Origin: a virus
Taxonomy: Duplodnaviria > Caudoviricetes
Length of the DNA: 29,075 nucleotides
IMG/VR virus record: IMGVR_UViG_3300029179_000024
Coordinates: 1 to 29,075 of that record
Reading direction: 5' to 3' (one strand)
Position 1 is the stretch's first letter; each line of letters starts with the position of its first letter. The position numbers and the translations under genes were made by a program. Shown piece after piece: positions 1-29,075 of the stretch. The notes under the pieces were generated by a model. The model saw only the letters and a list, made by a program, of their open reading frames with translations, was not told the DNA's origin and ran no database searches.

Positions 1-17
1 GTTTCCCAGTCACGATC
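1..17 (+). other. Random-amplification (SISPA / round A-B) primer tag, technical artefact
   Basis: GTTTCCCAGTCACGATC is the standard round A/B random-PCR primer; its exact reverse complement ends the window. Confidence 0.9.
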
Positions 18-58
18 GCCGGCTGCCTCAGTGAGGGAGAGCGGAGGTTGAGGAAGAG

Positions 59-235
59 TTAGATAATTGGTTTGATTATTTTGAGTTGTAGTTTGTAAGG
101 CCTTTTAATTGGGAACTTACCTGTAGCTATATCGATCCCACAATATTCACATACTGTATCGCCTATCCCAACTAAATGTCTTGTAGATTTCGGGCATTGT
201 ATTATTTTAATGTCATTATCGTAGTAAGTCTCCAT
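59..235 (-). CDS. Small hypothetical protein (58 aa), possible Zn-binding
   Basis: Read manually: METYYDNDIKIIQCPKSTRHLVGIGDTVCEYCGID...; starts 4 nt after the PolX stop; C-x5-H...CxxC. Confidence 0.55.
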   Translation of the reverse strand: METYYDNDIKIIQCPKSTRHLVGIGDTVCEYCGIDIATGKFPIKRPYKLQLKIIKPII

Positions 236-239
236 ATGC

Positions 240-710
240 TTATTTCCCTCTCAACTCTGGTTCTTTATATTGCTTGCCTAACGCTTTGTAGATTTGTTCT
301 TCAGTACGTGATGCGATCAATTCATTGTTCCTATTCCACAATCCATACTGATCAAGCTTCAATCCCATCACCTTGGCTCTTTTCCTATACGAGATATTGT
401 AGCCAGCAGGTCCAGTCAAGAAAAAGAGCATTGCGCCCCAACTCCCAAGTTCTGAATGATAGATATTGAACCGCATTCCTTTGTAGTCAACATCCATCTT
501 CTTATCGCCGCCATTTATTCTTTTTACTTTCACATTGTCTTCAAATCGTTTGGATATACCGTCTAATGACTCTGATACGATAATGTCTACGTCTCCAACT
601 GTCTCTTCTTTACGTCGTAAAGATCCAGCAATTGCGTACTCTTCTGTAATGAATTTTGCAATGAACTCAATCGCAATCTCTAACGCAACATTCTGCATCC
701 GTCTCATCAT
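240..710 (-). CDS. polX: Minimal family X DNA polymerase (palm + C-terminal domain only)
   Basis: AGSLRR...GDVDIIV nucleotidyltransferase motif; FLTGP, LKLDQYGL, TEEQIYKALG..Y.EPELR C-terminal PolX signature. Confidence 0.9.
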   Translation of the reverse strand: MMRRMQNVALEIAIEFIAKFITEEYAIAGSLRRKEETVGDVDIIVSESLDGISKRFEDNVKVKRINGGDKKMDVDYKGMRFNIYHSELGSWGAMLFFLTGPAGYNISYRKRAKVMGLKLDQYGLWNRNNELIASRTEEQIYKALGKQYKEPELRGK

Positions 711-715
711 GTCTC

Positions 716-1561
716 CTATTTATCTGGTCGAGGTCGATACACATGTCCTTCAATCAACTTACCCTTACTCGAACGCTTTCTGTATTCTACCTCAACAATT
801 GTATTGAGTAACGATTTACGATTCTTCCACATCTCTACTCGATCTCTATCATCCATTCCTGAAATGTTTGCTGTCTCAATTGACCATTTCCCTGCAGCAA
901 TTGGCATCCGTACTTCTAATGAACCAAGCATCCCAACATACTTGCCTTTACCTTCTTTGAATCCAACAATCAAACAATCCATCGTTTGCTTTGGTTTGAC
1001 CTTCCACCAATACTTACTTCTCTTAAATTCATACGGGCTGTTGAGAAACTTAATGATGGAACCATCACACCCAGATGAAAGATGAAACCGGTGTACTTCT
1101 TCAAAATCTTCGTATGATATTACGTGATTGACCTTTGTCGTTTGAATCATCGGGTGTCGATGTTTTGCAAATATCTCTTCTAACCTCTGACGTCGATCAC
1201 GCAATGGTTCATCTAAACGATCTTGATGGACCAAATCAAATATCTTATATCGTCCATGCTTTTCAAGATGCTCAGTCACATCGGCTTTTGATGATCGGAA
1301 CAGTGTCATTGTCTGTTCCCAATTCTGTCCAGCAATTTCTCCATCAATGATATACTTACGCAACGGCAGACTGTTCAGGAACGTTTGGATCTCCTTTACG
1401 TTGAACAGTGGCTTCCCCTGTTTCGTTGACCACATCCCGTTTCTTCTGATGAACCGGAACCCGTCGATCTTTTCCTCGACTTGTACTCTTAGCCACTTTA
1501 TCAGCTCCCACTCCTTTAGATCGCTTAGGTTTGCTCTTCTTGCTTTCATTACGTCGATCAT
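716..1561 (-). CDS. lig: ATP-dependent DNA ligase, minimal (adenylation + OB domains)
   Basis: Motif I EEKIDGFR, III IIDGEI, IIIa YKIFDLV, IV DGSIIK, V WWKVKP, OB-fold GKGKYVGMLGSL, terminal RPDK; RBS GAGGA. Confidence 0.92.
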   Translation of the reverse strand: MIDVMKARRANLSDLKEWELIKWLRVQVEEKIDGFRFIRRNGMWSTKQGKPLFNVKEIQTFLNSLPLRKYIIDGEIAGQNWEQTMTLFRSSKADVTEHLEKHGRYKIFDLVHQDRLDEPLRDRRQRLEEIFAKHRHPMIQTTKVNHVISYEDFEEVHRFHLSSGCDGSIIKFLNSPYEFKRSKYWWKVKPKQTMDCLIVGFKEGKGKYVGMLGSLEVRMPIAAGKWSIETANISGMDDRDRVEMWKNRKSLLNTIVEVEYRKRSSKGKLIEGHVYRPRPDK

Positions 1562-1844
1562 TCTTATCCTCTGACGTTGGCGGTGTTTCTTTAAGAGTGA
1601 AGTTCGCTCCTTCTAACTTCATCTTATTCCACTTATGCTTGTACCACGTAAAGTGCCCACCTCTCCCATCCTTACTCAACGCGTTTGATTTTGGATATTC
1701 CTTACGGATGACCTTTTCTACTTCTTCTTTTGCGATCACACCATTCGATTTGTCTAACAACGAGAAAATTAATTCACGCAATGAATGATACTTCCCTGAG
1801 TGCGATCTTCTTGGAATAAGTTTTACTCCAATCTTACCCGGCAT
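1356..1844 (-). CDS. Hypothetical basic protein, possible winged-helix DNA binder; 3' end overlaps the ligase gene
   Basis: AAGGAGG RBS before ATG at 1844 (MPGKIG...); helical SLRELIFSLL...KEEVEKVIRKEYP segment and K/R-rich tail. Confidence 0.6.
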   Translation of the reverse strand: MPGKIGVKLIPRRSHSGKYHSLRELIFSLLDKSNGVIAKEEVEKVIRKEYPKSNALSKDGRGGHFTWYKHKWNKMKLEGANFTLKETPPTSEDKNDRRNESKKSKPKRSKGVGADKVAKSTSRGKDRRVPVHQKKRDVVNETGEATVQRKGDPNVPEQSAVA

Positions 1845-2022
1845 CAGTGTCCTCCTTACTAATTGGCTTATCATACTCAGAAAGGCGGTCAGTGACTTGT
1901 ACCGCTATTTCTATTGCTTGCCGGCTGTCTTTACTTAACAATGGCAAATGACATGTCAACAACTCACTTAAATGGATGAATGCTTCCGTTGCATGAAGAC
2001 GAATCTTCTCATCATTTGTCAT
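1834..2022 (-). CDS. Hypothetical protein (62 aa)
   Basis: AAGGAG upstream of MTNDEK; tiles between neighbours. Confidence 0.55.
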   Translation of the reverse strand: MTNDEKIRLHATEAFIHLSELLTCHLPLLSKDSRQAIEIAVQVTDRLSEYDKPISKEDTDAG

Positions 2023-2398
2023 GATGTCTTTTGTCTCCTTCTTCATCCTCATCTTCCTCATCTTCTTCATCTACTTCATCTTCATCCTCATCCTCATCCT
2101 CATCCTCATCTTCTGCATCTTTCGCAACTTGCAATGCTTCAGCATTTAAGTTGTCAAGCTCTTCATGGATTTGCGTATCAATCTTACTTAAATCCATATC
2201 AACTTTATCTTCAAACAGCTCTAGCATTTCAACACACATCGACACAAGACGCTTTGCAGCCTTAAATTCTTCAACACTTAATAATGTTGCTTCATCTTGC
2301 ACGTCAATCAATTCAGTTAATGCATTTTTGCAATCTGCTAAATCACTCACTGTATTTCTGAATCTGCAATGGCTCATGTTTCCCATAATATGCTCCAT
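2012..2398 (-). CDS. Hypothetical protein with long D/E tail
   Basis: Helical N-terminus (CRFRNTVSDLADC) and about 25-residue acidic run. Confidence 0.7.
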   Translation of the reverse strand: MEHIMGNMSHCRFRNTVSDLADCKNALTELIDVQDEATLLSVEEFKAAKRLVSMCVEMLELFEDKVDMDLSKIDTQIHEELDNLNAEALQVAKDAEDEDEDEDEDEDEVDEEDEEDEDEEGDKRHHDK

Positions 2399-2426
2399 TC
2401 ACTTGATTGATGTTTAGCAGCCTGTT

Positions 2427-2465
2427 AAAAAATACGGCAGTCAAGGGTTCTCCTCAACTGCCGTA
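2427..2465 (-). terminator. Rho-independent terminator
   Basis: Minus strand TACGGCAGTTGAGG-AGAAC-CCTTGACTGCCGTA (14-bp stem with 2 G.U) followed by TTTTTT. Confidence 0.8.
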
Positions 2466-2466
2466 C

Positions 2467-2584
2467 AAAAAAGAATAATCCGCGAGTAAAGTAATTCACC
2501 CGCTTCCTCTGACCAGGAAGATGATTTGTTTCGATAATGGTCAGTTATCGAGTATTTGTCACCTTGTAAGGATTACTCTTTTTC
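2467..2584 (-). ncRNA. Candidate structured RNA (multibranch, kissing loops), family unknown
   Basis: 15-bp closing stem, three internal hairpins, loops CUGACCA and GGUCAG complementary; G.U pairs form only on the minus strand. Confidence 0.5.
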
Positions 2585-3283
2585 TTTCTTCACATCGTCT
2601 GTTGTTTTGATACCGCTCAATTTGATGTACCCATGCTTTTCGTCATAGCGTAAGGAGCTTCGTTTGCCACCAGCATCAAGATAGCCAGCAACTGTCTTAT
2701 GCTTCTTATACAGTTCATATCGCTTATATGCTGACGATCCTTTTCTCTTTGGGTTCTCCTTCTCAATGAGCGTAATCTTTCCATCCACAACTCTCGGCCC
2801 ACGAGATTTTCGATCCTTCTTTTCTTTCTTTACTTTCTTTCCTTTCTTTTCTTTTGTGTCTTTCTTTTCTTTCTTCTCTTTCACGGGCTTCTTTGTCTTT
2901 TCGATTTTCTTTGCTGGTTTTGCTTTCTTTGGTTTCTTTTCTTCTTGCTCTTCAGCTTCATCCATTTCCGGCTCATCCATTTCGTCTTGTTCATCCATTT
3001 CTTTTTCTACCATATTTGCGCTCATATGTTTCCTTCCTTCTTTGATATCTTTGAATGTCCAAAGCTTTATTGGACCACCTAACCGATGCTGTTCTCGTTG
3101 AGCCGTCTTCTTCCTTCGCTTTACATCTTTTTTGATCGACTCACCAATGACCCGTTGATAGTGTTGCTTAATGCTCGTCTCATCAAAGAACTCACCAGCA
3201 GAATACATTGCATCTTCTCGTTCAAGACGCTTAATTTCTTCCGGTGACAATTGCTCAACTGGTTGAGCTTTCTCAACACTCAT
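2573..3283 (-). CDS. Lysine-rich (histone H1-like) putative DNA-binding protein; possible internal start at 3025
   Basis: Acidic block, K-rich low-complexity block, compact C-terminal domain ENPKRKGSSAYKRYELY...YDEKHGYIKL. Confidence 0.7.
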   Translation of the reverse strand: MSVEKAQPVEQLSPEEIKRLEREDAMYSAGEFFDETSIKQHYQRVIGESIKKDVKRRKKTAQREQHRLGGPIKLWTFKDIKEGRKHMSANMVEKEMDEQDEMDEPEMDEAEEQEEKKPKKAKPAKKIEKTKKPVKEKKEKKDTKEKKGKKVKKEKKDRKSRGPRVVDGKITLIEKENPKRKGSSAYKRYELYKKHKTVAGYLDAGGKRSSLRYDEKHGYIKLSGIKTTDDVKKEKE

Positions 3284-3294
3284 ACATCGACCTT

Positions 3295-3555
3295 CTATTC
3301 TACGTCTTTAGATCCGACAATTACAATGTTGCATGAGACTTGACATTGCAATCCACCGATGACAACTTTCCCACTTGCATTCCAGCCCGTACTCCCTGAG
3401 CTGAAATTTCTCTTATCACCGACTAACGATTGTCCATCAATCGCAATGGCAATTGCACTTGGCGCATCATCTAACTGTTTCGACGTTGGTAACTGTTTTT
3501 TCTTCTCTCCTTTCTTTACGCTACCGCCGTTGTCTTCTCTCTTTGCTTTTGCCAT
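3295..3555 (-). CDS. Hypothetical beta-rich small protein
   Basis: RBS GAGGGGG; FSSGSTGWNASGKV...CQVSCNIVIVGSK; directly downstream of a promoter. Confidence 0.75.
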   Translation of the reverse strand: MAKAKREDNGGSVKKGEKKKQLPTSKQLDDAPSAIAIAIDGQSLVGDKRNFSSGSTGWNASGKVVIGGLQCQVSCNIVIVGSKDVE

Positions 3556-3605
3556 AACGACCCCCTCTTTTAATACGCAGTAGATTCTGCTGTATTATAA
3601 TTGAT

Positions 3606-3634
3606 ATTATATCATGAAGAGGTATTGATGTACA
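3606..3634 (-). promoter_or_regulatory. Sigma70-like promoter, extended -10
   Basis: TGTACA-N17-TATAAT with TG extension in an AT-rich intergenic gap. Confidence 0.6.
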
Positions 3635-3673
3635 TATCAAAATCAATTGATCTCTAGACATGTTTTAGTGTCT

Positions 3674-3934
3674 TTATTCTTCATCTTCATCTTTTTCACT
3701 TAATCTTGCCCATGATCCATCCGTCACATCATTGACAAACAATGCATACTTCAGTTTGTCACAGACAAGAATACAAAGTCTCGTTGGATCTTTGGCAATT
3801 CTTCGATACTCATTCTCTAAATACTTCAAATCATCCTGTAGTCCTGGTAACCACTTCGTGAGTTGTACTGCGTTATCAATGCCTCTGATGTCGTCTAATG
3901 TATGTACCTTAATGCCACCGATTTTCACGTTCAT
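3674..3934 (-). CDS. Hypothetical protein (86 aa)
   Basis: ATGA overlap with the helicase stop; RBS GGAG/GAAGG. Confidence 0.65.
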   Translation of the reverse strand: MNVKIGGIKVHTLDDIRGIDNAVQLTKWLPGLQDDLKYLENEYRRIAKDPTRLCILVCDKLKYALFVNDVTDGSWARLSEKDEDEE

Positions 3935-5799
3935 GCCTTCGCTCTCCTTGCTGCACGTACTTTATCTCTCAACCATCGTGTAAAATGTGATGTCTTCAAA
4001 TATGTACTACCTGATGAAAGACCTTCTCTCTTCACAATACATTTGAACTTAATGAGCTTTGAAACGATTTCTATCGAGGTCTGTGGTGAAACATTTAAAT
4101 GCTCCATGAGATCTCTTGATGTGATGTACGTATTATTCAACAAATACTGATACGCATCATCTTGACTTCTATATGCATTGAAATACGCAATCAATGCCTC
4201 AATGTTCTCTTTTTGGAGTGATGGATTCAACTCTTTCCGTTGCCATGAGTGATCGTAATACCCATTGACATCCGACGTATAAAGTGCTCTGAAGAATGCT
4301 GCTGCACACCGTATATGTAACCGTTTGATTTGTAATGCTGATCCATCCTTTGTCGCACTATATAATCGCCCAGCAAATGCAATCGCCAACTTCGCTAACT
4401 TGAACCGAACGTTCTCTCCTTGAATCAACGGAATGCCAATATCATAAAATTTCCCTAACCGATTCGATGTTTTAAAGATCTCATCCATCGCTTCATCCGT
4501 GAATGTAATCTGTGAACTTGCTCGACTCCAAATCCACATGATGAGCTCTCGTTCTTGTGCACCTGAATACATTGGTGTTGTCGTACTGTATTGCCTATTG
4601 ATATGTTCGACTGATACTTCTTCATGTGAGACGATACATGCAAAATCAAATCGTGCAATGTCTTCTGGTGCATGCACAAGATCTTTTAATGCATGAATGC
4701 CAAATGTGTAGTTGGACATTGCCTTGCTCGGTGGATTGGCTAAGAACAATAATCGACATCGAGCATTCGTTAGCTGTTGTTGAATTTTTGTCACTTCCGC
4801 AATGCCTTCACTCCGTATGCGTGACAATCTCGTCCAATCAGAATCTCTCAACTCTGACGCTTCGTCAATGATCACCAACCCACGATCGTTTAATGGAATG
4901 CGCCCCCATGAAATCACCCAATGATTGCCAATCTGTTGTGCCCCGCCCACGAGCCCAGCGAATGAGCAATTTTCTGCACCAACGACTTCACCAATCCCAT
5001 AATACCGAGAGAGTCCTTCTGCGACATTGCCTTTTCCACAGCGTGTATCTCCAAGCACAATCGCATCTACTCGTGCTGGCTGGATTCTTCCTTTTGGCAA
5101 CTTGAATTCTAATGCACTATGAAAGACCAAATCAATCGCCAAATGCAATAGAAACCGATCATAGATCTTTGTCACATTCAATGCATACGAATCATATAAG
5201 CGCCCGAGATACTCATAGACATCATCAACGTCTTTACATTGTGGCTGACTAAACTCCAATAAGCACGACCGGCTCTTCTTCGACAATTCGAATGATTCGA
5301 TGTCCGACTTCGCCTTCTCTGCCTCTGAAAACACATATGTTGTGACTTGATTCTTTGGATCAACTGTTGAGTAGCCACTCAAATAATACGTATGATTTGA
5401 ATCAATGTCATGCCCAACAAAGTACGACGTCTGTGATGACATCCACTTCGTCCTGTCTTCTCCTGGCGGTTGTGAGACGAAAATCCGCAAGACGTTTTGT
5501 GTGTCTGTGACTTCTATCCCGAAATTCTCACATGGGACTCTGAAAATCGCTTTGACAATGCCCCGTAGCTTGTTGGTATGTACGTCAATGAACTGAAGGA
5601 ACGTTTCATCTTTTGGTTCAACAATCAATGTCTTTGGTTCTTTGTATTTGCATTTTGGATCACCACACCCAAGACACTTGACGTCAATGTTTTTTGGAAT
5701 CTTATACGGTGTCGCGCTCTTTCCAGAGACGATTGCTCGTATACGGATAGGCGCATTATGAAATTTTGCACGTGCGATGTCCGATAACGAGTTTAACAT
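3931..5799 (-). CDS. MCM-like AAA+ replicative helicase
   Basis: N-terminal Cys cluster (CLGCGDPKC) and OB-like region; Walker A GDTRCGKG, SFAGLVGG, Walker B IIDEAS, LANP, Arg finger ARFD; C-terminal winged helix. Confidence 0.85.
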   Translation of the reverse strand: MLNSLSDIARAKFHNAPIRIRAIVSGKSATPYKIPKNIDVKCLGCGDPKCKYKEPKTLIVEPKDETFLQFIDVHTNKLRGIVKAIFRVPCENFGIEVTDTQNVLRIFVSQPPGEDRTKWMSSQTSYFVGHDIDSNHTYYLSGYSTVDPKNQVTTYVFSEAEKAKSDIESFELSKKSRSCLLEFSQPQCKDVDDVYEYLGRLYDSYALNVTKIYDRFLLHLAIDLVFHSALEFKLPKGRIQPARVDAIVLGDTRCGKGNVAEGLSRYYGIGEVVGAENCSFAGLVGGAQQIGNHWVISWGRIPLNDRGLVIIDEASELRDSDWTRLSRIRSEGIAEVTKIQQQLTNARCRLLFLANPPSKAMSNYTFGIHALKDLVHAPEDIARFDFACIVSHEEVSVEHINRQYSTTTPMYSGAQERELIMWIWSRASSQITFTDEAMDEIFKTSNRLGKFYDIGIPLIQGENVRFKLAKLAIAFAGRLYSATKDGSALQIKRLHIRCAAAFFRALYTSDVNGYYDHSWQRKELNPSLQKENIEALIAYFNAYRSQDDAYQYLLNNTYITSRDLMEHLNVSPQTSIEIVSKLIKFKCIVKREGLSSGSTYLKTSHFTRWLRDKVRAARRAKA

Positions 5800-5817
5800 G
5801 CCCCGCCTTTAGTTAAT

Positions 5818-5884
5818 GTTGAGGCCCTATTGCCCGCCAACTCTGTGGCATCATAGGCTTACGGTGGTTGGCTCACACCTCAAC
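5818..5884 (-). ncRNA. Candidate three-way-junction RNA with loop-loop pseudoknot
   Basis: GTTGAGG/CCTCAAC closing stem; CCTAT..TGCC/GGCA-ATAGG hairpin; GCCAAC/GTTGGC loop complementarity. Confidence 0.35.
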
Positions 5885-5900
5885 GCTTACGTCCTACAAC

Positions 5901-6566
5901 TTACCGACGACTGCGCTTCTTTTTCTTCTTCTCCCTCTTCTCCTTTCGTGCCTTCTTTCGCTTCTTCCCACTGTCTTCATCGTCGTCCTCTCCTTCATCC
6001 TCCTCTTCTTCTTTCTCTTCGTCGTCCTCATCCTCATCAGTCTCTTCATCTTCGTCTTCACTCTCACCTTCACTCTCGTCTTCATCCTCACTCTCAGTCT
6101 CTTCTTCATCCGCATCCTCATCGGCTTCTTTCTCTACAACCTCTTGATCGCCAACTGAGAGGATGGACATATTCTGATACCCACCAGAATTCGTGCTAAA
6201 CTTCACGGTGAAATCATCTTCGTTCTCATCCACGAAGCTCTGCAACGCATCCGGCAAGTCTTCCATATCATCTGGCAATTCCAACCCGATGACTTCTGCA
6301 AACCCCTTGAAGAATGCGATGTTGTTCTCATTCTCCAAGCCGTGGAACACCAACTTATCCTTCCCCTTCATGTTCTTCGGCTTCTTAATCTTAAACGCGC
6401 TAACAACTTGCAGCCGCCCGCTCTTAGCATGCTTGACTTCCATCGACTGTAGTGAGACGACGTACTCACCATCTGGCAATTGCGAGCCACCACCACCCTT
6501 CTTTGGCTCAGTCTTTGACCACGTCTTCGACAATTTCTTCAAATCTTTCGATACATCAGTCGCCAT
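5901..6566 (-). CDS. Single-stranded DNA-binding protein-like (DUF669-type OB fold) with acidic tail
   Basis: LPDGEYVVSL...KSGRLQV...FKI pattern; follows the Sak4-like gene; long D/E tail then basic tip. Confidence 0.7.
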   Translation of the reverse strand: MATDVSKDLKKLSKTWSKTEPKKGGGGSQLPDGEYVVSLQSMEVKHAKSGRLQVVSAFKIKKPKNMKGKDKLVFHGLENENNIAFFKGFAEVIGLELPDDMEDLPDALQSFVDENEDDFTVKFSTNSGGYQNMSILSVGDQEVVEKEADEDADEEETESEDEDESEGESEDEDEETDEDEDDEEKEEEEDEGEDDDEDSGKKRKKARKEKREKKKKKRSRR

Positions 6567-6649
6567 GATACACTACCTCCAATGAATGTTAAAGTGAACT
6601 GCAACACACAACCGACCACCCCTCACTTATCGTCCATCGTCACCTCCTT

Positions 6650-7405
6650 TCATTTTTTCTTTTTCCTCCCCGTGTAGTAATCCTCAATCAACTCATACGT
6701 GCGTTTCGGGTCGGAAAAACATGGGATCTCTGGTGGGAGATACCCGTCTCGATCACCAGCTTCCAAAAACTCTGATGGTTCAAACGAGATCACTCGCTTC
6801 TTTGTGAACTTCACTTTCCCCGTCACTTCATCCTTGATCTTGATCGTCTTAAAGTCGATACAGCCAATGACTGACACAAGTGGAATGATGATCTTCCGTG
6901 CCCGATCTGGGAGCGTGGAAATCGTTTTTGTCACTGGTCCTTGCATCGTCTGAATTTCCTTAATCTGTAAATGCGAGATAAAGACGCAACCAAACTCACT
7001 GCCAATCAGCTGTGTCATCGTCTTCTTAAATTCAAGATCAATCATATCGACGCCTTTCCCATACCCAGCTTCTGATGGATGATCGATCCGTAATTTCTTA
7101 CAAACATGCGTCACACAATTCGTCCACATGGCATCAATAAAATCAAGCACGATTGTCTTATGCGACAACCGATCACGATTATCAATCAAATACGTAATCG
7201 CTTCCTTCAGCTTATCATGCGTGTTCACCAAGATGTACGGGACTTTCAATCGCTTGACTTCCTTCTTCGATGTACAAAGGAAAATACAATTCCGCCACCC
7301 CGAGGCTGTTGTCGACTTCCCAATCTTCGGTGGACCAAAGAAAAAGAACGCTGACTTCTCCAAATCCACCTTCCCACTTGATACTTCTATCCGGACTTGT
7401 CCCAT
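6650..7405 (-). CDS. Sak4-like (AAA_24-type) ATPase / recombinase
   Basis: Walker A GPPKIGKST, Walker B IVLDFID, GYGKG, FISH motifs. Confidence 0.8.
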   Translation of the reverse strand: MGQVRIEVSSGKVDLEKSAFFFFGPPKIGKSTTASGWRNCIFLCTSKKEVKRLKVPYILVNTHDKLKEAITYLIDNRDRLSHKTIVLDFIDAMWTNCVTHVCKKLRIDHPSEAGYGKGVDMIDLEFKKTMTQLIGSEFGCVFISHLQIKEIQTMQGPVTKTISTLPDRARKIIIPLVSVIGCIDFKTIKIKDEVTGKVKFTKKRVISFEPSEFLEAGDRDGYLPPEIPCFSDPKRTYELIEDYYTGRKKKK

Positions 7406-7417
7406 GCGTCATCTCCT

Positions 7418-8371
7418 TTATTCTTCTACAATGCCTTCAACATCCTCTTGATCTTTTGCCACGAATTTCTTTCGAATCTGATAGAGCGGTAAATTCTCTT
7501 TCTCATTCCCATGACAGAGATCATACATTTGGCAACGTCCCCAATCACGAATGCACGCACTGAAATCTTGATAGTACGCTTCCTTTTTCGTCCCACAATC
7601 AATCATCTGTTGTGAGACCTTCTCAACTGTGTTCATCACTGCCTCACCGGAGATGAATGAACCCACAATCCGCTCAAGATGAAATTTCAACCCTTCTGAT
7701 TGGCTATGATACCAGTCTTGCAACCGTCGCAAATATTCTCCACGAGATTCTGATTTCTTCTGGCGAATCGACGGTTTCCGAATGATCTGATAAATGATCC
7801 CACCCAATCGCTCGGACTTCTTCACCGATCGATTATACGTCTCCAAATACAACGCCGATTGCGGATCGGTCTTGATGCCATTGACGCGCTCCATATCGAG
7901 CGACTTCAAGTTCTTCAACTCATAGATCCATTGGCGCTTCTGATTTTCAATCACATTATCGACCATTCCAACAATCACGACATTCTTACTCAACTCATAG
8001 CGAATGGCTTTCTCTGTCGCAATATGCTTCGTCCCCTCAAGAAACTTTCGATAGTATGATCGAAATGCTTGCAACATCCCCACTGTCACATACTCTTGTT
8101 TGGCCAAATCTTCTTCTTGATATGGCGCCATCTCAGGAAATTGCGTTCGCGCCTTCTGCGCTTCTTCCTTGTACTTTTTCTTAATCTCCTTCTCTGCGTT
8201 CTCAGGTTTTCTGAACAACGTCTGAATCCCATGATGCATGACACGTCCCACGATATATGGCACCTTCAACTCCGGCTTTTCAAGTCGTCGGATATACTTC
8301 CAATAGTAATATCGCGGGCACTTCCGAAATGCATTCATACTCGAATACGAGACAAACAATTGCTTTCCCAT
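7418..8371 (-). CDS. Cas4/RecB-like PD-(D/E)XK exonuclease
   Basis: SYSSM..F..CPR, GRVMH, GMVD...IYELK, QSALY and three C-terminal Cys (Fe-S pattern). Confidence 0.85.
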   Translation of the reverse strand: MGKQLFVSYSSMNAFRKCPRYYYWKYIRRLEKPELKVPYIVGRVMHHGIQTLFRKPENAEKEIKKKYKEEAQKARTQFPEMAPYQEEDLAKQEYVTVGMLQAFRSYYRKFLEGTKHIATEKAIRYELSKNVVIVGMVDNVIENQKRQWIYELKNLKSLDMERVNGIKTDPQSALYLETYNRSVKKSERLGGIIYQIIRKPSIRQKKSESRGEYLRRLQDWYHSQSEGLKFHLERIVGSFISGEAVMNTVEKVSQQMIDCGTKKEAYYQDFSACIRDWGRCQMYDLCHGNEKENLPLYQIRKKFVAKDQEDVEGIVEE

Positions 8372-8384
8372 TCATTCACCCTCC

Positions 8385-9821
8385 TTATTCTTCATGATCG
8401 TCATCATCATCATCATCATCATTGTCATCTTTTCCCTGTGTAATTGAGCGGAAATGTTCTTTGAGCTCTGTGATCAAGTTTCCTTTCTTGCGTAAGCAAT
8501 CGTACACTTTACTCTCTACCGCTGACTCTGTGACGAAGTCTGTATACAGAATCGACGCATGTCGTTCAGAACCTTTCCGTCTAATACGTGCTTCACTGTT
8601 CGCTCGTAAATCATACGACCATGTATTCGAATAATATATCGCATGGCGGCTGGCTGTCAGCGTCACTGATTCTGCTGCCTTCTTCTGCGTGGCCAGTAAG
8701 ATCTGATATTTCTTATCATATTGAAACCGTTTCACCACAAGATCTTCATCTTCTGTCGCACCTGTCAATGTGACGACCCCATAGCCTAGCTTTGTCAAAT
8801 ACCGATAAATCTTTTTGATCGAAAAGAGATGTGCAGCCCAAATCACAGTCTTATGGTATTTTGCATCCATCTCTTCGAGCAAATCAACCAATGCCTCATC
8901 TTTGTTTGTCGGAATCACTGCCAAATTCTCTTGCTCATCTTTCACATAGCCATCGCAGATCTCTAACGATTTTGTAATCAATGTGAAGATGTACTGCGTA
9001 TCGATCTTGACTTTATCCAATTCCAATCGAAACGTTGCCTTAAACGAATCCAACAACTCCTTCTGTTTCGCTGTCAACTCGATGTCAATCTTCTTGTACC
9101 TGGATGGCGGCAACTTCAATGCTTTATTTGTCACATGAACGCAGAACGTTGAAATCTTCCGCAACAACTCTCGCGTCTTCTTTTTCTTCGGCAACGTCTT
9201 CGTCCCCATCTTCACGAAGTATTCGTTGAGGAAGGCGTAGTACGATGTGCCAAGAATGTTTGTATGATCTAAAAACTTGATTTGCGCGTACAAATCTGAC
9301 AGGTTCTCTGTCACTGGAAACCCTGTCATGATGTAGCGTCGTGGAATCTTCTTCCCAATGTCCCACAGAATCATCGTTCGCTTCGTATGTGGCGACTTGA
9401 TCTTTGTCGACTCATCAAGAATGATCGCATCCCATGGGCATTTCACAATATCATGATAAATATTCTTGATCCCATCATAATTCACAAGGAACACTGTTGG
9501 TGTTTGGATCGGTCCATGATAGCGGCCCGTTTCACTGATCGCCTTCATCCCATGATAAAGGATTTGCCCCTTCTTTCGCCGTGACCCCACTAAGACTGCC
9601 CATCGAAAGTTCGTATGCTTCCGAATTTCTGACGGCCACACAGATTTCACGCTGAGCTTCGTTGAAACGACCAAGACCCGACGTAACTTCAAGGCATTGA
9701 TGATCATGAGTGCGCAGAGTGTTTTCCCTGTCCCATACTCTGCAAAGATCCCAGCATATGGTTTATCGACCACGAAATCCTTGATCATCACCTGATGATC
9801 CATTGGCTTTGTACGAATCAT
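8385..9821 (-). CDS. SNF2-family (SF2) helicase
   Basis: GTGKT, ILDESTKIK, MTGFP, motif VI SEARIRRKG. Confidence 0.9.
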   Translation of the reverse strand: MIRTKPMDHQVMIKDFVVDKPYAGIFAEYGTGKTLCALMIINALKLRRVLVVSTKLSVKSVWPSEIRKHTNFRWAVLVGSRRKKGQILYHGMKAISETGRYHGPIQTPTVFLVNYDGIKNIYHDIVKCPWDAIILDESTKIKSPHTKRTMILWDIGKKIPRRYIMTGFPVTENLSDLYAQIKFLDHTNILGTSYYAFLNEYFVKMGTKTLPKKKKTRELLRKISTFCVHVTNKALKLPPSRYKKIDIELTAKQKELLDSFKATFRLELDKVKIDTQYIFTLITKSLEICDGYVKDEQENLAVIPTNKDEALVDLLEEMDAKYHKTVIWAAHLFSIKKIYRYLTKLGYGVVTLTGATEDEDLVVKRFQYDKKYQILLATQKKAAESVTLTASRHAIYYSNTWSYDLRANSEARIRRKGSERHASILYTDFVTESAVESKVYDCLRKKGNLITELKEHFRSITQGKDDNDDDDDDDDHEE

Positions 9822-10012
9822 AGTTCTACGCCAATCTCCTCGATGCGGATGATCTGTTCTAATGGATACGTATAGACATACCGCATACCGTCTTTAATCA
9901 CAATGATATGACACACTCTCGATGCATGCGAAATTTCAACGTACTTCACGCGTTCATACGTATCACTTCCTCCATGTACTCGAATGACAGTGACCTTCGT
10001 ATTATAGCTCAT
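9818..10012 (-). CDS. Hypothetical protein (64 aa)
   Basis: RBS GAGGG before MSYNTK; ATGA coupling to the helicase. Confidence 0.6.
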   Translation of the reverse strand: MSYNTKVTVIRVHGGSDTYERVKYVEISHASRVCHIIVIKDGMRYVYTYPLEQIIRIEEIGVEL

Positions 10013-10022
10013 CTTGCCCTCA

Positions 10023-10313
10023 CTATTTTCGAATGCACCATTCGCCATCAAGCGGGTCTCGGTCGATCGATTTATCCATCACCAATCGTTGCCATGCTTC
10101 TCGGAGCACGACATCATTCTCTTTTGGATACAACCCACGAAATGTGGCTTCATCAAAGACAAATCGATTGGCACCAGTACAACGCCCTTTATAGTCCTCA
10201 ATCAACAGTTTTGCGTCCTTCACGATACTAAATACTTTCCTCATCACGTAGCCATAATACGCTGCAATCACCAAAAATATTGTCCCCACGATCGCAATGA
10301 ACCATTCAACCAT
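10023..10313 (-). CDS. Hypothetical membrane-anchored protein
   Basis: AAGGAGGT RBS; N-terminal hydrophobic helix WFIAIVGTIFLVIAAYYGYV. Confidence 0.7.
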   Translation of the reverse strand: MVEWFIAIVGTIFLVIAAYYGYVMRKVFSIVKDAKLLIEDYKGRCTGANRFVFDEATFRGLYPKENDVVLREAWQRLVMDKSIDRDPLDGEWCIRK

Positions 10314-10325
10314 ATGCACCTCCTT

Positions 10326-10838
10326 TCATACTCTCCCATAGAGTTGCCAATGCCCAATGCCAATGGCATCACACACGTTATGATCAAGATCTTTCCATTC
10401 ATCTTTCGTATAGTGTTTTCCTTTACCCATATACACTGATTCAATCCGATTCTTCATCACATCCTTCGACAACTGCCCCTTCCATTGCCGCGGCAATGCA
10501 AACACGAACTTCTCTACATCATTGCGCATCCCATAGAACAATCCGCAAATGAATGACAATTTTGTAATGGAGCCTGATTCTCGCGCCATATAGCCAGCGA
10601 CTGACCAATGATCTGGCAACTCACAGGCAATAACATTGACGCCGCACTCATCTCGAACCGTATTGACTTTGGTATAGATTGAAAACGCTTTATCGTAAAA
10701 TTCTCCATCTCTCGATGCAACTTTGTCTGGACGCACCAACATTGCATCCAAGAGTTCTTTCGTCTTGGCATCGAACAATGCAATCCCACAAAAATTAATC
10801 GACGGGTCGATCGCTAACAATGTCTTTGTTTTCTTCAC
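10326..10838 (-). CDS. RuvC-like Holliday junction resolvase
   Basis: LLAIDPS...GIA, ACELP, QWKG, HNVCDAIGIG; GTG start after GGAGGAGG. Confidence 0.8.
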   Translation of the reverse strand: MKKTKTLLAIDPSINFCGIALFDAKTKELLDAMLVRPDKVASRDGEFYDKAFSIYTKVNTVRDECGVNVIACELPDHWSVAGYMARESGSITKLSFICGLFYGMRNDVEKFVFALPRQWKGQLSKDVMKNRIESVYMGKGKHYTKDEWKDLDHNVCDAIGIGHWQLYGRV

Positions 10839-11298
10839 GCTTCGCCTCCTCCTCTTTCTTCCGTTGCAATTCAAAGAACCGTTTCAAAAAGACTTCATGC
10901 CGTAACTTCAAAATCTCTATCACTAACAAATCATCCGGTGCGACCCACCCTTCTGGCTTCACCACATCAATGGTTGTTCCCCGCTTTGATTCCGCCACTG
11001 TCTTTGCGCGTTCTTTTCGCATGTTCGCATCTTGCACATGCTGCCATCCCACATTCCATGGGAGGTTCATCATGTACGCAGTACCTAACGCGACATACAC
11101 AAGATCGATCAACGCATCGAATGCTTTATAGACGTTATCTGTCATATATGCGTCAACAAACTCTTCAACCTCTTCTTTTAAAAACTCAACCCGAAACTGC
11201 ATCATATCTTTCGGCAGAAAACTTGACATCTCCGTCTGTGGAATGTCAAATTTCTCATGAAAGTGACACACATCAGCCCACATATCACAGTTTTCCAT
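10795..11298 (-). CDS. MazG-like all-alpha NTP pyrophosphohydrolase (dUTPase/dCTPase-like)
   Basis: FHEKF, LKEEVEEF, DALIDLVYVALG, V..ANM.K, KPEGWVAP; RBS GAGGTGA. Confidence 0.85.
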   Translation of the reverse strand: MENCDMWADVCHFHEKFDIPQTEMSSFLPKDMMQFRVEFLKEEVEEFVDAYMTDNVYKAFDALIDLVYVALGTAYMMNLPWNVGWQHVQDANMRKERAKTVAESKRGTTIDVVKPEGWVAPDDLLVIEILKLRHEVFLKRFFELQRKKEEEAKREENKDIVSDRPVD

Positions 11299-11329
11299 TG
11301 GGATCACCTCTACTATGAATTGTGAATAA

Positions 11330-13138
11330 TTACACTGCGACTTGCAACCGGCGAGGGTATTCGTGCTTAACCTTCTTCCACTCTTCGACTGATCCCCAAT
11401 TTTTCTTGGAGACTTTTGGTTCAACACGTAGCGGGATTTTTAATGAGACATGATCCTCCATTGCACCACAAATTTCCTTCACCACTCGATGCGCTGGCTC
11501 CTTCTCCGATACTTCAAACAACAACTCATCATGTACTTGTGCGAGTAAGTTCACATCCATGCCTTTCTGTGAGATCATCCGACTGACTCGCAGCATCGCA
11601 TACTTCATCACGTACGCTTCCGTCCCTTGAATGAGCACGTTCGGTCCTTTGTACGCCAGCTCTTGTGGAACACGATACTCTCGATTGAACTCCATCAACG
11701 GTGACTCGAACTTTAACTCAAGGATCCCAGTCCGATGGAGCTGTGAGATACATTCTCGCGTAAACTCTTTCACTGGCACGATGCTATAGTATTTCTCAAG
11801 GATCTGACTCGCTTCCAATCGTGACATATCTGCTTTCGCCTTACTATTTTGGAGTGACCGCAAGAGCTTGTTGAGCCCCATTCCAAACACGAGACCAAAC
11901 TGAATGTTCTTCGTATCTTTCCGCAGCTCCTTCTCAACGACCCCGAACAGCATCATGCAGGCGGCATCATGCGGATCCCATCCATCCCGACATTTTTGAA
12001 TCAATGTCGTCGCATTGGCAAAATGAAAGAAGATCATCATTTGTAATGCTTTATAATCGACCGCGAGCATGAAGTACCCGGGCCGAGGACGGAATGCCAT
12101 GCGGGCCAGCTTCGGTGCTTTCGCTGTGCGAGATTCGTCAGGTCGTGGGATCGTCTGGATCAACTCCGCTGACATGCGGCCAGTTCTCGCTCCCGAGCCG
12201 AATGTAAAGAAATGTGCATACGGGAATTCTTTTGTCGTATACCGTCGCCACAACGGATCGAAATATGTGCCTTTCTGTTTTGTCAAGAACCGATACAGCA
12301 ACTGCAACGCCACAATCTTGTGGGAATCGTATTGTGCGAGTACTTTGGCTTCAGTAATGGGATGGCCCCGTTCATTCTCTGGAAGTGGGACGCCCATCTT
12401 CTTCATCACATATGCGACCTGCTTCGGTGACGATGGATTGAACTCCGGCAGCTTGATCCCATTCTGCTTCAAGACTGCTTGGATGTCAGCATAGCAGGTC
12501 TCAGCTTCTTTCCCATAGCGTGCCGCTTGCTGTCGTGCAAACTTCCGATCCACCATCATCCCAATTGCTTGCATCTTTAGGATGACACGAGCGACCTTCT
12601 TCTCTGTCTCATAAATCCGTTGAAAGCGTTTGATCGGCTCACGAAACAAGAACCACAATTTCTGCGTGAACACCGCATCTTCTGTCGCATACGGTTTCAT
12701 GACAAACCGAGGGATTTGTGAGTAATCAAACTCAATCCCCAACTTCTTCGCTTTCTTCTTGTACTTGGCTTTGTATTTCGAGAGCTTCTTCGCTTCTTTG
12801 ATATCCGCTTTGAGATACTTCTTTGCCATTGGCTTCAAACCTTTGCGTGAGGCAAAGTTCTCATCCAACAACGTACCCGCAATGAGCGGATCTTCAAATG
12901 GTCCACGACAACGAATGTTCAGATGTTTGACGACGTGTGCGTCAACGGTGTATGGGAATGCAATCTTCGTGATGGTTGGATCTTCTAGCAGTTGGCGAAG
13001 TTTCGCGACCTCCTTTGGTTTATGACAATTGTACAGTTCCGTCTGAAGCTGCCAATCACATGTGGTTGCGATGAATGGTTCTTTGCGATTGTTGAACTCT
13101 GTATCGAAGGCTACGCAACGATCAGGATCGTTTGCCAT
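11330..13138 (-). CDS. polA: Family A DNA polymerase with 3'-5' exonuclease domain
   Basis: ExoI AFDTE, ExoIII YATEDA, FNPSSPKQV, TGRMS, motif A DYKALQ, motif B RKDTKNIQFGLVFG, IQGT, motif C VHDEL. Confidence 0.93.
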   Translation of the reverse strand: MANDPDRCVAFDTEFNNRKEPFIATTCDWQLQTELYNCHKPKEVAKLRQLLEDPTITKIAFPYTVDAHVVKHLNIRCRGPFEDPLIAGTLLDENFASRKGLKPMAKKYLKADIKEAKKLSKYKAKYKKKAKKLGIEFDYSQIPRFVMKPYATEDAVFTQKLWFLFREPIKRFQRIYETEKKVARVILKMQAIGMMVDRKFARQQAARYGKEAETCYADIQAVLKQNGIKLPEFNPSSPKQVAYVMKKMGVPLPENERGHPITEAKVLAQYDSHKIVALQLLYRFLTKQKGTYFDPLWRRYTTKEFPYAHFFTFGSGARTGRMSAELIQTIPRPDESRTAKAPKLARMAFRPRPGYFMLAVDYKALQMMIFFHFANATTLIQKCRDGWDPHDAACMMLFGVVEKELRKDTKNIQFGLVFGMGLNKLLRSLQNSKAKADMSRLEASQILEKYYSIVPVKEFTRECISQLHRTGILELKFESPLMEFNREYRVPQELAYKGPNVLIQGTEAYVMKYAMLRVSRMISQKGMDVNLLAQVHDELLFEVSEKEPAHRVVKEICGAMEDHVSLKIPLRVEPKVSKKNWGSVEEWKKVKHEYPRRLQVAV

Positions 13139-13148
13139 CTCGTCTTAA

Positions 13149-13301
13149 TTATCCTCCATGATCAATGATCCCTTGTCGATCCATCTCATTATAGCAGCGC
13201 CGACAAACTGCTATCTTATTCAACAGCTTCATTTTCACCCACTGCAAGATGCTCACTTTTGTTTCGAACATTCCGCATGCAATGCACGTGACTTTAAGCA
13301 T
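13149..13301 (-). CDS. Small Zn-ribbon protein (50 aa)
   Basis: Read manually: MLKVTCIACGMF...AVCRRCYNEM; fills the gap between the deaminase and PolA. Confidence 0.6.
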   Translation of the reverse strand: MLKVTCIACGMFETKVSILQWVKMKLLNKIAVCRRCYNEMDRQGIIDHGG

Positions 13302-13779
13302 AGGTCACTCTCCGTAACTCCATCGCGTCTTCTCGAACAAAAAAGAAATCTTCATTCAATTGTTGTAAATACTGCTCCCGCCAATCATCTTTGTAGTCAT
13401 GCAAATAATAGATCTTCCGTACTCCAATCTGCAATAAGACCTTCAAACAATCGAGGCATGGTTGATACGTCGAATAGCACTCGATCCATCCCGTTTCTTT
13501 TGATCCACGCACTTGACATTTGAGGACCGCATTGATTTCCGCATGGATGGTGCGAATGCACGTCGTGCCCGTTGTCGTTGACCCTTTCCGATCCGTCTTC
13601 ACGAGCACATGATCGCTCTCATTGCAATGATAATCATTATGCACACTGCCCACATAGCCATGCCCAACAATCTGGCGTTGATGCACAAGGATGCACCCAA
13701 CTTTTGCCCGACACGTCGAGGCTTCCGCAATTTGCTCCGCGATCTTCATCCAAAATTGCCGTGTGATCTTTAGGTTCAT
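13294..13779 (-). CDS. dCMP deaminase (Zn-dependent, ComEB/DCTD type)
   Basis: STC..KVGCILV, GYVG, HAEINAV, QPCLDC, GVRKIYY. Confidence 0.88.
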   Translation of the reverse strand: MNLKITRQFWMKIAEQIAEASTCRAKVGCILVHQRQIVGHGYVGSVHNDYHCNESDHVLVKTDRKGSTTTGTTCIRTIHAEINAVLKCQVRGSKETGWIECYSTYQPCLDCLKVLLQIGVRKIYYLHDYKDDWREQYLQQLNEDFFFVREDAMELRRVTYA

Positions 13780-13780
13780 A

Positions 13781-13975
13781 TTATTCGATGTCTTTCCGCG
13801 TAAAAAAGAGATACGCTTTTCCAACATCATATTCTACACAGGCACCATGTAATGTGAGATCTGGCGCCATACCAAGTTTCGCACCGAACGTATACTTATA
13901 GTAACCTGCAAGGCCAACTGATTCTTTCGAGAGACAGACATATCGTCGACTAAAGTTTGTGCCAGTAATCATCAA
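13781..13975 (-). CDS. Hypothetical protein (64 aa)
   Basis: GAGGAGG RBS; tiles with neighbours. Confidence 0.6.
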   Translation of the reverse strand: MMITGTNFSRRYVCLSKESVGLAGYYKYTFGAKLGMAPDLTLHGACVEYDVGKAYLFFTRKDIE

Positions 13976-13982
13976 CGCCTCC

Positions 13983-14267
13983 TCAACATGGTATTGGATT
14001 CATGCGTTCACCATCAGTATCTTTATATTTGATCCACCGCCCAGGTGGGTCGCCTTCTCCATTCCATTTCGAACAATCTTCTAACGCCTCTCGTAACGTT
14101 GCATAATGATACACGCCCGTAAAGCCAACATGCTGCATGCCTATACATAATCCATACGTAAACAGATACGGTGCCACCCCGATCCATTGCTTATTTGGCA
14201 GCTTCCGAAGGTCCCGGTACCCCAGCGCTACCATACTGTGAACGAACTCCTTGTCTTTCTTGGTCAT
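13983..14267 (-). CDS. Hypothetical protein (94 aa)
   Basis: RBS GAGGT before MTKKDK; W.GEGDPPG.WIK C-terminus. Confidence 0.65.
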   Translation of the reverse strand: MTKKDKEFVHSMVALGYRDLRKLPNKQWIGVAPYLFTYGLCIGMQHVGFTGVYHYATLREALEDCSKWNGEGDPPGRWIKYKDTDGERMNPIPC

Positions 14268-14436
14268 GCGATACCTCTTTACTTTTATCTGACATCGTTG
14301 CGCCAATGACCACCCACCAGATACCTGTTGCAAACAATCCCAACCCAGGATGCATCCACCACATGCCCACTGTCATACACACGAATCCAAACAATGCCGC
14401 GATTTCTCCCCAGTTGATATCCATCTTCTTCATCAT
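14191..14436 (-). CDS. Small membrane protein (two hydrophobic segments)
   Basis: IAALFGFVCMTVGMWW and LGLFATGIWWVVIGA; ATGA coupling to the upstream gene. Confidence 0.6.
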   Translation of the reverse strand: MMKKMDINWGEIAALFGFVCMTVGMWWMHPGLGLFATGIWWVVIGATMSDKSKEVSHDQERQGVRSQYGSAGVPGPSEAAK

Positions 14437-15428
14437 CTCCCAACCTCCTGGACAATGTTATTCACGGTATCGACCACATGCGACCATGATGGCGTCACTC
14501 TCAGAATCTGTTTTTGCTGATGTGCTGCAAGTTCTTGCAACGCCTTCGCTGACATCTCCTCTATGTCCTCAATGTTCACATGCATGAGTGTCGCCAACTC
14601 TCCCCATTCTTTCTGCTCAGCGTACATTACATTCTGCGCAATCATACCATGACAATAGCGTGCCCGCCACCAACCGCTCCCAGACGCTGAGTATTTTGGC
14701 AGCAACATCCCATGTGATTCAGCATATCGCTGCACGAGCTCATGTTCAGGAATGAAATTCTTTTTCGTATACCATTGAATTGGCCATGTTGCGCCCAACC
14801 GACTATGCCATTTCTCATAATTATCCAATGCACCATACATCCACTGAAACTTCTTTCGTTTAGGAATTGCGATCGGTAGCTTCTTCCATTGTTTCAAATA
14901 AAACGCTGTCGGATTGAACTCATTGAGTGATGTGAATGGTGTTCCTTTAATGATAATATCGCGATCACCCCACGGGAAGAATGGCCCTAACAGGTTGGAC
15001 GTATGACGGAACATTTCATTACGACAGCGTTCGAGTTGCCGACGATCTTTCATCACTCGTTCTTTCGATAATCGACTGCCAGTATTATTGTTCAATACAA
15101 ACTCACGGAAGAGGTTTTCATCCATCAACATACGAATGGTCTTATTTGCTTTCCAATCGTTCACTAAGTAGAGCACATGCTCCCCTTGTGATGCCAACAA
15201 CGTCTCATAGAGGTAATGACAGCTGTACTCACTGATCGTGCCCAACCCAAGAATGAGCAAATCAAACTGCTTGAAGATCTCTTGCTCATTATATTCCAAT
15301 GCTCTCCACTCGACATCATGCTTCGCCGCCTTTAACGCATGATAGAGCGCATTGATCGACGTATTATAGTCTCGTCGTCGAGAGCCATTGGCTTGCATGC
15401 GTGTCATCCCCGTCAACAATACTCTCAT
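14433..15428 (-). CDS. GT-B fold DNA glycosyltransferase, T4 beta-glucosyltransferase-like
   Basis: Pattern match to T4 BGT recalled from memory: FDLLILG~YDRLIVV, VLYLVNDWK~IYYLFTDIR (catalytic Asp), IPEHELVQRY~IPMNMVSEKN, WRARY~TLRVW. Confidence 0.65.
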   Translation of the reverse strand: MRVLLTGMTRMQANGSRRRDYNTSINALYHALKAAKHDVEWRALEYNEQEIFKQFDLLILGLGTISEYSCHYLYETLLASQGEHVLYLVNDWKANKTIRMLMDENLFREFVLNNNTGSRLSKERVMKDRRQLERCRNEMFRHTSNLLGPFFPWGDRDIIIKGTPFTSLNEFNPTAFYLKQWKKLPIAIPKRKKFQWMYGALDNYEKWHSRLGATWPIQWYTKKNFIPEHELVQRYAESHGMLLPKYSASGSGWWRARYCHGMIAQNVMYAEQKEWGELATLMHVNIEDIEEMSAKALQELAAHQQKQILRVTPSWSHVVDTVNNIVQEVGR

Positions 15429-16021
15429 TTCGTTCCCTTTCTCATCATATGCACACTTAACCGCGACTTATCCAGTTGCGACTCCATCGAGAAATCGGTA
15501 ATGCTTCCAGGTTTGAGTCGCCGAATCTTCGCCTCATCCGTTAACCATTTCACCAGCATTTTGAGATTGCCAACCATGCGTGTCAACATATCTCGCTTGC
15601 GATAGACAGCCACCATATTCAGCGTATGTTTGACGCGTTTGAATCTGACCAACACAAGGCATGGATTATGCTCCCCAAAATTGTCGCCATCAAACGATGG
15701 GTCCCACATACAGATGAGCTTGTTCGGTTGCACACGATGCTCATCAAACTGATGGTACCCAAAATACTTCACCGCTCGATGCATATACCCAAAATCTTTC
15801 CGCTTTCCATTGTTGCCGTATCGGCGAAGCTTCTCCTCTGTATACGAACGAATGGTATCCTTATGATGCCATGGATACTGGACTTCATGCCACTCCATCA
15901 ACGATTTCGTCAAATGGAATGGCTGAAACTCTAGCACGACACTCTCGCCAGGTATCACGAGCTCAAGTGCTTGCATGAATTTTCCGGGACTCTGGAGACA
16001 ACTCGCTGGTAACACCCGCAT
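15425..16021 (-). CDS. Truncated, divergent thymidylate-synthase-fold protein
   Basis: GY..R, MWDP, NPCLVLVRF, LNMVAVYRKRD, GNL, KPGSITDFS; lacks the H-x-Y motif. Confidence 0.7.
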   Translation of the reverse strand: MRVLPASCLQSPGKFMQALELVIPGESVVLEFQPFHLTKSLMEWHEVQYPWHHKDTIRSYTEEKLRRYGNNGKRKDFGYMHRAVKYFGYHQFDEHRVQPNKLICMWDPSFDGDNFGEHNPCLVLVRFKRVKHTLNMVAVYRKRDMLTRMVGNLKMLVKWLTDEAKIRRLKPGSITDFSMESQLDKSRLSVHMMRKGTK

Positions 16022-16024
16022 ACG

Positions 16025-16906
16025 TTACCTCATAATCTTGTTGCGATGCGTCACGAACAACTCTTCCATTGCCATAACCTTATGCATCGAAATCGTATCG
16101 AGACATAGCACGTTCCCCAATTCTACCGTCGACAATCCCCCTCTAAACATCTGCTTCGCTCGCATCATCGCATCTCGTAACGTTAATGTCTTGAACTCGA
16201 TGAAGTGCTCACTCTGTTCTTCCTCTGTCTTGACTAATCCCCAGTCGTGCACTTCCTCAACATCACTCTCATAGATGTGCAATGAGCTGATGTTATACAC
16301 GATCTCAATGGCGTCAATCTCCATCCCCGCATCGACCAGCTGGTTCTTCATTAAGATCGCCAGTGCTTGCCAATGCAATGCATCAATCGAGTATCCCGTC
16401 ACAAAATCCGATGATCGCGACGTCACAATCAAAAACAACTTCCGGTTCCGATACATGAACTGCAACAACGTATTACACGGCAAATGTGTGCGGGTTGTCG
16501 TTTTGCCATCATCTTCATTATATATTGACACGCACGCCTGGCGCGTATGGATATCCCGTAGGATCCTGTCGATGGCGACAGCCAGCTGGTGTTGCATCCG
16601 ATAGCCATAAGCCCCATTGATCTTTCCATCAGCATCAACATAATGTTTCATCGCGGCATTATAGCTCACAATACTCTCTGCATCATTCCGCCCCGACAAC
16701 ATGTAGCATAACTCTGCCAGCACAAACTTGATTGGGACCACTCGATGATGCGGACACGAAAAGACTGACACTGAATTGAATTCAATGTCGATACATGACT
16801 GATCAGCAATCATCTCATACGCCACTGGCATCTCACGACATTCAATGTCAACTGGTGATGCCAACACGATCCGCGTCATATGCGGATACAACTCTGCAAA
16901 TCTCAT
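16025..16906 (-). CDS. dCMP hydroxymethylase-like thymidylate-synthase-fold enzyme
   Basis: AEL..MLSG, GAYGYR, TRQA, LPCNTLLQF, RSSDFVTGYSID (Asp at the dUMP/dCMP specificity position, as in T4 gp42), SLHIYE. Confidence 0.85.
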   Translation of the reverse strand: MRFAELYPHMTRIVLASPVDIECREMPVAYEMIADQSCIDIEFNSVSVFSCPHHRVVPIKFVLAELCYMLSGRNDAESIVSYNAAMKHYVDADGKINGAYGYRMQHQLAVAIDRILRDIHTRQACVSIYNEDDGKTTTRTHLPCNTLLQFMYRNRKLFLIVTSRSSDFVTGYSIDALHWQALAILMKNQLVDAGMEIDAIEIVYNISSLHIYESDVEEVHDWGLVKTEEEQSEHFIEFKTLTLRDAMMRAKQMFRGGLSTVELGNVLCLDTISMHKVMAMEELFVTHRNKIMR

Positions 16907-16917
16907 GCATCCCTCCC

Positions 16918-18135
16918 TTAGTCTGAAATGACCATCTTCAACTCCCGAAAGAACTCATCTGAAATTCCCATCCGCAAATAATACGCTGGATGATACACTG
17001 TCTTGTAGTGAAACTTCATTCGCTTCAATTGTTCAGCTGCGACCTTTCCTAAGGCAATGATCTGTGCCTTCGGATTCTGCTTCACAATGCGTCCAAGTTC
17101 TCCATCCAATGATTGCACACATTCAAGATTCGTAATCGTTTGTTTACTCACATACAGACTCAGCTTATTCTCCACTGGACAGCATTTTACTGCATTCGTC
17201 ATATAGTATTTCACCGGATGAATGCACAACCGATCGAATGTCACTTGTAAGAGGTTGCCGCTACGATCATCATAAAAGGGGATACCGAGCTTTCCACACC
17301 CGTCTTGGCCCGGTGCTTCACCCACGAAAATGAAGTCAATATTATTGACGGCGCCGCATGGACCAGTCGGACGATGATGGTTTTGCGCGAACTTTGCGAT
17401 CGATGCATGGTCAACACCGAGCTTGCAGTCGCCTGCATTGTAGTCTTGGCAAGTATATGTGCCATCGATGAATCCTCTCTTCGGCTCCCATAACGTTTGA
17501 TCCGCATTAAAGAAAGTATGACTATACGAATCGGTAATGGTATGTTGATACGGCACCATCTTGACCCATGCTTTCACTCGACTTGTGATATACTTATTGC
17601 GTGCATCAAACGTTGGGTAATTCGCACAGTTGACATACAGTGTGCGTTTGACACCGAGTGATGCCACCACATCGACAAACCGTGTCGCGATCTTCTTGGC
17701 TTCCGTCCGGCGTTGATATTTCTTTTCTTCATCGCCTTTCTTTTCTATATTCAAACGTTGATACACTTCGCCATCAGTATAGAGTACGATGATACATACT
17801 CGATGCTTCACTGATTTGATCTTCTCAAGTAATGCAGTATGATATTTCTCATGATCGTACTGCCCTGTCCGATACATTGGACCATAGACGTCTTCACCAA
17901 TGATCGACCGATCCCAAATCTCTAACCCATCCTCAACCTCTATCGCTCGAATCACATTCTTGAGATAGTTGAGCTGATACGTCAACGCAGCTTTCCCTTC
18001 ACCGAGCGGTGGTCCACAATGCACAACACGAGGCTGTGTCGCATTCTGCATATACGTTAATTCTTTTTGCAGATGTTTTGCAAGGTAGGACTTCCCGAGA
18101 TTGTCTGGACCTTCGATAATGATCACTTGCTTCAC
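16918..18135 (-). CDS. Fusion: P-loop dNMP kinase (N-terminal) + family-4-like uracil-DNA glycosylase (C-terminal)
   Basis: IIIEGPDNLGKS and WDRS...E.VYG; then FVGEAPG, GIPF...SG.LL, TNAVKC.P, IIALGKVA, YHPAY; GTG start after AAGGAGG. Confidence 0.85.
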   Translation of the reverse strand: MKQVIIIEGPDNLGKSYLAKHLQKELTYMQNATQPRVVHCGPPLGEGKAALTYQLNYLKNVIRAIEVEDGLEIWDRSIIGEDVYGPMYRTGQYDHEKYHTALLEKIKSVKHRVCIIVLYTDGEVYQRLNIEKKGDEEKKYQRRTEAKKIATRFVDVVASLGVKRTLYVNCANYPTFDARNKYITSRVKAWVKMVPYQHTITDSYSHTFFNADQTLWEPKRGFIDGTYTCQDYNAGDCKLGVDHASIAKFAQNHHRPTGPCGAVNNIDFIFVGEAPGQDGCGKLGIPFYDDRSGNLLQVTFDRLCIHPVKYYMTNAVKCCPVENKLSLYVSKQTITNLECVQSLDGELGRIVKQNPKAQIIALGKVAAEQLKRMKFHYKTVYHPAYYLRMGISDEFFRELKMVISD

Positions 18136-18179
18136 ACGATGCCTCCTTGAAAGTGAAATGATCTCTCGTAACATCAATC

Positions 18180-18233
18180 ATTATATCACAAGATTTAATG
18201 GTTGACATCAATAATAGATCAATTTACACTTTC
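18180..18233 (-). promoter_or_regulatory. Promoter of the modification operon, with a repeated 16-bp box
   Basis: Extended -10 TGTGATATAAT (18180-18190); upstream GAAAGTGTAAATTGAT identical to 26788-26803. Confidence 0.6.
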
Positions 18234-18247
18234 AATCGGCTCTTCGC

Positions 18248-19048
18248 TTATTTTTTCTTGATCACTGTTGCGAGTGTCTTTTGCAACTGATCTTCCGTCA
18301 CTGCATATTGCGACAAGAGCTCTCTCGTCAGATACCACCAGGCCTTCAAGAGATCTTCTGTCTCCACATTCTTATGCTCATGACGTGCAATGTACTTCAC
18401 CGCATTGCCCAGGTTAAAATTCAGCTGCCAGGCCTCAATCGCGTCAATGACTTCAACCGCACCGGCATTATAATGTGAGGGATGATGTATCGTGTCGAAT
18501 GTCCCAAATGCCTCTGACGCGACCTTCTTCTTTTTCTCATCCAATGGTGGCTGTTGCTCACCAAGTGTTGTTTGATCTGATGGATAGCCGACCAATGCAC
18601 CTTTGCCATTACATGCTTCGCACTCGGCTATCTTATGTCGTACACCATCTCCATACCGGCCTTTTCCTTTACATTTTGGACATTGTATGTACTGCAACAT
18701 TTCCGTCATTCCTGGTGATGTCATGTCTGATGCTCCTTTTGTTGTGATATTCATGCCCCCTCGACCCTCGCATATTGGACAACACGCGCCATTCACAATG
18801 TGATTCCCGAGATATCCTTTTCCATGACAGTTCGTACATTGTACATACTGTATCGCATCTGTACGCCCAGATTGGACCGTCATTGTCACATCTCCTATTT
18901 CAATACTTGTTTGAATACTCCCACTTCCTCTGCACCTTGCACATTCCGACGCTTCCATATACTCACCGCTCCCATGCCATCCTTTTCCCTTACATTCAGG
19001 ACATTGTTCAAACCATGGGATCCCAGTATTATGCATGCCAGTCACCAT
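18248..19048 (-). CDS. DnaJ-type Zn-finger repeats fused to a DUF3310-like (T7 gp1.7-related) domain
   Basis: Six CxxCxGxG motifs; C-terminal HPSHY...EVID.I...FNLGNAVKYIAR..HK...EDLLKAWWYL. Confidence 0.8.
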   Translation of the reverse strand: MVTGMHNTGIPWFEQCPECKGKGWHGSGEYMEASECARCRGSGSIQTSIEIGDVTMTVQSGRTDAIQYVQCTNCHGKGYLGNHIVNGACCPICEGRGGMNITTKGASDMTSPGMTEMLQYIQCPKCKGKGRYGDGVRHKIAECEACNGKGALVGYPSDQTTLGEQQPPLDEKKKKVASEAFGTFDTIHHPSHYNAGAVEVIDAIEAWQLNFNLGNAVKYIARHEHKNVETEDLLKAWWYLTRELLSQYAVTEDQLQKTLATVIKKK

Positions 19049-19262
19049 TCATAATGATCGGGGCGTCAAGGAGCATTACAATGCCCACATTCTTTGCATT
19101 CACGCGATCGATCGCATCTTGCAAGTTGTTGATGCGCTCAACTGTTGGATTACTTCGACATCGATGCCATTGATGATCGATTTCTATCAGGTCTGGATCA
19201 AATGGATGCTCCGCTACGTATTCTCGCAACTCTTGATCAACATAAATGCGAAGAATCAGCAT
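19029..19262 (-). CDS. Hypothetical protein (77 aa)
   Basis: AGGA RBS; tiles with neighbours. Confidence 0.6.
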   Translation of the reverse strand: MLILRIYVDQELREYVAEHPFDPDLIEIDHQWHRCRSNPTVERINNLQDAIDRVNAKNVGIVMLLDAPIIMNGDWHA

Positions 19263-19269
19263 ATCCTAC

Positions 19270-19593
19270 TCACAATCTCTTGATATGAATTCCAGCAAGG
19301 AAGTACTCTGTCATCGGCTTTATCTTGCACTTCCTCTCTTCATAGAACACCTTAAAGTCCTCTAACGTTCGCTCTTCATCAAAGAGATAGCGCGCATCGT
19401 GAACATCAAGTTCAAGCCATGCCATGGCGTCTTTAAATGCTCTCGACGGTTCAAGAGGATACCCCGCCATTCTTTGCGCCCATCCTGCAAGGCTATGTTT
19501 GGTCCCACATTCTGAGTGACAGACCGTTTGGGTAAACGTCTCTGGATGTGCAATGATCTGTGCGATAATTTTTCTGAAGTTGTCGATATTCAT
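19270..19593 (-). CDS. Hypothetical protein, CGTxx(C/S)xAGW motif family
   Basis: ECGTKHSLAGWA...WLEL...ARYLF. Confidence 0.65.
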   Translation of the reverse strand: MNIDNFRKIIAQIIAHPETFTQTVCHSECGTKHSLAGWAQRMAGYPLEPSRAFKDAMAWLELDVHDARYLFDEERTLEDFKVFYEERKCKIKPMTEYFLAGIHIKRL

Positions 19594-19877
19594 TTCCGCT
19601 TCTCTTCTAGACCTCCATCAAAGATGGGATCGCCTTTCACACCTTCACATTGCAACTTGGCCAGTGCTCGTTCTGTTGCTGGCACCCACACGTTATCCTC
19701 TTCGCGATACATATAAATGAAGATGTCCATCAATTGCGGACTACTTTTTGACGTCACCGTCACAATCTCTTCACTCATCCTCGGTATTGAGTGCTCCTTT
19801 TCAGTATGCGCCATCCCATACATACTTGTACTCAACATCCCACTGACGAGTCCGATACTCAGATACAGATATTTCAT
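19590..19877 (-). CDS. Hypothetical protein with signal-peptide-like N-terminus
   Basis: GGAGG RBS before MKYLYLSIGLVSGML; ATGA overlaps at both ends. Confidence 0.6.
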   Translation of the reverse strand: MKYLYLSIGLVSGMLSTSMYGMAHTEKEHSIPRMSEEIVTVTSKSSPQLMDIFIYMYREEDNVWVPATERALAKLQCEGVKGDPIFDGGLEEKRK

Positions 19878-20077
19878 GCCATTCCCTCCAATGGTTGTAA
19901 TGCGAGACATTCCTTACACGTCACATCCTCCCACGACTCACACATGACAAATGTGTCTTCTTGGCAGCGACAAACCGTCTCGGAGTCGTCCTCATCAGAT
20001 CCGTCAACTTGTTTATGCCAGGCGAATCGCTCCAACATCTCTTTGATTTGTTGCTGCATTTCATCAAGATTCGCCAT
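19874..20077 (-). CDS. Small Cys-containing hypothetical protein
   Basis: AAGGAGGT RBS before MANLDE; CRC...WEDVTCKEC. Confidence 0.6.
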   Translation of the reverse strand: MANLDEMQQQIKEMLERFAWHKQVDGSDEDDSETVCRCQEDTFVMCESWEDVTCKECLALQPLEGMA

Positions 20078-20244
20078 TAGACCTCCTTGATTGTTGCTGA
20101 CACGACAGACAGTGTATGATACCGCTGCATGGTACAACAGACAGGACAATAGATATGCCAATACCGATCCCGATCCGTCTTCCACATTTCAGGATCAAAG
20201 AGCACCATCTTGCATTGGATACACGCAATGAGTGATTGTTCCAT
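20077..20244 (-). CDS. Small Zn-ribbon protein
   Basis: CIQC...YCPVC; stop overlaps the next ATG. Confidence 0.55.
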   Translation of the reverse strand: MEQSLIACIQCKMVLFDPEMWKTDRDRYWHIYCPVCCTMQRYHTLSVVSATIKEV

Positions 20245-20264
20245 CTTAGTCCCTCTATCTTTCA

Positions 20265-20921
20265 TTACCGCATCTTTTTGAGATTTTCTGCCTGTGTCGC
20301 TCCAGGTTCGATATCTTCATACAAGACGGGAATCTTCTGCTGAAACTCTTCAAGCAACGGGATCGCGACTTGTCGCATTTGTGGATGCGCCTCTCGCGTC
20401 GTTCGCATGAGAAAGAAGTGTCGCCAATTGCGCAAGTTGTATGTGACAATAATTCTTGATGCTAACGCATTTGGAAACACTGCTCGTGCAATTTGCGGTG
20501 TTGTCCCAATGTCGATGAGCTGTTTATAGGCATCTTCTGCATATGAAATGCTATTCATCAATATCACTGTTTGGTCAGCCGTCAACTCTAGAGGAATAAC
20601 AAACGTCGGTGGCATTTTCTTTTCATAATTCACAAACCGTGTGGATTCTTGGGTATACGCACCAAGACGATGTCGCACCCATTCATGTGTAATTCCTCTA
20701 TCAACGATCGCATCAACTGACACTGACGCATGTTCAGTAATCGACCAATCGCCTTTTCCTACGACAACTGCGCGGATGAACCGCTCCCATGATTGTTCCG
20801 TCTGGGCATCTTCAGAGCGATGTGAGATGCGCCCACACCATTCAACATGCCGTAAGAGCACAATCCCATCAGCCACTGTCGGCACATTCAACATCTTTGC
20901 AGATGGATGAATAATTTCCAT
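20265..20921 (-). CDS. thyX: Flavin-dependent thymidylate synthase
   Basis: SITEH, R...HE.VRHR-x7-S (RHRLGAYTQESTR), ARAVFP, NLRNWRHF..MR, AHPQMR. Confidence 0.93.
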   Translation of the reverse strand: MEIIHPSAKMLNVPTVADGIVLLRHVEWCGRISHRSEDAQTEQSWERFIRAVVVGKGDWSITEHASVSVDAIVDRGITHEWVRHRLGAYTQESTRFVNYEKKMPPTFVIPLELTADQTVILMNSISYAEDAYKQLIDIGTTPQIARAVFPNALASRIIVTYNLRNWRHFFLMRTTREAHPQMRQVAIPLLEEFQQKIPVLYEDIEPGATQAENLKKMR

Positions 20922-20950
20922 GTTATCTCCCTCTTCTTCTTACATTCCCC

Positions 20951-21121
20951 TCAATTGACTGTTACGGATCTGATTGTCACAGTCCCGCCAGTAAAGACAG
21001 TCATTCGAATGGCAAAAATCATCTCATCATTCAAATGCGCTTCCACATTGCCTGCATCGAATTCGAAGATATCTTCACACATATTGGCTTTGTTGCGACA
21101 TTCAATCCGGATGATCAACAT
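20951..21121 (-). CDS. Hypothetical protein (56 aa)
   Basis: GAAGG RBS; TAATG coupling. Confidence 0.5.
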   Translation of the reverse strand: MLIIRIECRNKANMCEDIFEFDAGNVEAHLNDEMIFAIRMTVFTGGTVTIRSVTVN

Positions 21122-21303
21122 TATTGACCTTCTTTTTCTTTCAACTCGTATTTCTTTACCAACCACTCAATGAACACTTCGATGATCATACGTTCCCCTG
21201 CCGTCACAGGTTGCACTTCTCCCCGCTCCACCCGTCGCTCCCAATTGGCCATGAACTTTTCTAAGACTCTCTCAGTTAACGTCTCTCGAATCCGTTTCTT
21301 CAT
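21121..21303 (-). CDS. Hypothetical protein (60 aa)
   Basis: TAATG coupling at both ends. Confidence 0.6.
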   Translation of the reverse strand: MKKRIRETLTERVLEKFMANWERRVERGEVQPVTAGERMIIEVFIEWLVKKYELKEKEGQ

Positions 21304-21578
21304 TAGTGATTCCCCAATTTGACATCCACCACTCGTTCTCCCGCAGCCTCAATGACTCGTCTCCCATGCTCATCAAGTACGTGCTGACAACAATCAAGCA
21401 ATGCATGCCCAAGTTGTGTCGCTGTTGTTAATGACAATGTGTATTCTCTTGACACGAGTGCTCGTTCACCATCAACAATCGGTCGCATGGTCATAATCAC
21501 TGTTGCGGGCGCTTTGAACCCAAGATCGATCTGTAACCGTTGTTCATGGACTTTTTCTTGTTCCACAGTGCCCTCCAT
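21303..21578 (-). CDS. Hypothetical protein (91 aa)
   Basis: GGGAG RBS; TAATG coupling. Confidence 0.6.
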   Translation of the reverse strand: MEGTVEQEKVHEQRLQIDLGFKAPATVIMTMRPIVDGERALVSREYTLSLTTATQLGHALLDCCQHVLDEHGRRVIEAAGERVVDVKLGNH

Positions 21579-22021
21579 TAACTCCCATGCTGCGTGATAC
21601 GATCAGTCAACTCTTCTAGCTGATCATAGCCATAGACGCCGTCAAAGAGGCCATACATCGCATCCCATTCACCATTGACGAGCATCCCAAACACATACAC
21701 ATGTTTCTTTTTCCCTTTGGCATAGCCGGCTTCAATGTGTGCTGAATTCCCACTTGGGAGCACTAGGATGACGATATCAGCCTTTTCGAGTTGCTCTTTA
21801 TTAAGCGCACAAATCCGTTGGATAAGGTCATTGCGTAATGCCGACTGCGCTGTTAAATATTTCGCTTTCTCATCATTCCAAATGATGGTGCTTAACTGAC
21901 TCGCTTCTTCCACGATATCACAAAAGACATATGCGGTATGCCCACAGCTGCGTAACCGCTGGCCAACCATCCGGCAAATGAGTTTTTGTTTTCGTGAGCC
22001 TGCTACATAGACATTCATCAT
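21578..22021 (-). CDS. Nucleoside 2-deoxyribosyltransferase-like / nucleotide N-hydrolase
   Basis: VYVAGS, ADIVILVLPSGNSAHIEAGYAKG (catalytic Glu motif). Confidence 0.78.
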   Translation of the reverse strand: MMNVYVAGSRKQKLICRMVGQRLRSCGHTAYVFCDIVEEASQLSTIIWNDEKAKYLTAQSALRNDLIQRICALNKEQLEKADIVILVLPSGNSAHIEAGYAKGKKKHVYVFGMLVNGEWDAMYGLFDGVYGYDQLEELTDRITQHGS

Positions 22022-22029
22022 TCACCTCT

Positions 22030-22476
22030 TTAAATGACAATCACACACCGTCGTCCAAGATGTGTTTCAAGCATCGGGCGTACATCTGTCCACGCTAATC
22101 TCCCATTTCCGCACCCAACTTTCGGCACATACACGCGTGTTAATTTATTGAGCTCTATGAGCTGATTCAACTGTCCACATGAGCGACGGATAAGATCGAG
22201 ATCAGCTTTACACGTCCAATCATTTTTCGTAGGGAACGTCACGACCTTATACTCTTGAAAATAATACGGAACATTTCCACTGACCCTCAGTTTTACACCG
22301 AGCTTCTGTGGGAGCTCACGACACCGTTTCGCAGCTTCAAGTGCCAATCCTTTTCCCATCACCGCATCACCATTATTCTTCACGGTCCCGTTTGTCGGAA
22401 TCGCGATCGCTTCATGTTCATCGAGTGATGTATACAGTTCCCACAGATCACCCTTTATTGTGCCTTCTTTTCCCAT
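22030..22476 (-). CDS. Macrodomain ADP-ribosyl hydrolase, DarG/TARG1-like
   Basis: KGDLW, IPTN...VMGKGLA, TFPTK..W, VPKVGCGNGRLAW..V. Confidence 0.88.
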   Translation of the reverse strand: MGKEGTIKGDLWELYTSLDEHEAIAIPTNGTVKNNGDAVMGKGLALEAAKRCRELPQKLGVKLRVSGNVPYYFQEYKVVTFPTKNDWTCKADLDLIRRSCGQLNQLIELNKLTRVYVPKVGCGNGRLAWTDVRPMLETHLGRRCVIVI

Positions 22477-22607
22477 GTCTCGACAACTCCTATGAGCTTT
22501 TCAATCGTCTGGCGCAAATGATCATTACTCTTCCGGAGCAACTCCACTTGCACTTTCAACCCATTCATTTCTTTTTCAACACCTTGCAATCCATCAAACA
22601 TGCCCAT
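22455..22607 (-). CDS. Small coiled-coil protein (50 aa)
   Basis: Read manually: MGMFDGLQGVEKEMNGLKVQVELLRKSNDHLRQTIEKL...; AGGAGG upstream. Confidence 0.55.
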   Translation of the reverse strand: MGMFDGLQGVEKEMNGLKVQVELLRKSNDHLRQTIEKLIGVVETWEKKAQ

Positions 22608-22618
22608 GCCATTTCCTC

Positions 22619-22867
22619 CTATGTTGTTGTTGTTGTTGGCGGTAGTTGCGTCCCAACTGTAACACCTTGGCGATCGAGATCTGTAAAGAAAATTCCGATG
22701 ATCTTTCGCCCTTCTTTCTGGAGCTTCTGAATTTTCTGGTTGAGATACTTCAAATCGACCTCAAGCTTTGAATGCGAGAGCGTCTCAGGATGTTGAATGA
22801 TAATGCTTACGACTGATAGTATCCGCATCTCACGTGGTGGAGGGAATACTGGTTTCTGCCGCCCCAT
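22619..22867 (-). CDS. Hypothetical protein
   Basis: AAGGAG RBS before MGRQK. Confidence 0.6.
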   Translation of the reverse strand: MGRQKPVFPPPREMRILSVVSIIIQHPETLSHSKLEVDLKYLNQKIQKLQKEGRKIIGIFFTDLDRQGVTVGTQLPPTTTTT

Positions 22868-22878
22868 GTGATCTCCTT

Positions 22879-23508
22879 TCACATCGTGAGTTTTTGTAAT
22901 GCCACTTGGACCGCTTTTGCTTGGACATAGGCATCATAGAGTGCATGATGTTTTTGCTCATGAAAGACGGCTGGATACGGGCTTGCATTGAATCGTCGCT
23001 CATAGAGTTCAAAGAGCGTTCTCGTATCTCGCATTTGGCGAAACGGACACAGCTCATTCATCGTTATCTTGTCGCCCATCACCAACGACCATTTCTCCGC
23101 GATATGTACACAATCATACGTGACGCCATGCGACCAGAGTCGCCGCTTACTTTTGTCAGGTTCTTGTGTCGTGATCCATTGCAGTAACGTGGAAAACGCA
23201 TAATGGACTGGCACTCGATCAAGACTCGCAAGCATCGTCAAGAACTTATCGATGCGATCACTCTTCAACCACCAGACGACGGTCTCACCATCCATCTCCA
23301 ACCCAAGATCCTTCTGTGACACGATATCGACCGGCATGTAGAGGATTGGCTTCCCCAACTCAGTTGCCAATTTATAGTCGCTCTCATTTGGCACCGGCAC
23401 ATCCCCATGTTGTGTGAAGGCAATTGCGCCAATGGCCAGGATGATACCTCTGCGCGTGTCATTACTGATGGTCTCAATGTCAAGCATAATATGTGTGAGA
23501 TCATTCAT
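22879..23508 (-). CDS. DEDDh 3'-5' exonuclease (Rv2179c / exo VIII N-terminal-like)
   Basis: MLDIET, IGA..F, TV.WW, WSHG..YD, RDTRT, HHALYDA..QA. Confidence 0.85.
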   Translation of the reverse strand: MNDLTHIMLDIETISNDTRRGIILAIGAIAFTQHGDVPVPNESDYKLATELGKPILYMPVDIVSQKDLGLEMDGETVVWWLKSDRIDKFLTMLASLDRVPVHYAFSTLLQWITTQEPDKSKRRLWSHGVTYDCVHIAEKWSLVMGDKITMNELCPFRQMRDTRTLFELYERRFNASPYPAVFHEQKHHALYDAYVQAKAVQVALQKLTM

Positions 23509-23774
23509 CGCGGTGTCCTTGTCTTCTTCAGTTCTTCCATCAATGTCTCCGCTTCGGCGATCGTAATCAATGAACATTTGATTGGCGATGTTGCTGGATT
23601 TGCCACATCCATCACTTCCAATCTCAACGTAAACTTCGAGAGTTCAACCATCTGTTCATGTGTGATGATCATCTCCCGTCCCGGCGTAATACTGAGGTAC
23701 TGCTTCAAACACATATCGATAATCATCCGCTGTGGATCGAGCACTTGCTGTTGTGGTGCGTGTTTCGCTGTCAT
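23505..23774 (-). CDS. Hypothetical protein
   Basis: GAGGAG RBS; ATGA overlaps. Confidence 0.55.
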   Translation of the reverse strand: MTAKHAPQQQVLDPQRMIIDMCLKQYLSITPGREMIITHEQMVELSKFTLRLEVMDVANPATSPIKCSLITIAEAETLMEELKKTRTPR

Positions 23775-24010
23775 GCCATCTCCTCTTTCATACATTGACA
23801 TCTTGTGGGGATTACCTGAAACCACGTCACCCAATGTCGCGGTGCAATGTTCGCATGTTTGCCATGCACATACACATCGTAACCACCAAGCGGTTCAGGT
23901 GCGGGTCGAACCGTCACTTGTCGTATCGTCTTCATTTCCTCCTGTGCGAGTCGATGAATTTGCTGATATTGGCAATATGCACATTGTGTGGCATCGATGC
24001 GTGTTGTCAT
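23771..24010 (-). CDS. Hypothetical Cys-containing protein
   Basis: CAYC...CQC; GAGGA RBS. Confidence 0.55.
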   Translation of the reverse strand: MTTRIDATQCAYCQYQQIHRLAQEEMKTIRQVTVRPAPEPLGGYDVYVHGKHANIAPRHWVTWFQVIPTRCQCMKEEMA

Positions 24011-24033
24011 TATCGTCCTCATGTATTGCATCG

Positions 24034-24216
24034 TCAAACTTTTCTGGTGAATGCCATGGTATCTTCTCGTGTCCGGCCTTCACGATCGATCCATTTCACG
24101 CTGATATGGCCTGACGTCTCACTCATATGCACATACTCGAGGCGTTGATACCGTGCATCCTTTTTCAGCAACGCTTGATGTACGAACTTTCGCACGGCCA
24201 TTTCAAACGGCTGCAT
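24034..24216 (-). CDS. Hypothetical protein (60 aa)
   Basis: GGAGGA RBS upstream. Confidence 0.5.
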   Translation of the reverse strand: MQPFEMAVRKFVHQALLKKDARYQRLEYVHMSETSGHISVKWIDREGRTREDTMAFTRKV

Positions 24217-24766
24217 GTGTCACGTCCTCCTTCCGTATGACGTTGTCTACTGTCTGCTCCCATACGATTTGCGCTTCCAATTCTTGACAGCGTTGTTCAG
24301 CATACACGATGAGTGAGACACATCGTTCACATGCAATCTCCCAGTCCGTCATCCTCTTATACTTGCCACGCTGTTCTTCCTCTGTGCGCGCTGAAAACGG
24401 TGACAAGAATCGCGTATATCCAGCACCTTCTCTCATCGTAAATCCAAACCCAATGTATTCATTCAAACTTGCGAATGTATTGCTCGTTTCTGTTTGTTGT
24501 TGTTGTGCGAGCATGCGTTGGACATCTGGCATCGTGACCATCCACCCGGCTAAGCAACCAACCGTTTGACACGGTGCCTGCTCCATCCCAACTGCCGAAA
24601 GATGTTGCTGGACAATCATCTCAGCTTCAGTGTCAGACATTCCTTTCACATCAACAAATATCGATAAATCCACACGCTGTTGCGGCACGCGTAACATATG
24701 TTCAAGAAGATCCCGTCGTCTCTGAAGATACGTCTGCCATTTGGTTAATAGTTGCTGTGTTGTCAT
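24203..24766 (-). CDS. Hypothetical protein, tandem paralog A (CxTxxCLAGW family)
   Basis: AAGGAGGAG RBS before MTTQQ; aligns end to end with the adjacent upstream gene. Confidence 0.75.
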   Translation of the reverse strand: MTTQQLLTKWQTYLQRRRDLLEHMLRVPQQRVDLSIFVDVKGMSDTEAEMIVQQHLSAVGMEQAPCQTVGCLAGWMVTMPDVQRMLAQQQQTETSNTFASLNEYIGFGFTMREGAGYTRFLSPFSARTEEEQRGKYKRMTDWEIACERCVSLIVYAEQRCQELEAQIVWEQTVDNVIRKEDVTHAAV

Positions 24767-25439
24767 GCTGCTCCTCCTTCTGTGGTAATAGCTCCTGTAA
24801 TGCTTGACATCGCGCTTCCGCATAGCGGACGAGTTGTGTGCAGCGTTCCATAGCCACTTGCCAATCGTTCATCTCGGCATAGCGACCTTTAAATTCGAGC
24901 ACGGTTCGCGAACTAAATGGAAATGCAAATGTTTCATACGCTTTCGACTCGTCACCACCTCCCACGAAACCAATGTATGTCTGCAACTCTGTTAGGCGCA
25001 TAACGGTATTCAGCAGCATCCCCTTCTCAACTAAATATTTCTTCACTTGCGGCATTGTCATCATCCACCCGGCCAAACATGCAATCGTCCCACATGGGAC
25101 ATTCTCGATCCCACTAGCATTCAGGTGTGTCGCGCAGAGTGCATCACGTCGTTCGGTCTCTTCTTCACTCGATTTGAGTGCACGTGCTGCAGCGCCACCG
25201 ATTACCATCGCTCCGTCTTCATCGACAAGCACATCGAGATTTACTCGCCCTTCTGGCACGTTGGACATATACGCATAGAGTGCGCGGCGTCGTTCAAGAT
25301 ATTGTTCCCATGCCAGCAGTTGGCCAATGACGATGTCACCAACGACATTTCCCATACTCATCCTCCGTTTGATCCGTTGTATGATTGTGTCTTTCCATTT
25401 TTCAACTGCTGTCGCGTATTCACCTCTCGGTTTTCTCAT
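24702..25439 (-). CDS. Hypothetical protein, tandem paralog B (CxTxxCLAGW family); alternative start at 25355
   Basis: Shared blocks YL.RRR.L, PC.T..CLAGWM.TMP.V, YIGF, PFS.RT, DW..A.ERC..L..YAE.RCQ.L. Confidence 0.75.
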   Translation of the reverse strand: MRKPRGEYATAVEKWKDTIIQRIKRRMSMGNVVGDIVIGQLLAWEQYLERRRALYAYMSNVPEGRVNLDVLVDEDGAMVIGGAAARALKSSEEETERRDALCATHLNASGIENVPCGTIACLAGWMMTMPQVKKYLVEKGMLLNTVMRLTELQTYIGFVGGGDESKAYETFAFPFSSRTVLEFKGRYAEMNDWQVAMERCTQLVRYAEARCQALQELLPQKEEQHDNTATINQMADVSSETTGSS

Positions 25440-25440
25440 T

Positions 25441-25740
25441 TTAGTGACTCATCCGTTGTTGGCAATACCGTTCGATCTCTAACGCCATCTGTGCTTGCAA
25501 TTCTTGTAACGTCTCGATCGTCGTCATGATTTTTTCTCTTGCGAACTTCAACGCGAGCACTTTCGTCTCCGACATTCCTAATGTCGATTGTTTTCGTACG
25601 ATCGATAAGAATGGATCATCTGGAACGATTTTCACCGCATAGCATCCATCCAATTCATCGACAACTTCGATTTCCTCTATCGTATACGTCTCATGCCCGA
25701 CCGTATACGCCACTGTATACAACTTCTTTACTTCACGCAT
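25441..25740 (-). CDS. Hypothetical protein, paralog of 25728..26030
   Basis: AAGGAGG RBS; LYT...V.DEL...Y.V...K.S.LG.S pattern. Confidence 0.7.
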   Translation of the reverse strand: MREVKKLYTVAYTVGHETYTIEEIEVVDELDGCYAVKIVPDDPFLSIVRKQSTLGMSETKVLALKFAREKIMTTIETLQELQAQMALEIERYCQQRMSH

Positions 25741-26030
25741 GCGTCCTCCTTTAAGATACATTTCGCAAGCTCGACGAGATCCCGCTTCGCCATCTCCACT
25801 TGTGCTTCTAAGAACGCGATCCGTGCCTCGATGCGTTGCTGTGTCAATTGGATGGAGATCTCTCGTGAGACTGAGCGTCCGAGTATTGAATCTTTCGTCA
25901 CGCGACTTTGGTAATTCGAACCGATGGTTGGTACAACAATATAATCATGCGGCAGCTCATCCAACACAGTCACTTCTCGTACATGATAATCTCCATCAAT
26001 CAAATCTTGCACGATTGTATATAGTGTCAT
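25728..26030 (-). CDS. Hypothetical protein, paralog of 25441..25740
   Basis: GAGGAG RBS; same pattern; C-terminal coiled coil. Confidence 0.7.
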   Translation of the reverse strand: MTLYTIVQDLIDGDYHVREVTVLDELPHDYIVVPTIGSNYQSRVTKDSILGRSVSREISIQLTQQRIEARIAFLEAQVEMAKRDLVELAKCILKEDACVK

Positions 26031-26320
26031 GACGACTCCTCTGCTGTTGGCGTCTCCATCTCTAGTAGCGTTTTACGTAACTCCATGATGGACAATCCAA
26101 GTAACAATGGGAGTGTCTCATAGCGATCAGCTACTGTGATGATCTCACGGGCATGATTTCGTAACATGGCGTTGTCCAATTTGATCGACTCATGCTCGCT
26201 CATCATGCGTTTCACAATGTTCTCTAACGTGCTGATTTGTTGGACCCATTGTTCGACAGCCGCTCGTGCATTCTCAATCTCGATTTTTAATGCTTCGGTC
26301 TCTTCTCGTTGCAATGTCAT
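26027..26320 (-). CDS. Coiled-coil hypothetical protein
   Basis: Heptad-like helix; GAGGA RBS; ATGA overlaps. Confidence 0.65.
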   Translation of the reverse strand: MTLQREETEALKIEIENARAAVEQWVQQISTLENIVKRMMSEHESIKLDNAMLRNHAREIITVADRYETLPLLLGLSIMELRKTLLEMETPTAEESS

Positions 26321-26454
26321 CGTCCTCGCTTTCGTTTGCGGGTTGCTTTACTTGCTTGCTCGATTTTTTCAAATACGCGCCCGATATTCTTAGTCACGGC
26401 TGCTTTTCTCGGGCCAATTTGTTGTTGTCGTTTGGTGCGCTTATAGCTAAACAT
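26317..26454 (-). CDS. Small very basic peptide (45 aa)
   Basis: Read manually: MFSYKRTKRQQQIGPRK...RKRKRGR; TGA overlaps the next ATG. Confidence 0.45.
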   Translation of the reverse strand: MFSYKRTKRQQQIGPRKAAVTKNIGRVFEKIEQASKATRKRKRGR

Positions 26455-26483
26455 CTTTCATACTCACTTTCTCCATGCTGCTG

Positions 26484-26597
26484 TTACCAACCCGCGAGTA
26501 TCACGAGTTGCCTGATGCTCCAGACGCACAATCCTACGGCAGCGATCATTATACATCCCGTACTGATACTCAAGATCGTATACAATAGATGCATCAT
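26484..26597 (-). CDS. Small membrane peptide (37 aa)
   Basis: Read manually: MMHLLYTILSISTGCIMIAAVGLCVWSIRQLVILAGW; AAGGAG RBS. Confidence 0.5.
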   Translation of the reverse strand: MMHLLYTILSISTGCIMIAAVGLCVWSIRQLVILAGW

Positions 26598-26761
26598 CTC
26601 GCTCCTTTCATTGTGTCACTTCTCGCGAATGCATGTGATGTATATCGGCGTGTGGTAGTGATGTTAGAGGCTAGGAGGTGTGGTGCTCGCATGGTATCCT
26701 TTCATGCAAACATGGGTCTCTCGCGTGCGTTCATTATATGTCTCGTGTTACAAGAACATAT

Positions 26762-26803
26762 CTTATATCATCCGATTTTTTCTGTACATCAATTTACACT
26801 TTC
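26762..26803 (-). promoter_or_regulatory. Putative promoter with the repeated 16-bp box
   Basis: TGATATAAG extended -10-like element downstream of GAAAGTGTAAATTGAT. Confidence 0.5.
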
Positions 26804-26856
26804 TATTGTTGTCGTCTCACCTGCATGCTCACATGCGTGCTCACATCTCATCTCCA

Positions 26857-27051
26857 TTACTTTCCCTCTTTTGGGACAACCACATGCGTGATTGACATCA
26901 TCTGATGGGCTTGGCGTTGTGAACAGCAGGCATTACAGAGCTTGACTTTCTGCTTGAGCCAGCCGAAGCGTTTGCCGGGCATGCGCAACGTCCAGACGTC
27001 GACGATGTTCACACGCAGATACTGCTTGCCGCAGCCATAACATCTACGCAT
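26857..27051 (-). CDS. Small Zn-finger protein
   Basis: CYGC...LCNAC; GAGGTGA RBS. Confidence 0.6.
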   Translation of the reverse strand: MRRCYGCGKQYLRVNIVDVWTLRMPGKRFGWLKQKVKLCNACCSQRQAHQMMSITHVVVPKEGK

Positions 27052-27328
27052 GTTTCACCTCTCGCTTCCCATGTCGCTTCGCACACGCTTGCTCATGCGC
27101 GAATTTTCCTGGTGCCGCTTTACACTGTCTCCCACAATACTGACATTCCCATCGTTTATCTGTAATGAGCCGCGGTTTTGCTGTCTCGATGCGTGCTGTC
27201 GCTCTTGGTATATACTTCTTTCGCGGTTCAAACGTCGCATACAGCTCGCCACCACCTGGCAGCATCATCAGTTCGCCTTGTTTCATGCGGCGTTCGTCAT
27301 CGCTATTGAACATCAGAATCACTTTCAT
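27044..27328 (-). CDS. Hypothetical protein with C2HC zinc finger
   Basis: WECQYCGR...AHEQAC. Confidence 0.65.
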   Translation of the reverse strand: MKVILMFNSDDERRMKQGELMMLPGGGELYATFEPRKKYIPRATARIETAKPRLITDKRWECQYCGRQCKAAPGKFAHEQACAKRHGKREVKHA

Positions 27329-27436
27329 ACATGCACCCTTTCTCCATCGCCCCTCAGCGATGTCGTGTTATGATTTCTCTGCCTGTTTGCCCAGCACATT
27401 AACAATAAATGGCAGTCCCACCTCCCTCACCTCCTC

Positions 27437-27733
27437 TCAGATTTTCATATCGCCGATCAGCTGCTTCACCCGTGCCGACAGCATCAAGAAACACCGTCGC
27501 GGCCGATAGTCTTTTTCGATGGCTTGTTTGACGTAGCGATATTCGCTCCGTGTATCAATCACGAGCGCTGCATCCCACATGGGATTCTCCACGACACAAA
27601 TCAGTGTGTAGCCCGCTGGCACGCGGTCGAACGCATCAGGGAATGGAATCTCCATCGCGTGTTCGAACGCCAGAAGATAGGCTGCTTTTCCTTTCTCGAT
27701 GGTTCCACATTGGAGATACTTTCCCATCGCCAT
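27437..27733 (-). CDS. Hypothetical protein (98 aa)
   Basis: AAGGAG RBS; ICVVENP.WDAA motif. Confidence 0.65.
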   Translation of the reverse strand: MAMGKYLQCGTIEKGKAAYLLAFEHAMEIPFPDAFDRVPAGYTLICVVENPMWDAALVIDTRSEYRYVKQAIEKDYRPRRCFLMLSARVKQLIGDMKI

Positions 27734-27740
27734 CTCCTTC

Positions 27741-27836
27741 TCAATGACAGATCCGCTTCGCGATATACACGGCCACGATGGCGATCCATGCCAGCGTGAT
27801 GAGTGTGACCGCCAGTCGATAGCCGATTGGTTCCAT
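27741..27836 (-). CDS. Small membrane peptide (31 aa)
   Basis: Read manually: MEPIGYRLAVTLITLAWIAIVAVYIAKRICH; AGGAGGT RBS. Confidence 0.55.
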   Translation of the reverse strand: MEPIGYRLAVTLITLAWIAIVAVYIAKRICH

Positions 27837-27845
27837 GTGTACCTC

Positions 27846-28112
27846 CTATGCAGCTGTGGCTTTCTCCGCCAGCACGCTCGTCACTGTGCGGAGCGCTGAT
27901 TTCTCATACCGCTGCTCTTCTTTCTTCAGCGTCTTTGGCACGATCGTTTCCAACTCTCGCGCAATGGGCTGATACACGCCCACGACGGATTTCTTCATTT
28001 TCTTCTTGCGATCGACTGGCACTTTCAAGCGATCGACGTGTCTCACATATACATGCACAAACTCCTCAATTAACGCTTTCAAATACGCTGCTTGTTCAAG
28101 TGAGAGTGTCAT
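27846..28112 (-). CDS. Hypothetical protein (88 aa)
   Basis: ATGA overlap with the upstream gene; AAGGA RBS. Confidence 0.65.
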   Translation of the reverse strand: MTLSLEQAAYLKALIEEFVHVYVRHVDRLKVPVDRKKKMKKSVVGVYQPIARELETIVPKTLKKEEQRYEKSALRTVTSVLAEKATAA

Positions 28113-28966
28113 TTGCGTGTTCCTTTCTTCTTCGTGTGTTTCTTCTTTTTCTCTGTCTTTTTCTTCTCTTGCCGATTCACTGCTGTTGTTTCAGCTTCTT
28201 CTTCATCGAGCCCTTCATCGCTGTAGCGATCTTCTCCATCTCCATCTCCACCTTGTGCTCTATCTCGTGCTCTTTCTTGTGCGCTTTCTTTCTCGATGTC
28301 TCGTCCCGCTTGTTTAAGCATCTCCAGCTCGCTTCTGTTGCCTTCTTTTGCGCGTCGTTCTTTTTGTTTGATACGCAACCATTTTGCGAGTATCTCTTTC
28401 TCTCGCTGTTCTGCACCAACCTGTTCTGCGGACCTCAATTCTTCCATCACCATTTCCAGTGACATTGCTTCCAATGGAAGACTATTTGTGGTTGGATCAT
28501 AATCTCCGTATTCTAGTGGTAGTTGATATTTCAATTTCCTTTGGACAAGTGTTGAACGAGTTTTTAAATATTCACCAAGTACACCAAAATATTCTTGCGT
28601 TTTTCGCATTGCACCATTTGATGAAAAGCACGCATCAGCTTCAATAAACTCTGCGATGATCCGTCTTCCAATATAGCGAGGAATCTTGAGTGATTGTTCA
28701 AGATGCGCAATACGAATTAGCGATGAATTTGCAATATGTCGTAACAATGCGTCGAGTGGCACCTTTGTCTCAATCAGCATGGCAGCCACTTTTTGATGCA
28801 GCTTTTCATATCCTGCTGCATGTGGGTTGACGAAATCATCTTCAGTGAAAATGTATTCTCCATCTCGCAACTCTTTCTTTCGTCCATTAATAAATAGTTC
28901 AACATTCGCACCTCGCACCTCAATTACCACTCCCACTCGATGTCCTTCTGACACCTTGTCACGCAT
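28109..28966 (-). CDS. Hypothetical protein with a central winged-helix-like domain and charged tail
   Basis: GGAGG RBS; LLRHIANSSLIRIAHLEQSLKIPRYIGRRIIAEFI helix-turn-helix pattern. Confidence 0.75.
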   Translation of the reverse strand: MRDKVSEGHRVGVVIEVRGANVELFINGRKKELRDGEYIFTEDDFVNPHAAGYEKLHQKVAAMLIETKVPLDALLRHIANSSLIRIAHLEQSLKIPRYIGRRIIAEFIEADACFSSNGAMRKTQEYFGVLGEYLKTRSTLVQRKLKYQLPLEYGDYDPTTNSLPLEAMSLEMVMEELRSAEQVGAEQREKEILAKWLRIKQKERRAKEGNRSELEMLKQAGRDIEKESAQERARDRAQGGDGDGEDRYSDEGLDEEEAETTAVNRQEKKKTEKKKKHTKKKGTRK

Positions 28967-29058
28967 TTTGAACCTCCCCTCCTCACGATAAATTGATACT
29001 TAAATTGATCTTGAAATGCCCAGACGGGCTAATTTTTATCTTTCGTTGCCCCTTTTTT

Positions 29059-29075
29059 GATCGTGACTGGGAAAC
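29059..29075 (-). other. Random-amplification primer tag, technical artefact
   Basis: GATCGTGACTGGGAAAC is the reverse complement of 1..17. Confidence 0.9.

What the first reader, a model, noticed from the sequence alone, without database searches (positions are those of the whole stretch)
13294..18233. Candidate new pyrimidine hypermodification operon (kinase-UDG, two TS-fold genes, glycosyltransferase, dCMP deaminase) feeding an altered PolA
Seen: one promoter followed by closely packed genes for a kinase-UDG fusion, TS-fold #1 (Asp specificity residue), TS-fold #2 (Asn) and a BGT-like enzyme, then dCMP deaminase, PolA and a MazG-like pyrophosphatase; ThyX lies just upstream. Established: T4 makes glucosyl-5hmC using dCMP hydroxymethylase, dNMP kinase, dCTPase, dCMP deaminase and BGT. 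Inference: this virus rebuilds a similar pathway on a non-T4 chassis (PolA + MCM) with two extra parts, a second TS-fold enzyme and a glycosylase. It may therefore make a sugar-modified cytosine with a different linkage, or modify both C and T, and proofread the result. ThyX would supply ordinary dTMP and free both TS-fold genes for other chemistry.
Basis: partly seen in the sequence, partly recalled or inferred. Interest (0 to 1): 0.85.

Follow-up and report, generated by a model that had tools for sequence, protein, structure and literature searches.

The report
Phage cytosine-sugaring cassette with extra TS
An uncultured virus lineage carries a conserved gene run that likely replaces cytosine with a sugar-coated hydroxymethylcytosine, much as phage T4 does, plus an optional, uncharacterised thymidylate-synthase-like gene predicted to act on uracil, whose product is untested.

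Summary
14433-15428 models as GT-B with T4 beta-glucosyltransferase as top PDB match. 16025-16906 (TS1) has the dCMP-type Asp177 and keeps Asp169, so it fails the 5-hydroxy-C synthase signature. 15425-16021 (TS2) is TS-fold with Asn177. 16918-18177 joins an RB69-gp45-like kinase to a family-4-like UDG. Gene order holds in all 6 of 10 related loci that span it. The core (Asp177 TS, deaminase, PRA-PH, PolA) is a published signature of cytosine-modified phages, and phage DSL-LC01 carries the same kinase-UDG, TS and GT families, so the PolA chassis is not new. Best reading: T4-like glycosyl-5hmC, likely; nothing was assayed. TS2 is missing in 3 of 9 informative loci, under both GT subtypes, so it is an add-on. 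Unusual features: His/Asn/Ser at TS1 position 143; a separate TS2 family with catalytic residues kept but no 3'-OH-binding His; a UDG lacking the thymine-blocking Glu; PolA with Gln at the steric gate in 8 of 8. The scan holds no look-alike of this locus, though it noted multi-TS phage clusters on other DNA.

The parts
18180..18208 (-). Sigma70-type promoter-like site with extended -10; about 45 nt before the likely kinase-UDG start
   Evidence: 10/12, TG present; 31 sites vs 19.5 expected; same extended -10 in L006 and L013; function not shown
16918..18177 (-). P-loop nucleotide kinase (RB69 gp45-like) fused to a family-4-like uracil-DNA glycosylase; likely start GTG 18135; no Glu at the E47 position
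   Evidence: PHROG 761, PF03167; hhalign to RB69p045 prob 90.9; PDB 1ui0 E 3.8e-7 with alignment; TIGR00758 below cut-off
16025..16906 (-). TS1: dCMP-type thymidylate-synthase homolog, predicted dCMP hydroxymethylase (E. coli numbering H143, C146, N147, D169, D177)
   Evidence: best PDB matches MilA 1.7e-14 and T4 gp42 2e-12; column counts over 91 homologs
15425..16021 (-). TS2: short, basic, methanogen-type-related TS-fold protein with the dUMP-type Asn177; optional in the clade; product unknown
   Evidence: absent in L008, L010, L011
14433..15428 (-). GT-B glycosyltransferase, closest solved fold T4 beta-glucosyltransferase; invariant D91 in the position of BGT D100
   Evidence: family of 39 hits
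13983..14436 (-). Two small ORFs (81 aa membrane-like; 116 aa) inserted between GT and deaminase; not conserved in position, probably not part of the pathway
13294..13830 (-). dCMP deaminase, HAE and PCxxC motifs intact; likely start 13779
   Evidence: PF00383; motifs in 7 of 7 sequences
11330..13138 (-). Family A DNA polymerase with 3'-5' exonuclease; Gln at the steric-gate Glu position and Phe at the O-helix Tyr position
10795..11427 (-). MazG/PRA-PH-type nucleotide pyrophosphohydrolase; dCTP versus dUTP preference not determined
   Evidence: PF01503, PHROG 671; conserved behind PolA
20265..20921 (-). ThyX, flavin-dependent dTMP synthase, intact RHRx7S motif
   Evidence: TIGR02170 above cut-off, 100.4 vs 87.9; upstream in 4 of 4 related loci that reach that far

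Best explanation
The cassette likely makes a glycosylated 5-hydroxymethylcytosine genome by the T4 logic, and the second TS-fold gene is an optional add-on predicted to act on a uracil nucleotide. Inferred steps: TS1 converts dCMP to 5hm-dCMP; the kinase domain phosphorylates it; the MazG-like enzyme turns dCTP (or dUTP) back to the monophosphate; the PolA incorporates 5hm-dCTP; the BGT-like enzyme adds a sugar on DNA, probably from a host NDP-sugar, since no sugar-nucleotide gene lies in the window. The deaminase and ThyX supply dTMP. The UDG, whose C5 pocket lacks the thymine-blocking Glu, would remove U and probably 5hmU from deamination, with the phage's pol-beta-like protein and ligase closing the gap. 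For TS2 my lead guess is partial 5-hydroxymethyl-U synthesis (about 0.3 on its own). Shown: folds, residues, gene order, patchy presence of TS2. Not shown: any product.
For: TS1: C146, N147, D169 and D177 in 91 of 91 homologs; position 143 is H 69, N 10, D 7, S 5 and never Leu (about 27 of the 69 are near-copies of one lineage). D177 marks dCMP use, and Leu143 versus Asp/Glu marks methyl versus hydroxymethyl (PMC13326640). Best PDB matches are MilA and T4 gp42. GT: top 6 Foldseek PDB hits are T4 BGT; D91 in 39 of 39; a wider-family member sits inside the arabinosyl-5hoC-type cluster of Morganella phage Rgz1. The kinase is homologous to RB69 gp45. Order kinase-UDG, TS1, (TS2), GT, deaminase, PolA, MazG in 6 of 6 loci that span it, out of 10 fetched; the other 4 are short and none contradicts. 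TS + deaminase + PRA-PH + PolA is the published neighbourhood of cytosine-modified contigs. TS2 is absent with both GT subtypes and nested among TS2 carriers in the GT and PolA trees, so the GT's acceptor does not depend on TS2. UDG: E41, F54, N80 and H155 equivalents kept, E47 not.
Against: Position 143 is not the canonical Asp/Glu in the window or in 84 of 91 homologs, so hydroxymethylation is an extrapolation. In one screen, 5 of 7 tested Asp177 TS genes next to deaminases made 5-methyl-dCMP. The GT has no sequence-level match to T4 BGT, AGT or RB69 gp46/47 (hhalign prob under 1; broad HMM E 0.0035 for BGT), and His replaces BGT's E272 in 38 of 39 (by-eye register), so the donor sugar is open. 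The MazG substrate is untested. A UDG able to cut 5hmU would work against a TS2 that makes 5hmU. E47A lowers Tth UDG activity 100-fold, so the domain may be weak.
Confidence: 0.6

Rival explanations
1. Both pyrimidines are modified: TS2 makes 5hm-dUMP from the deaminase's dUMP, so part of T is 5hmU (possibly sugared) alongside glycosyl-5hmC. This extends the best explanation rather than replacing its core.
For: TS2 keeps C146 in 37 of 38, R166 37, D169 37, N177 38, Y94 38; position 143 is mostly polar or basic, Leu in 2 of 38. ThyX already supplies dTMP. TS2 is wedged between TS1 and GT with -4 and +3 nt junctions.
Against: No Asp/Glu at 143 in any of 38. Ser167 is kept in only 3 of 38 and no His at the H207 column, so free dUMP binding is doubtful. 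An intact ThyX would compete for dUMP. TS2 is missing in 3 of 9 loci with no matching change of GT subtype.
Confidence: 0.25
2. TS2 acts on uracil inside DNA (or another 3'-blocked nucleotide), using the TS cysteine chemistry to modify or trap it after replication.
For: Catalytic core kept while the 3'-OH-binding His and Ser167 are lost; 34 K+R versus 21 D+E; invariant extra Arg at R143 and R148. The role of H207 is recalled, and the register beyond G197 is my count.
Against: I know of no TS-fold enzyme that modifies a polymer (recalled, not searched exhaustively). The loops at 83-89 and 107-118 are poorly modelled.
Confidence: 0.12
3. TS2 is an ordinary, redundant dTMP synthase of methanogen type, and only cytosine is modified.
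For: Closest curated model is TIGR03283; structural neighbours are archaeal-type TS clusters; distant hits are PF00303 proteins; it is dispensable, as a backup would be.
Against: Score 35.8 against a cut-off of 174.55; loss of S167 and H207 and no Leu143; a separate family of 23 clusters at E under 1e-10.
Confidence: 0.2
4. TS1 makes 5-methyl-dCMP (Xp12 type), the deaminase turns part of it into thymidine nucleotide, and the GT works on something else.
For: D177 without D/E143; 5 of 7 tested deaminase-linked TS genes made 5mdCMP (bioRxiv 2024.12.05.627091).
Against: The BGT-fold GT needs a hydroxyl acceptor and follows TS1 in all 8 related loci lineages and the window where both are covered; ThyX makes the 5mC-to-T route unnecessary; the most divergent TS1 members carry Asp143.
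Confidence: 0.13

Closest known systems
T4 glucosyl-5hmC pathway (gp42, gp1, gp56, Cd, BGT)
   Same: dCMP-type TS homolog, BGT-fold GT, kinase, all-alpha pyrophosphatase, dCMP deaminase
   Different: His rather than Asp at 143; kinase of the RB69 gp45 type fused to UDG; ThyX instead of ThyA; PolA; extra TS2; GT only 12% identical to BGT
Glycosyl-5-hydroxycytosine clusters of RB69, DLP3, RL38J1 (PMC13326640)
   Same: TS homolog, GT and thymidylate-kinase-like gene side by side; kinase homologous to RB69 gp45; wider GT family occurs in such a cluster (Rgz1)
   Different: TS1 keeps D169 (91 of 91), not the D169N signature; no NDP-arabinose or UDP-Galf genes in the window
Actinomycetia phage DSL-LC01 (OQ999401) replication block
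   Same: kinase with a UDG-like tail (by eye), TS with D177, deaminase, PolA, RuvC, helicase, same GT family (28% identity), MazG-like gene
   Different: canonical D143 TS, UDP-galactopyranose mutase and a second GT-like gene; no TS2 in the 19 kb fetched; its DNA chemistry was not found in my one search
MetaGPA cytosine-modified metavirome contigs and 5mC-selective deaminases (PMC8670742; bioRxiv 2024.12.05.627091)
   Same: TS(D177) + dCMP deaminase + PRA-PH + PolA neighbourhood
   Different: no second Asn177 TS or kinase-UDG fusion in the passages I read
SP15/YerA41/Carin-5 T-hypermodified phages with UDG-PolA (PMC13697223, PMC12686479)
   Same: UDG, deaminase, TS homolog, PolA and GTs in one replication block
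   Different: there UDG is fused to PolA and the target is T; here the conserved TS is cytosine-type

Membership tests
dCMP hydroxymethylase (T4 gp42/MilA type), TS1 | catalytic Cys146 and Asp177 | tested here: met
   91 of 91; alignment to 1b49 and 5b6d
dCMP hydroxymethylase (T4 gp42/MilA type), TS1 | Asp/Glu at position 143 | tested here: not met
   His in the window; H 69, N 10, D 7, S 5 of 91
dCMP hydroxymethylase (T4 gp42/MilA type), TS1 | makes 5hm-dCMP | not testable with these tools
   needs LC-MS
5hodCMP synthase (RB69 gp48 type), TS1 | D169N | tested here: not met
   Asp in 91 of 91; signature from PMC13326640
TS superfamily, TS2 | TS fold with Cys146, Arg166, Asp169, Asn177 | tested here: met
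ThyA / methanogen-type dTMP synthase, TS2 | curated score, Ser167, His207 | tested here: not met
   35.8 vs 174.55; Ser 3 of 38, no His in that column
dUMP hydroxymethylase (SPO1 gp29 type), TS2 | Asn177 with acidic 143 | tested here: not met
   Asn 38 of 38 but no D/E at 143
T4 BGT-like DNA glycosyltransferase | GT-B fold closest to BGT, catalytic Asp after strand 4 | tested here: met
   D91 39 of 39, register by eye
T4 BGT-like DNA glycosyltransferase | sequence homology to BGT; Glu272 | tested here: inconclusive
   hhalign prob 0.3; HMM E 0.0035; His at that place in 38 of 39
T4 BGT-like DNA glycosyltransferase | transfers glucose to 5hmC in DNA | not testable with these tools
   needs an assay
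Family 4 UDG | GE(A/G)PG motif, F54, N80, H155 | tested here: met
   pocket residues from PMC5387724
Family 4 UDG | Glu47 that blocks thymine; curated cut-off | tested here: not met
   Gly/Cys in 5 of 6 aligned, Pro/Asn in L010; 39 vs 125.3
Family A DNA polymerase | motif A and C Asp; steric-gate Glu710 | tested here: inconclusive
   catalytic Asp kept; Gln for Glu in 8 of 8; role of E710 from PMC9324360
ThyX | TIGR02170 cut-off and RHRx7S | tested here: met

The most novel reading that the evidence does not exclude
TS2 defines a new branch of the TS fold that modifies uracil, as nucleotide or directly in DNA, so that this virus carries glycosylated 5hmC and a modified thymine substitute in one genome, replicated by a PolA with a changed steric gate and policed by a UDG retuned to 5-substituted uracil.
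Probability: 0.27. Interest if true: 0.85.

Novelty: new variant of a known kind. Interest (0 to 1): 0.55.

Why it matters
It gives a compact six-gene test set for three open points: what a His143 dCMP-type TS makes, which sugar an uncharacterised BGT-like family (also in Gordonia, Aeromonas and Providencia phages) puts on DNA, and what a separate Asn177 TS family does. Natural relatives with and without TS2 supply the control. A genome with both pyrimidines modified, or a TS-fold enzyme acting on DNA, would be new chemistry. A 5hmC glycosyltransferase or 5hmU glycosylase would be a useful sequencing reagent.

Full report
Observation. The window is a 29,075-base virus record whose coding genes lie on the minus strand. 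Read in coding direction the finding holds a kinase-UDG fusion (16918-18177), TS1 (16025-16906), TS2 (15425-16021), a GT (14433-15428), two small unrelated ORFs, a dCMP deaminase (13294-13830), PolA (11330-13138) and a PRA-PH/MazG-type gene (10795-11427). ThyX lies at 20265-20921. The first four genes are joined by 11, 3 and -4 nt. A promoter-like site at 18208-18180 is among the five best of 31 matches, against 19.5 expected; the same extended -10 recurs in 2 of 5 relatives. One transcript through to PolA is not shown.

Conservation. The GT has 39 hits among 759 candidates, 37 of them (including itself) at 48% identity or more. Ten related loci were fetched (L006-L015); the metagenome scan covered 29 of 64 parts. 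All 6 that span the block (L006, L007, L010, L011 with the kinase cut, L013, L014) keep the order kinase-UDG, TS1, (TS2), GT, deaminase, PolA, MazG-like, RuvC, SNF2; the 4 short ones agree as far as they go. L018-L020 are the same or near copies of L010 and were not counted again. TS2 is present in the window, L006, L007, L013, L014 and L015 and absent in L008, L010 and L011: 6 of 9 informative; L009 and L012 are too short. In three fragments of the L010 type the TS2 profile finds only TS1, but these are 9-19% complete. In the GT tree L010/L011 group with TS2 carriers L013-L015 (98/97), while L008 falls outside that group with the window, L006 and L007; in the PolA tree the L010 group joins L006/L007 (91/99, under the 95 mark). 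TS2 is thus missing under both GT subtypes, most simply by two losses; gain by exchange is not excluded.

TS1. Its profile matches MilA (1.7e-14) and T4 gp42 (2e-12) before ThyA. In 91 homologs (92 hits less one partial) C146, N147, D169 and D177 are invariant; position 143 is His 69, Asn 10, Asp 7, Ser 5. PMC13326640 (abstract, introduction, sections 24-26, 28, 29 read) gives the rules: D177 for dCMP, Leu143 for methylation versus Asp/Glu for hydroxymethylation, D169N for 5-hydroxylation. TS1 is therefore cytosine-type, not a 5hodCMP synthase, and off-rule at 143. A polar residue there and the neighbouring GT make 5hm-dCMP the likely product; this is inference.

GT. The model (pLDDT 92.9) matches T4 BGT in the top 6 PDB rows and unnamed viral proteins at TM 0.80-0.85. 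Sequence links to BGT, AGT and RB69 gp46/47 are absent or marginal. D91 is invariant and sits where BGT has its catalytic D100; His stands at BGT's E272 in 38 of 39 (register by eye; the role of E272 is recalled). Distant family members occur in DSL-LC01, Gordonia phages, Aeromonas Tulanevirus, C48C1, Erwinia FBB1 and Providencia/Morganella phages. They sit beside UDP-galactopyranose mutase in DSL-LC01, C48C1 and 50AhydR13PP and inside an arabinose/TS/kinase cluster in Rgz1. No such donor gene was found among the 41 window ORFs scanned, so the sugar is open.

TS2. It has 18 hits among 29 candidates and a profile reaches 78 clusters, 23 at E under 1e-10. Two near members and one more pass the Pfam TS cut-off and most distant hits are PF00303. 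The broad profile hits only TS chains in the 60 PDB rows shown (best 1.1e-4); the model matches TS structures; the nearest curated model is methanogen-type TS, far below cut-off. Over 38 sequences the catalytic set is kept (Y94 38, C146 37, R166 37, D169 37, N177 38), Ser167 is rare (3), position 143 is never acidic, and the H207 column has no His. The protein is basic (34 K+R, 21 D+E). It looks like an active uracil-type enzyme with a rebuilt sugar-phosphate site. I could not get gene context for the distant members.

Kinase-UDG, deaminase, PolA. The kinase is homologous to RB69 gp45 and to the DSL-LC01 kinase, whose tail shows UDG-like motifs by eye without a Pfam hit. The UDG matches family 4 structures. 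Of the pocket residues in PMC5387724 (passages) it keeps E41, F54, N80 and H155 but not E47, which blocks thymine; activity on 5hmU is my inference. A pol-beta-like gene (240-710) and a ligase (716-1561) could finish repair. PolA has Gln at E710 in 8 of 8 clade members and Phe at Y766 in the 7 of 8 where the motif was read; E710 is the ribonucleotide gate (PMC9324360, passages). These changes hold with or without TS2, and a link to modified nucleotides is untested.

Mechanism. Likely dCTP to dCMP (MazG-like), to 5hm-dCMP (TS1), to the triphosphate (kinase plus host), into DNA (PolA), then sugared (GT); dCMP to dUMP to dTMP (deaminase, ThyX); UDG clears deamination products. Confidence 0.6. Rival readings of TS2 are 5hm-dUMP synthase (0.25-0.3), backup dTMP synthase (0.2) and DNA-level enzyme (0.12); these concern the add-on and overlap with the core reading. 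TS1 as a methylase gets 0.13.

What is known. In bioRxiv 2024.12.05.627091 (passages) TS, MafB19-deam, PRA-PH, PolA and PolA-exo are the top five domains near dCMP deaminases, and 70% of deaminases on cytosine-modified contigs have a TS nearby. PMC8670742 (passages) reports the same co-occurrence. GT-B hits lie by a TS in about 28% of contigs (bioRxiv 2023.12.21.572611, passages). DSL-LC01 has the core with a canonical D143 TS. T-hypermodified UDG-PolA phages (PMC13697223, PMC12686479; passages) differ in target. PMC8056088 and PMC8307549 (passages) added nothing decisive. Eight literature searches showed no paper describing an Asp177 TS, an Asn177 TS and a BGT-like gene in one run; subscription papers and Iyer 2013 were not available. 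The scan's own index has no look-alike but lists other multi-TS or TS-UDG cassettes.

Verdict. A real, conserved cassette; a new variant of the known TS-plus-GT cytosine pathway, with one uncharacterised optional enzyme and three off-rule active sites. Interest 0.55; 0.85 if TS2 proves to modify uracil (probability about 0.27).

Noticed in passing
G001 (L006, L026-L029), 70,516 bases: The closest long relative is classed with inverted terminal repeats. Among 44 ORFs of 110 aa or more scanned outside L006, none matched a capsid or portal family; the only terminase hit was a secondary match on an FtsK ATPase. The virion block has almost no PHROG or Pfam hits. It may be an unusual virion type; many GT homolog contigs are 64-71 kb.
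   Followed up: partly
L028:8794-13233: G001 carries a separate sugar block (rhamnosyl O-methyltransferase-like, hexapeptide acyltransferase, weak GT, NDP-sugar epimerase/dehydratase) among likely virion genes; it could glycosylate the particle or feed the DNA GT.
   Followed up: no
window 21578-22021 (-): Nucleoside deoxyribosyltransferase-like gene, conserved upstream of ThyX in L006, L007, L010 and L014; could hydrolyse unwanted modified dNMPs (MilB/DNPH1-like role recalled, untested).
   Followed up: no
window 240-1561 (-): A 156-aa pol-beta palm/thumb protein next to an ATP-dependent ligase, also in G001; a minimal repair pair.
   Followed up: partly
window 18202-18230 (+): A 10/12 promoter-like site on the opposite strand overlaps the kinase-UDG promoter and points into the DUF3310 gene as antisense.
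   Followed up: no
window 18248-19048 (-): DUF3310 domain preceded by a variable number of CxxCxGxG zinc-finger repeats; always just upstream of the kinase-UDG in relatives (115-266 aa).
   Followed up: no
window 20265-20921 (-): The window's ThyX (218 aa) is only about 28% identical to the ThyX at the same place in relatives (270-310 aa), while flanking genes are far closer; suggests replacement in place.
   Followed up: no
L005:4649-7918; L004:6586-10033; L003:8001-11292: Aeromonas Tulanevirus, C48C1 and Gordonia Sixama-type phages carry this BGT-like family, the first two beside UDP-galactopyranose mutase; candidates for undescribed DNA glycosylation in cultured phages.
   Followed up: partly

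Follow-up and report, generated by a model that had tools for sequence, protein, structure and literature searches.

Family 4 uracil-DNA glycosylases (UDGs) use four cysteines, in the pattern CxxC...C...C, as ligands of a 4Fe-4S cluster. According to the accessible text of PMC9796141, Glu47 of UDGa blocks thymine, T. thermophilus UDGb has Gly64, and DR0022 of Deinococcus radiodurans, which pairs family-4 catalytic residues with an Ala50 gate, cuts uracil (U) and 5-hydroxymethyluracil (hmU) in mismatches and does not cut 5-hydroxyuracil; in its A50E mutant the hmU activity (G/hmU) is lost and the uracil activity goes up. The substrates of the family-5 enzyme UDGb of P. aerophilum likewise include hmU opposite G, as stated in the part of the review PMC8438529 that was available.

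Kinases resembling SPbeta YorR (3kb2/2axp) occur in cytosine-hypermodifying phages as RB69 gp45, DLP3 gp78 and RL38J1 gp214, where they adjoin a dCMP-type thymidylate-synthase (TS) homologue and a glycosyltransferase (PMC13326640 Table 1); the accessible text of that paper gives these three as kinases alone, with no UDG fusion mentioned there. For RB69 and DLP3, it reports tests of a dNMP kinase homologous to T4 gp1 and not of the cluster's YorR-like gene, and the accessible text of PMC8056088 calls the RB69 YorR-like gene merely a putative thymidylate kinase. UDGs joined to a replication-linked enzyme are described, in the available part of PMC13697223, as the UDG–PolA fusions of SPO1-, N4- and SP15-like phages.

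Here we analyse a 405-residue protein encoded in a 29,075-nucleotide stretch of viral DNA (Duplodnaviria; Caudoviricetes), hereafter the window, in which a kinase domain is joined to a UDG domain (Table 1). The T4 glucosyl-hydroxymethylcytosine (hmC) pathway (gp42, gp1, gp56, Cd, beta-gt) and the window have in common a dCMP-type TS homologue, a kinase, a pyrophosphohydrolase, a dCMP deaminase and a transferase resembling beta-glucosyltransferase (BGT). The window differs from T4 in belonging to a PolA phage, in having a YorR-type rather than a gp1-type kinase, and in encoding ThyX, a second TS-fold protein and a built-in glycosylase; we know of no built-in glycosylase of this sort in T4. With the UDG–PolA phages the window shares a UDG on a replication-linked enzyme, PolX and ligase in the same genome and, probably, modified pyrimidines, whereas in those phages the partner is a polymerase, the genomes are T-modified and the UDGs cut dU and pass over modified T (PMC13697223, accessible part).

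Table 1. Features of the kinase–UDG locus in the window.
Feature	Position	Strand	Details
Kinase–UDG fusion ORF (P0001), 405 aa	16918..18135	(-)	GTG start after AGGAGG
P-loop nucleoside-monophosphate kinase domain, residues 1-194, YorR/thymidylate-kinase fold	17554..18135	(-)	EGPDNLGKS at 18088-18114; DRS motif
Conserved linker, residues 195-222, TFFN motif	17470..17553	(-)	Weak similarity to N-terminus of Thermococcales standalone UDGs
UDG-superfamily domain, residues 223-405	16918..17469	(-)	E273, F287, D290, N314, N323, H382, R388; candidate Fe-S ligands C229, C237, C318, C339
Motif 1, GEAPGQDGCG	17293..17322	(-)	Gate Gly279 codon at 17299-17301
TS1, dCMP-type TS homologue	16025..16906	(-)	Cys kept, D169 kept, N177D, His at L143 place; likely dCMP hydroxymethylase
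TS2, second divergent TS-fold protein	15425..16021	(-)	TIGR03283, E 5.5e-9; PC, RKRD, Asn at 177
GT-B glycosyltransferase (GT) resembling T4 BGT	14433..15428	(-)	Top Foldseek match 1qkj, E 3.6e-6, TM 0.55-0.60
dCMP deaminase	13294..13830	(-)	PF00383
Family A DNA polymerase (PolA)	11330..13138	(-)	No UDG domain detected in it
MazG-like nucleotide pyrophosphohydrolase, candidate dCTPase	10795..11427	(-)	PF01503, PHROG 671
ThyX, ordinary dTMP supply	20265..20921	(-)	PF02511
PolX-type polymerase core (240-710) and ATP-dependent DNA ligase (716-1561)	240..1561	(-)	PF14791, PF01068; downstream base-excision-repair parts

An intact kinase–UDG gene and its relatives

The ORF begins with a GTG at 18135, preceded by AGGAGG, and continues for 405 codons without an internal stop. 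Among the 65 proteins retrieved (query included), 57 cover at least 95% of the query, and the fusion is therefore an intact gene and no assembly artefact. Contigs of runs X1 and X2, both of which may be the window's own source, span the ORF and show neither a stop nor a frameshift between the kinase and UDG domains, the matching records having no letter change or gap inside. An earlier note on this DNA had described a single ORF fusing a dNMP kinase to a UDG, and the uninterrupted 405 codons together with 56 near-full-length relatives bear this out; the motifs it quoted (EGPDNLGKS, DRS, GEAPGQDG, TNAVKCCP and HPAY) are all present in the translation. The predicted structure of the fusion has a pLDDT of 94.8 and a pTM of 0.93.

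The N-terminal domain has the P-loop (GxDxxGK[ST]), the DRS motif and the fold that the fusion kinase shares with the YorR-like enzymes, and PHROG 761 (thymidylate kinase) matches residues 1-175 (E 7.8e-10). As to whether the substrate is dTMP or hm-dCMP, the gene context makes hm-dCMP likely. Directly upstream lies a DUF3310 protein with CxxC repeats (18248-19048, (-)), for which the PHROGs label is 'nucleotide kinase', making it a second kinase candidate.

More distant fusions also occur. The UDG profile also picks up divergent kinase–UDG proteins of ~300-330 aa that lack the Cys ligands (hhalign probability 99.5%), and two of them come from cultured phages in which the gene is annotated 'thymidylate kinase' and the C-terminal UDG-like domain is unannotated. 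In DSL-LC01 (WJZ48531; L112:89-1084), the gene is followed by an L143D/N177D TS, a dCMP deaminase and PolA. In Bacillus phage G (gp315; L118:7992-8987), the eighth residue of the motif is Gly, and the neighbours of the gene are a dCMP deaminase, an L143D/N177D TS and a pair of alpha-glucosyltransferases. At another locus, L036, the kinase is unfused and a different UDG lies three genes further on: L036:8990-11895 holds in a row the unfused kinase, a TS with D169S, a methyltransferase-like gene and the other UDG (GQSLHGYN), an array that possibly serves another cytosine modification. Many loci with the kinase alone adjoin N177D TS genes, and in these the fetched DNA contains no UDG.

The Gly gate, the YorR-like kinase and the hmC cluster are each of an already-known kind. 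What appears undescribed is the combination of kinase and UDG, and with it the catalytically complete Fe-S-type subfamily. No paper on a kinase–UDG fusion was found in open-access full text, and the word 'glycosylase' is absent from the accessible text of a glycosyltransferase survey (bioRxiv 10.1101/2023.12.21.572611).

The UDG domain in relation to families 4 and 5

The C-terminal domain has the UDG alpha/beta fold, and Pfam UDG matches residues 265-398 of the fusion (E 1.4e-14). Gly279, the eighth residue of motif 1, aligns without gaps to E47 of T. thermophilus UDGa and to G64 of UDGb; a check on whether the alignment would instead put a Glu at the canonical gate position thus finds Gly there. 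A first alignment of 60 rows has Gly at this position in 56 and Glu in none. Residues were also counted in a larger collection of 97 long fused proteins, some of them near-duplicates, from which seven short forms and a single fragment had been excluded. Of these 97, 84 have Gly at the gate, even down to ~30% identity, and 2 have Glu. In all, 13 of the 97 lack the gate Gly; several of these have rewritten loops, one lineage (L060) is also without the His, and they keep the TS. By alignment, E273, N314 and H382 are the equivalents of the family-4 catalytic residues Glu41, Asn80 and His155, and they are conserved in 95, 96 and 95 of the 97 proteins, respectively; DNA-facing K364 and R388 are likewise retained, R388, the wedge residue, in 77. 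The four candidate Fe-S ligands are invariant in a 54-row alignment (A1), with the first pair spaced Cx7C, not CxxC.

Compared with family 4 enzymes (T. thermophilus UDGa 1ui0, T. maritima 1l9g, S. tokodaii 4zbx), in which the gate is Glu47, the fusion has two loops that are each one residue longer, its Cx7C pair and an attached kinase, and a ~15-residue family-4 segment ahead of the His motif is absent from it. Consistent with this, the family-4 model NCBIfam TIGR00758 gives the domain 39.1 bits, below the curated cut-off of 125.3. The loop after Gly279 is one of the longer ones and is followed by PFxxDxSG in the family-5 register; across the longer motif-1 loop, the gate Gly and PFxxDxSG, the alignment to family 5 UDGb 2d3y is ungapped, and Asp290, at the place of T. 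thermophilus UDGb Asp75, is Asp in 87 of the 97 fused proteins. Family 5 enzymes (T. thermophilus 2d3y; P. aerophilum UDGb), however, have Leu58 and Ala where the fusion has Glu273 and Asn314 (motif 3), and, unlike them, the fusion keeps the family-4 His motif. In a midpoint-rooted FastTree phylogeny of 174 rows and 169 columns, which contains no solved family-5 sequence, the Cys-containing fused domains form their own 87-row clade (support 0.99) and do not group with GLAPG-type (family 5) sequences. As judged from sequence, the domain is not a family 4 enzyme with one change; it fails defining features of both families. The earlier note had regarded the Gly as an unusual replacement within family 4, a view that gives way here to that of a family-5-like subclass: Gly is present in 52 of 84 standalone UDGs retrieved, 50 of these with the family-5 Asp (31 have neither residue and 3 have one of the two). 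The gate Gly may simply be inherited, because some Gly-gated standalone UDGs are encoded on archaeal chromosomes, where the scan of neighbouring genes showed none for modification. We also observed a UDG with a GxxGCG loop fused to a methyltransferase domain (P0064).

Standalone Thermococcales UDGs nest within the 87-row clade: P0109, whose cluster includes T. gammatolerans P0208, and L044/45/48. The T. gammatolerans protein (ACS33045/WP_048811052) has the same GEAPGxxGCG and FYxDxSG motifs as the fusion UDG (hhalign probability 99.8%) but is standalone and chromosomal and has neither the kinase nor the Cys339 ligand. Its residues E118, N159 and H216 (P0208) match in number those of T. barophilus UDG247, of which ACS33045 is probably the orthologue. 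UDG247 is reported to be a bifunctional uracil glycosylase/AP lyase, as cited in the accessible text of PMC10731606. Residues 11-59 of P0208 align with window residues 163-218 (17482-17649) with an hhalign score of 32.5 and a probability of 63%, the best of 60 column shuffles scoring 19. The faint resemblance of this N-terminal extension to the kinase end and linker hints that the Thermococcales standalone UDGs derive from a truncated viral fusion.

The proposal that the pocket may accept 5hmU had been based on the Gly. The Gly itself is not new, given the DR0022 and UDGb precedents for a small gate; those same precedents (Ala50/A50E and Gly64; PMC9796141, available text) and the likely 5hmC neighbourhood lend support to the proposal. 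DR0022 and the fusion UDG both combine family-4 catalytic Glu, Asn and His with a small gate residue. The comparison is one of residues, not of clade: motif 1 of DR0022 begins with Leu, and the enzyme is a standalone bacterial one, active only near pH 5.5 (PMC9796141, same text). By analogy with DR0022, the pocket of the fusion is likely open to 5hmU. Glycosylated hmU is probably outside its reach, so repair would be limited to unglycosylated bases.

Neighbouring genes and related loci

Reading along the minus strand, the fusion gene is followed by TS1, TS2, the GT, the dCMP deaminase, PolA and the MazG-like enzyme, and both ThyX and the DUF3310 gene precede it. The best PDB sequence match of TS1 is T4 dCMP hydroxymethylase (E 6e-6), and its motifs HLPCN and RSSDFVTGYSID hold the catalytic Cys and N177D. 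Under the residue rules for TS homologues (N177D, D169N and the L143 place) in the accessible text of PMC13326640, the 5-hydroxy-dCMP synthase pathway of RB69 and DLP3 was rejected, as D169N is absent, the window and all 18 TS genes of the fusion loci retaining Asp169. The acidic residue at the L143 place that marks T4-type hydroxymethylases is also absent from TS1, which has His there, as does its clade (11 rows), with Asp in the more distant orthologues L026, L029, L038 and L060. By these residues TS1 appears dCMP-specific and hydroxymethylation is likely, the product being not certain because of the His.

TS2 is strongly conserved (22 rows) in its catalytic Cys, Arg166, Asp169, Asn177 and extra basic residues (RKRD; E. 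coli numbering), and it has neither the monophosphate Arg pair nor the 3'-OH His/Tyr pair. It always adjoins the GT gene, and could be a pseudoenzyme, a partner of TS1 or an enzyme acting on the base within DNA. The six loci with TS2 all keep the GxxGCG UDG loop, and TS2 is absent from seven loci, of 3 lineages, whose loops are rewritten and whose context is complete. The GT itself is, on its modelled fold, likely a DNA hmC glycosyltransferase. In phage C48C1 a TET/JBP gene is immediately followed by a homologue, and homologues flank UDP-galactopyranose mutase in C48C1, DSL-LC01 and Aeromonas phage AS-gz. Taken as a whole, the cluster likely swaps cytosine for sugar-coated hydroxymethylcytosine in the phage DNA.

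We fetched 25 fusion loci, several of which are near-duplicates. A TS gene is contained in 18 of them, in every case with Asp177 and Asp169, and the other seven end within 1.5 kb of the gene. Near the fusions of L002, L024, L026, L029, L038 and L060 are radical SAM/SPASM pairs, transketolase halves, TPP enzymes, an aminotransferase, a sugar epimerase, a C-methyltransferase and C5-DNA-methylase-like genes, which likely represent unusual sugar tailoring of the modified base. The gene order around the fusion recurs in one locus, L097, whose contig of 58 kb had been placed in a bin with a Candidatus Gracilibacteria MAG; this may be a mis-binned phage or a hint at the host, which it does not establish. 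GC content is 0.24-0.37 in most kinase-only loci (L007-L017, L074-L084) and 0.38-0.45 in most fusion loci, with 0.26 in L060 (degenerate UDG); the exceptions are L029 (0.31) among the fusions and L018 (0.64), L099 (0.42) and Sixama (0.51) among the kinase-only loci. This contrast, which is confounded by host and kinship, fits unrepaired C-to-T drift. Elsewhere in the window, a nucleoside-deoxyribosyltransferase-fold gene (21578-22021, (-)), which 8 related loci from the near clade also carry, encodes a possible nucleotide hydrolase of the DNPH1/MilB type (its only PDB matches are to MilB, E 0.8). Low-complexity tails, long, acidic and Lys-rich, occur in several proteins, at 2012-3283 and 5901-6566 (-).

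Predicted activities and competing explanations

The intact fusion, both folds, the conserved catalytic residues and the gene order are observations, from which we infer every substrate. We put at about even the chance that this is one two-domain protein in which the kinase phosphorylates 5-hydroxymethyl-dCMP and the Gly-gated glycosylase excises U and 5hmU from the phage's own DNA, both being predicted activities. TS1 would convert dCMP to hm-dCMP and the kinase would convert hm-dCMP to hm-dCDP; host NDP kinase and phage PolA would then bring it into DNA, with the MazG-like enzyme lowering dCTP, and the BGT-like enzyme would attach the sugar. Deamination of hmC in DNA, giving mutagenic hmU:G, or leakage of hm-dUMP/hm-dUTP through the neighbouring dCMP deaminase could be the source of hmU. 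Host family-1 UNG is not known to remove hmU. The UDG domain would take it out, and PolX and ligase would help to complete the repair; base-excision repair is suggested because both are encoded in the same genome, as in the T-modified UDG–PolA phages (PMC13697223, accessible part). No hand-over of substrate between the domains would be needed, and the fusion would guarantee co-expression.

In favour of a hm-dCMP kinase joined to a U/5hmU glycosylase are the dCMP type of all 18 fusion-locus TS genes, the T4 BGT-like fold of the GT, the retention of the catalytic residues, the repeated pairing with modification genes in two distant cultured phages (phage G gp315 and DSL-LC01) and the pairing of an unfused kinase with a UDG in L036. 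Against it, the 13 fused relatives without the Gly still keep TS, the DUF3310 protein offers a second kinase candidate, and the kinase tested for RB69 and DLP3 was the gp1 homologue (PMC13326640, accessible text). The glycosylase is not required, moreover, because so many kinase-only loci have N177D TS genes beside them and no UDG in the fetched stretch.

The UDG could instead be an ordinary repair enzyme for uracil, perhaps also hypoxanthine, from the family-5-like subclass, its Gly inherited and its fusion a matter of operon compaction, with the dCMP deaminase raising dUTP. The co-occurrence of Gly and Asp290 in 50 of the 84 standalone UDGs, the nesting of the T. gammatolerans enzyme in the same clade and the commonness of phage UDGs for uracil repair (PMC13697223, available part) agree with this. 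For uracil alone, however, a narrow Glu-gated family-4 enzyme would be enough; the Gly persists in 84 of 97 fused proteins across wide divergence, the TS gene, wherever a fusion locus contains one, is of the dCMP type, and a small gate residue permits hmU excision in DR0022 (PMC9796141, accessible text). We regard this explanation as possible but rather unlikely. We think it improbable that the UDG fold is an editing domain that hydrolyses free hm-dUMP, a product of the adjacent dCMP deaminase, before it can be committed to the dNTP pool by the kinase. Such a role would accommodate the missing ~15-residue segment before the His motif, the confident two-domain model (pTM 0.93) and the persistence of the fusion in distant phages that keep PF, Asn and HP but have rewritten Cys ligands and a rewritten motif 1; yet DNA-facing K364 and R388 are kept, ThyX needs dUMP, and the deoxyribosyltransferase-fold protein of this clade could do the job (its MilB match being just E 0.8). 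To our knowledge, moreover, no UDG-fold enzyme acts on a mononucleotide. A broader version, in which the domain proofreads for a hm-dCMP kinase by destroying hm-dUMP as nucleotide, perhaps also in DNA, in which the complete form is ancestral to the stripped-down fusions, and in which a truncated copy became the second UDG of Thermococcales, strikes us as quite unlikely; if true, the UDG superfamily would gain its first enzyme for a mononucleotide, and phages would have a counterpart to the DNPH1/SMUG1 safeguard.

We give little credence to the idea that the modified base is other than plain hmC, with TS1 (His143) and/or TS2 (Asn177) making another C5-substituted pyrimidine and the glycosylase tuned to its deamination product or helping to make the final base. 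The His at the 143 place throughout the window's clade (11 rows) is in line with it, as is the association of TS2 with the GxxGCG loop (6 of 6 loci, against seven full-context rewritten-loop loci from three lineages without TS2). But the lineages are few, L002, L026 and L040 keep GCG with no TS2 in the fetched stretch, the TS1 orthologues L026, L029, L038 and L060 carry the hydroxymethylase Asp, D169N is absent, and a BGT-like enzyme needs a hydroxyl acceptor. T4-type phages break down host DNA, and by that general logic, together with the fusion itself, the glycosylase might strip normal bases off unmodified host DNA and the kinase recycle the products, as the earlier note had offered as its alternative. 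A glycosylase, however, frees bases and not the dNMPs that the kinase uses, attack on unmodified host cytosine is unlikely because Asn314, which selects the uracil-type edge, is kept in 96 of 97, and excision of thymine or cytosine by Gly/Ala-gated relatives is not reported in the accessible text of PMC9796141 or PMC8438529; we hold such a function to be very improbable.

In hmC phages, the cytosine swap creates the hmU:G lesion, for which repair by the usual bacterial uracil glycosylase is not known, and how C-to-T drift is avoided has been little studied. The fusion protein is a candidate phage-encoded hmU repair enzyme. A U/hmU glycosylase with family-4 catalytic residues that works at neutral pH could be a useful reagent for 5hmU mapping. 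The 'thymidylate kinase' genes of the cultured phages G and DSL-LC01 hide a UDG-like domain, which makes genetics possible there.
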